A stretch of DNA of 64,000 bases from positions 64,001-128,000 of the forward strand of contig JAHPZE010000004.1 in the NCBI GenBank assembly GCA_019058365.1, read 5' to 3'. Source of the DNA: Promethearchaeota archaeon. GTDB taxonomy: Archaea; Asgardarchaeota; Lokiarchaeia; Sigyniarchaeales; SOKP01. This document shows positions 1 through 64,000 of this stretch, in pieces. A model generated the notes under the pieces. It was not told the origin of the DNA. It saw nothing but the letters and a program-made list of their open reading frames with translations, and did not search any database. The translations under genes and the position numbers were made by a program. Positions within the stretch are counted from its first letter, which is position 1; every line of letters begins with the position of its first letter.

Positions 1-324
1 TTCAGCTTTCACTTTTCGAATTTCAACGGTATCATCAATTCTAGTTCCTGTATTTTTTTGAAGCCTAGAATCTACACGCACAATTCCTAATCCATTATCT
101 TGTGGATAACTTGGCCATGCAATTCCAGCACTTTCTTTCTTTCCATTAACAGATATAACATCACCAGTTTGAATTTTCAACTTTTCCATTGTTTTTGGAT
201 CAATTCTTATAATATTGCGCCCTATATCTCTTTTTTTAGCCTTCTGAACCCGTAAAGACACATTAGGTATATCTCCATCTTTTTCATCATCTTCCTCTTT
301 ACCATTATTGCCACTTGATGACAT
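1..324 (-). CDS. cdc48: CDC48/VCP AAA+ ATPase, N-terminal part (runs off the left window edge)
   Basis: Not in the ORF track; manual translation from ATG at 324 gives MSSSGNNG...LRVQKAKKRDIGRNIIRIDPKTMEKLKIQTGDVISV...GIVRVDSRLQKNTGTRIDDTVEIRKV, typical of the CDC48 N-domain. Confidence 0.85.
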   Translation of the reverse strand, partial: MSSSGNNGKEEDDEKDGDIPNVSLRVQKAKKRDIGRNIIRIDPKTMEKLKIQTGDVISVNGKKESAGIAWPSYPQDNGLGIVRVDSRLQKNTGTRIDDTVEIRKVKAE

Positions 325-423
325 GATATATCAACATTAATAAAGTTTTATTTAGATAATTTAAAGAAATCTTAATTTCGTAAAAATTTTTGTATTTATA
401 TTTTAAAATAAAAATTTAATTTC

Positions 424-1473
424 TCATTGAATAAAATCATCTAGGGAGGCTTGCACTTTAGCGTCATTTAATTTTCTTAGCCTATCAAGTGCATTCTCAA
501 CTCTTTGTTTTGAAAAATTATGTTGTTCAATAAGTAAATCTTCTAATTTTTCAAAATCGATCTTCTTTGGTTTTGGAATCTTATAATCTTTTTTTATATC
601 AGGATTCAGAAATATTTTTCTAATTTGAGTAACTAATTCCAGATCTAAAAAAATCTCTTTTCCTCCTATCATAACATTATTTTTCAGAATGTACTCTATC
701 GTATCGTATTTTTTAATCAAGTCTAATGCTGTTTTCTGACCAATACCTTTAATTCCCGGGAAGAAATCTGTACCAATCAAGATTCCCATATCAATCAATT
801 GTTCTCTAGTGATTCCAAGATTATTTAAGAATTTATTTAATGAGACATATTCTATATCTAAAGTAACTGTTGTATCTCTTACTTTTTTAGTTCGACTTAT
901 AGCAAAATTTCGAATTAATCGTTCCCCTCCAAATAATAAAGTATCATAATCTTGGGAAGCACATGCCCATGCATCATTATTTTCAACTAGATATGCAGAT
1001 TGAGCTTCTCCCTCAGAACTGGCTTGCACTATCGGAATTCCCATATACTCAATTAATTTTTTACTCTCTTCGATCATCTCAGAATCAAGTTTAGAAGTTA
1101 ATTGAGCAAATTTTTTAGCTTCTTTAAAATCCTCATCATCTTGTGCTTTAATCATTTTCTCCTTAGCTTCTTCTTTAATTTTTTTCCTCTCTCTTACAGT
1201 CTCTATTTTCAATTCAGAAGGAATACCATCAAAAACATAAATTGGTTTAATATTATGCTCTAAAAAGTTAATTGATCTATAAAAAAGTCCTGAAAGATGC
1301 GATGTTACACTTCCCTGAAAATCTTTTAAAGGAGTTCCATCTCTCTGACGTATTATAGCTAAAAATTGATAAATGGTATTAAATGCATCAATAGCTATAC
1401 TTTTTTTAAAGAGGTTTTCAAATGTAATTGTTCTTTTAACTTCATTTACTAATTCATTTATTTTTACGCCCAT
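424..1473 (-). CDS. fen: Flap endonuclease 1
   Basis: MGV start, IAIDAFNTIYQFL, TSHLSGLFYR, EGEAQ, SQDYD, GTDF and C-terminal PIP box QASLDDF. Confidence 0.97.
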   Translation of the reverse strand: MGVKINELVNEVKRTITFENLFKKSIAIDAFNTIYQFLAIIRQRDGTPLKDFQGSVTSHLSGLFYRSINFLEHNIKPIYVFDGIPSELKIETVRERKKIKEEAKEKMIKAQDDEDFKEAKKFAQLTSKLDSEMIEESKKLIEYMGIPIVQASSEGEAQSAYLVENNDAWACASQDYDTLLFGGERLIRNFAISRTKKVRDTTVTLDIEYVSLNKFLNNLGITREQLIDMGILIGTDFFPGIKGIGQKTALDLIKKYDTIEYILKNNVMIGGKEIFLDLELVTQIRKIFLNPDIKKDYKIPKPKKIDFEKLEDLLIEQHNFSKQRVENALDRLRKLNDAKVQASLDDFIQ

Positions 1474-1539
1474 ATTTAATTTATTCCCTATTTTCTACAT
1501 CTTCGATAAATATTTATAATACAATTTATATAATCTCTA

Positions 1540-2088
1540 CTAATATATTATATTACTTTTTGGACGCCTTTTCAATTTTGATCCACAAATTTCACATGTT
1601 TTATTTAAGTCTTCAGCTTCATGAATACTTTTGCAATGTGGACAAAATACTTCCCAGTTTATTTTAGATTCAATTCCATCTTTATATAAAGAAGAAAAAG
1701 GAATATTTAACTCAGAACATACATTTTCAATGGAATAATCATTAGAGTACATCTTCACATTTTTATTTGAGTTTTCCGTCAATTCTAAAGTCAATGCTAT
1801 TAATTCCTTATCTACATCTGATAAAGCTTTGAAATCTCCTGTTTTTTTTGATATTTCCCTTACCTTTTCAATGAATTTACTTTCAGGATTTTTTACCATT
1901 AATTTTTTAGTTTCAATTGCAGCATTTATCTTATTTAAAATATTTCTATTTTTTTCAATATATCTATGATCTTTTATTTCCTCAATTATAGAAGGAGTTG
2001 TATAAATCTCAAGGTCAATTAGATTAATATCAATTCCTGTAAGGAAAATATTAGTATCAAAAATATAAATTGAAGCTTTTTTTTTCAT
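1540..2088 (-). CDS. nob1: Nob1 family rRNA maturation endonuclease (PIN domain + Zn ribbon)
   Basis: IFDTNIFL, TGD..LS.VD, SNDYSIENV, CPHC...CEICG. Confidence 0.9.
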   Translation of the reverse strand: MKKKASIYIFDTNIFLTGIDINLIDLEIYTTPSIIEEIKDHRYIEKNRNILNKINAAIETKKLMVKNPESKFIEKVREISKKTGDFKALSDVDKELIALTLELTENSNKNVKMYSNDYSIENVCSELNIPFSSLYKDGIESKINWEVFCPHCKSIHEAEDLNKTCEICGSKLKRRPKSNIIY

Positions 2089-2148
2089 AGTACTTATCTT
2101 CAGTAATGAATCATGAAAAATAATCTTTATTCATATTATTTTATGAAG

Positions 2149-3048
2149 TTATTCTTCAGGAGAATCATCAATAGGGACTCTTCTTATAGTACCAATGATT
2201 TTCTTTCTCAAGCGAGTATAATAACTTCCTTTAAACCGAATAAATTTATTTTGAGAATTTGCTTTACGAATCCTAATCTTTGTATTAGGTGCAATTCTTT
2301 TAATGATTTGCTGTCCATCTATTACAATTTTAGCATCTAATCGAGGTCTTAAAAGTTGAATTTCAATTTCAGAATCAATAGGTACAATTAAAGGTTTTAA
2401 ACCAGATCTAGCAAAGCTGTTTAACGGAGTTATCTGCATAATTGTCATATTAGGATTTACTATTGCTCCACCTGCGCTTAAATTATAAGCAGTAGATCCT
2501 GTAGAGGTTGATATTATAACTCCGTCTAAATAACTACGATTCAGAAAAATATTATCAATTTTGATAGATATCTGTAAAACTTTTGAACTTTTAGAAGATA
2601 TTATTAAAACTTCATTTAAAGCATTACTCAACTTAATTTCTCCTGAATTTTTCGCAATATATGCCGTTATTTTGGAACAAACTTCTAAAGTGAATTGACC
2701 ATTTAAAACCTTGGATAAATCTTTGAAAATTATTCTTTCATTAGACTCATCTAAAAAACCTATAGAACCTACATTTACTCCCAGAATGGGAGGTGGATCT
2801 TTTTGAGATAATCCATTAGCAACTCTTAATATTGAGCCATCTCCACCAATAATTATTATGAATTTAATATTCTCTTCACTCATTTCACCAAGATCCATAC
2901 CATTATGCGGAAAAATTTTTGGCGCTATTCTTGTCTCTAAATATACAATTTCACCTTTTTGAACTAAGAAATCGAAAATTCTTCTTGATAATTTAATTGC
3001 TCTCTCGGAATCCAATCTACATGCTAATGCAATCGGTTTTTTTTCCAT
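2149..3048 (-). CDS. nadK: NAD kinase
   Basis: GGDGS, G.N.G.IGFL, ALNE, DGVIISTSTGSTAYNLSAGG. Confidence 0.95.
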   Translation of the reverse strand: MEKKPIALACRLDSERAIKLSRRIFDFLVQKGEIVYLETRIAPKIFPHNGMDLGEMSEENIKFIIIIGGDGSILRVANGLSQKDPPPILGVNVGSIGFLDESNERIIFKDLSKVLNGQFTLEVCSKITAYIAKNSGEIKLSNALNEVLIISSKSSKVLQISIKIDNIFLNRSYLDGVIISTSTGSTAYNLSAGGAIVNPNMTIMQITPLNSFARSGLKPLIVPIDSEIEIQLLRPRLDAKIVIDGQQIIKRIAPNTKIRIRKANSQNKFIRFKGSYYTRLRKKIIGTIRRVPIDDSPEE

Positions 3049-3124
3049 GACCCTCGGATTTTCTATTCAAATGCTCAAAAAAATTATGGATAATAAAAAT
3101 ATTAATTGGTTTTTTTTTATTTAA

Positions 3125-3553
3125 TTAGTTAGTGAATACCCTATTTATAAGTGTTTTACCTGCTAATTGCCAATACTCTACTTGAGTAGTTGATATTTTG
3201 CTAGGATTTGTTTGAAGCTCCTTTAATTTATTCTTTAGTTCTTCATCCTGAGGCCAATTAACATCAAATGATTCATAAGACTCTAAATTCATAATATTAA
3301 TTGAGAGATCCTCTATAAAATTAATTTGAGCATTTCCTTTAATAATTTCTGGAACTTCGACCATGTGGCCACTTGGGATGGTGAAAGATCGTTTATTATT
3401 ATCAAACATACCAACACACACAACTCTAACTTTAGCATGACCATGTTTCCCGCTTTTTGATCGCTCTATTCCTTTGATCAAACAAGGTTCTTGATCAGAC
3501 ATAATGTACTGCCCTGTTTTTAATTTTTGTATCTCTGTTCTTCTAATAGACAA
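3125..3553 (-). CDS. eif5a: Translation factor eIF5A (aIF5A)
   Basis: Hypusine motif SKSGKHGHAK; TTG start. Confidence 0.95.
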   Translation of the reverse strand: MSIRRTEIQKLKTGQYIMSDQEPCLIKGIERSKSGKHGHAKVRVVCVGMFDNNKRSFTIPSGHMVEVPEIIKGNAQINFIEDLSINIMNLESYESFDVNWPQDEELKNKLKELQTNPSKISTTQVEYWQLAGKTLINRVFTN

Positions 3554-3705
3554 CTATTTTTACACCTTTCTTTAATTATTTTTATCCAAAATATTTTTAA
3601 TTTTGACATTTCTTTTAATTTATAATATAATATATTTTTTCAAAAAAAAATATTAGTTTTTAAGAATAAATTCAAGTACAAAAAAAAAATTAAAATAGAG
3701 ATTTA

Positions 3706-5079
3706 ATGGTATTAGAGAAATTAGGAAGATCCCTAGACACTGCCATCAGAAAGATAAGACGACTTCCATCAATAGATAAAGATGCAATTAATGCCCTTAT
3801 CCAGGAATTACAGAGAGCCTTGCTAAGTGCTGATGTAAAAGTAGAGTTAGTATTTGAAATGACTGAAAATATCAGAAAAGAGGCCATGAACACCAAACTC
3901 CAGAAGGCAAGACGGAGGGATTTCGTGATTAAATTAGTACATGATGAACTTATTAAACTTTTAGGTGGAAAGCCCGCTCCAATACGAATAAAACCTGGAA
4001 AAAAGAATGTGATATTGCTTGTTGGTATCCAAGGTTCAGGAAAAACCACTACCATAGCCAAATTAGCAAAATTTTATAAAAGTAAAGGTTATAAGGTTGG
4101 AGCATTAACAACGGATACTTGGCGCCCAGGAGCTTATGAACAATTAGTACAATTGTCAGATCAGGTGGGCATAAAATGTTACGGAAACCCAAATGAAAAA
4201 AATGCTATTAAAGTTGCTATTCAAGAGACAAAAAGAGCAATGAATGATGGAAATGATATAATAATCGCAGATACTGCTGGTAGACATAAAGAAGAAAAAG
4301 AATTGATGAAAGAAATGGCAATTCTTGAACAAAAGTTAAAACCAAATGAGATAATTTTAGTGATTGATGGTACTCTGGGTCAACAAGCATTTAACCAAGC
4401 CAAGGCATTTGCACAAACAACTAATTTGGGATCAATTATAGTCACAAAATTAGATGGGACCGCTAAAGGGGGTGGAGCTTTGTCAGCGTGCACCGCATCA
4501 AATGTGGGTATTCGTTTCATTGGAGTAGGTGAAAAAATCGATGATTTTGAAGAATTTGATCCATCTAAATTTGTAGGAACTTTACTTGGTATTCCAGATA
4601 TCGAATCTTTAGTTCAAAAAGTACAAGAAGCTGAAGTAGATATTGAACCAGAAATGGTTAAAAGAATGGTTCACGGAAAATTTACTCTTGATGATTTATA
4701 CCTACAATTAAAAAGTATAAAGAAAGTTGGTAAATTTAAACAAATATTGGCCATGATGGGTGGTGGAAATATTCCAGATGCTTTGAAGGAAGATGCCGAA
4801 GCAAACCTTGCAAAATGGGAAGTTGTTCTTAATTCTATGACACAAGAAGAAAAAGAGAACCCAAAAGTCATTAAAAAAACTAGAAAAAGACGAATTGCCA
4901 TAGGGAGTGGTACTAATTACTCAATAATTAATAAAATGTTGGATCAATTTTCACAGATGAAAAAATTCATGAAAAAATTTCTTCAAATGCAAAAAAAAGG
5001 GAAAGGGATGCCCGGGATGCCTGGTTTTCCAGGTGGAAAAGCTGCAACTGATTTTATGAAGAAATTAGGTAAATTTTAA
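3706..5079 (+). CDS. srp54: Signal recognition particle protein SRP54
   Basis: GIQGSGKTT, DTAGR, TKLDGTAKGGG, Met-rich M domain with RIAIGSG. Confidence 0.97.
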   Translation: MVLEKLGRSLDTAIRKIRRLPSIDKDAINALIQELQRALLSADVKVELVFEMTENIRKEAMNTKLQKARRRDFVIKLVHDELIKLLGGKPAPIRIKPGKKNVILLVGIQGSGKTTTIAKLAKFYKSKGYKVGALTTDTWRPGAYEQLVQLSDQVGIKCYGNPNEKNAIKVAIQETKRAMNDGNDIIIADTAGRHKEEKELMKEMAILEQKLKPNEIILVIDGTLGQQAFNQAKAFAQTTNLGSIIVTKLDGTAKGGGALSACTASNVGIRFIGVGEKIDDFEEFDPSKFVGTLLGIPDIESLVQKVQEAEVDIEPEMVKRMVHGKFTLDDLYLQLKSIKKVGKFKQILAMMGGGNIPDALKEDAEANLAKWEVVLNSMTQEEKENPKVIKKTRKRRIAIGSGTNYSIINKMLDQFSQMKKFMKKFLQMQKKGKGMPGMPGFPGGKAATDFMKKLGKF

Positions 5080-5101
5080 AATTTGATAATAACCCTCATA
5101 T

Positions 5102-5770
5102 TTGATTAATTTGGTTAATTTCTTATTACTAATAGAAAGTATTTCAGACTATTCTAAAAAAGATATTGATATAGGAAGAACCCCACTTGATATATATAGA
5201 CTCAGTTCTTGTATAAGAGAAACATTCTGTTTATCATATAATCTTAGAAAAGAGAATAATCTCTTTTTATACATCCAAAAAAACCATCATCTAATTGAAT
5301 TTAAAGGAAAAAAATTAAAATATTTAGGTCCAGATGAAAGATCTGAAACATTACTTTTAGAGAAAGTGTTAGGCAAAATAAAACAATCTATTATTTATGA
5401 GGATGGGTGGAGAAAATCAACTCCAGGAATTTTTATAAGATGTTTTTCTGATACTATTTCGTTCATTAATTATTATGGATTAATTGCAAACCATCTGAGC
5501 TTTCTTATCATAGATACTATATATGAGGTTAATAAAAAAGTAGAATTTTTCAAATTAAATCAAGATCCCATAGAAATTAAGGATAACGACTTCTTTATAA
5601 TTCCAACTTATACTCTGCAATGTGAGAGCTCCAGCTTTATTGAAATATTCAAAGAACTGAAAAACACAAAACTTATCTCTCTTTCAAAAATTAAATGTGT
5701 AGAAAATAAAATTTTATATATTAATTTTATAAAAGATCAACAAAGAACTCATAAAAACCTAGTTAAATGA
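5102..5770 (+). CDS. TrmY-like (tRNA pseudouridine-54 N1-methyltransferase family) protein, divergent
   Basis: FCLSYNLRK and LKYLGPDERS resemble TrmY N-terminal motifs; C-terminal SPOUT LGDH motif not seen. Confidence 0.55.
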   Translation: MINLVNFLLLIESISDYSKKDIDIGRTPLDIYRLSSCIRETFCLSYNLRKENNLFLYIQKNHHLIEFKGKKLKYLGPDERSETLLLEKVLGKIKQSIIYEDGWRKSTPGIFIRCFSDTISFINYYGLIANHLSFLIIDTIYEVNKKVEFFKLNQDPIEIKDNDFFIIPTYTLQCESSSFIEIFKELKNTKLISLSKIKCVENKILYINFIKDQQRTHKNLVK

Positions 5771-7161
5771 TATTAAAAAATGCTAAGATTTATAATGACG
5801 GTTTGATACATAAGGGAGTTATATATATCAATAACGGAGTAATTAAAAATGTAATATTTGAGCCAAAAGGCCAAGAATTTAAGAAATTAGTCAAAAAGAA
5901 TCAAGATGGTAAAGAAATTGATTGCCAAAATAAATTAATTCTACCAGGAATAATTGATATTCATTCCCATTTACGAGATTTAGGTCAGAGCGAAAAAGAA
6001 ACATTTTTAACTGGAACTAAAGCGGCGGCATTCTCTGGAATAACAACTGTTTTCAATATGCCGAATACAAAACCTCCTGCTATTTCTTCAGAACAAATTA
6101 AGATTTGGATGAAAAAAGCAGAGAACAATATTTATGTGGATGTAGGATTTATAGCTGGAATCCCAAAAGGAATAGATGAAGATGAGATAAAACGTATCAT
6201 TAATTTAGGAGTTATAGGATTTAAGATTTATTCTCTTACTTCTCTTAATGAAATTGATTGGAAAGATTCAAATAACATTCAAATTATTCTTGATATCTCA
6301 TCTAGATACCAAATTCCCTTTTTTATACATGCATCTTATCCTTTATCTGAGGCTGAAAAAGAGCTTATCACACAAGAATATAATATAAGTAATCAAAGTA
6401 TTTTAAGATACCATAATAGCTTGGATCCAGTTAAAGCAGAAGAGAAATATGTTAAATTTGTTATTGAAAATTATAAAAAATACATTAATGTTAATTATTT
6501 AAATCCTAAAAATTATCCAATAATTCACTTTTGTCATATAAGTTGTATTGAAAGTTATCTAATAATTAAGAAAGCACAGAATTCAAATAAAGATTTAAAA
6601 ATAACTTTTGAGGTTACGCCGCATCATCTACTTTTGTCTAATAAGATCACGTTAGTCAATGAGAATTTTGGAAAAGTCCTACCTCCCTTAAGAGAAGAGA
6701 AACATTCTAAATTTTTATTTAATGAACTAAAAAAAGGGGCAATAAAATTAATAGGAACAGATCATGCTCCACACACATTAGAAGAAAAATCTGAAAATTA
6801 TTTTAATGCACCTTCTGGATTCCCAGGGTTTGAAACATATCCCTTATTAATTATCAATAAGATATTTAATTATCAACTTTCTTTAGAGAAATTTGTTAAA
6901 GCAGCTTCAGAAAATCCAGCAAAAATCTTCAATTTAAACAATAAAGGTTTTATTAAAGAAGGATATTGTGCTGATTTATTAATTGTTGATAAAATTCCAG
7001 AATACACGATTAATTCTCAACATTTTAAAACCAAAGCAAAATTTTCGCCATATGAGAACTTTATTACAAATGTTCAAATTTGGAAAGTCTTTTTACGGGG
7101 GATAGAAATCAATATTGAAAATAATATTCCAAGTGGAAAAATTATTAAACGTATGCTATAA
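5767..7161 (+). CDS. pyrC: Dihydroorotase (amidohydrolase superfamily)
   Basis: PGIIDIHSHLRD, MPNTKP, FCHIS, EVTPHHL, PPLR, GTDHAPH. Confidence 0.85.
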   Translation: MILKNAKIYNDGLIHKGVIYINNGVIKNVIFEPKGQEFKKLVKKNQDGKEIDCQNKLILPGIIDIHSHLRDLGQSEKETFLTGTKAAAFSGITTVFNMPNTKPPAISSEQIKIWMKKAENNIYVDVGFIAGIPKGIDEDEIKRIINLGVIGFKIYSLTSLNEIDWKDSNNIQIILDISSRYQIPFFIHASYPLSEAEKELITQEYNISNQSILRYHNSLDPVKAEEKYVKFVIENYKKYINVNYLNPKNYPIIHFCHISCIESYLIIKKAQNSNKDLKITFEVTPHHLLLSNKITLVNENFGKVLPPLREEKHSKFLFNELKKGAIKLIGTDHAPHTLEEKSENYFNAPSGFPGFETYPLLIINKIFNYQLSLEKFVKAASENPAKIFNLNNKGFIKEGYCADLLIVDKIPEYTINSQHFKTKAKFSPYENFITNVQIWKVFLRGIEINIENNIPSGKIIKRML

Positions 7162-7220
7162 AATATATATGTCTGAACTGTATAATTATACTTAAATTAA
7201 ATGATTATGGAAACACTAAA

Positions 7221-7853
7221 ATGCTGGATAATGATGAATTTAGCCAAGAAGATGGTAAAATGTTAATACAATTTGCTAGAGATAACATTGAATTTTTTTT
7301 AAAAAATAATAGAAAGATTCCCATTCCAGATGTAATAAAAGAGAAATTTTCTGATAAATATGGTGCATTTGTGACATTAAATAAATATAACGTAATTGGT
7401 AATCCTCTAAGAGGATGTATCGGTTATATTGAACCTACTTATTCTTTATATGATGTAATCCACCGTGTGTCAATAAGTTCAGCAATTGAAGATCCAAGAT
7501 TTCCTTCTGTATCTCTGGATGAGATGGATGAAATAGTAATTGAATTATCAATTTTAACTCCGCCAAAATTGCTTAAAGTAAATGATCCAAAAGAATACAT
7601 CGATAAAATTGTTATTGGAAGAGATGGGCTTATTGTAGAGAAAGGGATGAGAAGAGGTCTACTTCTTCCTCAAGTTCCTATTGATCATGGAAGAAATTGG
7701 GATGTTGAAACTTTTATTTCTCAAACATGTTCAAAAGCTTGGCTTGAAAGTAATGCATGGAAAAATAAAAGCACTAATATATACTCTTTTCAAGCTATTC
7801 TTTTTGAGGAGAAAGAACCACGTGGTGAAGTAATAAGAAAATATCTTAACTAG
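7221..7853 (+). CDS. AMMECR1 family protein
   Basis: GAFVTL, LRGCIG, EDPRF, GLLLPQV. Confidence 0.92.
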   Translation: MLDNDEFSQEDGKMLIQFARDNIEFFLKNNRKIPIPDVIKEKFSDKYGAFVTLNKYNVIGNPLRGCIGYIEPTYSLYDVIHRVSISSAIEDPRFPSVSLDEMDEIVIELSILTPPKLLKVNDPKEYIDKIVIGRDGLIVEKGMRRGLLLPQVPIDHGRNWDVETFISQTCSKAWLESNAWKNKSTNIYSFQAILFEEKEPRGEVIRKYLN

Positions 7854-7928
7854 TATACTATTTTTACTTAAATATCATACATATCTTTTTTATGAAAAAT
7901 GAAGCTTAAAAATGTTATATTGAGATAA

Positions 7929-9440
7929 ATGCTTATGAAAAATTCAGATAAAATAATTTCAGTTGATATTTCTTCTAAGAAAGTTAAGATTGGTATAATT
8001 TCTGATAAATTGGAGTTAGAAACTGTTTCAGTTCAAGAATATGAGACCATCGATGAGGATATTAATGGTTTTGCTAAGAGATTTGATATGAAGGATATTT
8101 GGAATAAAGTTAAATTAGGTATAAAAAATGTTATAAAAGAAAATAAACCTAAAAAAATAATTGGTATATCTTCATGTGGACAAAGGATGGCTACAGTTTT
8201 TTTAGATAAAAAAGGAAATGAGATTTATGGAGGTCCTAACACTGACATGAGAGGTATTGATTCGGCCTATCTCATCGAAGATGAATTCTCAGAGGAAGAA
8301 TTATTCAGCATAACGGCACATAGTCCATTCTTTATGTTCACCCTAGCTCGCTTGTTATGGTTTAAAGAAGAGAAAGGAGTAGAATATGAAAAAATTAGCA
8401 AAATTTTAATGTTAGATGATTGGATTGCCTATAAACTTACTGGAGAGTTTTACACAGATTATACTTCTCTCGGAGAATCTCTCCTTTTTGATATTACTAA
8501 AAAAAGATGGAGTTCGGAAATTATTGAAGCCTTTGACATAAATCCTGGAATACTTCCAGAAATTGTTGAATCCAGCACAGTTATTGGAGACATAAAATTA
8601 GACTTAATAAAGGAATTCGGCATAAATCAAAAAATACTCCCTGTTATAAAAGGATGTGGAGATACGCAGGCTAATTTATTAGGTATGGGCGTAATTGAGG
8701 ATGGAAATATCGGAATTAGCCTAGGGACAACCGCGCCAATACATTTAGTTATTGATAAACCAATCATTGATCCCAACTTAAATTTTTGGACAAACTGCCA
8801 TATAATAAAAGATAAATGGTTGATTGAAGCTAGTACTGGAGGTACGGGTAGGGTGTATGATTGGTTCAAAAATGCGTTTATTTCAGATTCTAAGAGAGAC
8901 GCAAATGAAATTATGGATGAATTTTTAAGTAAAATTAAACCTGGAGCAGGTTCTACTTATGCATTTCTGGGGCCAGAGCTCATGGCAATTAAAAATCAAA
9001 CATCGATCAAGCGAGGGGTATTTATTTTTCCGCCACCTAGCATGATTGGTGAGGAATTGCCAAAATTAGAAAACTTTGCTCAAAGTGCTATTGAAGGTAT
9101 TTGTTTTGGGATTCTTGAAAATTTTCAAGCTTTACTTCAATTTGCCCAATCAGAAATAAAAACATTTTGTTCTGGGGGAATGGCTAAATCTTATGAATTT
9201 TGTAAGATCCTAGTAAATATTCTCAATCAAGAGATTTATGTTCCTAAATTTAAAGATTCTGCGTTTCTTGGTTGTGCAATAAATACCTTAATTGGTTTAA
9301 AATTATATCAAGATTATAGCACTATTGTTAATAATTTGATAAAACTCGAAAAATTCTCAGTTGAAACGCAGATATCAATTAAATATAAAAATATCTTCAA
9401 GGAATGGAAGAATTTAAAGAGACAGATGTCCAAATTATAG
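7929..9440 (+). CDS. FGGY-family carbohydrate kinase (xylulokinase/LsrK-like)
   Basis: GQR...VFLD, LARLLWF, DWIAYKLTG, GDTQ, SLGT, SGGMAKS. Confidence 0.88.
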   Translation: MLMKNSDKIISVDISSKKVKIGIISDKLELETVSVQEYETIDEDINGFAKRFDMKDIWNKVKLGIKNVIKENKPKKIIGISSCGQRMATVFLDKKGNEIYGGPNTDMRGIDSAYLIEDEFSEEELFSITAHSPFFMFTLARLLWFKEEKGVEYEKISKILMLDDWIAYKLTGEFYTDYTSLGESLLFDITKKRWSSEIIEAFDINPGILPEIVESSTVIGDIKLDLIKEFGINQKILPVIKGCGDTQANLLGMGVIEDGNIGISLGTTAPIHLVIDKPIIDPNLNFWTNCHIIKDKWLIEASTGGTGRVYDWFKNAFISDSKRDANEIMDEFLSKIKPGAGSTYAFLGPELMAIKNQTSIKRGVFIFPPPSMIGEELPKLENFAQSAIEGICFGILENFQALLQFAQSEIKTFCSGGMAKSYEFCKILVNILNQEIYVPKFKDSAFLGCAINTLIGLKLYQDYSTIVNNLIKLEKFSVETQISIKYKNIFKEWKNLKRQMSKL

Positions 9441-9457
9441 ATATCTAACCTAAAATC

Positions 9458-10246
9458 TTATGAAATTCTCTTCTTTATAACTGATTCAATATTTACACCT
9501 TCTTTCCAATACCAATCAAATAAATCTATAGACCATTTTATAAAGACCTCATTATCATCATATAAACATTCACTATAATCAATTTTTCCTTCTCTACTTA
9601 AAAATAGTACCGCACTTTTATCAGAAACTAAAAGGCAGAAAAAAATTTTTTTTAACATACGAATATTCTGTGAAATGTTTATCTTTTGATAAAATGCATG
9701 GTGATCTTCCAGTTTTTCATATCCTTTTGATTCTAATACATTTTTATCAACTAGAGCTTTTATCTTAATGGACATATTATTAATTTTCCGTTCAACTGCG
9801 GGTAGTATTGAATCCTGAAATTGATCTGAGATTGCATAAATAAAATTTTCTGATTCTTTAATCATTTCCGACCATAACTCTATATTATGCATTGTCCCAA
9901 ATTTAATCTTTATTGTTTTTAATTTTCCTAACTGTAGGATTAAATTTAGGGGGAAATTGTTAATATCGTGATTATTAAAAAAAGTCTCATATTTTAAAGA
10001 TATTTCAAAAAGTTCTAATATATCTAAGAATATTTTACCAATGTTAGTAATAGTATATCTATTATCCATCGTCTTTTTAACTAGGTTTTTTTCAATAAGT
10101 CTTTTTAAGTGCCGAGAAATTTCTGATCCTCTAATATTTAAATCTTTTTCTAATTGGTTGTGCTTTTTTTTTCCCATATATAAACTCTTGAAAACCGCAA
10201 ATCGACCTTCATTTGAAAATTCAAAAAATAAATCATTAATTCTCAA
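9458..10246 (-). CDS. Winged-helix transcriptional regulator (ArsR-like HTH + DUF1724-like C-domain)
   Basis: SEISRHLKRL...YTITNIG; W..DLFDWYW tail typical of the archaeal HTH-DUF1724 family. Confidence 0.75.
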   Translation of the reverse strand: MRINDLFFEFSNEGRFAVFKSLYMGKKKHNQLEKDLNIRGSEISRHLKRLIEKNLVKKTMDNRYTITNIGKIFLDILELFEISLKYETFFNNHDINNFPLNLILQLGKLKTIKIKFGTMHNIELWSEMIKESENFIYAISDQFQDSILPAVERKINNMSIKIKALVDKNVLESKGYEKLEDHHAFYQKINISQNIRMLKKIFFCLLVSDKSAVLFLSREGKIDYSECLYDDNEVFIKWSIDLFDWYWKEGVNIESVIKKRIS

Positions 10247-10463
10247 GATAAAACAGAAGATTTTCTAATTTTAAAACTATTATTCAAATGCTTTAATACT
10301 ATATGAATTTAGATCAATTAAAAATTGTTTTTATCTTTCAAAATTTTTTTTATTTGATACAAATGGATTTAAAGGTTTTATATGGATAATTTATTACATT
10401 TTATAATCTTTTTATAAATACTAAAATAGCAATTAATTTTATTCTAATATAATTAATTAAAAC

Positions 10464-10823
10464 GTGAAAAAGATGGCAGAGTTCAAGAAAATTGAAGAAT
10501 GTTTGGAAGAAATAAAGAATAGATATAATAATAATGAAAAAGTTAGAAATAAATTAGCTAAATTTAAAGATTCTATCCAAATAAAATTCTCTGATACTGA
10601 CAGAAAAGTATTACTCTTGATTAATAAAGATGAGGGAATTGAAATAAAAGATAAGAGTGGGGATGATACAGCATCAGTAAAAATTGAATTTTCAGAAGAA
10701 CAAGCAATAATAGATTTATTTAACAAAGAATTAGGTGCTGTTAAAGCATATTCTGATGGGAAAATAAAAATAGTAGAAGGAAATATAAGAAATTTGATGA
10801 AACTTCGAAGTTTAATGTTTTAA
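10464..10823 (+). CDS. SCP2 sterol/lipid carrier domain protein
   Basis: LF..ELGAVKAYSDGKIKIVEGN..LMKL, the SCP2 C-terminal signature. Confidence 0.75.
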   Translation: MKKMAEFKKIEECLEEIKNRYNNNEKVRNKLAKFKDSIQIKFSDTDRKVLLLINKDEGIEIKDKSGDDTASVKIEFSEEQAIIDLFNKELGAVKAYSDGKIKIVEGNIRNLMKLRSLMF

Positions 10824-10893
10824 CTAAGGTTTTTTTATTTAATATTTATTTTTAATATATTGCAAATAAATGTAAATTTATTTATAGAAAAAA

Positions 10894-12585
10894 GTGTTAA
10901 TAATGAAAGCTTTAATAACAGCAAAAATCACAAACGATTGTTTAAATGAATTAGAAAAGTTAATAGAAATAACGTATGAACCATGGAGAGAAACAGGGAT
11001 AATATATTTTGATGTAAAAGAACTTGTTGAGAAACTTAAAGATTATGATATTTTTATAACTGAAGCTGATGATTTAAAGAAAGAAGCTTTATTTGAGAAA
11101 ACTAACCTAAAACTTATCATATCATGTAGAGGCGATCCGTTTAATGTTAATTTAAAAGCTGCGACTAAAAATAATATTCTTGTTCTTTTTACTCCACTAA
11201 GAAATGTTGATGCTGTAGCAGAATTAACAATCAGTTTAATGTTGATGCTAGCTCGAAAATTACATAACGTTGATCGAGTAATTCATTCTGATGACTTTGA
11301 AATAGTTGAATTTGAAGACTATGTTGAATATTTAAATAAATTTCAAGGTATTGAATTAAAAAGTAAAATAATTGGAATTATTGGTTTAGGGCAAATTGGT
11401 AGAAGAGTAGCAAATAGGCTTAAACCCTTTGGAGTAGAATTTTTAATATATGATCCATATGTAGACGACGAAATTATTAAACTATATGGTAAAAGAGTTG
11501 AAATTGATTATTTAATGAAAACAGCTGATTTCATTACAATCCATTCAATAGCAACTGAAGAAAATGAGAGACTCATCAATAAAGAGCGAATTCTTATGAT
11601 GAAAAAAACAGCTTTTTTAGTTAATACTTCAAAAGGGAGTATTGTTGATTATGATGCTTTACGAAATGTTCTAGAAGAGGAAAAAATAGGCGGTGCCGCT
11701 CTGGATGTTTTTCCTCTTGAACCTATTGATGAGGATAATGAATTCATTGGATTAAAAAATGCTATAATCACCCCCCATATTGGAGGAGATACTGAGGAAG
11801 TAATAAAGAGACAATCAGAACTTTTGTTAAACGATTTGAAGAAGTGGTTAAACAAAGAAAGACCTCAATATGTTATGAATCCTGAAGTATTCAAAGAAGG
11901 AGAAAAAAACAGGTCTCCATATAGTAATAAATTTGACAGAATAAAAAAGGAAATTGTGGATTTATGTAAACAATTATTAAATGAAAAACATGTGATAGGC
12001 TCCGCTGGTAATGTAAGTGTAAGAATAAAAGATAAAGATAAAGAATTTGTATTAATAACTCCTAGTAATGTTCGTTATGACGAAATGGCACCTGAAGATA
12101 TTCTTATAATTGATATGGAAGGGAAAGTTGTAGAAGGTAAAAGAAATCCTTCTGTTGAGAAAAAAATGCACTTAAGTATATACAAAGAAAGAGATGATGT
12201 AAATGCAATTATTCATGCTCATAGTATTTATTCTACCGTTCTTAGTGCGTTAAAACTAACAATTCCACCAATTTTCGAAGAATTTGTTCCCTATATAGGT
12301 GGTGAAGTTTTATGTGCTGAATATGGGGAAGCAGGTACGGAAGAATTAGCAGATGGTGTATTAGCAGTATTAGAAGAGAGAAATGCTGTCTTACTTGCAA
12401 ATCATGGAAATCTATGTTGTGGTAGTCATTTAGATGGAGCTTATACCGTATTACAATATCTTGAGAGAGGAGCAAAGATATATTATCTAGCTAAACTTGT
12501 AGGAGATCCAAATTTGCTACCAGAAGACACTATAGACTATGAAATGGAAATATTTGATGTTTTTAAAGATTCCAAGAAAATTTAA
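10894..12585 (+). CDS. Fusion of D-2-hydroxyacid dehydrogenase (SerA2-like) and class II aldolase (FucA-like)
   Basis: N-half: RGDPFNV, GIIGLGQIG, ALDVF..EP, TPHIGG; C-half: GSAGNVS, ITPS, PSVE..MH, IIHAHS, LANHG. Confidence 0.9.
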   Translation: MLIMKALITAKITNDCLNELEKLIEITYEPWRETGIIYFDVKELVEKLKDYDIFITEADDLKKEALFEKTNLKLIISCRGDPFNVNLKAATKNNILVLFTPLRNVDAVAELTISLMLMLARKLHNVDRVIHSDDFEIVEFEDYVEYLNKFQGIELKSKIIGIIGLGQIGRRVANRLKPFGVEFLIYDPYVDDEIIKLYGKRVEIDYLMKTADFITIHSIATEENERLINKERILMMKKTAFLVNTSKGSIVDYDALRNVLEEEKIGGAALDVFPLEPIDEDNEFIGLKNAIITPHIGGDTEEVIKRQSELLLNDLKKWLNKERPQYVMNPEVFKEGEKNRSPYSNKFDRIKKEIVDLCKQLLNEKHVIGSAGNVSVRIKDKDKEFVLITPSNVRYDEMAPEDILIIDMEGKVVEGKRNPSVEKKMHLSIYKERDDVNAIIHAHSIYSTVLSALKLTIPPIFEEFVPYIGGEVLCAEYGEAGTEELADGVLAVLEERNAVLLANHGNLCCGSHLDGAYTVLQYLERGAKIYYLAKLVGDPNLLPEDTIDYEMEIFDVFKDSKKI

Positions 12586-12616
12586 GATATAATAAGCTAA
12601 TATGTGGCTATTATTT

Positions 12617-13336
12617 TTATTTCCTATTTAATGATTTTAAAGCAGTTTTAGTTGATTCCTCTGCTTGTTCCTTTGTAACCATTCCAATGGTCACAGCACA
12701 TATATTATGCTTGGAAATATATTTAAATGCAATATCTGGTTTTATTTCTCCAGCTGCGAGAGTTTTCATGCCAATAAAATGAAAAGCTTTAGTATTATCA
12801 ACAATTTCTTCTAACCTTTCCAAGTTTCCCATTAAAAATCCATTTAGATTAAATGGTATCAAAATTACTCTTACATTTAATGAATTTTCTAAGCAATATT
12901 GAATTGTTGGAATTGGATCATGAGTTGCGATACCTGGAATAATACCATAACTAGAGATATCATCTAAAAGTCTCAATAAAGTTAATCCTTTTTTATCAGA
13001 AATCATTCCATGTACAAAAATCAGCTTTGCTCCAATTTTAATTAATGCATCAATTCTTGGATCTTTACCTGGATATGTAGATCCCATTATCACATAATCA
13101 CTATGTATTTCACTCATCATATATGCTGCTTCTAAAATTTTTCCACTTGGTATCACTTCAATGCCACGTGCCCCTTTTGCATAACTGCTTTCTAAAATCT
13201 CTAACATTGCATCTGGATTGTTCAAAAATTTCCTACGCCATTCAATTGCTTTAAATCCGAATTGTCCAGCACCTATAAATGGAGAAGTTCCAGTGGAAAC
13301 TAGTGGTATATCTATATCATCTATTTTACAAAAAAT
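12617..13336 (-). CDS. Uncharacterised aldo/keto-reductase-like TIM barrel protein; extends 5' of the ORF-track start
   Basis: Frame is open to 13354 and adds IPLVSTGTSPFIGAGQFG; C-terminal GMKTLAAG; start is probably ATT at 13336, or there is a 1-nt homopolymer error after the ATG at 13350. Confidence 0.55.
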   Translation of the reverse strand: MFCKIDDIDIPLVSTGTSPFIGAGQFGFKAIEWRRKFLNNPDAMLEILESSYAKGARGIEVIPSGKILEAAYMMSEIHSDYVIMGSTYPGKDPRIDALIKIGAKLIFVHGMISDKKGLTLLRLLDDISSYGIIPGIATHDPIPTIQYCLENSLNVRVILIPFNLNGFLMGNLERLEEIVDNTKAFHFIGMKTLAAGEIKPDIAFKYISKHNICAVTIGMVTKEQAEESTKTALKSLNRK

Positions 13337-13531
13337 TTTAAACCCTTCATCACGTTAAAAGTAAAATTTATCTTAATTTGATATGTGATTATTATGAAAA
13401 TAATTATAAAATTTTAAGGCTATTCTTATTGAAATAAATCTACAAAAATCATATTAAATCATAAAAATTATTATTCATTAAACGCAAATGAAATGCAATT
13501 TTGTTTCTGATTTATAAAAGAGGAGACTAGA

Positions 13532-15610
13532 ATTTCACAAATTAATGGTGTTATATGCAATACTTTAACGTTTTATAATGAAGATCTTGAAATAATCGAA
13601 AGTTTAAATTCTCTTCTTCTTCGACATATTCTTACAAACGATGCAAATTGTCTGCTTCTTTTTGGAAACACTGGTGATGGTGAGTTATTTTCAATAACCG
13701 AGAAAATAAAACTTATCGAAATTGCAAAAGAGATAACAGAGAAAAAAGTACCCATACTTGTTGGAATTTATGGTAATCAAGTAGACGACATTATTGATCA
13801 GATTGAAAATATAGGTAAAAAATTCGAAGATCTAAATTTTATGCTCTCTCCTCCTATTTCAGAAAAAAAGACTACAGATACTATAAAATCTTATTTTGAA
13901 AATATTTTAGGTTCAGTCAACCCTAAAAATCAGATTTATTTGATAAATAATCCCCTTCGATTTGCTGGAAATGAGATCGAACCAGATTTGTTGCAAAATT
14001 TAATGGAATTCACTAATCTGAAAGGATTAAATGATTCATTTTATAATATTAAAAAATGTAAATCTTATATTCAACTTTTAAACAAAAATTTTTCTGTTAT
14101 TTGTGGATTAGAAGAAAATTTTCAAAGTTTTTTTCAATTAATACCACTAAATCAGAGAATATATAGTGGAATTGTTTCTAGTATAAGTAATCTAGGTAAT
14201 ATGTGTTCAAAATTATATAAATATGCATTAGAAGATAATATCTTAGAACTTTTAAAAATCCAAGAACATATAAATGATATTAGACATAAAATTTACGAAG
14301 TTAAAAGCAATGAAATTAGGGAACAAATTGGTTTGAAGTACGCTTTTTTACATTTATATAAAGATTTAATATCAAGCATTAAGAATGATAGATATTATAT
14401 TGATGAAATATTGGAAACTCAAGTTGATCCAATAAGTAAAGAAAGAATTGAAGCCACTGTGAATTATTTATTAAATCAGAAACAAATTTATAAATTATAT
14501 TTTATAAGTAAAAAAGATCTTTACCGATTTGATGAGATCATAGATATATTTTCAAAAATAGATGTTTTAGTTGAACAAGGTAAGGTTAAAAAAATTAAAG
14601 GTCCTTATATTGTTGATATTAATACACTCTATAGAGTAAAATTTGAAAATAGTCAATTAGTCTTCAGATTTTGCACAAATCAATCTTTCCAATTTGAAAA
14701 TTCAATTAAAGAAAAGCTCTTATATCCCTTTTTAGATAAAAAACTAAATCCAAATGATATTGAATTAAGACAGAAAGTAAAAGAGATTTTAAATACAAGA
14801 TCAGGTACTTATCTCTTCACTAAAGAAAATCCTCCTATAATCCCAGTAAGTAATCTAATTTATTATGATGAAACTAAGGAGATTATTCCTTACATATTCT
14901 CAGTACAAGATTATATTCGAGGAAAACCTCTATTTCAGCTCATAAACCAATACATAAATGAGGGAAAAAATTTATCTATAAAAAAATTTCTTGATTTATT
15001 TAGTAATTTAGGCGATCATTTAGGACATCTTCATGAAGTAAAATTTAATTGTTTTTATAAAAATATTAATAATATTGGAGAAAATATGAAGATCTCCTAT
15101 ATAGATGTCCTCGAAAATGAATTTGAAGAAAAAATTGAGGCGGCAAAGAAAAATAAAATTGATTTTGCTGACGAAATTAGAGCTTTCTTTAGAGATAACA
15201 GGGTATTAATTGAAGATGAAACAGAATATGTTCTTTTACATAATGATTTTAAAAGTCAGAATATTATTGTTAAGGATGAACTAGGCAGTATTAAAATTAA
15301 TGGTATTGTAGATTTTGATAAATGGTGTATTGGCAGTAGAGCTCAAGACTTCATTAAAATTGATTATTGGATTTTAAAACCTTTAAATAATCCTTTATTT
15401 TATAGCTCATTTTATGATACATATTCTAAATTTTATACTATAGATAGTGATTTTAAAAAAAAAATTGAATTATATAAATTATTTTGGCTTTTGGATGAAT
15501 ACAATTTTGAATCAGAATTAATAAGAAAGTCAGATCAAATGAATATTACAAGAATGCCATCAACACTATTAGAAAATTATTTATTTGAAATCAAAACGAT
15601 AATTCGATGA
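13532..15610 (+). CDS. DapA/class I aldolase-like TIM barrel (degenerate active site) fused to an APH/choline-kinase-like phosphotransferase
   Basis: In-frame 5' extension ISQINGVICNTLTFY...LFGNTGDG...EKIKLIE...VPILVG from ATT at 13532, preceded by AGAGGAG; C-terminal LLHNDFKSQNII and IVDFD kinase motifs. Confidence 0.75.
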   Translation: MSQINGVICNTLTFYNEDLEIIESLNSLLLRHILTNDANCLLLFGNTGDGELFSITEKIKLIEIAKEITEKKVPILVGIYGNQVDDIIDQIENIGKKFEDLNFMLSPPISEKKTTDTIKSYFENILGSVNPKNQIYLINNPLRFAGNEIEPDLLQNLMEFTNLKGLNDSFYNIKKCKSYIQLLNKNFSVICGLEENFQSFFQLIPLNQRIYSGIVSSISNLGNMCSKLYKYALEDNILELLKIQEHINDIRHKIYEVKSNEIREQIGLKYAFLHLYKDLISSIKNDRYYIDEILETQVDPISKERIEATVNYLLNQKQIYKLYFISKKDLYRFDEIIDIFSKIDVLVEQGKVKKIKGPYIVDINTLYRVKFENSQLVFRFCTNQSFQFENSIKEKLLYPFLDKKLNPNDIELRQKVKEILNTRSGTYLFTKENPPIIPVSNLIYYDETKEIIPYIFSVQDYIRGKPLFQLINQYINEGKNLSIKKFLDLFSNLGDHLGHLHEVKFNCFYKNINNIGENMKISYIDVLENEFEEKIEAAKKNKIDFADEIRAFFRDNRVLIEDETEYVLLHNDFKSQNIIVKDELGSIKINGIVDFDKWCIGSRAQDFIKIDYWILKPLNNPLFYSSFYDTYSKFYTIDSDFKKKIELYKLFWLLDEYNFESELIRKSDQMNITRMPSTLLENYLFEIKTIIR

Positions 15611-15711
15611 TTTTTTCCTATAAAATTCATAAAGCTATTTAGAAATTCTGATTTATTATATTTGTTTATACTTATTATAAAAGAGATTTTATGAAAAAAA
15701 TAAAGTAAAGC

Positions 15712-16629
15712 ATGTCGAGATTTAAAAAAGAATTAAAGTTTGCGGTTAAATTGGTTCGTAAAGCAACAGAGATTACAGAATGGTTTAGAAAACACGGATT
15801 TGAATCATTCTTAAAGTCAGATCAATCACCTGTTACATTAGCTGATTTTGCATCTCAACTATATATTATATCAAAGTTAAAGCAACACTTCCCAAATGAT
15901 GAAATAATAGCAGAAGAAGAAAATTTCGAATTTATAGATTTAAAGGCAGAAAATCTTATAAAAAGATGTTTTAATGAATTAAGTTTCGAAAGATTAAAGA
16001 TCATAAAAGAAATTATTGGATTTAAAGGCAAATCTTCAGAACGACAATGGACAATAGATCCCATTGATGGCACAAAGGGATATCAAAAGGGCTTATCTTA
16101 TGCTATAGGTATTGGATTTATGGTAAAATCTACCCCTAGAGTATGTGCTATTGCAGTACCAAATTATAATGAAAAATTCTTAGCTATTTTTTCGGCTGAA
16201 GAAAATCAAGGTGCTCAAGCTTCATATGATGACAAGGATTTTAAACTGATTAGAGTCAATCAAAATGAAGTGATACAGAATATTCGTTTATGCCACTCAT
16301 TACATTATGATCAACCTTGGGTTCTTAATTTCGCAAAGAAAATTGGTATAAAACACTTCATTCAAATTGATAGTATGGCAAAATTTTGCATGGTAGCGGA
16401 AGGAACTGCTGACCTTTATATTAAACCATTAGATGAGAATCATTCATTTACTTGGGATTTCATGCCAGGAGATTTAATTGTAAGAGAAGCAGGAGGAGAT
16501 GTCACAGATTTAAACGGTGAGTATTTAAAATTTAAAAAAGAAAAATGTATATGGACTGCACCTGGTATTATTGCTTCAAATGGTAATATCCAAAAAAAAA
16601 TTTTAGAGTTATATCATAAAAATCAATAA
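15712..16629 (+). CDS. 3'(2'),5'-bisphosphate nucleotidase / inositol monophosphatase family (HAL2/CysQ-like)
   Basis: KSDQSPVTLADF, EE, WTIDPIDGTKG, DSMAK, WD..PG.LIVREAGG.VTD. Confidence 0.9.
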   Translation: MSRFKKELKFAVKLVRKATEITEWFRKHGFESFLKSDQSPVTLADFASQLYIISKLKQHFPNDEIIAEEENFEFIDLKAENLIKRCFNELSFERLKIIKEIIGFKGKSSERQWTIDPIDGTKGYQKGLSYAIGIGFMVKSTPRVCAIAVPNYNEKFLAIFSAEENQGAQASYDDKDFKLIRVNQNEVIQNIRLCHSLHYDQPWVLNFAKKIGIKHFIQIDSMAKFCMVAEGTADLYIKPLDENHSFTWDFMPGDLIVREAGGDVTDLNGEYLKFKKEKCIWTAPGIIASNGNIQKKILELYHKNQ

Positions 16630-16893
16630 ATTTATTTATTAAACCAAATCGTATGATGGTATAATTCACCAAATTTGTTTATCAAATATTAAATTATAGA
16701 TCTATTAAAAAATATACAAATTAATAAAAAATAATAAGAATGGAGATTATTAGTTCTAATTCTCAATATCCAAAGGGATTTAAAATTGAATACATCGGTG
16801 CGATGATGAGATTAAGCGAAGAAAGTTTGAGAAACTTTATCTATTCGTTTAATCTTAGGACGGTTGAAGTTAATCTAAACAAAAAAAAATAAT

Positions 16894-17497
16894 TCACTTT
16901 TTAGATTTCTCTAATAAATCATGGAGCCATTTTAAATACCATTCCTCAAAAGTTAGGTTTGTTCTTTTTAATCCACCATAATCAGCTAACTTATCTATCC
17001 ATATTCTCCCTACTTCTGGTCCGGAAATAATCAACCAATTACGATAAGCGCATCCCTGATGACAAATAGGAATTTCGTCATTTATTGCTTTCCAATACTC
17101 TTTTTGAACTGCTAGATAATCTTTTTCGAATTCCTCTTCATTAACATAATCTTCCTCATTAGGAAAATCAAGATCTTTATACCAATCTGAAGTATATGGA
17201 AATGGTTCAGATAGAAATCCTACAAAACCATCATTTTCTTTCCAAACACCTTCATCATATTCCCCTAACGGAAATACCCCATAATAAGGAACGCCACCTC
17301 CATTTCCAAATTCCATCAAAAATGTTGTATAATCTAATGGTAGCTTTATTTTATACCTAGTCTCAAATTTAATTATTTCCTCTTCGGAGAGAACAGGATT
17401 TATTTTATGTTTATGAAAATCAGAGCCAAAAATATTAATAATTAATATCAATTGCACGTAATTTATTTAATTTGGATATTAGTTCCCTTGAATTCAT
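16894..17497 (-). pseudogene. SMI1/KNR4 (SUKH) family protein with a +1 frameshift near 17437
   Basis: FGS..H...NPVLSEEEI..FE....IKLP.DY..FL..FGNGGG.PYYG; ATG at 17497 encodes MNSRELISKLNKLRAIDINY* in another frame that joins NIFGSDFH after a 1-nt shift. Confidence 0.6.
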
Positions 17498-17536
17498 TAA
17501 AAAAGACCAGTCTAGTTTAAATATTATTTAATTTAA

Positions 17537-18046
17537 TTACAGACTATTATTGAAATATCGTTTTTTCAATTTATTAAGTAATTTCTTACTTTCAGTTAGG
17601 TACTGATCCATAAACTCCATATAAGATGTTTCGTTCTCAATGGCTTTGATTAATTGTTGATCCTTTTCTTTAATAGTTGATTCTTTTAATTTTTTTAAGG
17701 ATTTAATTGCTTTCTTATTAATTTTTACAAACGTTTGAATAAATACATCAAAAAACTCCGGATTAGTATTTAAATCATATGTATATCCTTTTTTTGCAGA
17801 TCCCTTTCTAATAACGGAACCATATGGGAGTAGTACTTTAAGTGCTCTATTAATTGATGAAACTGATGTCCCTACTCCTTGATCTTTCATAAAATGTGAT
17901 AATTTATAGGATATTTCTCCTTGACTGAGGTCTATATCTTCTAAACCTAATAATGCTTCTATCCAACCACAAATAGGTGAAAACCCATATTCTTCGTATA
18001 CACTACCTAAAATAATTAAAAAATTTTGTCGATTCTCTTCAAACAT
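17537..18046 (-). CDS. GbsR/MarR-family transcriptional regulator
   Basis: YGFSPICGWIEALL...LSQGEI...SVSSINRALKVL winged HTH; divergent from a ferredoxin gene. Confidence 0.7.
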   Translation of the reverse strand: MFEENRQNFLIILGSVYEEYGFSPICGWIEALLGLEDIDLSQGEISYKLSHFMKDQGVGTSVSSINRALKVLLPYGSVIRKGSAKKGYTYDLNTNPEFFDVFIQTFVKINKKAIKSLKKLKESTIKEKDQQLIKAIENETSYMEFMDQYLTESKKLLNKLKKRYFNNSL

Positions 18047-18090
18047 TTTTTATGCACCTATATTAATTAGATTAATGTATAATTTAAGTG

Positions 18091-18120
18091 TTTCATATTT
18101 ATGATTCCATAAAAGTGAAA
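18091..18120. promoter_or_regulatory. Imperfect inverted repeat, candidate operator
   Basis: TTTCATATTTATG-attc-CATAAAAGTGAAA (11/13 arm match) between the divergent regulator and ferredoxin genes; second palindrome TTTCATATGAAA at 18159-18170. Confidence 0.45.
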
Positions 18121-18171
18121 TCCTTATATAGATTCAATCACATATCTATTTATTACTTTTTCATATGAAAT

Positions 18172-19071
18172 ATGATCCCAATTTATTACTTTAGTGCTTC
18201 TGGAAATACAAAATATTGTGTTGAATTAGTCCAGCGTGGTTTTCATGATAAGAATATGTTAGTCGAATTAATCAACATAAAATCTGTAAGACACTTACCC
18301 TTCCCGGACCCAAATTCATTATATCCCGCAATAGGTATTGCATTCCCAGTTTATGAATTTATGGTACCTCGTATAATTTTAATTTGGCTTAAAAAATTAC
18401 CAAAAGCTAAAAAAATCACACCATTTCTTATTATTGATACTAGTGGTGGGCTTCCTTGTAATTCAGCGGGAGTTGCAATGGATCTATTGCGTCAGAAAAA
18501 TTATGAACCTTTAGGAGTATTAGAAATCCCAACTCCAACAGCTGAACCATTTTTTAGTAATAAATATTATCCTGTTGGCTGGACTCAAGAGATTCTCGAT
18601 AAATGCTATTTTTTTGGCTCTCTAGTAGCTAATAGATTAAAAAAAGAGAAGAAAGACTTTATTGACTTAAGATTAGGAAGATTAAGGTTTGCAAGATTAA
18701 CTAATTACTTTTATCAATACTTCCTTAAAGGGCAATCTTCATCTGCAGGTATGCTTAAATATAATCCATCTAAATGCAACCAATGTGGTGCTTGTGAAAA
18801 TATATGTCCTATGGCAGCAATAGATATTAAAAAATTACCTAAGCCTTTTAATGATAACCGTTGTATGCTATGTGCAAATTGTGTAAGAATTTGTCCAAAT
18901 CATGCAATAACGATTTCTTATCGCCCAAAAAAAATCCCTCCCTCAGCAAAAGAAACACCAAAGAGTCGACCGGGATACATTGATCCTAAAAAATATCATC
19001 CATCAAGTAAACAAAAGCATAGTACCGGATACTTAAAATTACTTTTTAGGATGATGAAAAAGAAAAGCTAA
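18172..19071 (+). CDS. EFR1-family flavodoxin/ferredoxin protein
   Basis: YYFSASGNT, FPVY, two CxxCxxCxxxCP [4Fe-4S] motifs. Confidence 0.85.
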   Translation: MIPIYYFSASGNTKYCVELVQRGFHDKNMLVELINIKSVRHLPFPDPNSLYPAIGIAFPVYEFMVPRIILIWLKKLPKAKKITPFLIIDTSGGLPCNSAGVAMDLLRQKNYEPLGVLEIPTPTAEPFFSNKYYPVGWTQEILDKCYFFGSLVANRLKKEKKDFIDLRLGRLRFARLTNYFYQYFLKGQSSSAGMLKYNPSKCNQCGACENICPMAAIDIKKLPKPFNDNRCMLCANCVRICPNHAITISYRPKKIPPSAKETPKSRPGYIDPKKYHPSSKQKHSTGYLKLLFRMMKKKS

Positions 19072-19082
19072 ATTAGCTAAGC

Positions 19083-20171
19083 TTAAATTTTAGCAAATTC
19101 TACTAAATTAGTCTGTTTTACTTTATTGTTCCTATTAAAATTAGATAACTTAATTCCTAATAATCTAATCTTTTTTTTATTATCTTTAAAATCTTTATAT
19201 AAATCCAGTACAGTCTTTAAGGCAGTAGATTGATCCTGAATTGGAAGATCATATGATTTTGAGCGAGTGTAAGTTTCAAATCCAGTAAGTCGAATTTTTA
19301 AAGTTATTGTTCTATAAGAAATATGATGTTTAATAACAGATTTATGAATTTTATTATTAATATCCTCTAACTTTTTCATGATAACTGAAAAATCATTAGT
19401 ATCCTCATAAAAAGTTCTTTCTGCGCTTATAGATTTTCTTTCTTCAACAAATTCTTTTACTTTCCGATCATCTAAACCATTAGCAACTTTCCAGATCCAT
19501 CTTCCATGCTTTCCAAATAACTCAATCATAATTGGTAATTTTGTATTAATGATGTCACCAATCGTTTTAATGCCCTTTTTATAGAAATATACTTTTGTTT
19601 TCTTACCTATGCCTGGGATACGTGTAATATCCATGTCTTTTACAAAATCATGTATATTTTGAGGTTTTACTACAGTGATGCCATTAGGTTTATTTTCATC
19701 AGATGCAATTTTTGCTAAAGATTTTATAGGTGCAATGCCTATTGAGATAGTAATTCCAATTTTAGCTAAAATTTCTTTTTGAATTTCTTTTGCAATTTTT
19801 TCTGCTTCTACATAATCATTTGTGATATTTGTCAATTCTAGATATGCTTCATCTGTCCCTACTTTCTGGAATTCATCACTATAAGTTTCAAGGATATTCA
19901 TCACTTCCTTAGATACTTTATAATATTTTTCTCCATTTGGTCTTAAATAAATTCCATGAGGACATCTTTTGAAAGCTTGAGATATTGGCATCGCTGAATG
20001 TAAACCATATTCTCGTGCTTCATAATTACATGTTGCTATTACACCCCTTCCTTTACCTTCCTTTGGATCTGCTCCTATAATAACGGGTTTATTTTTATAT
20101 TGCGGGTTGTCTCTTATTTCTACAGCTGCAAAAAAACAATCAAGATCACAGTGCAAAATAATGCGATTCAT
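19083..20171 (-). CDS. dinB: DNA polymerase IV (Y family)
   Basis: LHCDLDCFFAAVE, ATCNYEAR.YG..SAMP, DEAYL, LAKIASD..KP, IPGIG, RLLGI. Confidence 0.95.
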   Translation of the reverse strand: MNRIILHCDLDCFFAAVEIRDNPQYKNKPVIIGADPKEGKGRGVIATCNYEAREYGLHSAMPISQAFKRCPHGIYLRPNGEKYYKVSKEVMNILETYSDEFQKVGTDEAYLELTNITNDYVEAEKIAKEIQKEILAKIGITISIGIAPIKSLAKIASDENKPNGITVVKPQNIHDFVKDMDITRIPGIGKKTKVYFYKKGIKTIGDIINTKLPIMIELFGKHGRWIWKVANGLDDRKVKEFVEERKSISAERTFYEDTNDFSVIMKKLEDINNKIHKSVIKHHISYRTITLKIRLTGFETYTRSKSYDLPIQDQSTALKTVLDLYKDFKDNKKKIRLLGIKLSNFNRNNKVKQTNLVEFAKI

Positions 20172-20354
20172 TATATATCAAAGGAGGGTTATTTGATATT
20201 ATAAAATGGTTTACAATTTTGATATTCATTAATACTATTTAAAAAAATAGACTTCTAAGAATTATTAGAAATATTTCATTTATTGGATTTATACGGACTT
20301 TAATGAATTATATTTTCAAAATAAATTTTTAATTGAATTTTAATTATTTAATTT

Positions 20355-21029
20355 ATGGCATTGAACAAAGAAGATCAGATTCGTATGGAAGTTGTATGGG
20401 GAGCAAAAGCAATTTTCTCAAAGGGATTAGTGGAAGCTGGAGAAGGCAATGTGAGTGTGAGAAATGGTAAAAAAGAAGAATTATTTATCACCCCTTCATT
20501 TAATCAATACGACAGCCTTAAAAAAGAAGAAATTGTACATCTAAATTTTGAAGGGACTCCTCTAAGTGCTGGAAAATTACCCTCTACTGAAGTAAAGATG
20601 CATATTGCTATTTATAAATCAAGACCAAAAGTTCAAGCAGTAATTCATACTCATTCACCTTTTGCCACAATGCTCTCTGTTGTAAGAAAAGGTATTCCAA
20701 TAATAATGGAAGAGATGTTTATCTTTTTAGGTGGATCGGTTGATGTTTCTGAATTTGGAGAAGCCCATACAATAGAAATTGGTGAAGTAGCTCTAAATGC
20801 ATTAGGTAATAAGAATGCTGCTTTGTTAGCTAATCATGGACTTATTGTTTGTGGAAAATCTTTGGAACATGCTGTTAAGTTTGCTGAATTAGTAGAAAAA
20901 CTTGCAAATGTGTATTGGGGAGCCTTGCAAATAGGAGAACCAAATTTAATATCCAAAGAACATCTTGATCGATTTCAAAAACTCTTCGATAGTCTTTTTG
21001 CTAATTATCCCCGAAGAATGAAGAAATAA
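20355..21029 (+). CDS. Class II aldolase/adducin family (FucA-like)
   Basis: GNVSVR, ITPS, PSTE..MH, VIHTHS, LANHG. Confidence 0.9.
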   Translation: MALNKEDQIRMEVVWGAKAIFSKGLVEAGEGNVSVRNGKKEELFITPSFNQYDSLKKEEIVHLNFEGTPLSAGKLPSTEVKMHIAIYKSRPKVQAVIHTHSPFATMLSVVRKGIPIIMEEMFIFLGGSVDVSEFGEAHTIEIGEVALNALGNKNAALLANHGLIVCGKSLEHAVKFAELVEKLANVYWGALQIGEPNLISKEHLDRFQKLFDSLFANYPRRMKK

Positions 21030-21062
21030 ATATAAAAAATTTACATTAATTAAAGGAAAAAT

Positions 21063-21893
21063 ATGGAATTAGGTATTAGTGCTTTAGGGCATGTAATTGA
21101 TTTAGCAGCAACACATAATTTTAAGAATCTTAAGGATTTACAACTTAAAGCTTCAATAGAATGCCTAAATTTTGCCGAGGAAAATGGAATAGAAATTGTT
21201 GAATTAGTAATAGATGTCCCTGATGTTTTTAATGATGAAAACAGGCAGGAATTCATAGAAATTGTGAACTCCTACAAAATAAAAAAACAAGTTCACGGTC
21301 CTTATGTTGATTTGAGTTTATGTTCTTATAATAACCGGATAATAGAAGCATCATTAGAATCATGTAGAGAAACAGGAAAGATATGTTATCAAATTGATGT
21401 TGAGATAATGACAATCCATCCAGGTTATGCAAACTTTATGTCAAACACTATTCGAGAAATTAATAAGAAGCAATTAAAATGGGCTATTCATGCATTATTA
21501 GACTCTATAGACATTCAGAAATTAAAGATTTGCTTAGAAAATATGCCTCAAGATGCTTATATTATGACAAATAGCAATAATATCGAAGAGATATTTAAAA
21601 CAATTAATCGAAATGATCTATTTATCACGTATGATACTAGCCATTTCTACACGTGTGATGGTGATGTGAAACGTTTATGGGCAAAGTTTCAAAAAATAAT
21701 AAAAAATGTCCATATTGTTGATAATTTCACTAAAATTTCTGATACACACCCAACTTTAGGTACTGGGAAGATTGATTTTAAAGAAATTATTGATGTAATG
21801 AAAAACCATTATTATGAAGGAGCATTAATTATTGAATTATCTTCCGCAAAATCATTAACTCAAAGTATTAATTTTATTAACAAGTTTTTATAA
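21063..21893 (+). CDS. Sugar phosphate isomerase/epimerase (AP endonuclease 2 TIM barrel)
   Basis: VHGP, IHPG, LENM, DTSH, HIVDN, H...GTGKIDF, IIE. Confidence 0.85.
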   Translation: MELGISALGHVIDLAATHNFKNLKDLQLKASIECLNFAEENGIEIVELVIDVPDVFNDENRQEFIEIVNSYKIKKQVHGPYVDLSLCSYNNRIIEASLESCRETGKICYQIDVEIMTIHPGYANFMSNTIREINKKQLKWAIHALLDSIDIQKLKICLENMPQDAYIMTNSNNIEEIFKTINRNDLFITYDTSHFYTCDGDVKRLWAKFQKIIKNVHIVDNFTKISDTHPTLGTGKIDFKEIIDVMKNHYYEGALIIELSSAKSLTQSINFINKFL

Positions 21894-21936
21894 GTAATTT
21901 ATAATTTGAAAAAAAATCGAATTTTAAAGATATAAA

Positions 21937-22329
21937 ATGCCAATAATATCCTTGCAAGTTAGTGATGATTTGTTGGAAAGGTTTGAGAAAGTTCGAAATC
22001 TTAGTGGATTTAGTTCTAAAAGTGAAGCTTTAAGGGACTCTATTGTCAGTTTCATTGAAAATTATGAAAAGTTTGAAAATCTGGAAGGATATAAATTAAT
22101 GACTGTAAGTCTAGTGTATCCTTTTAAAGAAGTAATCATAGATCAAATAACCGAGTTATATTCTCGATATCATCAAACTATTAAAACAGTAACAGATTGG
22201 CGTATTGCAGAAAAAAAGATTGAACTGCTCTTGTTAGTGGGTGAATTTGGAATTATTAAAGATCTATATAAAGAATTAGCTAAAATTAAAGATGTAATCT
22301 GTTCCATCCGTGAAATAGTAATTGATTAA
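21937..22329 (+). CDS. CopG/NikR-like ribbon-helix-helix regulator
   Basis: IISLQVSDDLLERFE...GFSSKSEALRD followed by an ACT-like C-domain. Confidence 0.8.
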   Translation: MPIISLQVSDDLLERFEKVRNLSGFSSKSEALRDSIVSFIENYEKFENLEGYKLMTVSLVYPFKEVIIDQITELYSRYHQTIKTVTDWRIAEKKIELLLLVGEFGIIKDLYKELAKIKDVICSIREIVID

Positions 22330-22338
22330 GAATAAGTT

Positions 22339-23202
22339 TTAATCAAAACGAAGCGAAAAATCTACTTGTTCAGAAGGAAATTGTGTTATTAAACCAGAAC
22401 TTATCACATCAGGTTCCGAGAGTAAATAATCCACAAAATTTTCTTGAGTTATCCCACCAGAAACTTCAACTATAACATTATCTCTAAGATTATGTTTCTT
22501 TAATAAATTAATTGCATCTTCCACCTGATCTGGGCTCATATTATCTAACATTATAATATCCGCTCCATTCTTTGCAGCTGTTAATACATCATTCACTTTT
22601 TCGATTTCTATCTCGATTTTTTTCGAAAAACTATTCCTCCTCTTGGCTTCTTTTAACAGTTTTTCAATATTTCCGTTGTAGTATCTTAAATGAGTATCTT
22701 TTAACAATACCATGTCATCAAGAGAGAATCTATGTACATCTGCTTGTCCTAGTTCTGCTGCTTTCTTCTCGAAAATACGAAATCCAGGTGTTGTCTTTCG
22801 AGTACAAGCGATTTTAACTTTCTTTCCAGAATTTTTAATTAATTTAACATATCTTCTCGCAGTAGTTGTGATTGCACTCATATGAGTAATCAAGTTTAAT
22901 CCTACTCTTTCTCCAAGCAGTATATCTCTTGTATTTCCTTTCAATTCAACAATAATATCTCCTTTATTAACTTCTGCTCCATCTTCTATTTTAAAAGTTG
23001 TGGAAATGTTTAAAAACTTATAAAGTAATTTTAATTCTTCTAATCCTGAAACATATCCAGCACTTTTTGTCAAAATCTTTGCTGAAGAGTTTGCATTCTC
23101 TGGAATAACTTTAGAACTCACATCAATAAACATGCAATCTTCCTGCAAAAACTCTCTAATTTTTTGCTCAATCACAATCTTATTATAGCTCATATTTCGC
23201 AC
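22339..23202 (-). CDS. nadC: Nicotinate-nucleotide pyrophosphorylase (quinolinate phosphoribosyltransferase)
   Basis: ER..LN, TRKTTPG, HR..LDD.VL.KD.H, EIE, IMLDN, SGGI. Confidence 0.95.
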   Translation of the reverse strand: MRNMSYNKIVIEQKIREFLQEDCMFIDVSSKVIPENANSSAKILTKSAGYVSGLEELKLLYKFLNISTTFKIEDGAEVNKGDIIVELKGNTRDILLGERVGLNLITHMSAITTTARRYVKLIKNSGKKVKIACTRKTTPGFRIFEKKAAELGQADVHRFSLDDMVLLKDTHLRYYNGNIEKLLKEAKRRNSFSKKIEIEIEKVNDVLTAAKNGADIIMLDNMSPDQVEDAINLLKKHNLRDNVIVEVSGGITQENFVDYLLSEPDVISSGLITQFPSEQVDFSLRFD

Positions 23203-23248
23203 ATTCGTGTATAGTATTATTATTATAGTTTAAAAATTAATTAAAATT

Positions 23249-23887
23249 ATGGTTGAAAAAGAAATATTATTCATTAATAATAATGGATTAATACTTGAAG
23301 CTGAATATTATGAATCAAAATCCAGCCAAAAGAATCCAGTAGTTCTAATTTGTCACCCTCATCCCCAATATGGTGGCAACATGCATAATAATGTCGTGTC
23401 TGGAGTGTTTAATAAATTAGTTAAAAACACAGTTCCTTGTTTACGATTTAACTTTAGAGGTGTTGGAAGATCAACAGGAAAATTCTCTGACGGAACAGGT
23501 GAACTGCATGATGTTAAAGCTTGTATTGATTTTTTAATAAAGGATAAAAATTGTGAGAGATTGATTATATGCGGTTATTCTTACGGCGCTGCAATAGGGT
23601 GTTCAATAATCAATTACTCAGATAAGATTATTGGTTATATTGCTATATCATTTCCTTTTGACTTTATAGGATCTAAATTTAGGGATCTCTCTCAGTCTCG
23701 CAAACCAAAATTATTTATTCAAGGTAACCAAGATACGATTGCCTTTTATAAAAAATTTGAGGAGAATTATAGCTTTTATCATGATCCAAAAAGAAAAAAA
23801 ATTATTTATGGAGCAGATCATTTTTATTGGAATTATGAAGATCAAGTAGCTGATGAAGTATTAAAATTTTATAATGATTTCATTTAA
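23249..23887 (+). CDS. Alpha/beta hydrolase
   Basis: CHPHPQYGGNM.N, RFNFRGVG.S.G, GYSYG, GADHF. Confidence 0.9.
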   Translation: MVEKEILFINNNGLILEAEYYESKSSQKNPVVLICHPHPQYGGNMHNNVVSGVFNKLVKNTVPCLRFNFRGVGRSTGKFSDGTGELHDVKACIDFLIKDKNCERLIICGYSYGAAIGCSIINYSDKIIGYIAISFPFDFIGSKFRDLSQSRKPKLFIQGNQDTIAFYKKFEENYSFYHDPKRKKIIYGADHFYWNYEDQVADEVLKFYNDFI

Positions 23888-23953
23888 GAAATCGCTAACA
23901 GAAAAAATATAAACGCAGATATTAATAAAAAAGAAAAAGCAAGGAAAAAAGAA

Positions 23954-24352
23954 TTATAAACTTGAAAGTTTTTCTAAATCTGCTTGCGAATTTTCAACTG
24001 CCCAATCAAGGAGTTGATCAAGATAACGCTCTACATCATCACTTTCGGGAGATTTTGTTAAAACTGCTAAAAGGAACTGATTTTTATTATCAGGCATGAT
24101 TATATTTCTCATGATAATATAATCATGTTTATATTTAATTTTCATACTTTGAATCTCAGATAATTCTAGTTCCTCTGCCGCTTTATAGGCAGAATCACTC
24201 AATAGTGAACCCATGGCAGCTATTACGCGTTCATCGATCTTCTCCTCTTTTTGGGATGCTAAAACTAATCCTGTTGATGTTGCAAAAAGCGATGCTCGAA
24301 AATTACCATTTTCATTTAGTTCCTTAAGTACTAAATCAAGCCTACTTACCAA
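23954..24352 (-). CDS. Roadblock/LC7 (profilin-like fold) protein
   Basis: ASLFATSTGLVLAS...IAAMGSLL...AAEEL pattern. Confidence 0.7.
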   Translation of the reverse strand: MVSRLDLVLKELNENGNFRASLFATSTGLVLASQKEEKIDERVIAAMGSLLSDSAYKAAEELELSEIQSMKIKYKHDYIIMRNIIMPDNKNQFLLAVLTKSPESDDVERYLDQLLDWAVENSQADLEKLSSL

Positions 24353-24603
24353 ATCTACACACTCTCTCTACAGATTATTTTGATGCTCTCTTAAACAAAA
24401 ACAAATAGTATTATTTTAATTTATTTATATCTAAAACTCATACTTAAAATTTCCTTGTATTATTAATATGAGTTAATTAATATTTAAAATTATTCAATGC
24501 GGATTTTAAATCATTAGTTAATATTTTGCAGATACCCTAAAATGATTATCTAAATATTTAATCCTAATATAATCAATGTAAACTTCAAAATATCCATCAG
24601 AGT

Positions 24604-25122
24604 TTACAGTTTAAGGTTGATAATAAAGGTTGATAAAATATCATTCTCATCAATATTTAACGTAATTACACTTGGTCTTGCAATAGGCTTTATAAAACCA
24701 GGTCTTTCTATAGGAGCTTTAGGCATTGTTGGGGAACCTGGGTTTAAAAGAAGCACATTGAAGTGTGTTCCTTTAATTAGGGGTTGATGAGTATGCCCAA
24801 AAATTAAAATTTGTATATCCTGCTTTTTAACAAAATCTTCAACATTATCAGGTAAAATATGGATTATTCCAATATTATATCGCCCTATAGAAAATTTAGT
24901 AAAAAGATCTAAATTTTTGATATTGTCAAAATTCCCTTTTACACATCTTGTTGGAGCAATCTCCTTGACCATATTTAAAAAAAAATTCTCACATATATCT
25001 CCTGCATGGATAATCTCATCAACATCTTTAAATGCTAGTTTTAACTGATTAATCAAAGCATTAACTTTATCTTTTTCATAATTAATTGTAATATGTGTAT
25101 CAGAGAGAATACCCAACTTCAA
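24604..25122 (-). CDS. YfcE/Vps29-family metallophosphoesterase
   Basis: SDTH, HAGD, GNFD, FGHTH, LNPGS. Confidence 0.88.
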   Translation of the reverse strand: MKLGILSDTHITINYEKDKVNALINQLKLAFKDVDEIIHAGDICENFFLNMVKEIAPTRCVKGNFDNIKNLDLFTKFSIGRYNIGIIHILPDNVEDFVKKQDIQILIFGHTHQPLIKGTHFNVLLLNPGSPTMPKAPIERPGFIKPIARPSVITLNIDENDILSTFIINLKL

Positions 25123-25136
25123 TACATAACACCTCT

Positions 25137-26210
25137 CTATATCGCGATTATAAAACCCATTATAAAGATAATTAATCCAATGATAATATCAAAAAATATA
25201 CGAAAAATTACATCTCCTTTTGTTTTTTCAATCGGATGGTCTTGTTTAAAATATGTTCCTAACATTTTAAATCCTAATAATAGACTATCTTTAATCAATG
25301 GATAAAACCATACAAATAAACAAAACCCGATAATAAGTAAAGGATAATATACATAAAGGGCTACTAGTGTAAAGCTACTTCCTTGCCAATAACTCCAAAC
25401 TACATGCGCAGAGATTATATTATTTATAGTATGAGCCATTATAACGGGAAAGAGCCATTTTCGTCTTAATACTACTAAGGAAAGTATTATCCCAATTACA
25501 AAAGCTTGTAAAAACCAAATAAATGGATACCAAATTGGATATGATCTACTTAATGGGTCGAGGATATAGGCTAAATGTCCTAATCCCCAATAAAGTGCGG
25601 AAATCATCACTGCAGATAGACTAAAAAAATGTTCACTCCCTCTTTTAGTTAATAGACCTCTAGAGACACTTTCTTCAGCAAAAGCTATTGAAAACTGAAT
25701 TATGATTACAGAAATCAAAAACACAAAATAACTGTTAGATAACAAATATGCATTTGTTGCATTAAAAACAAGCGAAACTGCTTGATATTCGATCATTTTA
25801 GGTATTAGAAGATAAGTAAAAAAATCAATTGGCAAGAAAACTAGAAAGAAAATCAAGATCCCATATAGAATCTGATATTTATAGTTCTTTTTTGTCATTT
25901 TAAATAATTTTAAGTATCCCCTTGCGGGTGAAATATCTTCTGTAATTATAATATTTCTTTTTTGGGATTCGAATACTAAATTAGAAAGAGGAAATATTAG
26001 GGGTATTCCAATAAATACCAATATTGCTCTTATTGAATAGGAAAGTATGCCGTAAAGGGGAGATCCTTTATCTACTATTAAAGGAATTAAGAAAAGTGGT
26101 ATAAGTAAAAATATGAATATTAAAATGAATGCCCATACAATTTCTTGATAAAAAAATCGAAATCTTTTTAGAGCTATTTCTTTCTTTCTACTTTTATCCA
26201 ATCTTACCAT
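25137..26210 (-). CDS. CPBP (CAAX/Abi) family intramembrane metalloprotease
   Basis: Multiple TM segments, EE..SRG, WGLGH, AH..NN. Confidence 0.8.
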   Translation of the reverse strand: MVRLDKSRKKEIALKRFRFFYQEIVWAFILIFIFLLIPLFLIPLIVDKGSPLYGILSYSIRAILVFIGIPLIFPLSNLVFESQKRNIIITEDISPARGYLKLFKMTKKNYKYQILYGILIFFLVFLPIDFFTYLLIPKMIEYQAVSLVFNATNAYLLSNSYFVFLISVIIIQFSIAFAEESVSRGLLTKRGSEHFFSLSAVMISALYWGLGHLAYILDPLSRSYPIWYPFIWFLQAFVIGIILSLVVLRRKWLFPVIMAHTINNIISAHVVWSYWQGSSFTLVALYVYYPLLIIGFCLFVWFYPLIKDSLLLGFKMLGTYFKQDHPIEKTKGDVIFRIFFDIIIGLIIFIMGFIIAI

Positions 26211-26273
26211 TTATAATAACCTAAATTCTATGGATAAAAAATTATTGAATCCAGAAATTATAAATTTTGTTAT

Positions 26274-27236
26274 TTAACGATTTAATGATTTGATTCTTAA
26301 TTCATCAGCAGTAGGAATACCGTTTCTAGCTCCTAATTCTTGGATACATTTTCCCGCTATAAAATTTCCTATCATTACATCAGATTTGAGATCTTCAAAC
26401 TTAAAACTAGTGTTTCTAATAAATCCATATATGAATCCTGCGGAAAAAGCATCTCCTGCTCCTGTGGTATCAATAACTTGATTGATATGCATTGGTTTAA
26501 TTATTTCAGATTTTTCAGAATTTAGAATTATAGCTCCTTTTTTTCCTCTTGTGACTATTATTACTTTAATTCCTAATTTGAAGAGTAATTTTGCGTTATC
26601 TTCAATTATACGTTCATTTAAATTCCTATCTCCTATATGAAAAAGGCTCTGAAATTCCCTTCTTGAAATTATTAAAATGTCAGTATTGAAAAAAAGTTCT
26701 TTTATTTTATCAAACCCTTGTTCAATTATTAACATTCCAGGATTAAATATAATTGGTATATTATTATTCTTGGCAATTTTAGCCGCTTTTTTAAATGGGT
26801 CTAAGTTTCTTAAACTACTCAAGAAAATTGTTTTTGTTTTAACTAGATCCTCAGGATTTATATCATCCGATGAAAGAGCATTCGCAGCTCCGCTATATGC
26901 ATAAATTCTTCGCTCTCCTTTTTCATTTATAGCCACATATGCTGATCCTGTTATTTTTTCTTTCGAATATTTCATTAAAGTTGTATCCAGTGGCACTTCC
27001 TTAAAATCCTTCATAATTTTATTTCCAAATTCATCATTATATCCTAATTTTCCAATAAATGCTGTTTTTAAGCCCAATTTTGAACAAGCATAAGCAGTAT
27101 TAGCAGCAGCCCCTCCGGATAATAATTGCAAATCTGAAACAAAAACTTCATCATCATCTAAAGGGTGTCTTTCAATTTTAGCGATTATATCAACAAGAGC
27201 GGCACCAATACAAATTACATCTAATTCTTTTATCAT
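26274..27236 (-). CDS. PfkB-family carbohydrate/nucleoside kinase
   Basis: GGAAAN.A..SKLG, DTTGAGDAFSAG. Confidence 0.92.
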   Translation of the reverse strand: MIKELDVICIGAALVDIIAKIERHPLDDDEVFVSDLQLLSGGAAANTAYACSKLGLKTAFIGKLGYNDEFGNKIMKDFKEVPLDTTLMKYSKEKITGSAYVAINEKGERRIYAYSGAANALSSDDINPEDLVKTKTIFLSSLRNLDPFKKAAKIAKNNNIPIIFNPGMLIIEQGFDKIKELFFNTDILIISRREFQSLFHIGDRNLNERIIEDNAKLLFKLGIKVIIVTRGKKGAIILNSEKSEIIKPMHINQVIDTTGAGDAFSAGFIYGFIRNTSFKFEDLKSDVMIGNFIAGKCIQELGARNGIPTADELRIKSLNR

Positions 27237-27248
27237 TTACTTAGACTC

Positions 27249-28436
27249 CTAATCGTAAGTAAAAGAACCGAATTCTGATTTAATTTCTAGTATGTTTTTA
27301 TCTTGTATTGGAGATTTCTCACAATATCCAATTATTTTGGAATCTATTTTATATTTTTTCGCGATATTAATTATTTCTGGTGCTAGATCTTTTTTACATA
27401 ATAATTCCATTCTGTGACCCATATTGAAAACACTGAACATCTCTTTCCATTGAGTTTCAGATGATCTTTTAATTAATTCAAATATTTTAGGAATTGTAAA
27501 AAAATTATTTTTAATATATTTAATATTTTTACCAAATTTTAGAATTTTAGTTTGTCCTCCACCAGTATTATGTATGATTCCATGAATTTCTTTCCTATAT
27601 TTTTTTAAAATATTTATCACAACTGGAGCATATGTTCTCGTTGGAGATAATAGGGCTTTACCAATATTCAAATTAAACTCATCCATCATATCTGTTAATT
27701 TATAATTACCGAAGAATACAAATTTCTCATCAGTATTTTGATCATAACATTCGGGATATTTTTTATAATATTCATGCAAAAGAATGCCATGTCTGGCTAA
27801 TGTTAACCCATTACTTCCAATTCCACTATTATATTCTTCTTCGTAAGAAGCTCTTCCATAGCTAGCCAAACCTATGATAACATCATCAGGTTTAATATTA
27901 CTTGCATCAATAATATCTTCTCTTTTCATAGTTGTGAAAGCAGAAGCGTCAACTGCTAATGTTTTAACAATATCACCTATATCAGCAGTTTCACCGCCAC
28001 ACATTTTAACATTTAAGCCCAGGGACCTCAATTTTTCACTATAATCGTAATATTCCTTAATAATAGTCTCGATGACGTTTGCTTTTATAAATTGACTATT
28101 CCTTCCAAGATTATTAGAAAAGAAAATATTACCTGTTGCTCCTACACATAAAAAATCATCAAGATTCATAACCATAGCATCCCTTACAATACCTCTAAAA
28201 ACTGAAATATCCCCTGTTTCTCTATAATACATATAAGCTAAACTTGCTTTTGTACCCGCTCCATCAGAATGAAAAATTGAGCAGTATTTTTCTCGATTAT
28301 CTATATCCTCTATGATTTTACAAAATGCTCCTGGATATAAACCTTTATCTATTGATTTTAAAGCCTTATGAACATCTTCTTTTTTAGATGAAACTCCTAA
28401 CTTTTTATATAAATTGTTATTTTCAGCCATTTTCAA
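27249..28436 (-). CDS. purM: AIR synthase (PurM), long variant type
   Basis: DGAGTK, MNLDD, GGETAD, GSNGLT, LSPTR.Y, FNMG; adjacent to purB. Confidence 0.85.
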   Translation of the reverse strand: MKMAENNNLYKKLGVSSKKEDVHKALKSIDKGLYPGAFCKIIEDIDNREKYCSIFHSDGAGTKASLAYMYYRETGDISVFRGIVRDAMVMNLDDFLCVGATGNIFFSNNLGRNSQFIKANVIETIIKEYYDYSEKLRSLGLNVKMCGGETADIGDIVKTLAVDASAFTTMKREDIIDASNIKPDDVIIGLASYGRASYEEEYNSGIGSNGLTLARHGILLHEYYKKYPECYDQNTDEKFVFFGNYKLTDMMDEFNLNIGKALLSPTRTYAPVVINILKKYRKEIHGIIHNTGGGQTKILKFGKNIKYIKNNFFTIPKIFELIKRSSETQWKEMFSVFNMGHRMELLCKKDLAPEIINIAKKYKIDSKIIGYCEKSPIQDKNILEIKSEFGSFTYD

Positions 28437-28439
28437 AAT

Positions 28440-29798
28440 TTAAAACTTATACTTTCTTTTTAGAGTTTTTATTAAATTATCGATTTGATCAACAGCTTTA
28501 CCAATATATTTGTGAGGATCAAACAAATCATCTAATTCTTCTTTTGAGAACTTTTCTTTAATTTTTTGGTTTTTAATTAACATATCTTTCATGTATAATT
28601 CTTCTTTCCGGGCTTTTATCGAGGCTTGTCTTAATATTTCATGACCTTCTTGTCTTCCTATACCTCGCTTAACTAATTGAACCATAACTTTTTCAGTAAG
28701 ACAAGCACCCTTCGTAAGGTTAAGGTTTTCCTCAATTTTTATTTCATTAAATTCTAGTCCTTTTAAATTTTGACTTAATTGACTTATCATATAATCTAAA
28801 AGTATGAAATTTTCAGCGAAAATTACTCTCTCAGATGCAGAATTCGTCATATCTCTTTCATCTTCTAAGATTATGTTATCTAATGCGACATTAACATTAG
28901 ATTTTAGAATTCTCGCCAAACTGCAAATTCTTTCGGATTTATGTGGGTTTCTTTTATGTGGCATAGTCGAACTTCCAACTTGTGTTTTCTTAAATGGTTC
29001 AAACATCTCTGAAATTTCAGTTTTTTGTAGAATTCTGTTTTCTGTTGCGATTTTAGCTAATGTTTGCCCAATTAAAGCTGTTAAAAAGATGACTTCTGCA
29101 TGCCTATCTCTTTGTATGACTTGATTTGCTATAAGCACGGGATTTAAATCAATCTTGTTCATTAAATTTTTTTGAATAATTATACCTTTTTCATTAAAAC
29201 TAGCCATTGTTCCAACAGCACCTGACATTTTCCCGAAAGATATTCGATTTCGGATTTCAGAAACCCTATCAAGATGTCTACTTATTTCATATGCCCATAC
29301 ACCAAATCTCATGCCATAAGTGGTAGGGATTGCGTGTTGACCATGTGTTCTACCTATGCAAATCAGATTTTTTTTTTCTTCTGTTATTCTTAGTAAAATT
29401 TTTAATAAATCTAATAGAGAATCATAAAGATAATTCAATGCTTCTCTTAATTGTAGCGCAGTAGCGGTATCCTCAATATCATAGCTTGTAGCACCAAGAT
29501 GAACATATTTACCAGCATTATCTTCACACTGTTCTGCCAAACTCTTAACCATTGCCATCAAATCATGATGAATTTCTTTATCAATTTCTTTAACTCTTTT
29601 TAATTTTACATAATCTAAATTTGCTTTTTTGGTAATTTCATCTGCGGCATTTTGTGGAATGGTCCCTAATTCAGCATGAACTTGTGCTAATGCGGCTTCA
29701 ACCTTTAACCAATTTTCTAATTTTTTTTCTTCTGTAAAAATATTAGCCATTTCAGTTCGATATCGCGTTTCTATTGGATGAATAAATTTATGATCCAT
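28440..29798 (-). CDS. purB: Adenylosuccinate lyase
   Basis: HLGATS, GRTHGQHA, GAVGT, GSSTMPHKRNP. Confidence 0.96.
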   Translation of the reverse strand: MDHKFIHPIETRYRTEMANIFTEEKKLENWLKVEAALAQVHAELGTIPQNAADEITKKANLDYVKLKRVKEIDKEIHHDLMAMVKSLAEQCEDNAGKYVHLGATSYDIEDTATALQLREALNYLYDSLLDLLKILLRITEEKKNLICIGRTHGQHAIPTTYGMRFGVWAYEISRHLDRVSEIRNRISFGKMSGAVGTMASFNEKGIIIQKNLMNKIDLNPVLIANQVIQRDRHAEVIFLTALIGQTLAKIATENRILQKTEISEMFEPFKKTQVGSSTMPHKRNPHKSERICSLARILKSNVNVALDNIILEDERDMTNSASERVIFAENFILLDYMISQLSQNLKGLEFNEIKIEENLNLTKGACLTEKVMVQLVKRGIGRQEGHEILRQASIKARKEELYMKDMLIKNQKIKEKFSKEELDDLFDPHKYIGKAVDQIDNLIKTLKRKYKF

Positions 29799-29945
29799 GA
29801 TTCTTTCTCTTTTTTATTTAGTCTTAATTAAAATAATGAAACATCAGAAAATATATCTTATTTAATTGAAGATATTAATCTTAAAATATCACAATCTAAA
29901 AATCAGAAATCTTTATCGCCATAATATGTTAAATTTTAATTTACT

Positions 29946-30158
29946 ATGATTAACATCAATATGTATTGTGGGAAAAAATACTATTTTTTTCAATGTTATA
30001 ACTGTGGGGAATGGTATTACACAAAAAGAATAATAAAATCTAAGAAATGTTGGAAATGCAACCATTCATTTACTTTTAAAAATTCAACAAAATTTACGAA
30101 AATATGCACAATTAGAGATGCAATCTCAATTGTTAAGAAATTAAAGGATAAGACCTAA
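29946..30158 (+). CDS. Small Zn-ribbon protein (DUF1922-like)
   Basis: FQCYNCG...KKCWKC; same strand as tldD, upstream of it. Confidence 0.55.
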   Translation: MININMYCGKKYYFFQCYNCGEWYYTKRIIKSKKCWKCNHSFTFKNSTKFTKICTIRDAISIVKKLKDKT

Positions 30159-30307
30159 ATTAGAGTCGAATTAATTCATCTTGTTCTTCTAAGATTAAGA
30201 TAAAAAAGAAAGGTATTTAAGCTATTCTTCTCTTTTTTTGATGATAAACTGATTTTCACTAAACTATCATTAATATATTTATATTTTAAATCCCTCCTAT
30301 AAGAAAG

Positions 30308-31759
30308 ATGGAAATTTCGGATGAATTAAAAGAAATTGATGAAAATTTAATCAATCAATTAGATCAAATAGCAAACGATAAAGCTGAATATTGGGATATT
30401 AGGGCTGAAGTAAATAACGGAACTAGTTTAGATTTTACCAATCAAAAAAGTAAGGAAATTTCATCTTTTGAAATTATTAATTGTGGTATCAGGGCATTTA
30501 AAAATGGTGGTTGGGGTTTTTCTGTTTTAAAAGACCTAAAAAGAGATTCTATTAAAATAGGCTTACAGAAAGCTATAAAATTAGCTATACTTTCTGAATC
30601 ATTAACAAAAATTAAATTTAAAATTGATCAAAACAATTCATTAATTCATAACTATGAGAGCAATAGAAAAAAGAATTTAGAAGATATAGATATTGATTAT
30701 AAAATTAACCTAGTTAAAAATCATGAAAAAATTGCCTTAGATTATTCATCCTATGTAAAAAATACACATACTCTATATATGGACGGACATTCTCAAACCT
30801 TATTTTTAAATTCCTTTGGAAGTAATATTATTCAAGATTTATCATTTTTAAGATTATTTTGTATGGTTTTTACTAATAAAAATGGAGCTACACAGAGTTC
30901 TGTAAACTCAGTTGCGGGCATTGGTGGTTATGAAATTGCTGAAACTGAAAAAGCCATGAATTTAAGTAAAAAAACAGCTAAAGAAGCAGTAGAATTATTG
31001 AATGCTAAATCTCCAGTCGGAGGCAAATTAACAGTTATCGCAGACTCTAAATTGACCGGAACAATTATTCATGAAGCATTTGGTCACAGTTGTGAAGCGG
31101 ATTTAGTGCTTAACAATGAAAGTATATTAGCGGGGATGATAGGTAAAAAAGTTGCTTCAGAAAAAGTAACAATAATAGATAATCCTTCGATGGGTCAATC
31201 TAAACGATTTAATTTGCCTTATGAGTTATTTGGTAGTTATTTTGTAGATGACGAGGGAATTCCTTCACAAAAAACTATAATTATTGAGAACGGCATTCTC
31301 AAAAATTATTTACATAATTTAGAGACTTCTTCAAGAATGAATGTTCCCCCAAATGGTCATGGTAGGGCATCCGTAAGTTCTGAGAGACCTCAAGTACGAA
31401 TGGGATTTACATATATAGAACCCAAAGATTGGAATCTAGAAGAAATAATTGAAGATACCAAAAATGGAATTTTATGTGAGGATTTTCAGTATGGATACAC
31501 TGATCCAACCACTGGAAATTTTCAATTCAAATGCAGAATTTCATTTAAGATTAAAGATGGAGAAAGAAAAGAAATCATGAGAGATGTTTCTCTTAGTGGT
31601 ATGATTCTTGAAGCTTTAAATAAAATTTCTGCAATCGGTAATGAAAAAACATTTAATTATTCAGTTGGAATGTGTGGAAAAGGTGGTCAGCATGTTAGAG
31701 TATGTGATGGAGCACCCTATATACGAATCGAGGATGTTACTGTGGGGGGTTTGAATTAA
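30308..31759 (+). CDS. tldD: TldD family metalloprotease
   Basis: HEAFGH..EAD, DDEG, GHGR, CGKGGQ. Confidence 0.93.
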   Translation: MEISDELKEIDENLINQLDQIANDKAEYWDIRAEVNNGTSLDFTNQKSKEISSFEIINCGIRAFKNGGWGFSVLKDLKRDSIKIGLQKAIKLAILSESLTKIKFKIDQNNSLIHNYESNRKKNLEDIDIDYKINLVKNHEKIALDYSSYVKNTHTLYMDGHSQTLFLNSFGSNIIQDLSFLRLFCMVFTNKNGATQSSVNSVAGIGGYEIAETEKAMNLSKKTAKEAVELLNAKSPVGGKLTVIADSKLTGTIIHEAFGHSCEADLVLNNESILAGMIGKKVASEKVTIIDNPSMGQSKRFNLPYELFGSYFVDDEGIPSQKTIIIENGILKNYLHNLETSSRMNVPPNGHGRASVSSERPQVRMGFTYIEPKDWNLEEIIEDTKNGILCEDFQYGYTDPTTGNFQFKCRISFKIKDGERKEIMRDVSLSGMILEALNKISAIGNEKTFNYSVGMCGKGGQHVRVCDGAPYIRIEDVTVGGLN

Positions 31760-33133
31760 ATGGATAATTCAGACGTTCATTCATTAGCTGAATTCTGTTT
31801 GAAATTAATTGAAAAAGAGAGTCAAGAGATAAAATGTTCAGATATTTTCTTTGAGAAAAGTAATTATATTAATATTGAAATAGAAGAAAATTCAATTAAA
31901 AATAGTGAAACTGGAGAGGATAATGGGTTTTCAATCAGAGTTATTAATAAGAATGGGTCTTTAGGTTTTGCATATTCAAATAAATTAGATAAAACGACTA
32001 TAGAGAAAATGTGCAGAGTAGCTATCAAAATGATGAAGGTTGCAACGCCTGATCCAGATTTTAAGAATTTACCGGGTTCATTTAAAAACTATCCCGTGGT
32101 GAGGGGTTTATTTGATAATAATTTAAAGTATTTGCAAATAGAAGATTCCTTAAATTATGTCAACGATTTGATTAAAATTTGTAAAGAAGATGAGATGGCA
32201 ATTTCCCAATCTGGGAACTTTGCATCAAGTTACTCTAAAACGTACATTTTTAATTCTAATGGTTTAAATGTTTCCAGAAAGGAAACAAGTTGTTTAATAT
32301 CTTCAAATATCATAGTTAAGAATAAGGTAAGTAAAGAAACATCTTCTGGTTATGAAAGACAAATAGAGAGAAGTCTAAGTAGGTTGAACGCTATAAATGT
32401 TGCAAATCTGGCGCTAGAAGATGCTAAAGGGAATCTTAATAGAAAGAAAATTAAAAATATGAATGTGCCGGTAATATTAACTCCAAAGGGTGTAATTAAT
32501 TTAATTTTAAGACCTGTTGCTACAGCCATTAATGCAGAGACTTTTCAATATAAAAGAAGCTTCTTAGTAGATAAAAGGGGTGAAAAAATAGGTTCAGAGT
32601 TTTTAAATATAGAAGATAATGGATTGATTCATAATGCAGCTGGTTCTCAGATATTTGATGATGAAGGAGTCCCCTGTAAAAATAAAAAGATCTTAGAGAA
32701 TGGAAATTTTCTAAAAACTGGATTATTACACAACAGTTATACTGCCGGAAAAGAAGGTGTAGAAAGTACCGGAAATGCTTCTCGGAGTTCTTATATATCA
32801 ATCCCATCAATAGGGATTACAAATTTTATTATGAAACCAGGAGATATAAACTTTGAAGAAATTATAAAGGATACAAAAAAAGGAATTATATTAAATTATA
32901 CAGGAGATTCTCCTAATATCTCAACTGGTGATTTTTCTGGATTAATTCTTCATGGAAATCTAATTAAAGACGGAGAGATAGAGGAGTCACTGAATGAAAC
33001 AATGATAGGAATAAATTTGATAGATTTATTTCAAAATATTGATGCTGTTTCAAAAGAATTTAGGGTTTATGGTGCATTTCAAGCTCCATGGGTAAGAATA
33101 AAATCTGTGAGCGTAATTGGAGGAGCAAATTAA
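31760..33133 (+). CDS. pmbA: PmbA/TldE family protein
   Basis: FDDEGVP, STGNA.R, TGDFS; no HExxH; directly after tldD. Confidence 0.9.
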   Translation: MDNSDVHSLAEFCLKLIEKESQEIKCSDIFFEKSNYINIEIEENSIKNSETGEDNGFSIRVINKNGSLGFAYSNKLDKTTIEKMCRVAIKMMKVATPDPDFKNLPGSFKNYPVVRGLFDNNLKYLQIEDSLNYVNDLIKICKEDEMAISQSGNFASSYSKTYIFNSNGLNVSRKETSCLISSNIIVKNKVSKETSSGYERQIERSLSRLNAINVANLALEDAKGNLNRKKIKNMNVPVILTPKGVINLILRPVATAINAETFQYKRSFLVDKRGEKIGSEFLNIEDNGLIHNAAGSQIFDDEGVPCKNKKILENGNFLKTGLLHNSYTAGKEGVESTGNASRSSYISIPSIGITNFIMKPGDINFEEIIKDTKKGIILNYTGDSPNISTGDFSGLILHGNLIKDGEIEESLNETMIGINLIDLFQNIDAVSKEFRVYGAFQAPWVRIKSVSVIGGAN

Positions 33134-33648
33134 TTAGTGATATTTAGCCGTAGATACATAATATTAAAATATTCTTCAGTTTTATTATTTATTTCCCACA
33201 ATTCGGCAATAATTTTCTGATTTACTCCTGCTTCTGCAAATGATATAGAATAATTCCCATAAATTTTCCCTTGATTAGGCTTCAAAGTAAAATTACCTAG
33301 TGTGAGATATAATGTTCCATTTGAGCCAGATGAGCTCAATATAGTATTACTATTACCTTTCTTTATTTTAAATCCGAATGTAAAATTTCTATCTAAATGA
33401 TTTCCAACAGTTAAATGAAATGAAATAGTCTCATTAACAGATGCTTCAGTTGGGTAGTTTTCTGCTTTTTTATCTTCATTTAAAATTCCAAAAGTAACAT
33501 AACCTGGTTCAGGATTCACTAAATAGTATATAATAAAACCTGAAACGATAATGATCCCAATAATCAGACTAATTTTAAGTACTATCTCAAAATGTTTATT
33601 AGAGATTTTTAACTCTTTTTTTTCATTTTTCTTAGTTATCTCGTTCAT
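33130..33648 (-). CDS. DUF1616-like membrane-anchored protein
   Basis: One TM helix then F.IL.E..KAENYP, VGNH; likely start MNEITKK at 33648. Confidence 0.65.
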   Translation of the reverse strand: MNEITKKNEKKELKISNKHFEIVLKISLIIGIIIVSGFIIYYLVNPEPGYVTFGILNEDKKAENYPTEASVNETISFHLTVGNHLDRNFTFGFKIKKGNSNTILSSSGSNGTLYLTLGNFTLKPNQGKIYGNYSISFAEAGVNQKIIAELWEINNKTEEYFNIMYLRLNITN

Positions 33649-34711
33649 TATCTTTAAACCAAGCAATAGTTTTCTTTAATCCTTCTTCTAGTGACGTTAT
33701 CGGTTCCCAATTGAGAATGGTTTTCGCTTTTGTAATAACAGGGCACCTATATGTAGGGTCATCAATAGGTAATGTTTTAAAAACTATTTTTGAATTGGAG
33801 TTGGCTAATTCTTTTATAATACGAGCAATTTCTAATATAGTATATTCTTTATTATTACCTAAATTAATAACTTCCCCTATAGCTTCATCTTTATATACCA
33901 TTTTTAATATGCCTTCAATTTCATCTACAACGTAAGTAAAAGATCTCGTTTGTGAACCATCTCCAAATACAGTTATATCTTCGTCATGAAGTGCTTGATG
34001 GATAAAATTAGGAACAACTCTTCCAAACGCTGGACCATGTCTTATCCTAGGTCCTGAAGTATTAAAAATCCTTACTATTTTCGCTCTCATTTTATGTTGA
34101 AGTTCATAAGCTTTAATAAAAGCTTCTCCAGCTCGTTTTGATTCATCATAACAACTTCTAGGGCCAACAGGATTTACATTTCCAAAATAACTTTCTGGTG
34201 TTGGAATAGCTTCTTTTGGAGGATTTCCATAGACTTCAGATGTGCTTGTGTAAAAGAAAATTGCATTATGGAATTTAGCAATTCCTAAAGAATTCAATGT
34301 TCCTAGTGTATTACTTCTGAGTATAGATATAGGTTCTTCCTGAAATTCAAACGGAGATGCTCTACTGGCCATATGCATAATTATATCAATTTTTTTGATA
34401 TCTGCTACACATATGCCTAATGGGTGATAACTCATCCCAAAATATATTGGATATGAAATATCATGATTGATAAAACGAAAATTGTCGTTTTGCATTAAAT
34501 GTAATATATTTTCAGGTTTCCCAGAGGATAAATTATCTAAACAGATACAATGTGCCCCCTGTTCAATTAAAACATCACAAACCCAAGAGCCCAGAAAACC
34601 TGCGCCCCCGGTTACTAAAATTGTTTTTCCTTCAAAAGTTATATTATCATTTCTAAGTCTTTTTATTATCTCTTGAATGTCTTGGCTAATATCATAATTC
34701 AAATTTAACAA
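33632..34711 (-). CDS. UDP-glucuronate decarboxylase-like NAD-dependent epimerase/dehydratase
   Basis: VTGGAGFLG, STSEVYG, GPRSCYDESKR, DGSQTRSF, DDP. Confidence 0.9.
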   Translation of the reverse strand: MLNLNYDISQDIQEIIKRLRNDNITFEGKTILVTGGAGFLGSWVCDVLIEQGAHCICLDNLSSGKPENILHLMQNDNFRFINHDISYPIYFGMSYHPLGICVADIKKIDIIMHMASRASPFEFQEEPISILRSNTLGTLNSLGIAKFHNAIFFYTSTSEVYGNPPKEAIPTPESYFGNVNPVGPRSCYDESKRAGEAFIKAYELQHKMRAKIVRIFNTSGPRIRHGPAFGRVVPNFIHQALHDEDITVFGDGSQTRSFTYVVDEIEGILKMVYKDEAIGEVINLGNNKEYTILEIARIIKELANSNSKIVFKTLPIDDPTYRCPVITKAKTILNWEPITSLEEGLKKTIAWFKDNERDN

Positions 34712-34878
34712 CCTTAGAACGTATTATTATAGTTTTTCTTATTAATTGTATTAAATAAATTTTTCTTTAAGCTAAAAACTGTTTTAAAAGATCTAGTTAT
34801 AGGAACTAGCAATAATTTTATAATTTTAAAAAGGGAAAACAGTTAAAAGACATACGAAAAAATAACAAAAAAGGATAT

Positions 34879-35463
34879 TTAATTTGACTTAGAACCACAA
34901 TATTGACAGAATTTTAATTCTAACGGATAATGTTTTCCACAATTTGAACATCTCTTTAATGAATTTTTAAGAATTTCTCTCCCCAACATTTCAAAAGCTT
35001 TTTCAACATTTTCACCTGTTTTTGCCGAAGTACTTAACATTTCTCCTTGAAATTTAAACTTATCAAAAATTTCTAGTGCTTTTTCTCTTTTTACTTTTCT
35101 CACTAAATCACTCTTCGCTTCGATTAATATTTTTGTTTTGGGAGAATTAGGTACAGAAGAAATTACATTGATCCAATCATATAAATCATTTAAAGAGTCT
35201 TCATTTGTAATATCATATAACATTAAAGCTCCAGAAGCTCCAGATACATAAGAAGGAAAGAGGAGTCGAAATTTCTTTTCACCAGCGAAGTCCCAAATAT
35301 TAAGCAGGATCTCAGTATCATCTACAACTACTTTTTTTGTTTCAAAATCAACACCAATCGTAGATAATGTAGATCTTTCGAATTTACCCGTAGCAAAGCG
35401 GCGAAGCAAACTGGTTTTTCCTACATTTTTAGCTCCAGCAACAACAACCTTAAATTTTATCAT
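34879..35463 (-). CDS. Rab-like small GTPase with C-terminal Zn ribbon
   Basis: GAKNVGKTS, STIGVDF, WDFAGE, AKSD, TSAKTG; CSNC...CQYC. Confidence 0.9.
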   Translation of the reverse strand: MIKFKVVVAGAKNVGKTSLLRRFATGKFERSTLSTIGVDFETKKVVVDDTEILLNIWDFAGEKKFRLLFPSYVSGASGALMLYDITNEDSLNDLYDWINVISSVPNSPKTKILIEAKSDLVRKVKREKALEIFDKFKFQGEMLSTSAKTGENVEKAFEMLGREILKNSLKRCSNCGKHYPLELKFCQYCGSKSN

Positions 35464-35597
35464 ATCCTCTCTCGCTCAACTTTTTTTGAATATGTATCCT
35501 TACTCAATAAAATTCAATAATATTATAAATTATTATTGAAAATATTAAAAATCTTTTTTATTGTTTTAATAAATTAGGGATTTTATATTATTCGAAT

Positions 35598-37943
35598 TTA
35601 GGACTTATTTTTGTATTCATATCTGCCAATTTTATAAATTTGTTGAGCGATTTTTTTACCAACATTCTCAATTTTCGTTAAATCTGGAATATCAGCTAAG
35701 AAAATATTTTGTAATGTTTTTAATTCTTTCAATAAGCTTTTTGCCCGAAGAGTATTTACACCAGGTATTCCCGCTACAATATATTCTAATAGGCGAGACG
35801 TATCAATAGGCGCTTTATCAAATCTTAATTTTGATGACGATTTGGTAACTGATTGTTCTTTTTTTGCTAATTGATATAAAAATTTTGCTGTCTCTATAGA
35901 ATCTTCTGTTCTATAGATTGAGATGCCTAAGTTAACTAATATAGCAGTTATTGCTCCGTAAAGAGCATTTTCACTAATAGTTGAATCTTTAAAAGGATCA
36001 CCTTCTAAAATTAATATTGGCCTTGAAAAATGTTCCCCGAGATCGCTTAATTCGGTAAATAATCTTCCATCAATGATAGAATCATTAAAATCTTTACTCG
36101 ATTTTCTTTCAACCCCGACTCTTTCTGAAATAACGTAATCCGCAACTGCTAATTGCTCTAATTTTAAATTTATACCTATTAGTGATAAAGTTCTTACTAC
36201 TGAAGAAGCGGTTTCACGATTATCACAGATGATCTCATAATTATCAGCATCTTCAATCTTCTTTATCGAACTTAGATCTGGACTATCTATTTCAATTGAT
36301 TCAATTTCTTCTTCTTTTTCATTAATTATGAAATTTAGGAGATTAGATTGTTCTGATTTTGATATTAACTCAGAATTTTTAATTTTTTCTAAACTTTCCT
36401 TCATATTCCTTTCTTTAGCTTTTTCTGCCCAATAATATCCTTCATCTCGAGTACCTTCTGCCATTAATACAAAAACCTTACCCTCCTTTTTTCTACCTGT
36501 TCGGCCACGACGTTGAATAGAACGTATAGCACTCGGAACAACATCATAAAAAATTACTAAATCACATTCTTCAATATCTAATCCTTCTTCAGCGACACTT
36601 GTCCCAACTAAAGTATTATATATTCCCTCCTTGAATTCATTAAGCAACGTTATTTGTTCTTTTTGTGTTAATCCTTTATCTATTCCTCTCGTTGCTTGTC
36701 CTACGAACTTATGCATTTTAATTATCTCATCTTCTTCAAAATATTTTACTATATTATTAACAGAATCCCTAAAATGACAAAAAACTAGAATCCTCGAATC
36801 AGGATTTTCTTTTATTTGATTAATTAAAAGTGCTTTTAACTTCTCTATTTTTGGGTGGACTAATCCTCTAGAATAGAGATCTTCTGTTAACTTTTTAGCT
36901 TGTTTAAAATCTTTATCAATAAATAATTCTTTTAATGATTTGTTTGCTGTATTATTTTTAATCTTCTCTTCGTTCTTGTTAAAATAATCTTTAAGAGCGC
37001 TTATACCTTGAGTTTCTATTAATTCAGTCATATGTGATAGTCTGATGGCATTAGCTGACACCTTTTTAGCATTAAACATATGGAATTTTTCATCATTATC
37101 TCTTGCTGTAGAAATTCTTCGATTTATTATATTATCTAGCTTTAATAAATCCTTTCTAGTGATTTTATGTATATCATAAGAGCCTAATAAATCGTTTTCT
37201 TTTAAGATTCTATAACATGATTTTAATTTCTCTTCTAGTATCATTTTAACTTCTAAAAATTCAGAGGGGAGCTTAACTTTTATCCATTCATTATCTACTT
37301 TATGAATATATGGCTTAACATCTAAATCCTTCTCTGTCCTAATTTCGATATGGTTAATAAATAAATTTTTTTTAATCTCATTAATTTTACCTTCAGTTGA
37401 GCCAGGACTCGCAGTAAGTCCTAAAATTCGAGAATTCTTTGAGATATCAATATATTTCTTAGCGAGAAAACAATAAGCATAATCTCCTATTGCTCTATGA
37501 CACTCGTCAAAAATCATTAAGGAAACATCTTTAATCGAATATAATCCTGAAATAAGGTCATTTTGAAGTACTTGAGGTGTCATAAAAGCAACTTTTATGT
37601 TTACCCAAAGACTTTCTCGTTTTTCAGGAGCAATTGACCCCGTAAGAGAGATAAGTGATTCTTCAGGAAGATTAGTTAATTCTAAAAATGACTTATAGTG
37701 TTGTTCTACTAAAGGTTTAGTAGGTGCTAAAAGGATTACTTTTGAATCTTCGATTTCTGTTAATCTTTGTACAGTAAGCATTAAAGCTATAACTGTTTTG
37801 CCTAAACCTGTAGGAATGACAACTAAGCAGTTCTTATTTAGACAATTAATAAAAATATTCTCTTGGTATTCCCGTCGAGATATCAAATTTTGCTTAATAA
37901 GAGGGTGAGAAATAAATTCTTCGTTTGGAGTTACGAAAATCAC
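35598..37943 (-). CDS. hef: Hef helicase/nuclease (FANCM/XPF family)
   Basis: PTGLGKT, DECH, TASPG, QRRGRTGR; ERCC4 nuclease ADY...VERK; HhH2 tail. Confidence 0.95.
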   Translation of the reverse strand: MIFVTPNEEFISHPLIKQNLISRREYQENIFINCLNKNCLVVIPTGLGKTVIALMLTVQRLTEIEDSKVILLAPTKPLVEQHYKSFLELTNLPEESLISLTGSIAPEKRESLWVNIKVAFMTPQVLQNDLISGLYSIKDVSLMIFDECHRAIGDYAYCFLAKKYIDISKNSRILGLTASPGSTEGKINEIKKNLFINHIEIRTEKDLDVKPYIHKVDNEWIKVKLPSEFLEVKMILEEKLKSCYRILKENDLLGSYDIHKITRKDLLKLDNIINRRISTARDNDEKFHMFNAKKVSANAIRLSHMTELIETQGISALKDYFNKNEEKIKNNTANKSLKELFIDKDFKQAKKLTEDLYSRGLVHPKIEKLKALLINQIKENPDSRILVFCHFRDSVNNIVKYFEEDEIIKMHKFVGQATRGIDKGLTQKEQITLLNEFKEGIYNTLVGTSVAEEGLDIEECDLVIFYDVVPSAIRSIQRRGRTGRKKEGKVFVLMAEGTRDEGYYWAEKAKERNMKESLEKIKNSELISKSEQSNLLNFIINEKEEEIESIEIDSPDLSSIKKIEDADNYEIICDNRETASSVVRTLSLIGINLKLEQLAVADYVISERVGVERKSSKDFNDSIIDGRLFTELSDLGEHFSRPILILEGDPFKDSTISENALYGAITAILVNLGISIYRTEDSIETAKFLYQLAKKEQSVTKSSSKLRFDKAPIDTSRLLEYIVAGIPGVNTLRAKSLLKELKTLQNIFLADIPDLTKIENVGKKIAQQIYKIGRYEYKNKS

Positions 37944-38134
37944 CAGTAAATATAGAAATATTTTAGCTTTTGATTATAAAATTTAATTGAAATATTTAAA
38001 ATAACAGACTATATAAGATCATTAAAAAATGCCTAAATTCTTAAATTGAATTAACAATAATTTAATAAATTAAATTAGTTAAAGAAGAAAGTAATATTTA
38101 ATTCGTATCGCTTATTATTCTTAAATACAAACAA

Positions 38135-38238
38135 GCGCGGGTGGTCTAGTGGCATGACGACAAGTATTTTACATATCGCATCTACACCGTTAAACGCTCA
38201 CACCGTGTAAATCAGGGGTTCAATTCCCCTCCTGCGCA
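38135..38238 (+). tRNA. tRNA-Val(CAC) with a 32-nt intron at non-canonical position 28/29 (38162..38193)
   Basis: Acceptor GCGCGGG/CCTGCGC+A, D arm GTCT-AGTGGCA-TGAC, T arm AGGGG-TTCAATT-CCCCT; removing the intron gives stem ACACG/CGTGT with loop CTCACAC; CCA not encoded. Confidence 0.88.
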
Positions 38239-38349
38239 CTTATAAACCTTATTATCATTTTATACGTATTAAAACTAACTAAAAACCAAAAAAGTTATAT
38301 GAAATCAAATATTTTAAAGTTTTAAATTACTCCTTTTTTAGTCTTAATC

Positions 38350-38652
38350 ATGTCTAGTTTCTTAGAGTCTCGAGAATTACGTAAAGAATATAAGAAAGTC
38401 AGAAACTATGTAAAGATTGGACCGATATTTTTAACTAGATATGAAAAAGCAAGGATCGTGGGGGCAAGGGCTCTACAAATTTCATTTGGAGCTCCTATTT
38501 TACTTGAAAAGCCTAAAGGTTTAATAGATCCAATAAAAATCGCTCAGATAGAGTTAAGATCAAGAATCTTACCATTGACTATCAGACGTGAAAATCCCAG
38601 TGGAGAGTACCAAGATATAGCCATAAATAAACTGATTTTGAAAAAAGATTAA
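38350..38652 (+). CDS. rpoK: RNA polymerase subunit Rpo6/K
   Basis: LTRYEKARIVGARALQIS.GAP...PLTIRR. Confidence 0.95.
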   Translation: MSSFLESRELRKEYKKVRNYVKIGPIFLTRYEKARIVGARALQISFGAPILLEKPKGLIDPIKIAQIELRSRILPLTIRRENPSGEYQDIAINKLILKKD

Positions 38653-38754
38653 GATTATCTTTTGTATTATATATCTCGGCCCGAAGTCTTTCTTTATAGA
38701 AGTTTTATGAATAAAAATTTGTTAACAATATCAATCCTATAAAAATTAAATAAA

Positions 38755-39210
38755 TTATTGAATACGATATTTTCCTCGTTCAGTTAAAAAGTAAACATTT
38801 TTCTCGCCAACCATTTGAGATTCTATATAGCCTTTTGAAATTAAATTCTCAAGAATTTCTTCTAATTCTGCTTTTTTAAAACCAGGTATTCCTAAAGGTA
38901 TTCTTGACTGGTTGGCGATTATAGCAATTCGTTCTAAAAATAATCTTTTATTCATAAATGTTTCAAGGATTGTAATTTCATCATTTGAAAGTCTTTCGAA
39001 TTGATCATGCTCTAAATAGCGCTCCTTTAAAGTTTGTGCGAGATCTCTTGCTTCTGGGCTTATATCTTGCTTTTTCACTTCGACGTGCTTTAATGTAACT
39101 AAATCTTTTGCTACGGGCTTTTTTGATTGTTCATTAACTTTATCTTTATTATCGCTTTCTTTTTGAGATGGTTTATTGTTTTTATTTTCCATATTATTAC
39201 CATAAGGCAT
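38755..39210 (-). CDS. Hypothetical protein with C-terminal winged helix
   Basis: LEEILENLISKGYI...YFLTERG; low-complexity N-terminus. Confidence 0.55.
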   Translation of the reverse strand: MPYGNNMENKNNKPSQKESDNKDKVNEQSKKPVAKDLVTLKHVEVKKQDISPEARDLAQTLKERYLEHDQFERLSNDEITILETFMNKRLFLERIAIIANQSRIPLGIPGFKKAELEEILENLISKGYIESQMVGEKNVYFLTERGKYRIQ

Positions 39211-39237
39211 ATAATTATAAAAATTTATATTTAAATA

Positions 39238-39825
39238 ATGAAAAGGCTCTTAAAGTTAAAATCTGGAGAAAATATCATTATCAAACATTTAACTAAATTA
39301 GATGTTGATGGTGTTTGGTATAATTTTAATGAAGTAATAGAGGAGGGTAGTTATTTACCGGTATTTTTTCCCGTGAGATCTCAATTAGAGAAAGATTCAT
39401 GGTATCGTAATATTAAAAAAGGAAATGAAATTTGTATTGTAGGTGAAAACCTCGACCTTAAAGCACCTTATAACATTATTGGACAATGTGAGGTTTTAAA
39501 CTCTGACTGGGATGCAGCAGAACATGTTGGAGTTTTAGGTATTGTTATAAGAGATAAGTATAGAGATTTAACTATTGGAAGGAATCTTATTGACTTTGCT
39601 ATACGAGAATCAAAAATATTAAATAATAAAGAAAAAATCATTTTGAGCAGTTTTTCAACTAATAAAAGGGCACTCCATCTATTCAAAAAATTAGGTTTTG
39701 AAGTTATTGGAGTAAGAAAAAAACAATTTCTTATGGATTCAATATATATCGACGAGGTTATGATGGAATTATGGATAGACGACTATCTCAATGAAAATAA
39801 ACAGAACTTTACGATTGATTTATAA
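39238..39825 (+). CDS. GNAT-family acetyltransferase
   Basis: GIVI...YR...IG..L, N.RALHLFKKLGFE..G. Confidence 0.88.
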   Translation: MKRLLKLKSGENIIIKHLTKLDVDGVWYNFNEVIEEGSYLPVFFPVRSQLEKDSWYRNIKKGNEICIVGENLDLKAPYNIIGQCEVLNSDWDAAEHVGVLGIVIRDKYRDLTIGRNLIDFAIRESKILNNKEKIILSSFSTNKRALHLFKKLGFEVIGVRKKQFLMDSIYIDEVMMELWIDDYLNENKQNFTIDL

Positions 39826-39897
39826 CAACCTTATATAACTAAACGAGAAGAAGATGTTCTTATATACAACCTTATTAATAAGAATATGCTTTTAAAC

Positions 39898-41340
39898 TCA
39901 GGGATACTTAAATCTCTTCTTGAATTGTTCCCAACTTTGTGTATCTAAAGGATTCTCATTTAAAAATAAGAAATTCAGACTTTTCAAGCTTTCTATGTTT
40001 TCATTGTTAAATTTTGATATTTGGTTTCGGCCTAAATGTAACATAATTAGATTATTTAAACCCTCTAAACCCTCTAATTCCTTAATATTATTGTTATCCA
40101 GATATAATTCTTGTAAATTATTTAAAATTTTTAACCCTTCAATTTTATTAATCCTATTGTTAGATAATTCTATTTTCTTTAAGTTCACTTGAGTATCAAG
40201 GGCCTCAATTTTTCCTATTAAATTATTTGAGAGGTATAACCCCTTCAATTTAATAAGAGATGACAAACCAGCAATTTGATTAATTTTATTATCATTAAGA
40301 TACAACCACATCAAATTTTTTAAATTATTAAGTCCTCTCATCTGTTTAATTTGATTAAACGCAAGATTTAATCTATTTAACTGCTCTAAACAATCTAAAT
40401 TCTTAATTTCTGAAATATTGTTATGACTTAGATTCAATTCTTCTAATTTTGCTAAATTAGTTAAATTGTCAATTTCCTTAATTTCGTTATTATTCAGAGA
40501 TAATTTTTTCAAATGATGTAAAGAATCTAAGTTATGTATTCTACGAATTTTATTATTCGATAAATTCAAATCTTCTAAATTGTTTAAACTCTCTAAATTT
40601 TCGATCTTTCCTAATTTATTATAAGATAAATCTAAAGTCCGCAGTTTTGTTAGAATTTGGATTCCATCTATACTTTCAAGTTTATTGCGCGCTAATTGAA
40701 GATATTCTAAATTAAATAAACTTTTTAGTTCTAAAATATCAGATACTTTATTTAAATTAGAACTCTCACAATTTAAAGCATACATTTTTCCCTTTCTTAA
40801 AGTTACATGATATCCGCATTTTTTTGTATAAAACTCATTTAAAATCAAATTAATACATACTTCAAGAAACGGTTCAGGGATGGCGTCTTTAAGATTAAAA
40901 CTGTAGATTTCTTGTAAAAAATTACTATTTTTATCGCTAATTTCATTTTTAATTAAATTCTTAAGATATTCAATTACTGCTTTTCGAGCTTTCACACTAT
41001 TTATCGAATTTAAGGTTCTTACTGCATAAAGTCGCAATTCTACGTTATCAACTTTGTTTAGCGTATATTCCAACAAGGAGAGTAATTTCTTGTTGTTCGA
41101 ATACTTTTCTTTTAAAATTTGTCCAGCAATTAATCTAATTTGAAGATTTTCATCAGATAGAAATAATTGTTCAAAAAATTTGAAGTTCCTACCCTCTTCA
41201 ATTATACCATAGCTTTTTAGAGCTTTTTGTCGTATGATTGAATCACTTGAACTGTCAATCCATTCCCTTAAAAGAGCTAAATTTTCTTTCTTTCCTATTT
41301 GCTCTAACTTTTCTTTTATGAAATCTGGATTTAGTTCCAT
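39898..41340 (-). CDS. SDS22-like leucine-rich repeat protein with HEAT-like N-terminus
   Basis: About 11-12 repeats of L..L.L..N.I..I..L. Confidence 0.9.
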   Translation of the reverse strand: MELNPDFIKEKLEQIGKKENLALLREWIDSSSDSIIRQKALKSYGIIEEGRNFKFFEQLFLSDENLQIRLIAGQILKEKYSNNKKLLSLLEYTLNKVDNVELRLYAVRTLNSINSVKARKAVIEYLKNLIKNEISDKNSNFLQEIYSFNLKDAIPEPFLEVCINLILNEFYTKKCGYHVTLRKGKMYALNCESSNLNKVSDILELKSLFNLEYLQLARNKLESIDGIQILTKLRTLDLSYNKLGKIENLESLNNLEDLNLSNNKIRRIHNLDSLHHLKKLSLNNNEIKEIDNLTNLAKLEELNLSHNNISEIKNLDCLEQLNRLNLAFNQIKQMRGLNNLKNLMWLYLNDNKINQIAGLSSLIKLKGLYLSNNLIGKIEALDTQVNLKKIELSNNRINKIEGLKILNNLQELYLDNNNIKELEGLEGLNNLIMLHLGRNQISKFNNENIESLKSLNFLFLNENPLDTQSWEQFKKRFKYP

Positions 41341-41454
41341 TTTAATTAATTATTAATTCAAAATATTCGATATTGGCTTAAGATTTTATAAATGATAGAA
41401 AGAGTAAAAATCTAATCAACAACAATTCATTGATAAAAGTAAATTTTTCGCAAT

Positions 41455-41718
41455 TTACATCTTATTAAGTGTTTTTGAATCGTCTATAATATCAACATCT
41501 TTTTCCTCTTTGCCTTCAACCTCTTCCTTTAATGTTTTTGAAGGTTTTGATTCATCAAAGGGAGTATTACATATCCAACACACATTTTCAGAATCAGTTA
41601 GAGCCGTAGAACACTTTAAACAGTAAAATGTCTTGCATTCAGGGCAAACATAAGTATTTCTTAAGATTTCGCTTTTACACACAATACAAATTTACTTTTC
41701 TTTAGAAGCTGAAACTAA
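41455..41718 (-). pseudogene. Orphan C-terminal Zn-finger domain fragment
   Basis: Frame reads LVSASKEK*ICIVCKSEILRNTYVCPECKTFYCLKC...CWICNTPFD with an in-frame TAA at 41694; no N-terminal portion. Confidence 0.55.
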
Positions 41719-41741
41719 TTAGTACGCAATTTCAAAACATC

Positions 41742-41831
41742 AATACAATAAAAAAAGAAAAATAAAAAACTTATAATATTTATTCCCATGAATTTTGAAT
41801 GAAACCACTTAACGGGTTAGAAGCATCTGTG
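41742..41831 (-). repeat. Displaced copy of the actin 3' end (HRCF* + 3' tail); distal att-like direct repeat
   Basis: 75/90 nt ungapped identity to 47890..47979; minus strand reads CAC AGA TGC TTC TAA. Confidence 0.9.
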
Positions 41832-42036
41832 GGAAACTAGTGGCAATGGAAATAGAGCTTTTTGAAACAACAGCTGAATCGACGAATTTAACTGGCTCAT
41901 GAATCATCTTATTCATAATTTGACAATATAATAAATAAAGATATCAATTATAGATATATTAATTAAGTTCATTTTAGATATAACTTAACATAGAAAAAGA
42001 CAAATTAAAAAAAAAGGAATTATTTGGTATATATTA

Positions 42037-42672
42037 ATGGATTATAATGAATTTCAAGCTCAAAGCATTAAATTAACTGAGGCTCTTAAAAAATACTTAA
42101 ATAAAAAAAATTTTCTTTATTATTTCGAAGATAGCATTCCTGATAGAGCTCTAAGAAGACCCGACATTATAGGACAAGAAAATAAAGAAATGGTATTTTA
42201 TGAGATTAAATCTGGAAAACACATCAATTTTTTTGGAGTTTTAGAGCAATTAAATCAATACATTCAAGAAGGAAAATATAAGAAAGGGTATTTGGTTATT
42301 TCTAAAGGGGTTAATATACCAACTAGAGCTAAGAAATTATATAAAGAGCAAGGATTTGGTATATTGGAATTAGATATAAGTAAAGTTGAACCAGAACCTA
42401 AAAAGATCTTAGAATCAGAGGATCATACGAAAAAAAGTAAAGAATTCATAGAATATAGTAAATATAGGAGTGAATGGGCACAAAAACACCCTGGAAGTTT
42501 ATCTTATCTCAAAGAGATCCTAATTTTTGTATTATGTGGAGAATTTTTAGTCAATGGAATTTGGGACTTAGTTTCTACACAAAATCTTATTTATTTATGG
42601 GTGGTAATCCCAACTAGTATTATTTTAGTTTTAGTATTTTTTTATCTTTACAGAAAAGAAAATAGAAACTAA
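42037..42672 (+). CDS. PD-(D/E)XK nuclease-like protein with two C-terminal TM helices
   Basis: RRPDII...FYEIKSG...LEQLNQY; hydrophobic segments ILIFVLCGEFLVNGIW and LIYLWVVIPTSIILVLVFFYLY. Confidence 0.65.
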   Translation: MDYNEFQAQSIKLTEALKKYLNKKNFLYYFEDSIPDRALRRPDIIGQENKEMVFYEIKSGKHINFFGVLEQLNQYIQEGKYKKGYLVISKGVNIPTRAKKLYKEQGFGILELDISKVEPEPKKILESEDHTKKSKEFIEYSKYRSEWAQKHPGSLSYLKEILIFVLCGEFLVNGIWDLVSTQNLIYLWVVIPTSIILVLVFFYLYRKENRN

Positions 42673-42777
42673 TAGCAAAACGAATTGAAATGGCTGAAAA
42701 ACCTTATAATAAGGATGTCTTAAAAAGGAATTCTCATTTATTAGTAATCATCTATAAATAATAAGCTAGAAAATATT

Positions 42778-43407
42778 ATGAAAATAAAATATTTTTCACA
42801 ATTGTGGTATTCCGAAGATGAAACACTATGGAAATATTATTTAGAGCAATATAAAAAGCGAATCAATAAATCAAATCAAATTAAATTTGATAGATACTTG
42901 GAAAAATTAGAAGAAGAGATGTTAGAGAAATTTTCGCCTGAAAAATGGTATGATTTTCTATTAAATTTCTATTTCAAGTGGAAATATACTCAAGTGAATC
43001 GATATATAAGTCTAACAAATCATATTAAAAAATATAAGCGAGAAAATAATTTAGAAGAACTTAATGCTATAAAAACTGAGTTTTTACTTGCTGATAAAAC
43101 TAAATTAAAAGAATCACTTGAAATATTATGTAAAATACATGGATTAGGTCCGTCGGGAGCTTCAGGATTATTAGCTTTATTATACCCAACACTCTATGGG
43201 ACGATTGATCAATTTGTTATTAAGTCATTACAACAACTTGATGATTTTCCAGAGCTCAAATTCATCAATCCAGATAATCCGAGTGTTGAAGTAGTTGTTT
43301 TCATTATTGAAAAACTACAAAAAAAGGCAGAGGATATGAATAGATTGTTTAAGACCAATTTTTGGACACCTAGAAAATTAGATAAGGTAATGTGGGCATC
43401 CAGATAA
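42778..43407 (+). CDS. Helix-hairpin-helix (HhH-GPD/EndoIII-like) protein
   Basis: LCKIHGLGPSGASGLLALLYP..YGTIDQFV...WTPRKLDKVMW. Confidence 0.55.
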   Translation: MKIKYFSQLWYSEDETLWKYYLEQYKKRINKSNQIKFDRYLEKLEEEMLEKFSPEKWYDFLLNFYFKWKYTQVNRYISLTNHIKKYKRENNLEELNAIKTEFLLADKTKLKESLEILCKIHGLGPSGASGLLALLYPTLYGTIDQFVIKSLQQLDDFPELKFINPDNPSVEVVVFIIEKLQKKAEDMNRLFKTNFWTPRKLDKVMWASR

Positions 43408-43418
43408 TTAATTTTTAG

Positions 43419-43706
43419 CATGAAATTCTTTATTTAGAAATTAGAATAGAATTTATAATTAATTCCGGTGGGAATAACGAAAAGACTTTTTTTAATTTTA
43501 AAAAAGCTGCTGGAAGTATGATATTTCAGGGTTATTTCTGGAAATTATCTAATAATAAACCTTATCAATTTCAAATGAATAATGTAAGAGATAACGCAAT
43601 GTATAGCTCAAAAAAAATGAGTCCTCCAAACCTATCACCTGAAATAAGAAAAGAGAAACTGAAAAAAGGTCTTAATATTTTAGAAGAATTTCTTGAATTA
43701 ATTTGA
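43419..43706 (+). pseudogene. Probable truncated gene remnant
   Basis: Frame open from 43419 with no start until 43518; 62-aa ORF with no recognisable family. Confidence 0.3.
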
Positions 43707-43860
43707 AAGACCGTAGGATAAGCCATTAATTATAAAGGATATGTTTGGTTAGCTTTACAAATAATTAGAAATAAAATAAAAAACCTATATAATTTATCCC
43801 CTTTTGACTTTTAGCAAAATTTAAGATGTTCTAAAAACATCGGTTGATGACTTGATAAAT

Positions 43861-46800
43861 TTAAAAACAATCTAAAACAATCTGGACATCATCATAATCG
43901 TTCTTTTTCAAATCTTCTTCTTTAATGTAAAAATGAAGTCTCCCCCCACCACCCCATCTCCAATTAAGTTGCTCATCATCTCCTAATTGAAGAAGATGAA
44001 TTTGATTAAGGAAAAATGGACCCTCTTGAATCATATCAGCATAGCCAAATAATGCATGATTACTAAACATATGATTATATTCTAAAATTTTACTTCGAAT
44101 TTTTGAATAATTTCCATCAAAAATAGATTCTTCATTACAAGTAAACTTATCTCCTTTCATGAAAAGCAACAATTGAATAGAATCGGAGGGTAGATGGATA
44201 TCAGGATAAAAAGAAATATAACATGTAGGAAATGTATAATTTTTGTTTGATGAAGGATTGTGAGTTTTAAGTAAAACCGATTTATCAACGGCATAATATA
44301 TAACCCTCCATGCACCCTTATTTTTCGGATATTCAATTCCCCAATCTTCTTGTAAAGGATCATAAAAGAAGTAAAGAAATCCCGTATGTGAATGAAATTT
44401 ACTACATTCAAAATCTTTTAAATCTTCTAAATTTAATTGCATTAAAAAACTTAAAGGTCGGTTTTTCCAATAAGGCCACTCGAACTCTGGGGGTACATCT
44501 GGATTTCCACCTAATTTTGAAAATCCTATATTCCGCGGTGATTCTTTCCCAACATAAAGTTTATCTATTAATAACCTCCATTTAACTGCACTCATTATTT
44601 CGTCTTCATAACTACTAAGTTTATTTTTTTTTAATATAGCTCGAAATTTTTCTTTCCAATTTTTTTCATTTCCAGAGGTTTTATATTTTGTAATTTTCAT
44701 TAATGCTGTCTTATTTATTAAATCTGAATCACTACCAATTGTTAATTCTACAGGTAAACTATATATATTCATAGGAGGAATCAATAATGAGTGATTACCT
44801 CCTATATCTAGAAATTTTAATGATTTAAGGTTGTTTGTCGATTCAGGAAGTGAAGTTAATTTATTATCAAATAAATCTAATCTTTCAAGTAAATTTAAAT
44901 TACCAATAGTGTCAGGTAGAGATGTTAAATTGCAATGAGTTAAATCGAGGGCATTTAAGTAAACTAAATTTCCAATTGATTCAGGAAGATAAGAAATATT
45001 ACTGTATCCTAACCAAAGTCTTACAACATGGTTGTTTTTAACTTTGTAAGCATTAAACATCTCATCATGATATCCATAATCAATGATTAGTTGTTCATAG
45101 ATTAGAGCTTGTAGATCTTTAAGAGCTTGAGCTTCAGGAATGGGAAGTGTTTTCTGAAAAAAATTAAAAATAAATTTATCTATTCGATTTCCAAATCCGT
45201 GATATTCGTATCCTTTAAGTCTAATACTTGTGAATATCTGTTTTAATAAATCCAATTGTTGATCTGCGAGTAGTTCAAATAAATCTTCGACTGTTAATAG
45301 AGCTAACCAACCATAAACTTTGATATTAACTATCTCATTATAATCTTGACTCTCAATGAAAGTTCTAATTAGTTTTTGAACAGGATGAGATATACTCATA
45401 CCAATTTTTATCATAAATGCTTCAACTAGGTCCCAAGGATTCTCAAATATTTCAGAATGGAAAATTGTGTAATAGAAATTTCTAATAAATTTTATCATTA
45501 AATCTTCAGAAAGTTTAAAAAGATCTTCTTTTTCTAAATAGTGATATAATTTTAGCCATACCAAGCTTTCAATTTGTCTTTTTTCGCTTTTTTTTAATAA
45601 TTCGATAATTATTTGCTTTATAAGTTTAGAATAATTCTCTGGAAAAACAAATCTCTCAAATTCTCGTTTTTGAAGCTTTTTTACAGCTTCAGTAAACATA
45701 TCTACAGAATAAAGTTTATAATCATTCCAGATATCTTCGAAATCTTTTATATCTAAAAAGTGGAATAGCCTATTATTAAATAGAAAAATTATTTCATCAA
45801 GGTTGGATTCCTTTAAAGCATTAATTATATTTTGTTTAATACTTAAGGATTTAAGACTTTTTATCTTATCTAATTGATTTTCTTCTAATCTAATGAATTT
45901 AAGGTTTTTTAATTTAGATTTTAAATCTGGTATAAATAGGAGCTTATTTTTTCTTAAATCAAGTTCACAAAGATTATGCAAATTTCCTATAGAACTAGGA
46001 ATTGTTAAAAGTCGATTAAAATCCAAATGTAATTTTTTAAGCGAACTCAAATTCCCTATTCTATCTGGAAGTTCTTCTATCTCATTAAAACTTAAATCTA
46101 ATATTTGAAGTTTCTTTAAATTCTCAATTGAAGAAGAAATTTTTACAATTCTATTTGTATTCAAATTTAATTCTTCAAGTTTGGTTAAATCACCTATCCA
46201 ATCAGGGAGAATAGAGATTTTGTTTTCACATATATTTAATTTTCTAAGATTTTTCAGATTTTTAACCCATTCCGGTACCTTTTCAATGTTATTCCATCTT
46301 AAACTTAATTCTTCAACCCAAATTAATTCACCTAACCAATCAGGAAAAATTAGACCTATCGTGGCCATAAAAGATAAACTTTTTAGATTTTTTAGATTTT
46401 TAAGTAAATTTGGGATGTTTTTTGTCTTATAACTGTAATCTAAATGTAATTCTTGAAGCCAAGTCAATTTACCGACAATCTCAGGAACCTCTGGAAGTGT
46501 TTCTAAACATAGAGATAAGGATTTAAGTTTTTTTAAATTAATTAATGAATCTGGTAATGCTTCTAATTTTTCATTATGACTTAAATCTAGTATTTTTAAA
46601 TTAACAAGATTTCCTATTGAATCTGGAAGAATCTCGAAATCATATTCTGAGTAGACTTTTAAACTTTCAAGAGATTTAATATAACCTATTTCTTTTGGTA
46701 CTTTTAATCTTCCATAACCCGAACCTACAATTCTGATTGTTAATTCTTTTAAGTCTAAAGATTTTAAATCTTCTTTATCAATAACATCAATACAATCTTC

Positions 46801-47709
46801 ATAGATTAACCAATTTATCATCTCTTCAGCCTCATCGATACTTTTTAATTTTTCTACAGAATATTGTCTTAAAATTTCTTTTGCATGAATCACTCCTCTA
46901 AATTTGAGTTCTTCTAAGAGTCGAACAGCTTCTTCAATACCAGCATTCAAAACTGGTTCATAATTAAAATCTTCAAAAATTTTATTAATTTCTCCTTCAC
47001 TTATGTTTTTAAAGTATCCATTATCTATAAGAAACCAAAAGGACGAAGGCTCTCCCAGTTTTAGTCTTCTAATTTTTTCTTTCTCTATCATCTCTCTAGC
47101 ATCTGGGTCCCCAATTTCATCAAGTTTTACTAGTATAGAATTTACCACTTCAATATTTTTCGATTTAAAAAGTGCGTTTTTTAAATTTGGATTACTATTA
47201 ATGAAAATTTGCTTTATACAATCTGAATCAAGATATAAATCAAAAAAAGTGTCTTTATTGTAAAATTTTTTATAAAGTAAAAAATCAATCAAATGTAAAC
47301 AGCCACTTTTCAATCTTTTCATTAATTCACCCTTTATAACTTTTTGAGCTATTGGATCGCCTGATATCTCTAATTTGTGTAATAATTGGAAAGCATGTTC
47401 CCCATAAATTAATCTTGTATCATAATTGTTTTTTGCCCATGGATTTAAGTTACTACATAATTTTTCATACCAATATTCAGGGATAAATGATCTTCTTTTA
47501 ACTAATCGTCTTTCTTCTTTTTCCTTTTCATCAATTTTTTCGAGAGCATCATCTATAGAATCAACATTATAAGAAGATTTAACTTCATCAATTGAAATAT
47601 CCATATATTTAAAACTACGCATTTTATATTGTTCTTTTTTAATATAAATCACTGGTTTATTATCTTCTAATTTCACAGTAAGAAATTCATTAATATTGCA
47701 TTCCTTCAA
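43861..47709 (-). CDS. Large LRR protein with C-terminal YwqG/DUF1963 domain
   Basis: N-domain ...NYDTRL...GDPIA; two blocks of LP..IG.L..L LRRs; C-terminal SKLGGNP..P....WP....PLSFLMQLNL...WGGGG.LHFYI...DL. Confidence 0.85.
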   Translation of the reverse strand: MKECNINEFLTVKLEDNKPVIYIKKEQYKMRSFKYMDISIDEVKSSYNVDSIDDALEKIDEKEKEERRLVKRRSFIPEYWYEKLCSNLNPWAKNNYDTRLIYGEHAFQLLHKLEISGDPIAQKVIKGELMKRLKSGCLHLIDFLLYKKFYNKDTFFDLYLDSDCIKQIFINSNPNLKNALFKSKNIEVVNSILVKLDEIGDPDAREMIEKEKIRRLKLGEPSSFWFLIDNGYFKNISEGEINKIFEDFNYEPVLNAGIEEAVRLLEELKFRGVIHAKEILRQYSVEKLKSIDEAEEMINWLIYEDCIDVIDKEDLKSLDLKELTIRIVGSGYGRLKVPKEIGYIKSLESLKVYSEYDFEILPDSIGNLVNLKILDLSHNEKLEALPDSLINLKKLKSLSLCLETLPEVPEIVGKLTWLQELHLDYSYKTKNIPNLLKNLKNLKSLSFMATIGLIFPDWLGELIWVEELSLRWNNIEKVPEWVKNLKNLRKLNICENKISILPDWIGDLTKLEELNLNTNRIVKISSSIENLKKLQILDLSFNEIEELPDRIGNLSSLKKLHLDFNRLLTIPSSIGNLHNLCELDLRKNKLLFIPDLKSKLKNLKFIRLEENQLDKIKSLKSLSIKQNIINALKESNLDEIIFLFNNRLFHFLDIKDFEDIWNDYKLYSVDMFTEAVKKLQKREFERFVFPENYSKLIKQIIIELLKKSEKRQIESLVWLKLYHYLEKEDLFKLSEDLMIKFIRNFYYTIFHSEIFENPWDLVEAFMIKIGMSISHPVQKLIRTFIESQDYNEIVNIKVYGWLALLTVEDLFELLADQQLDLLKQIFTSIRLKGYEYHGFGNRIDKFIFNFFQKTLPIPEAQALKDLQALIYEQLIIDYGYHDEMFNAYKVKNNHVVRLWLGYSNISYLPESIGNLVYLNALDLTHCNLTSLPDTIGNLNLLERLDLFDNKLTSLPESTNNLKSLKFLDIGGNHSLLIPPMNIYSLPVELTIGSDSDLINKTALMKITKYKTSGNEKNWKEKFRAILKKNKLSSYEDEIMSAVKWRLLIDKLYVGKESPRNIGFSKLGGNPDVPPEFEWPYWKNRPLSFLMQLNLEDLKDFECSKFHSHTGFLYFFYDPLQEDWGIEYPKNKGAWRVIYYAVDKSVLLKTHNPSSNKNYTFPTCYISFYPDIHLPSDSIQLLLFMKGDKFTCNEESIFDGNYSKIRSKILEYNHMFSNHALFGYADMIQEGPFFLNQIHLLQLGDDEQLNWRWGGGGRLHFYIKEEDLKKNDYDDVQIVLDCF

Positions 47710-47889
47710 ATCTAATTCTGACCCTTTTTATATTATAATTCTTGTCTTATAATTGTATATGACACTCAAAATTATAAATTATTTTGATCCTATGAGCCTT
47801 TTTAATTTTTATATTAAGGAGTTTCAAAAACCTCAAAAATGTCCCAAATTTTCATATGTATTGAAGTAAGTTAAATTCTAATTAGTAAA

Positions 47890-47918
47890 AATACAATAAA
47901 AAAAGAAAAATAAAAAAC
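47890..47918 (-). terminator. Oligo-T archaeal-type terminator candidate downstream of actin
   Basis: Minus strand GTTTTTTATTTTTCTTTTTTTATTGTATT, about 50 nt after the stop. Confidence 0.5.
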
Positions 47919-47979
47919 TTATAAAATTTATTCCCGTTTAATTTGGGTTAATCTTCTTTGCGGATTAGAAGCATCGGTG
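47890..47979 (-). repeat. Actin 3' end and tail; proximal copy of the direct repeat
   Basis: 75/90 nt ungapped identity to 41742..41831. Confidence 0.9.
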
Positions 47980-49110
47980 AATCACTTGTGGACCCATTTC
48001 CTTGTATTCTCTGCGTGTAACCCACATACGATGGAACGTTTTGAGGGACGAGAGAATGCTTCCACCAATCCATACTGAGTACATACGCTCTGGAGGTGCG
48101 ATAATCTTTACATCAACACTTTCAGGAATTTGCTCCTTAATTTCCTTAGTCAACCTTTCTTTGATACCAGGAAACATTGTGGAACCACCAGAAAGCACGA
48201 TATTGCTGTATAAATCTCTTCGAAGATCAACATCACATTCTGAAATGGCACCTACTATAACATCATCAAGAGGTTCTAATTCTTTACCAATTACACTCGG
48301 ATTAAAGAAACATTCAGGAGCAAGGAATCTTTCGACACCAACATTTATAGTTTCTCCATCAGGAAGCATATAGCTCTTTTCCATCCCAGCTACTTTCTTA
48401 GAAAGCATCATTTCTTTTTCAGGATCAATTGCCACATAGCATAATTTTTCCTTGATATCTCGAACTATTTCTTTTTCTGCTGATGTTGTAAAAGAATATC
48501 CCTTTTGTCGAAGAAGTCTCTGCAAATAGGTTGTAATATCTCGGCCTGCTAGATCGATTCTTTGGATAGCATGGCTTAAGGCGAATCCCTCGAAAATTGG
48601 TACAACGTGGGAAACTCCATCACCAATATCTATAACACATCCGGTAGTACGACCAGAAGCATAAAGACTCAATACTGCTTGCATTGCTACATAAAGAGCA
48701 GGGGTATTGAAAGTCTCAAACATAATTTCAGCCATTTTTTCACGGTTTGGACGTGGATTTAATGGTGCTTCAGTCAAAAGAACCGGGTGTTCACTTGGAT
48801 CGATACGCAAGTCAGTATAAAAAGTGTAGTGCCAGATTTTCTCCATTGCAGTCCAGTCTTCAATGATACCATGTTCAACAGGGAACATTAACTTTAAAAC
48901 GCCCTTTAATTGCATAGCTTCCTCACCAATATAGTACTCCCGAGTATAGTGCTCAACATCAGTCATGATACTTTCATACTTAGGATAACCAATTAGTGTA
49001 GGGAAAACTGACCTTGGTTGATCCTCACCAGCAAATCCATTCTTGGAGATTCCGGTACCATTGTCAACAACCAGGGCTTTTGCATTCAAAAAGCTTTCTT
49101 CCTCTGCCAT
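47965..49110 (-). CDS. Actin (lokiactin)
   Basis: [63 protein letters not shown]-terminal IHRCF; eukaryotic-type actin rather than MreB or crenactin. Confidence 0.98.
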
Positions 49111-49278
49111 ATTTCTAATTCAGCTCTTAATTTTAATTATTTTTTTTATTCGGTTAATTTCTTCGATTATTTTAATTTAAATATTTTCTTAAAAAACTTA
49201 TTGCTAATTTTTTCTTATTATTTATCTTTAAATTGATAAATTTCAAGATTAAAATTAACATAATAATAAAGAAACTTC

Positions 49279-49292
49279 TTTATAAATTTTTT
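49279..49292 (-). promoter_or_regulatory. Possible BRE/TATA element for actin
   Basis: Minus strand AAAAAATTTATAAA about 170 nt upstream of the actin ATG; the region is AT-rich, so this is weak. Confidence 0.25.
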
Positions 49293-49572
49293 GAATACAA
49301 AACAAAAAATCATTATAAATGTATGTAAAATCGCTTTTAAGTATATGTACAAATTTGGTTATTTTTCAGTCGTTTAGAACAACAAATTTCAAGTTCAATT
49401 TCAATTAGTTAATTTTGTCATCGTAGTTTTGAAAACAAAAATAGAAGATATAGTAAATTTTCTACTGAAAAATCGATAATAAACTTATTATTGATGAAAG
49501 ATCTAAATATTACATGATAATAAAGAGGGGTTTCCCATTTTATATAAATTTAGTTAAAAAGTAGTTATAAAT

Positions 49573-50547
49573 ATGCCTGAAAGTGGAACAATATTATATG
49601 ATTTAAACAAGGTTTTTATTCCTTGTCGAACAGTGTTAGAAATGGAAGCCCTAACTTCTCTTTTTCTAGAATATTATAATTATGATGAAATCAAGGAATT
49701 ACCACAAAGTCAACCATCAAGTGAAAAATTAATAGAAAAATTTCACGTGATAGATTGCGAACCCCTTGAACATATCATTGAATATTTTATCGAAGTCATC
49801 GTAAGTAAACTAAAACCAATTGTTATGTATGCCAGAGAACATCACGATAGATTTAGGATGGGAAATGTGGAGGCATATACAAAGACAAGATTATGTTTAT
49901 TTTTAGCCTTACATCGATTAAAGGTGAAGTTCTTAGTTATTAAGAATTTTATGGATAAATTTAAAGAGAAAAATTTCAACTTAGATGCCTCTGAAGACCA
50001 AAAGTACTTAGGAGCACATACATTTCTTTCTGCTTTTTATGAGTATTATTATGAGAAGAATAAAATGAATCTTAAACTAATGCTATCTTCAAAGAGGATG
50101 TCAGAGAGAGTAAGTGAATTAATGGATACTTCTAAAACTATAACAAATGAAGATATTATCAACGCAATTACTTTTAAAAAGTTCCTCGACGATAAGAATA
50201 GGATCAAATTTATTATGAAAGAGATAAAAGCCTCTTTATTTGTTTGTAGAATAATGTTTGCACAAATGGATGTGTATAATCCCTTTACGATAGCAGGGGA
50301 AGCAATGATTGATGCAGAGGAGATGATGATTAGCCAAGATTTCATTCCAGAATTAATTCCAGCAATCTCACAATGGTATGCTGAAAAACATATGTCGCAA
50401 CTGGAAGATTGTTTTAGAGCCTATGAATTTATGATGCATAGAGTCTTAGAGGGTATAAATTATGCTGTTAAAATAGCTTCGGGAGGACAAATTGACCTTG
50501 AATTAGATAGTGCTATCTATAACACTGGAAATATCTTTGAGCTATAA
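49573..50547 (+). CDS. Hypothetical, probably alpha-helical protein divergent from actin
   Basis: 324-aa ORF with no recognised motif. Confidence 0.7.
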   Translation: MPESGTILYDLNKVFIPCRTVLEMEALTSLFLEYYNYDEIKELPQSQPSSEKLIEKFHVIDCEPLEHIIEYFIEVIVSKLKPIVMYAREHHDRFRMGNVEAYTKTRLCLFLALHRLKVKFLVIKNFMDKFKEKNFNLDASEDQKYLGAHTFLSAFYEYYYEKNKMNLKLMLSSKRMSERVSELMDTSKTITNEDIINAITFKKFLDDKNRIKFIMKEIKASLFVCRIMFAQMDVYNPFTIAGEAMIDAEEMMISQDFIPELIPAISQWYAEKHMSQLEDCFRAYEFMMHRVLEGINYAVKIASGGQIDLELDSAIYNTGNIFEL

Positions 50548-50839
50548 TTTTAAATATCGAACTTAAAAATTGGACTCGAAATATCATATATAACTGAGAC
50601 TTTATTTTTAATTCAATAAAAAAAGGATTAAGAATATTTGTTAACATGAAGACTGAAACATTAGAAATGAAGCGTGAAGTTTGGGAATATTTCAGACAAT
50701 ATAGGCAAGCACCTATAAAAAAACGATATTTAGAAAAACAAAATGCCCTTGATATGAATCTGGTAACAAAGCAATATAAAAAAAGTGATATTTAAAAAAA
50801 AAACGCTTTAATCCAAGTACAACTGAAAATTTTAGAGTT

Positions 50840-51949
50840 CTATTTATTCTTTAAGGTATGTTCTGCCCTTTCAATTTTCTTATTACTCCATTCCTTTACT
50901 TTAGCCAACATTTCCATTTTATTATTTGGTCTATTTAATTCAATTGGTTCTTTTATGTATCCTTTATTTAAGGCATTATTATAAACTTTTTCACCAATTT
51001 TTGTCCTAATTATTGCAGTTGTTAATTTTTCTGGTGAACCAAGACCACCAAAAGAAATATCCGCATAAATATTGGAAAAATCAGGACATGCATAACAAGC
51101 CGGTCGTCCAATGTCGTGTAAATCTGAAAATGGAATGTTCAAATTAGTCCCATTTTTAAAGTATAATATAAGCTCTTCTCGCACGTTCATACTTTCAACA
51201 TCTTCAAATGAAAAATTGAATTTTTTTTCTAGGTTTTTCCTATCTTCATCATTGAATGAGAAGTTCAGATAACAAAACAGACCAAATGTGTACTTAACAA
51301 TATGTGCGGGTAGAATACTTAATTCTTGCATTTTTCTAATTGAATTAATTTGACATGGAGTACCGACAACAGCTACATTTAATAAATCAGAACTCCTGAC
51401 TTTTTTCAACGCTATATTAGAAGCTATGAAGGTATTATATTTTTCTAGTCCCACTACTTGGCTAGAAAAGTCAAAATGAGAACCAGCAGCTTCAATTAAA
51501 TCTTCTTTATTTGTTGCTAAAAATGAAGTGCGATTAAAAGGGCCTTTCCTTTTACAGACAATTGCTCCATCAATTAATTTATTTTCTAATAAATAATTTA
51601 AAATTGCTGTAACCACACCACCATCAGTTGCTCTTTTTCTAATTTCTTCAGAGGAAGCATGACAAGAAGCTATTTTTAGCTGATTTCCTATAGGAGCATC
51701 ATAACTAAATTTTTTATTTAATTGATCATTAAGTACATGAGTTTGAGGACATATAAAATAACAAATACCACACTTAAGGCATTTGTCTTTGTTTATGTAT
51801 TTGGGGGGTCCTGATTCTGACATTTCAATAGCTTTAATTTCACCAGCTGAACAAAAACTAACACACCCACCACATTCTCCACATAATCCTTTTTCATGAA
51901 CTTCTATTATCAAATCCTCAAATGTTTTTGAGACTTTACTAGTAGCCAA
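50840..51949 (-). CDS. Coenzyme F420 hydrogenase/dehydrogenase beta subunit (FrhB/FdhB family) with ferredoxin N-domain
   Basis: C..CG.C...C twice, DGGVVT, AAGS, VGTPCQ, GLFC, C.AC.D. Confidence 0.9.
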   Translation of the reverse strand: MATSKVSKTFEDLIIEVHEKGLCGECGGCVSFCSAGEIKAIEMSESGPPKYINKDKCLKCGICYFICPQTHVLNDQLNKKFSYDAPIGNQLKIASCHASSEEIRKRATDGGVVTAILNYLLENKLIDGAIVCKRKGPFNRTSFLATNKEDLIEAAGSHFDFSSQVVGLEKYNTFIASNIALKKVRSSDLLNVAVVGTPCQINSIRKMQELSILPAHIVKYTFGLFCYLNFSFNDEDRKNLEKKFNFSFEDVESMNVREELILYFKNGTNLNIPFSDLHDIGRPACYACPDFSNIYADISFGGLGSPEKLTTAIIRTKIGEKVYNNALNKGYIKEPIELNRPNNKMEMLAKVKEWSNKKIERAEHTLKNK

Positions 51950-51997
51950 TTTTTTTTCACCTATTATTGGTTAATTTTAAAAATTTATATTTTTTAT

Positions 51998-52837
51998 TTA
52001 ATATTCATTTGGCATTTTTTTAAGTTCAGCAAGAGAAAAGACGGGACCATCAGCGCACACAAATTTATTTCCTATATTACATCTTCCACATTTCCCAATT
52101 CCGCACTTCATTCGCATTTCTAAACTATTTAGGATTTGTTCATCTTTCCAATTTAATTCTTCCATAACTGCGATCGATGTTTTAATCATTATTGGTGGTC
52201 CACAGATAACAGCGACAGCGTTATCAGAACTTGGAGCAACTTTTTTAACTATGGGTGCAACAAATCCTACATCTTCAGTCCATCCTTCTGCTTCACGATC
52301 AATAGTTAAAACTACCTTAATATCATCTCGTTTCTTCCATTCATCTAAAATATCTCGATACAATACTTCTCCAGGATCACGATTTCCATAAATTACTGTT
52401 ATATCACCATAATCTTTTCGATTTTTTTCATCTAGTAAATAAATTACTAGTGATCTTAGAGTTGAGAATGCAAATCCTCCTCCAATGACCACAATATTCT
52501 TGCCTTTCATATCTTCGACTGGCCAACCATTTCCACAAGGACCTCTCACACCTATCGTATCTCCAATTTCACAATTATGAAAACTACTAGTTACGGTTCC
52601 CATCTTTTTAATTGTAAATTTGATAGTACCTTCTTCTGTGGGTGATGAAGCGATCCCTATTGGACATTCTCCTTTCCCTATTAAACTAATTTCGGCAAAT
52701 TGTCCTGGTATATAGTTAAATTTCTCGTAATCTTCTTCCTTTTTAAATTCTAATTCGATAGTTTTAATATCATTTACTTTATTTTCAGAAACTATCGATT
52801 TAACTTTAGTAAGATACGGAATATAAGGATTAGGCAA
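51998..52837 (-). CDS. FAD/NAD(P)-binding oxidoreductase subunit (FlxA/AsrB-like)
   Basis: PGQF, RGP.GNG, GGG, CGPPIM, MKCGIGKCGRC. Confidence 0.9.
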   Translation of the reverse strand: MPNPYIPYLTKVKSIVSENKVNDIKTIELEFKKEEDYEKFNYIPGQFAEISLIGKGECPIGIASSPTEEGTIKFTIKKMGTVTSSFHNCEIGDTIGVRGPCGNGWPVEDMKGKNIVVIGGGFAFSTLRSLVIYLLDEKNRKDYGDITVIYGNRDPGEVLYRDILDEWKKRDDIKVVLTIDREAEGWTEDVGFVAPIVKKVAPSSDNAVAVICGPPIMIKTSIAVMEELNWKDEQILNSLEMRMKCGIGKCGRCNIGNKFVCADGPVFSLAELKKMPNEY

Positions 52838-53891
52838 CTATTTTCTCATCCTCCTTTTTTTCTATATTTATTATTTTATTTAATATTACTCGAAGGTCAT
52901 TATTAGCAGGACATACAATAACGCATCTACCACAACCAACACATCCCAATAAATCATAATTTGTGGGATAATAACTGAATTTATGCATAATTCGATTTCG
53001 ACACCGTTGGATTTTTGTATCTCTAGGATTATGACCACTTGTTTCCATTGTATAAAGACACGATTGGCAGGTATCCCATATTCTAATTCTTCTACCACGA
53101 TTATTATATTGATCAGTTTCATCAATCACATCAAAACACGTACAAGTTGGGCATAAATAGGCACAAGAACCACATCCTATACATGCTTCACTAATTTCAT
53201 CCCATACAGGATCTTCAAAACACGTTGATAAATTCTCAACAACTTTATCAACATCGATTTTTGTAGTAATTAATTCTTCTGCTTTTTTGGCCAATTCCTC
53301 AGCTTTTTTCAGATCATTTTTGGTCGCAGCAGAAAGCCATGACAACTTCTGAATTACAGCTTTCCCTTTATCGCTGATTCCTTCAACTAAATAAGTCTCT
53401 CCTAAATCAGTTAGAAATACGTCCATATTCTCTTTATTGAAAGGATTTCCACCAACAGATGTACAAAAACAAGTTGTTCTTGGAGTGTTACAGCCGATTC
53501 CGATAATTAAAGCATTTTCTTTTTTTTTTAGATAGATTTCATCTTCCACGTTTCCATGAAATGAAAAGAATTTTGCCATTAATTCAAAACTATACGCATC
53601 GCATGGACGGATGCCAAATATTAAGATTTTTTGATCTAGATCTTGTCTATCAGTAATTTCAACATTCTTCTCATCTAAAGTGTATTCAAATAACACTTCT
53701 TCTTGAGGAAATAAAACTGATTTCGGTGGAATTTTAGAATTCAAATAATCTAAAACTATATCTTCTGGCTTTTCAATTTTTTCGAAAACGATATTTCCCT
53801 TCTTGTTAATAGGAGCATAAAAATCATACTCTCCTACAACTTCATTATATAATTTTCCAATTTGATCCTTTTTTAATATTTTCTGATCCAT
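52830..53891 (-). CDS. 4Fe-4S dicluster protein (FlxB/AsrA-like)
   Basis: GIRPCD, CFC, CIGCGSC...CPTC.CF, R.R.WD.C, GCVGCGRC. Confidence 0.88.
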   Translation of the reverse strand: MDQKILKKDQIGKLYNEVVGEYDFYAPINKKGNIVFEKIEKPEDIVLDYLNSKIPPKSVLFPQEEVLFEYTLDEKNVEITDRQDLDQKILIFGIRPCDAYSFELMAKFFSFHGNVEDEIYLKKKENALIIGIGCNTPRTTCFCTSVGGNPFNKENMDVFLTDLGETYLVEGISDKGKAVIQKLSWLSAATKNDLKKAEELAKKAEELITTKIDVDKVVENLSTCFEDPVWDEISEACIGCGSCAYLCPTCTCFDVIDETDQYNNRGRRIRIWDTCQSCLYTMETSGHNPRDTKIQRCRNRIMHKFSYYPTNYDLLGCVGCGRCVIVCPANNDLRVILNKIINIEKKEDEKIVA

Positions 53892-53907
53892 TTTTTAACT
53901 CACCTTT

Positions 53908-54918
53908 TCAATCTTCCTCCAACATAAATTCCTCTTCATCCTCCATTTCAAAATCCATCATTGGGGGAAGAGTCTCTGCATTCAGGCCTGAAGTGTAATC
54001 AAATCTTTCTTTCGTAATTTTTTCTAATTTTCTTGTGATAAAATTCAGATCTATACCAACGGGACATACTGATGAGCATGCCCCGCACGCTACACATCTA
54101 CCTGCCAAATGTTGTGCTCTAATTAAGTGAAATGTAAATATGTCTTGGTACTCAGTTGTTTTACCAAACCATATAGGCATATTTTGATCAACAAAACAAA
54201 GATTACAATAGCACACAGGACATGCTTGACGACAACTGTAACAAAGAGTGCATACTTGCAAAATATCTTTAATATAATCCCATTTTTCCCTAGCAGATTT
54301 AGCTTCAAATTCAGCGATATCTGAAAATTCGTCATGTATGGATTCAAGTTCTTTACATTCACCTATACAATTAGCCTCAGTAGCAGAAGGAGATTTTACT
54401 TGACACACCTTACATAGTTCATTAATGTATTGATCATAGGGAAATTTTTTCTCCCAGTCTATCCCTTTTACGATAATATCATCTCCAGATATAGAAACAT
54501 CTAGAATCTCCTTTTCTCCAATTTCCATATCGATTTTACTTCTGTTTACAATTCCGTTGCAATTAAACCCTATCATCTTTATATTATCCAGATCTACTTG
54601 TTTCTCTACAGCTAAAAGATTTATTGCCCGACCAACACAACCTTTAGCAACAATTCCGATTCTCAAAGACTTTCCTTCTGAATCACAAAGTTGTGGCATT
54701 AAAGGGGCTAAATATCTAGCTAAATTCATATAACATAAGTTATTCCAAATTAATTTATCTACATCTTCTTCTTTTCTGATAATAATTGGTATAGAACTTA
54801 AGGGTATAGTACCTTGAGAATAACCAATTACTACATCAACTTGATTTTCGCTAAGCAACTTTTTAGCATTTTCTCTTATTGAACTTGTAATTTCCTTATT
54901 ATCTGTTTCGATTCCCAT
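53908..54918 (-). CDS. 4Fe-4S protein (FlxC/FdhB-like)
   Basis: CTLCYSCRQACPVCYC..CF, HLAGRCVACGAC..VCP; likely start MGIETD at 54918. Confidence 0.85.
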   Translation of the reverse strand: MGIETDNKEITSSIRENAKKLLSENQVDVVIGYSQGTIPLSSIPIIIRKEEDVDKLIWNNLCYMNLARYLAPLMPQLCDSEGKSLRIGIVAKGCVGRAINLLAVEKQVDLDNIKMIGFNCNGIVNRSKIDMEIGEKEILDVSISGDDIIVKGIDWEKKFPYDQYINELCKVCQVKSPSATEANCIGECKELESIHDEFSDIAEFEAKSAREKWDYIKDILQVCTLCYSCRQACPVCYCNLCFVDQNMPIWFGKTTEYQDIFTFHLIRAQHLAGRCVACGACSSVCPVGIDLNFITRKLEKITKERFDYTSGLNAETLPPMMDFEMEDEEEFMLEED

Positions 54919-54920
54919 TC

Positions 54921-55373
54921 TTAACACCACTCCTTTTGAAATTTAGTATTTGGTCCTAATGCTTTAACAATTTTCGTCGCTTTCCTAACCAACACAGCAA
55001 AGCGTTCACCCTCCGCGGCAGAAGCCCACATAAATTGAACTCTCCCGGGTTCAATCCCAAAAAATTCTAAGAGTTCTTTTAATATTGCAAAACGCCTTCG
55101 AGCAACTAAATTACCGCTGATATAATGACAATCTCCCGGGTGGCAACCACTCACTAAAATTCCATCCCATCCATCAATCAGACTTTTTACTATGAAATAG
55201 GGATTGACGCGTCCGCTACACGGGACACGAACGATTCTTATGTTAGGCGGATACTGAATTCTACTCACGCCCGCTAGATCTGCGCCCGCGTAAGAACACC
55301 AATTACATAAAAACGCAATGATCTTTGGCTCCCAATCCTTCTCACTTTTCTTTTCCAAAACTGTTTCAGTCAT
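54921..55373 (-). CDS. mvhD: MvhD/FlxD [2Fe-2S] subunit
   Basis: FLCNWCSYAGADLAG, VPCSGR, GCHPGDCHY; likely start MTETV at 55373. Confidence 0.93.
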   Translation of the reverse strand: MTETVLEKKSEKDWEPKIIAFLCNWCSYAGADLAGVSRIQYPPNIRIVRVPCSGRVNPYFIVKSLIDGWDGILVSGCHPGDCHYISGNLVARRRFAILKELLEFFGIEPGRVQFMWASAAEGERFAVLVRKATKIVKALGPNTKFQKEWC

Positions 55374-55395
55374 TTTTTTTAACCTAAATTTTTTT

Positions 55396-58300
55396 TTAGC
55401 CAATGCGGCCAGTTATCATAGCATATATTTGTTCGGCTGTAAAGCCTAATATATCGATTGCACTACATCGACAATTCCCACTACAAGCTCCGCACCCTTT
55501 ACATAAAGCTTGATTAATTGATGCTACTAATCCAAATCTTCTATCTTCAATTAGCTCTATTGCATTGTACGCACAATTCTCTACACACATACCGCATCCT
55601 ATACAACGAGCCATATCAATTACTGCTGTTTTACCTTCTGCTTCAATTTCTTCTTTAGAAAGAATTGTACATGCTCTTGAAACAGCAGCATTAGCTTGTG
55701 AAATTGAGTCTTCAATAGTTTTCGGACAGTGAGCTAATCCCGCAACGAATATTCCTTCTGTAGCGAAGTCTACTGGACGAAGCTTAACATGGGCTTCTAA
55801 ATAAAAATTATCATCATTTAAAGGTACTTTTAGCATTTTAGCAAGTTCTTCATTTTCCTCGTAAGATGCAACAATTCCAGCACTTAATACTAATAAATCT
55901 GCGGGGATTGATAAGTTTCCCGCTTTTGTAGTTGTAACTTTTACATTTAATGAAGAATCCTCAGTAATAATTTCTGGAGGATTATTTTCATCATATCGAA
56001 GGAAAATGACACCTTCTTCTCTTGCTTTTCTATAATATATTTCTTTAAATCCATAAGTTCTAATATCTCGAAATAGAATAGTAACTTCAGTTGATGGATT
56101 TAATTTCTTGACGAGTAAGGCATTTTTTATAGCTTCTGCGCAACACATTTTACTACAATAAGGATGTTCATCGTTTCTTGAGCCAACACATTGAATCATA
56201 ACAACTGACTTTTTATTCTTAATAACGCTATCTGTGTTTAGCATCTCTTCAAACTCTGATTGTAAAATTACATTTTTATTTTGACCATAGAGAAATTCTT
56301 TTGGTTTATATTCATTAGCCCCTGTAGCTACAATAACAACTCCATGATCAAATTCTGCTCTTTCTTTTTTCGAACCATGCATAACTGAAGTTTTAAAGTT
56401 ACCTATATATCCATCTAAACTTTCTATTTCAGCATTAGTATAAACGTGAATAAATTTATTAGACTTAACTTGATCTATTAGATCTTTTAAATAAGCTTGA
56501 ACATCTCCTCCTTCAAGGGTATGATAAATATGTTTGGCAAAACCTCCTAATTCTGTTTCTTTTTCAACTAAGTGAGTTTCGATTTCTTGGTTTGCTAAAT
56601 TAAGAGCAGCAACCATACCACTTATTCCTCCACCAATTACCATTGCCTTTTTTGTTACTCCTAACTTTATTCTATCAATTGGAGCGATTCTTCTTGCCTT
56701 ATTCACAGCCATCCTCACAAGGTCTTTTGCCTTTTGAGTAGCCTCCTCAGGTTGTTTCATATGAACCCAACTACACTGATCGCGAATATTCGCCATTTGA
56801 AATAAATATCTATTCAACCCTGCTTCTCTAATTGTCTCTTGAAATAAGGGTTCATGAGTTCTAGGAGTGCATGATGCTACAATAACTCGATTAAGATGAA
56901 ATTCTTCTATTTTTTCTTTTATTATTCCTTGAGTATCAGCAGAACATGTATATAAGTTACGATCTGACATAACAACATTTGGGAGCGTTTTTGCATATCT
57001 AGTTACTTCTGGAACATCCACATATCCCCCTATATTAATTCCGCAGTGACAAATAAATACACCAATTCTAGGGGGTTGTCCTGCTACGAAAATTTCTGGA
57101 GGTAATGTTTTTTCTGTAATTAAGGTTCCTCTCTTTTCATATAATATTTGATGAACACATCCAGCTGCCGCACTTGCTTGAGTTACTGTCTCAGGGATAT
57201 CTTTTGGTTGAGAAAAAGCACCACATGCAAAGATACCGGTTCTTGAGGTTTGTACTGGATTAAAAACATCCGTTTTAGCAAATCCAAATTCGTTTAATTC
57301 AATACCAAATTTCTCAGCAAGATATTTTGCATCATTTGGTGGATTTAATCCGACACCAAGGACAACCATGTTATATTTTTCTTCAATCACTTTCCCATCC
57401 TCAGTTTCATAATGGAGTATTAAATCTCTTGTCTCAGGAACTTCGGTAACCGAAGAAATTCGGCTTCTAATATACCGGACACCGTATTCTCCTTGAGCCC
57501 TAATAATATATTTATCAAAATCTTTTCCATAAGCTCTTATATCCATACTGAAAATGGTAGGTTTTACTTCATGTTGATGCTCATGAGCAATCACAGCTTC
57601 TTTTGCTGTATACATGCAACACACAGAAGAACAATACGGTTGCCCCTCTCCCGTATAATCTCGAGATCCAATACATTGAAGGAAAGCAACTTTTTCTGGA
57701 ATATCGCCATTAGAAGGTCTGAGTACTCTTCCAGTATATGGTCCACTCGCGCTTAATATACGTTCAAACTCTATACTCGTGACTACATTTTTATATATTC
57801 CATAACCATATTTGTTTGCTTCTCGAGGGACAAATTCATCAAATCCAGGAGCCAGAACTATTGCCCCTACATTAATATCTACTTCTTCATCCTCTCGTTC
57901 ATATTCTACTGCTTTTGCTTTGCAAACCCCAGCACACACTCCACATCCAATGCACATATCTTTATTGATTGCATAAACGAGTGGAACAGCTTGAGGATAT
58001 TTTACAGAAGTAGCATGATATTTAGCTAATCCTTCATTAAATACATCAATTGCTTCTACTGGACAATTTCGACCACACACACCACATCCAGTACATATAT
58101 TTGGATTTATATATAAAGATTTTTTTTTTACTTTAACTGTGAAATTGCCTGCTTCTCCTGAAACATCTAAAATCTCACAATTAATACTTAAATCAATATT
58201 CTGATGTCTGCCGGTCTCGACTAGCTTAGGGCTGACTATACACATCGCACAGTCATTTGTGGGAAAAGTTTTATCCAATTGGGCCATTACGCCACCTATA

Positions 58301-58413
58301 CTTGTTGACGACTCAATCAAGTAAACTTTATAACCCGAATCACCTAAATCTAGCGCTGCTTGAGAACCTCCAATACCAGCGCCAACAACCATTACTGCTC
58401 CAACTTTTTCCAT
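55396..58413 (-). CDS. hdrA: Heterodisulfide reductase subunit A, large two-module form (1005 aa)
   Basis: GAGIGG, LDKTFPTNDC, QCIGSR...YCSSVCC, second module RIGVFICHCG, CTPRTHE, NIRDQCSWVH, terminal ferredoxin. Confidence 0.93.
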   Translation of the reverse strand: MEKVGAVMVVGAGIGGSQAALDLGDSGYKVYLIESSTSIGGVMAQLDKTFPTNDCAMCIVSPKLVETGRHQNIDLSINCEILDVSGEAGNFTVKVKKKSLYINPNICTGCGVCGRNCPVEAIDVFNEGLAKYHATSVKYPQAVPLVYAINKDMCIGCGVCAGVCKAKAVEYEREDEEVDINVGAIVLAPGFDEFVPREANKYGYGIYKNVVTSIEFERILSASGPYTGRVLRPSNGDIPEKVAFLQCIGSRDYTGEGQPYCSSVCCMYTAKEAVIAHEHQHEVKPTIFSMDIRAYGKDFDKYIIRAQGEYGVRYIRSRISSVTEVPETRDLILHYETEDGKVIEEKYNMVVLGVGLNPPNDAKYLAEKFGIELNEFGFAKTDVFNPVQTSRTGIFACGAFSQPKDIPETVTQASAAAGCVHQILYEKRGTLITEKTLPPEIFVAGQPPRIGVFICHCGINIGGYVDVPEVTRYAKTLPNVVMSDRNLYTCSADTQGIIKEKIEEFHLNRVIVASCTPRTHEPLFQETIREAGLNRYLFQMANIRDQCSWVHMKQPEEATQKAKDLVRMAVNKARRIAPIDRIKLGVTKKAMVIGGGISGMVAALNLANQEIETHLVEKETELGGFAKHIYHTLEGGDVQAYLKDLIDQVKSNKFIHVYTNAEIESLDGYIGNFKTSVMHGSKKERAEFDHGVVIVATGANEYKPKEFLYGQNKNVILQSEFEEMLNTDSVIKNKKSVVMIQCVGSRNDEHPYCSKMCCAEAIKNALLVKKLNPSTEVTILFRDIRTYGFKEIYYRKAREEGVIFLRYDENNPPEIITEDSSLNVKVTTTKAGNLSIPADLLVLSAGIVASYEENEELAKMLKVPLNDDNFYLEAHVKLRPVDFATEGIFVAGLAHCPKTIEDSISQANAAVSRACTILSKEEIEAEGKTAVIDMARCIGCGMCVENCAYNAIELIEDRRFGLVASINQALCKGCGACSGNCRCSAIDILGFTAEQIYAMITGRIG

Positions 58414-58426
58414 CTTTTTATCTCCT

Positions 58427-59188
58427 CTACAGTTTGTAAAATGTTGGTGTAATTCCTGATAATTCTCCGAAGTCGACTTGACCTCGACTTTTTAAAGTCA
58501 CTATATGTTCTAAAACTATACTTGGGTCTATCTTTAATTCTTTTGCTAAGTCTTTTACAGACATAGATTCTTTTTCTAATGAAACTAAAATTCTATGTCG
58601 ATTATATTCATCTCTTATTGCTGAATCAAAAATCTCATTAAATCTATCAAGTGATATAGTTTCTCCGTATACATTTTCTTGTTCTGTAATTTTTCGTTCT
58701 CTTCCAACAAGTGCTCTCATTCTATCACTTCCTGCAGCATCTTCAATAGCTTTTAATTTTTCAAGAATTTCATCATCTGGATTATCTCCACCCGCTGGAG
58801 ATGGACCAAGTGTCTTAATTTGATCTGTAAATTCTGTAATAACTTGAGCATATCTAGCACCTTCTGAAGCAGATACCCAATCCAATCTTATTCTATCCTC
58901 AAAACCAATCAGTGTTAGGAATCTTTTAACCATATCAAATTTCTTCTCTGCCTCGTAATTTCCTTCAAGATAATGACAGTCTCCTAAATGACACCCTAAA
59001 ACTATTACACCATCAGCTCCAACTCGGAGCGCTTCAAAAATAAATTTTGGGTCTATTCGACCACTACACATAACTCTTATAACTCGTATATTTGGGGGGT
59101 ATTGCATTCTGCTAACTCCCGCTAAATCTGCTCCCGCATAAGAACACCAATTACATAAAAATCCTAAAATTTTCGGTTCAAAACCCAT
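58427..59188 (-). CDS. mvhD: MvhD subunit with C-terminal HTH-like extension
   Basis: MGFEPKILGFLCNWCSYAGADLAG, GCHLGDCHY; tail MSVKDLAKELKID; GGAGGT before the ATG at 59188. Confidence 0.88.
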   Translation of the reverse strand: MGFEPKILGFLCNWCSYAGADLAGVSRMQYPPNIRVIRVMCSGRIDPKFIFEALRVGADGVIVLGCHLGDCHYLEGNYEAEKKFDMVKRFLTLIGFEDRIRLDWVSASEGARYAQVITEFTDQIKTLGPSPAGGDNPDDEILEKLKAIEDAAGSDRMRALVGRERKITEQENVYGETISLDRFNEIFDSAIRDEYNRHRILVSLEKESMSVKDLAKELKIDPSIVLEHIVTLKSRGQVDFGELSGITPTFYKL

Positions 59189-59192
59189 GATA

Positions 59193-60875
59193 TTAACTAC
59201 CTCCAAATGCATATATTTCAGATAATATTTGCTCATCTGTAAAATGCCTTATTATTATAGCGTGATTAGTACAAGTCGCTCCGCAAACACCACATCCCTT
59301 GCAAAGAACTTGAGTTATTTCAATCTCGTCATCTTCATTCTTACTTATAGCTTTATATGGACATACTGTTATACAGACTTCACATCCAGTACATAAATTC
59401 TTATTATATTCAGGTAGAAACGATGTTGCACCCTCTACTTCTATAGTATCGTGAGATATAATTGTACTTGCCCTTGCTGCTGCCGCATAACCTTGAGTTA
59501 TGGATTCTGTAATATCTACTGGCCATTTTGCTGCTCCACATAAAAAAATTCCATCTGTAGCGAAATCCATAGGGCGAAGTTTCACATGAGCTTCTAAAAA
59601 GAATTTATTCTCTTCTAATGGAACTTTTAGCATTTGAGCTAATTCTTTATTATCATCATTGGCGATTAATGGTGTTGATAAAACAAGGAGATCATAAGGA
59701 ATACTCATTTCATCTCCTATATATTCATTAAATACTTTAATTACATCCTCTTCTACAATTGGTTCTTTTTCGAGTTTGTAGCTAATAAAGACTACTCCTG
59801 CTTCCCTTGCTCTTCTATAATATTCTTCATAATATGTTCCAGGAGTATATAAATCTCTAAACAATATTGTTATATTCGCTGAGGGATTTTTTTCTTTTAT
59901 GATTAAGGAATTCTTTAAAGCAGTCATACAACATACATTTGAACAGTAACCTCTCTCTTCATTACGAGCTCCTACACATTGTATCATTACAATATTCTGA
60001 GCATTTACATCAATATTTCTTAATTTGCTTTCTAATTCATATTGAGTAATTCTTATTTTACCATCATAACCAAATTTTCCAATGGGGGTTAGTAGAGAGG
60101 CACCAACAGCAACTATAATAATACCTATAGTCAAATCAGTACTTTTGCCATTTTGCTCAACTTCAATCTCATAATTACCTACAAAGCCTTCAATATTCTT
60201 TACTTTTGCTGAAGTATAAACAGTTAAATTAGGATTACTTTCAATCCTTTTCTTTAAGCTTTCTAGAAGTTCAGAGGCATCTTGATTTGTAGGGAATAAC
60301 TTATTAATGATATTCAACTTGCCACCTAATTCATTTGCTTTTTCTACTAAATGCGTTTCAAATCCCTGATTTGCTAAACTAAGAGCGGCAGTCATTCCTG
60401 AAACACCTCCACCAATCACTAGTGCGGTAGATGTTGCTTTCACTGTAATGTTTTCTAGTGCTTCAAGTTTCGATGCTTTTGCTACACCCATACGAATTAC
60501 GTCTTTAGCTTTTTCAAATGCTTCTACTGGATATTTCTGGTGAACCCACGTGTCTTGATCACGAATATTGACGAACTCAAATAAATACTCATTGACCCCT
60601 TCTTCTTTGATGCAATCACGGAATAGAGGTTCATGAGTCCTCGGAGTGCATGAAGCGACAACAACTCGATTCAGATTATGTTCTTTAATCCCCTTTTTTA
60701 TCTGAGCTAATCCTGTTTCTGAACACGTATATAAATTATCTTCAGTAAATACAACATTGGGTAAAGATTTAGCATATTTTGCTACTTCTTTAACATCTAT
60801 AAGACCTCCGATGTTTGAGCCACATGAACAAACAAAAACTCCGATTCGGACTTCATCCTTTTCTTTTTCAGCCAT
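59193..60875 (-). CDS. hdrA: HdrA-family subunit (second module)
   Basis: RIGVFVCSCG, CTPRTHE, GGGVSG, QCVGAR...CSNVCC, two ferredoxin motifs. Confidence 0.9.
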   Translation of the reverse strand: MAEKEKDEVRIGVFVCSCGSNIGGLIDVKEVAKYAKSLPNVVFTEDNLYTCSETGLAQIKKGIKEHNLNRVVVASCTPRTHEPLFRDCIKEEGVNEYLFEFVNIRDQDTWVHQKYPVEAFEKAKDVIRMGVAKASKLEALENITVKATSTALVIGGGVSGMTAALSLANQGFETHLVEKANELGGKLNIINKLFPTNQDASELLESLKKRIESNPNLTVYTSAKVKNIEGFVGNYEIEVEQNGKSTDLTIGIIIVAVGASLLTPIGKFGYDGKIRITQYELESKLRNIDVNAQNIVMIQCVGARNEERGYCSNVCCMTALKNSLIIKEKNPSANITILFRDLYTPGTYYEEYYRRAREAGVVFISYKLEKEPIVEEDVIKVFNEYIGDEMSIPYDLLVLSTPLIANDDNKELAQMLKVPLEENKFFLEAHVKLRPMDFATDGIFLCGAAKWPVDITESITQGYAAAARASTIISHDTIEVEGATSFLPEYNKNLCTGCEVCITVCPYKAISKNEDDEIEITQVLCKGCGVCGATCTNHAIIIRHFTDEQILSEIYAFGGS

Positions 60876-60876
60876 A

Positions 60877-62187
60877 CTATCTACAACCTCCTTTAATCAC
60901 TTCTGCTGCTCTTGCTGCTGTCCCACTTGCTTCAGCAACCGAGCGAGGTATATCCATTGGTTCACGAGCACAACCACATGTGAAAATACCTTCTACACTC
61001 GTTTCTACCGGAAAAAATGGATCAGTTTTTATAAAATTATATTTATTTAATTCAATTCCTAATACATCTGCTAATCTCTCAATCCCTTGTGAAGGAATAA
61101 TGCATGTTGCTAAAACTGCTAAATCTACTTTCATTTGTTTTATTTCTGATGTATTAAGATCTTCATAAGTAATAATAGGACTTTCATCCTCATCTACATC
61201 AATATGTGAAACTTTACTTTTAATATATTTGATATTATATTCATCCTCTCCTCTATGGAGAAAAGATTGAAACCCTTTCCCTCCCGCTCTCATATCAATA
61301 TAAAAAGCATATGATTCTAAATCATTATTATGTTCATAGGCTATCATTGCTGCTTTTGTACAATACATGCAGCATATAGAAGAACAGTACTTTTGATCTC
61401 TATCTGAACGTGAACCTATGCATTGTAGAAAAGCAATTTTTTTAGGGTCCACCCCATCAGATAATCTTCTTAAATGCCCTTCGAGTGGACCAGAAGCACA
61501 AATTAACCGTTCAAATTCTAAGGAAGTTACCACATTTCTATATTTCTTATAACCATAATTAGCAAGAGGATTGATATCTTCAAATAACCCATATCCTGGT
61601 GCGACAATTATACAACCAACATTATCAATTTCTAAAATTTCGTCTTTTTGTGTAAAATCAATTGCTTCTGCACCACAATTCGTAGCGCATAATCCACAAA
61701 TTCCATAATTTAGATATACGCATGAATTTTTATCAATAATATAAACAGGAGGAACTGCTGAAGGAAAAGGAATATACACAGCTGCCCTATTTTTCAAGTT
61801 TGCATCAAAATAATTTGGAACACCTCGCACAGGGCAAATTGTAGCACAATCTCCACAATTTGTACAAACATCTTCCTTTACATAACGGGCACGTTTAAGA
61901 ACTTCTACAGTAAAATCTCCACTTGTGCCCTCTATTTTTTGTACTTCTGAAAGAGTATAAAGACTAATATTAGGATGCCTATAACATTCTGATAATTTTG
62001 GTGCTAAAATACAAATTGAACAATCTAACGTGGGAAATGTCTTGTCTAATTGTGCCATTTTTCCTCCAATAACAGGACTTTTTTCTATTAAATGAACTTT
62101 TATTCCCATATCTCCTAAATCTAAAGCTGCTTGAATACCAGCAATACCTGCTCCAATAATAAGAGCACTTTTAGAATTTTTTTCCAA
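60877..62187 (-). CDS. hdrA: HdrA-family subunit (first module)
   Basis: GAGIAG, LDKTFPTLDCSICIL, QCIGSR...CSSICC, P.DIP. Confidence 0.9.
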   Translation of the reverse strand: MEKNSKSALIIGAGIAGIQAALDLGDMGIKVHLIEKSPVIGGKMAQLDKTFPTLDCSICILAPKLSECYRHPNISLYTLSEVQKIEGTSGDFTVEVLKRARYVKEDVCTNCGDCATICPVRGVPNYFDANLKNRAAVYIPFPSAVPPVYIIDKNSCVYLNYGICGLCATNCGAEAIDFTQKDEILEIDNVGCIIVAPGYGLFEDINPLANYGYKKYRNVVTSLEFERLICASGPLEGHLRRLSDGVDPKKIAFLQCIGSRSDRDQKYCSSICCMYCTKAAMIAYEHNNDLESYAFYIDMRAGGKGFQSFLHRGEDEYNIKYIKSKVSHIDVDEDESPIITYEDLNTSEIKQMKVDLAVLATCIIPSQGIERLADVLGIELNKYNFIKTDPFFPVETSVEGIFTCGCAREPMDIPRSVAEASGTAARAAEVIKGGCR

Positions 62188-62203
62188 TCATATCACCTTT
62201 TAT

Positions 62204-63307
62204 TTATTTCTTCACTTTTAGTGAAGTCATTTTTTTTAACCAATTGATTTTTTTAGGTCGCCATTCTGATATTTGATTTGCTGGAATAATATATCGCTCG
62301 ATATAACCTGTCGCAAGTAAAGAATCTATTAAACTACGTCCCTTCTCAGTTCGAGTAAGTATCATTGAATAACCAGTAGGAGCTCCAGAGGCTCCGATAC
62401 TAAGATCTGAAAATTTCCCTACAAATTCATCACATTCATGACAATGATTCCTTACAGCATCGTCAAGATCTTTAATATTTACTTCTTTAACAGAGTCGTC
62501 TTTTGATGTGACAAAAAAATTCTTCTTAATATTTGTTTTTTTTATCTCTGAAGGATTTATTTGTGATTTTGACTTAAGAGTATCCATTAATTTATCATAA
62601 TCAAAATTTTCAAAACAAAAAAGACCAATTACGATACTTATAACATGTGCAGGTTTAATATTCAAAAGCTTCATCTTACTAATAGCTCTACATTGGCATG
62701 GTGTACCAATAAAAGCAATTCGCAATTGATCGGCATCATAAATACGTTTCTTTTGGGAAATAATATCTTCTGCTATTTGAGTTAAATCTTTTAATGGTAA
62801 AATATTAGATGAAATCGAATATCGAGTTCCTGCTGATCTTACCAATTCATCTTTACTGTATATTATTTTAGGTATTGGTTTATAATTTTCATCATATTCA
62901 GATACAATTGCGGCATCAATGTTATTAGTATCAAACAAATATGTTAAAAGAGTTGATACAATGCCTCCATCTTGTCCAACTTTTTTGATCTGTTCATTAG
63001 TGGTTTTAGCAGCAAAAATATCAATTATATTTCCGATCTCATCTTTAACTAAGTGGATTTCTTTCAATCTATCTAATAAAGGTTCTGTTTGTGGACAAAT
63101 ATAATAGCAATACCCGCATTCTTTACAATTCTCAACACTTTTATCAGTTTTAAACTGGGGGGTATAATTTTTCATCTCAATTACATTGAATGCTTGGTTT
63201 TCACAATATGCTATACAAGCGCCACAAGCACAACATCTATTAACCGAGATTACATCATTTTCCAAATGTTTGAATGTTTTTATATCTGCTAATCCCATTT
63301 CTATCAA
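62204..63307 (-). CDS. FrhB/FdhB family F420-binding subunit
   Basis: CCACGAC, QDGG, SAGTRY, IGTPCQ, GLFC. Confidence 0.9.
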   Translation of the reverse strand: MIEMGLADIKTFKHLENDVISVNRCCACGACIAYCENQAFNVIEMKNYTPQFKTDKSVENCKECGYCYYICPQTEPLLDRLKEIHLVKDEIGNIIDIFAAKTTNEQIKKVGQDGGIVSTLLTYLFDTNNIDAAIVSEYDENYKPIPKIIYSKDELVRSAGTRYSISSNILPLKDLTQIAEDIISQKKRIYDADQLRIAFIGTPCQCRAISKMKLLNIKPAHVISIVIGLFCFENFDYDKLMDTLKSKSQINPSEIKKTNIKKNFFVTSKDDSVKEVNIKDLDDAVRNHCHECDEFVGKFSDLSIGASGAPTGYSMILTRTEKGRSLIDSLLATGYIERYIIPANQISEWRPKKINWLKKMTSLKVKK

Positions 63308-63354
63308 TTCCTATTTTTAAGTTTATAAATTAATATTATAGCTTTGCCTATATT

Positions 63355-63999
63355 TTAAAATCCTTCCAATAATTTTGTAGGTCGAACTCGATGAAAATTC
63401 AATCCTAATTCTTCAGGTTTGAACCCAAATGCGAGGGCTACTAATTCTGAGAGATAAAAAACAGGGAAATCATATGCATTTTCTTTTCCCTTACTCAGCT
63501 CTCGTTGATTAAAATCAAATTGTTGAAAACACGCAGGGCATACAAGACTAACACAATTCGCACCAGCTTCTTGAATTGATTTATATTTGTTATCTATCAT
63601 TTGTAGAGAAATTTCTTTATCTGATTTATCAAGAGGATTTCCACAACATTCCATTTTTAATTCATAATCTATGGAATCTGCTCCTAAAACTCTAACTATT
63701 TCATCAATAGTAATTGGCTCAAAAGGATCATCCCAATTAATAATCTCAGAAGGTCTTAAGTAATGACATCCATAATGAACCGCTACTTTAAATCCATTTA
63801 AAGGATGTACCACATTCTCTCTCACTTTATCAAGATTTTCATAAAGAACTTCGGCAAAATGTTTTACTTTTGTTTTTCCGTCATATTTTTTGCCAATATT
63901 TTTTAAGATTTTGTTTACTTCATTCTTTACTTCAGAATCTTTATTTATATGGTAATTAACTCCTTTAAGAGTTTCAACACATCCAGAACAAAAAGAGAT
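63355..63999 (-). CDS. hdrB: Heterodisulfide reductase subunit B (5' end beyond the window)
   Basis: Frame open to the window edge (ISFCSGC...); HYGCHYLRP, CCG, CPACFQQFD. Confidence 0.92.
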   Translation of the reverse strand: MSFCSGCVETLKGVNYHINKDSEVKNEVNKILKNIGKKYDGKTKVKHFAEVLYENLDKVRENVVHPLNGFKVAVHYGCHYLRPSEIINWDDPFEPITIDEIVRVLGADSIDYELKMECCGNPLDKSDKEISLQMIDNKYKSIQEAGANCVSLVCPACFQQFDFNQRELSKGKENAYDFPVFYLSELVALAFGFKPEELGLNFHRVRPTKLLEGF

Positions 64000-64000
64000 A

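Follow-up and report, generated by a model that had tools for sequence, protein, structure and literature searches.

Among the known systems that resemble the locus described here is insertion with long target duplication, which has reportedly also been attributed to Nobusato et al. 2000. In such events an insert of less than 20 kb is flanked by long (>30 bp), variable and imperfect direct repeats (Furuta, Abe and Kobayashi, 2010; PMC2853133), no other mobile element is present, the empty site occurs in a related genome and the target gene is preserved, its start or stop codon often lying within the repeats (PMC2853133). The cargo is a restriction-modification system and the hosts are bacteria, mostly naturally competent ones; no archaeal case passed the screen (PMC2853133). 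Further points of comparison are homology-facilitated illegitimate recombination (HFIR), as summarised in PMC2884548, and the displacement of C-terminal ends in Rhs/CDI loci and in the effector-immunity arrays of the Vibrio cholerae T6SS (PMC5361080). The e14 prophage sits in the icd gene of E. coli, at its 3' end, with icdC as a pseudogene, and excises on SOS induction (PMC13626634). In the additive flexible genomic islands of Alteromonas, cassettes are stacked at a fixed hot spot, some with a direct repeat of the 3' part of the target; cassette content is independent of core phylogeny and the targets are mostly tRNA/tmRNA genes (PMC4898812).

Repeat-bounded insertions of Asgard archaea include aloposons, HeimV1 (PMC8813620) and Yucahu-i of Atabeyarchaeia (PMC11529989). 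Their targets are tRNA genes or an 11-12-bp att motif, HeimV1 and Yucahu-i encode integrases, and neither report ties actin to integration (PMC8813620; PMC11529989). Published work on how Asgard archaea gain their many accessory and bacterial-like genes has centred on integrase-bearing elements, viruses and transposons.

Results

The window is a stretch of 64,000 nucleotides of contig JAHPZE010000004.1 from a Promethearchaeota archaeon of the Lokiarchaeia. The 3' end of its Lokiactin gene (copy A) recurs twice downstream (copies B and C; Table 1). Direct comparison of 41742-41831 with 47890-47979 gave 75/90 identical positions, ungapped (terminator 45/46, spacer 16/29, coding end 14/15), and the lone coding difference within this span is the synonymous CGA/AGA, just as a sequence-only reading of the locus had stated. 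The match far exceeds chance: BLAST gives an E of about 1e-20 across the 4.74-Mb genome, with the next non-actin match at 6e-5, and with the T-tract omitted copy C still matches at 47/67 ungapped positions, versus 41/67 at the best other site in the genome. Contrary to that reading, the homology does not stop abruptly at the His codon: another 12 nt are homologous, as far as the Pro codon (41843), and copy C reads P-L-V-S-H-R-C-F-stop. This extension matches the genome's own allele at 7/12 positions, with two non-synonymous changes, and beyond the Pro codon similarity to actin drops to 7/37. Over 104 nt, copy C is 82.7% identical to the allele of relative G065. Copy B, a decayed third end (Q-V-I-N-R-C-F-stop plus tail) that the reading had overlooked and that starts 7 nt past the stop codon of the LRR-DUF1963 gene and may act as a putative terminator for it, is 82.9% identical over 82 nt to the allele of G031 (E 8e-18). 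Its presence indicates that two cargos are stacked behind actin. The duplicated target thus measures 102 nt for copy C and 82 nt for copy B.

Table 1. Features of the actin locus (positions in the window)
Feature	Position	Strand	Evidence or remark
Lokiactin gene, 381 aa, anchor gene	47965..49110	-	Pfam Actin 1.5e-132; genus search
3' part of actin, a mosaic with foreign synonymous tracts	47965..48181	-	SNP map and independent-marker test
Copy A	47890..47991	-	End of the working gene (PQVIHRCF-stop), then spacer and terminator-like oligo-T tract; nearest spacer that of the G027 allele
Short stretch similar to the beginning of the intergenic/promoter region before the 480-aa LRR gene in empty alleles	47853..47889	-	Approximate boundaries
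Cargo 1, 1282-aa LRR + DUF1963 protein, co-oriented with actin	43861..47709	-	Pfam LRR_14 2e-43, DUF1963 4e-37
Copy B	43773..43854	-	Decayed orphan end QVINRCF-stop, spacer, shortened T-tract
Cargo 2b, 209-aa protein, HhH/OGG-glycosylase-like lead	42778..43407	+	Atlas
Cargo 2a, 211-aa protein, hydrophobic C-terminus	42037..42672	+	Weak PD-(D/E)XK nuclease lead only, Atlas 0.83-0.84
Copy C	41742..41843	-	Orphan end to Pro codon; spacer nearest G007/G009/G003 alleles; terminator part 45/46 to A
Zinc-ribbon ORF, truncated 3' remnant of older resident cargo gene	41455..41717	-	Joined 25 nt after copy C
480-aa LRR gene, core downstream neighbour	39898..41340	-	140-162 nt behind actin in empty alleles

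The suggestion that the ends come from different functional alleles was borne out, as the spacers of A, B and C are nearest to G027, G031 and G007, respectively, and each is nearer to some relative than to the other two copies. A generic terminator motif or REP-like repeat was rejected, the full motif being found in the genome only at the three actin-derived sites. A decayed actin paralog was likewise looked for past 41831, and actin remnants were absent past the copy junctions.

The insert is 6.1 kb long and has the same GC content (0.25-0.29) as its flanks, so that composition is uninformative. A DNA search of the genus gave no colinear copy of cargo 1. Cargo 2b scored 0.98 against unnamed Atlas clusters and 0.91 against an OGG-like cluster, with mostly bacterial hypothetical proteins as its nearest matches, and is present in 3/154 genomes of the order. 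Cargo 2a, present in 1/154 genomes of the order and in no other actin cargo, is therefore not a constant gene, and its putative nuclease was dismissed as a mobility factor. PADLOC gave no match on the cargo, and no methyltransferase was found in the insert, where the leads are the weak PD-(D/E)XK and the HhH/OGG-like ones. The promoter-like piece next to copy A was compared by eye with the empty alleles of G015, G031 and G001. The zinc-ribbon remnant is 83% identical in nucleotides to the end of a G027 cargo gene (406 aa there), an identity that continues into the LRR gene; judged from this alignment, it shows an insertion accompanied by deletion of resident DNA. Identity to G027 dips where the LRR gene begins, at 81%, and rises to 96%.

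Comparison of synteny downstream of actin revealed both empty and occupied alleles, supporting the view of the island as an insertion scar. In nine relatives (G005, G031, G006, G007, G015, G001, G010, G061 and G068) actin is followed directly by the 480-aa LRR gene, and orphan actin ends were found in 14 related loci with cargos unrelated to one another (mostly metabolic, LRR or unknown among the best 25 of 72 families). The actin-LRR480 junction is the most variable of 10 neighbourhood junctions, being occupied in 9/16 cases with gaps of 0.7-6.6 kb; most others were occupied in 0-2 of 12-14 cases, and LRR-GNAT has one shared insert. The orphan junctions lie at -19, -20, -23, -25, -27, -45, -47, -50, -68, -113, -118 and -126 or take in the whole gene, with three different ones on the single contig L122, and the duplicated target in relatives ranges from 50 nt to over 1.2 kb. 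Part of this variation could come from later erosion of the orphans, and several of the junctions fall close together, near -19 to -27 and near -45 to -50. L082 and L084 each have a second whole actin gene, and G076 has one that is near-whole. The extra copies in L082 and L122 best match the allele of their own locus, one L122 orphan being 94% identical and young-looking, and the two actins of L084 have different nearest lineages. The same 183-185-aa cargo accompanies a second whole actin in two backgrounds (L082 and L084).

The actin protein is 98-100% identical across the genus and its DNA at least ~80% identical. The working gene matches its close kin G005 up to about -216; between about -210 and -100 its allele is of the G065/G021/G024 type, and beyond that it resembles unsampled alleles. 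Its last ~300 nt are a synonymous mosaic extending well upstream of the orphan junction, with foreign tracts running ~200-300 nt upstream of it; with an onset at about -216 versus orphan junctions at -23 and -26, the donor tract passes the illegitimate joint. Because choosing pairs by 5' actin identity is biased, pairs for a second test were selected by the independent marker Hef. In pairs with Hef at least 90% identical, which comprise only five close and non-independent pairs, the first 850 nt of actin are 96-98% identical and identity then falls to 89, 86 and 79% (saturation level). The mosaic could be secondary, arising through double-crossover spread of cargo after an insertion of another kind.

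Across the source genome we counted 77 non-paralog direct repeats versus 7 inverted ones, with a polarity that keeps genes intact; this census used our own ORF calls and excluded two repeat-rich contigs. Orphans of 3' ends lie downstream in a ratio of 24:6 and those of 5' ends upstream in a ratio of 11:2 (16:4 and 6:1 in a stricter recount), and the median identity of the copies is about 81%. Exact single-copy empty sites exist in kin at four of five testable non-actin repeats. The cargo of repeat C51 is common to close kin, and the region orthologous to C30 is absent in five kin. At C12 and C34 foreign tracts reach beyond the repeat, as at actin. The left-native/right-native switch at C9 is of the kind that a single crossover typically leaves, and C9 fits such a crossover better than HFIR.

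A search of 54 genus genomes gave no tyrosine recombinase close to actin; most of these genomes have one XerA-like enzyme only. The fetched loci also gave none by tblastn with the source genome's two recombinases as queries, a search of lower sensitivity. In the cargos, no recombinase or transposase family was seen among the best 25 of 72 families. The source genome has a second tyrosine recombinase (429-437 aa) on a different contig and no serine recombinase that we could find. Among orphan-bearing genomes, G029, G022 and G023 have the XerA-like enzyme only, and none was detected in G076. No IntI integrase, as an integron would have, was found beside the array, whose repeats consist of gene ends plus T-tracts. 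ComEC and DprA (PF03772, PF02481) were not found in the source genome, so the route of DNA entry known for HFIR species is missing. The sequence-only reading had noted no integrase, and none was found at any of these loci; its proposal of a decayed or trans-mobilised element is not supported, given the variable junctions and many targets. We also rejected actin as a dedicated att site, given the variable junctions, the foreign tracts upstream, the absent recombinase and dozens of unrelated targets.

In run X1, which is source-like, depth is flat at ~85x over cargo and flanks. Since the unitigs are interrupted at the 35-nt identical core, the order is not proven by contigs alone; one 6173-nt unitig spans the diverged part of copy C and the whole cargo without differences, and the same cargo was found in two other samples. 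Runs X4-X15 shared too few words and were left out. A 41769-47962 joint, at 3.8x and with only 20 nt on one side (contigs only), was considered as an excision product and is better explained by the actin end of a related strain. Contamination of the source genome is rated at 6.6%. We consider an assembly artefact unlikely.

Discussion

We consider it probable that the locus arose by stacked, integrase-free additive insertions made by host homologous recombination and anchored on homology. Three allele-distinct ends, empty sites, variable junctions, the 3' mosaic, the lack of an integrase and a genome-wide scar all speak for this model. Weighing against it are the unfound ComEC and DprA, the small number of close pairs behind the identity gradient and the grouping of several junctions. 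Incoming DNA from a related Lokiarchaeon, bringing its own actin 3' part, terminator and adjacent foreign genes, would pair with the resident actin, a gene whose strong sequence conservation between species makes it a hot landing pad, and cross over inside the coding region. Its far end would be joined with little or no homology, either directly (HFIR) or via fragment circularisation and a single crossover. Actin would be restored with a synonymous foreign end, and on the far side of the cargo an actin end of variable length would be left to decay, though it may still serve as a terminator for cargo transcripts. Repeated events, or the import of a pre-stacked array, would give the order A-cargo1-B-cargo2-C. 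Copy B is more decayed than the more distal copy C, in keeping with the import of A-cargo1-B-cargo2 as one preassembled block that displaced C; alternatively, there may have been two separate events, or copy A may be native. We infer the involvement of RadA-type enzymes, the DNA entry route, a linear or circular intermediate and the order of events.

A site-specific integrative element using the actin 3' end as attB, carrying a replacement end, having lost its integrase or receiving it in trans and leaving orphans to erode, would share the architecture of e14 at icd-icdC (PMC13626634). Recurrent use of a single spot, the loose junction clusters near -19 to -27 and -45 to -50 and the second tyrosine recombinase elsewhere in the genome would suit it. 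This reading is nevertheless largely refuted already, and we regard it as improbable: occupied loci lack a recombinase even at the young-looking L122 orphan, orphan-bearing genomes have a XerA-like enzyme only or none detected, orphans reach whole-gene length, foreign tracts lie upstream of the junction, and one genome has dozens of unrelated targets. Tandem duplication of actin within the genome, followed by deletion and gap filling, would account for the whole or near-whole second actins of L082, L084 and G076 and for extra copies in L082 and L122 that resemble their own locus. It is very improbable, being already contradicted here by three spacers each nearer to a different relative, by the lack of actin remnants past the junctions and by the different nearest lineages of the L084 actins. 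An assembly artefact or strain chimera, which forks in the unitig graph at the 35-nt core and the contamination rating might suggest, is scarcely credible in view of the flat depth, the 15 differences between the copies, a single exact unitig for cargo and copy C, the cargo's presence in two other samples and the recurrence of the pattern in independent assemblies.

There is a somewhat better, though still small, chance that the orphans had a rare illegitimate origin and that arrays were built mainly by unequal double-crossover exchange between strains, as has been proposed for the spread of arrays by homologous recombination at Vibrio T6SS loci (PMC5361080). One crossover would lie in actin or its tail and the other between orphan and working end or in the LRR gene, and B and C may have entered the source genome (G000) as passengers. 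The dip in LRR gene identity to G027 and the shared 183-185-aa cargo and second whole actin of the L082 and L084 backgrounds agree with such exchange, as does the resemblance of copy A to the allele of the close relative G027, which means that copy A could be native. It does not, however, account for the first formation of the orphans, nor for the clean, single insertions at many other genes, for which exact empty sites exist. Unequal exchange is a complement to the insertion model more than an alternative.

More speculatively, Lokiarchaeia might possess a host-encoded form of gene capture, distinct from bacterial competence, that routinely integrates short foreign chromosomal fragments, possibly circularised beforehand, at conserved gene ends. 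If true, gene capture would be a main route of Asgard genome expansion, with dozens of fresh scars per genome, and invariant actin a landing pad working across species borders. In a literature search covering few subscription papers, we found no report of such a scar at Asgard actin or genome-wide in Asgard archaea. Diverged direct repeats at gene ends and exact empty sites in kin make the actin locus a countable footprint of an integrase-free route, one that can be scored in any Asgard genome and traced in strain-resolved long reads. At the same time, the most eukaryote-like cytoskeletal gene swaps its last ~100 codons between species with its protein unchanged, and this interspecies exchange is relevant to users of actin DNA as a marker.

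The actin locus works like insertion with long target duplication without being a strict member of that class: it shares duplications of more than 30 bp and of variable length, a 6.1-kb insert and empty sites in kin, but differs in its archaeal host, in which no ComEC or DprA was found, in its cargo without a methyltransferase, and in having copies that come from different alleles, are stacked at one gene and occur at dozens of loci. As in HFIR and displacement arrays, there is one upstream anchor, old 3' ends are displaced downstream sequentially without an integrase, and insertion deletes resident DNA. In displacement arrays a variable toxin tip is displaced and the protein changes, whereas at the actin locus an invariant cytoskeletal housekeeping gene serves as anchor, its end is exchanged synonymously and unrelated downstream genes are gained. 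As at icd, a replacement end restores the gene and the old end is displaced beyond the insert. However, e14 and tRNA/tmRNA-targeting islands carry a recombinase and have a fixed crossover, while no recombinase, fixed crossover or SOS-type excision was seen at the actin locus. It has stacked cassettes in common with the Alteromonas islands, unlike which its target is a protein-coding core gene. Since this class of mechanism is known from bacteria, the surprise is moderate and concerns the host, the target and the scale.

Results

Re-alignment of 41742-41831 with 47890-47979 gave 75/90 identical positions without gaps (45/46 in the terminator, 16/29 in the spacer and 14/15 in the coding end), the same figures as in the sequence-only reading; homology does not stop at the His codon, as stated there, but extends to a Pro codon at 41843 and ends there. 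This displaced, or orphan, actin end (copy C) matches with a BLAST E of ~1e-20, the next non-actin match having an E of 6e-5. Without the T-tract it scores 47/67, against 41/67 for the best competing site of the 4.74-Mb genome (G000); chance is excluded as its source. An assembly artefact is unlikely because read depth is flat (~85x) and a single exact unitig covers the cargo plus the diverged part of copy C. A third, decayed actin end (copy B) was detected using the pooled actin ends of relatives as query. The minus-strand order is actin with its working end A, cargo 1, B, cargo 2, C, a zinc-ribbon ORF and a 480-aa LRR gene, the core downstream neighbour of actin (see table). The zinc-ribbon ORF, joined 25 nt beyond copy C, is the truncated 3' end of a 406-aa gene found at the same spot in the close relative G027 (83% nt identity), and one event therefore both inserted DNA and deleted resident DNA.

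Features of the actin locus and related loci (C followed by a number denotes a contig of G000)
Feature	Location	Remarks
End A	47890-47979	working actin end
Cargo 1		1282-aa LRR-DUF1963 protein, between A and B
End B	43773-43854	7 nt past stop of LRR-DUF1963 gene
62-aa ORF	43518-43706 (+)	between cargo 2 and B; no Pfam match; possibly gene remnant
Cargo 2		two small genes (+), glycosylase-like lead and weak nuclease-like lead, between B and C
End C	41742-41831	
35-codon ORF	41800-41906 (-)	enters C in a frame different from actin's; probably chance
Actin-family gene	C34:311881-313005	84% aa identity
Actin-family gene	C29:20476-21570	51%
Actin-family gene	C16:195667-196755	40%
Actin-family gene	C12:63548-64546	36%
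Actin-family gene	C40:73534-74622	27%
Tyrosine recombinase	C46:203681-204970	429 aa; adjoins 935-aa gene and small ORFs
Insertion L181	C52:38593-44530	
Insertion L183	C9:92459-95576	
Insertion L184	C12:89420-93089	
Insertion L189	C34:294019-299197	
Defence-like island	C39:129605-142722	1.6-14.7 kb past window end
Actin and three orphans	L122:1466-6372	GC-rich actin; orphans of 140-160 nt, each just behind a small AT-rich cargo
Tandem actins	L082:10001-13424	two intact 381-aa genes
Tandem actins	L084:8406-11800	two intact 381-aa genes; chromosomal background differs from L082

Comparison of empty and occupied alleles, proposed in the earlier reading, revealed an empty site in 9 genus genomes, where the LRR gene starts 140-162 nt after actin. 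The position of the next core gene was resolved at 47 loci, of which 19 are empty and 28 carry extra genes, in some cases inherited from a common ancestor. The cargos comprise LRR proteins, transporters, metabolic enzymes and unknowns and are unrelated to one another; the two small genes of cargo 2 occur in 1 and 3 of the 154 genomes of the order. The actin-LRR junction is the most variable of the common neighbourhood (9/16 occupied, gap lengths 0.7-6.6 kb); a single insert is shared at the LRR-GNAT junction, and the remaining junctions are occupied in 0-2 cases. Giant convergent genes lie directly 3' of actin at L035 (G003; 5098 aa, 814 nt past the actin stop), L102 (2944 aa) and L059/L060 (~2000 aa), and at L069 (G053) tandem ~30-nt units of two alternating variants lie directly behind the terminator, 38-209 nt past the stop.

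Coding orphan ends were found in G000 (2), G029, G024, G028, G022 (inverted, upstream), G063 (2) and G076 (2), and at L082, L084, L085, L093, L095, L106 and L122 (3), with tail-only copies in G023, G016, G067 and G009. Their left junctions are sharp yet unequal, at -19, -20, -23, -25, -27, -45, -47, -50, -68, -113, -118 and -126 relative to the actin stop; the longest comprise one near-whole actin gene and complete copies that include upstream DNA. The three orphans of L122, whose lineage is more distant (91% aa), each have a different junction, and the most similar is 94% identical to the working end. L122 was also the sole case of coding orphans among 40 loci with more distant actins or paralogs and 2 kb or more of downstream sequence; in this sample the hot spot thus belongs mainly to this genus-level group. 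No orphan was seen at the 84% paralog of G000. Between their tandem actins, L082 and L084 have the same unknown gene (183-185 aa, 95% identity, without Pfam match). Short actin fragments at L093, L095 and L106, internal and without stop codon (~-77 or -62 to -15/-30; 105-167 nt past the actin stop, just behind the terminator), are deletion relics of older orphans. At L047/L173 (G022) the inverted orphan is found 2.2-2.3 kb upstream of the actin stop codon. Because G013, G036, G028, G018, G025, G012 and G002 have actin in reverse orientation relative to its flanks, the G022 orphan may be a trace of replacement between alleles of opposite orientation.

As a control, G000 was compared with itself, leaving out two repeat-rich contigs, intragenic repeats and paralogs. 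Diverged repeats spaced 0.3-20 kb were direct in 77 cases versus 7 inverted (direct medians: 135 nt, 81% identity, 3.5 kb spacing). Repeated gene 3' ends had the spare copy downstream 24:6 and 5' ends upstream 11:2 (16:4 and 6:1 in a stricter count), the polarity expected if insertion keeps the gene intact. At 4/5 testable loci, G005 and other kin have exact empty sites with a single repeat copy; at the fifth, the cargo is common to close kin. L181, L183, L184 and L189 are clean 2.7-5.6-kb insertions anchored in other core genes (e.g. RFC small subunit/truA-like convergent ends) and flanked by 180-410-nt diverged direct repeats; close kin have the exact empty sites. In three-way comparisons, foreign tracts continue past the repeat on C12 and C34, as at actin, and C9 switches from left-native to right-native within the repeat, the pattern that a single crossover with a circle would leave. 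The island on C39 is partitioned by several direct repeats in intergenic DNA (83-174 nt, 83-91%), the same scar type with non-coding anchors.

Discussion

The sequence-only reading, a mobile element using the actin 3' end as att site, is partly supported: the insertion-type feature is real, and the spacers support ends of different allelic origin. By spacer sequence the nearest alleles of A, B and C are those of G027, G031 and G007, respectively. Simple intragenomic duplication is excluded here, as each end is nearer a relative's working end than the other two. The site-specific part of the reading gained support neither from recombinases nor from the crossover points. G000 has two tyrosine recombinases, both on contigs other than actin's and neither matching any fetched actin locus, and no serine recombinase was found in its genome; the enzyme on C46 and its neighbours may form a small integrated element that has no relation to actin. 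Most of the 54 genus genomes have a single, XerA-like tyrosine recombinase, and none has one near actin, the nearest lying ~125 kb off. Dozens of unrelated 50-400-nt targets are beyond any one integrase. A site-specific crossover would moreover be expected to keep actin upstream of the junction native. G000 actin is 94-99% identical to that of its closest relative G005 (Hef 97.5%) up to ~-216; beyond that point it resembles a G065/G021/G024-type allele, with 1-3 differences per 30 nt, before changing to unsampled alleles. In pairs with Hef identity of at least 90% (n=5, non-independent), mean actin identity is 96-98% in the first 850 nt and falls to 89, 86 and then 79% across the final three windows; distant pairs stay at ~80% throughout. 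Foreign sequence thus extends far upstream of the -23 and -26 junctions, although later homologous exchange could also have blurred the upstream sequence.

We therefore regard the feature as probably an integrase-free recombination scar. In the mechanism that we likewise favour with good, not full, confidence, incoming DNA from a related species would pair with a conserved gene via host recombination, and its far end would be joined illegitimately, directly or following circularisation. Actin may be favoured because its DNA identity within the genus does not fall below ~80%, the gene is followed by a terminator and the exchange leaves the protein unchanged. Neither ComEC nor DprA was found in the G000 genome. 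Copy C lies farther from actin than copy B yet is less decayed, which would fit if an already stacked block had been imported and had displaced C. Unequal double crossovers that exchange ready-made arrays probably contribute as well.

The described Asgard elements integrate at tRNA genes or at short att motifs (PMC8813620, PMC11529989), and a literature search of limited coverage turned up no account of such scars at Asgard actin. Insertion with long target duplication involves long variable repeats, often crossing start or stop codons, an empty site and no mobile element; it is described for restriction-modification genes in bacteria, no archaeal case having passed the screen (PMC2853133). 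What is notable here is the target gene, the stacking and the genome-wide frequency in an Asgard archaeon. The actin scar shares its layout alone with e14 at icd (PMC13626634), and differs from that family in recombinase and fixed crossover; it works instead like insertion with long target duplication (PMC2853133), the HFIR-driven displacement arrays of Vibrio T6SS loci (PMC5361080) and the additive islands of Alteromonas (PMC4898812).
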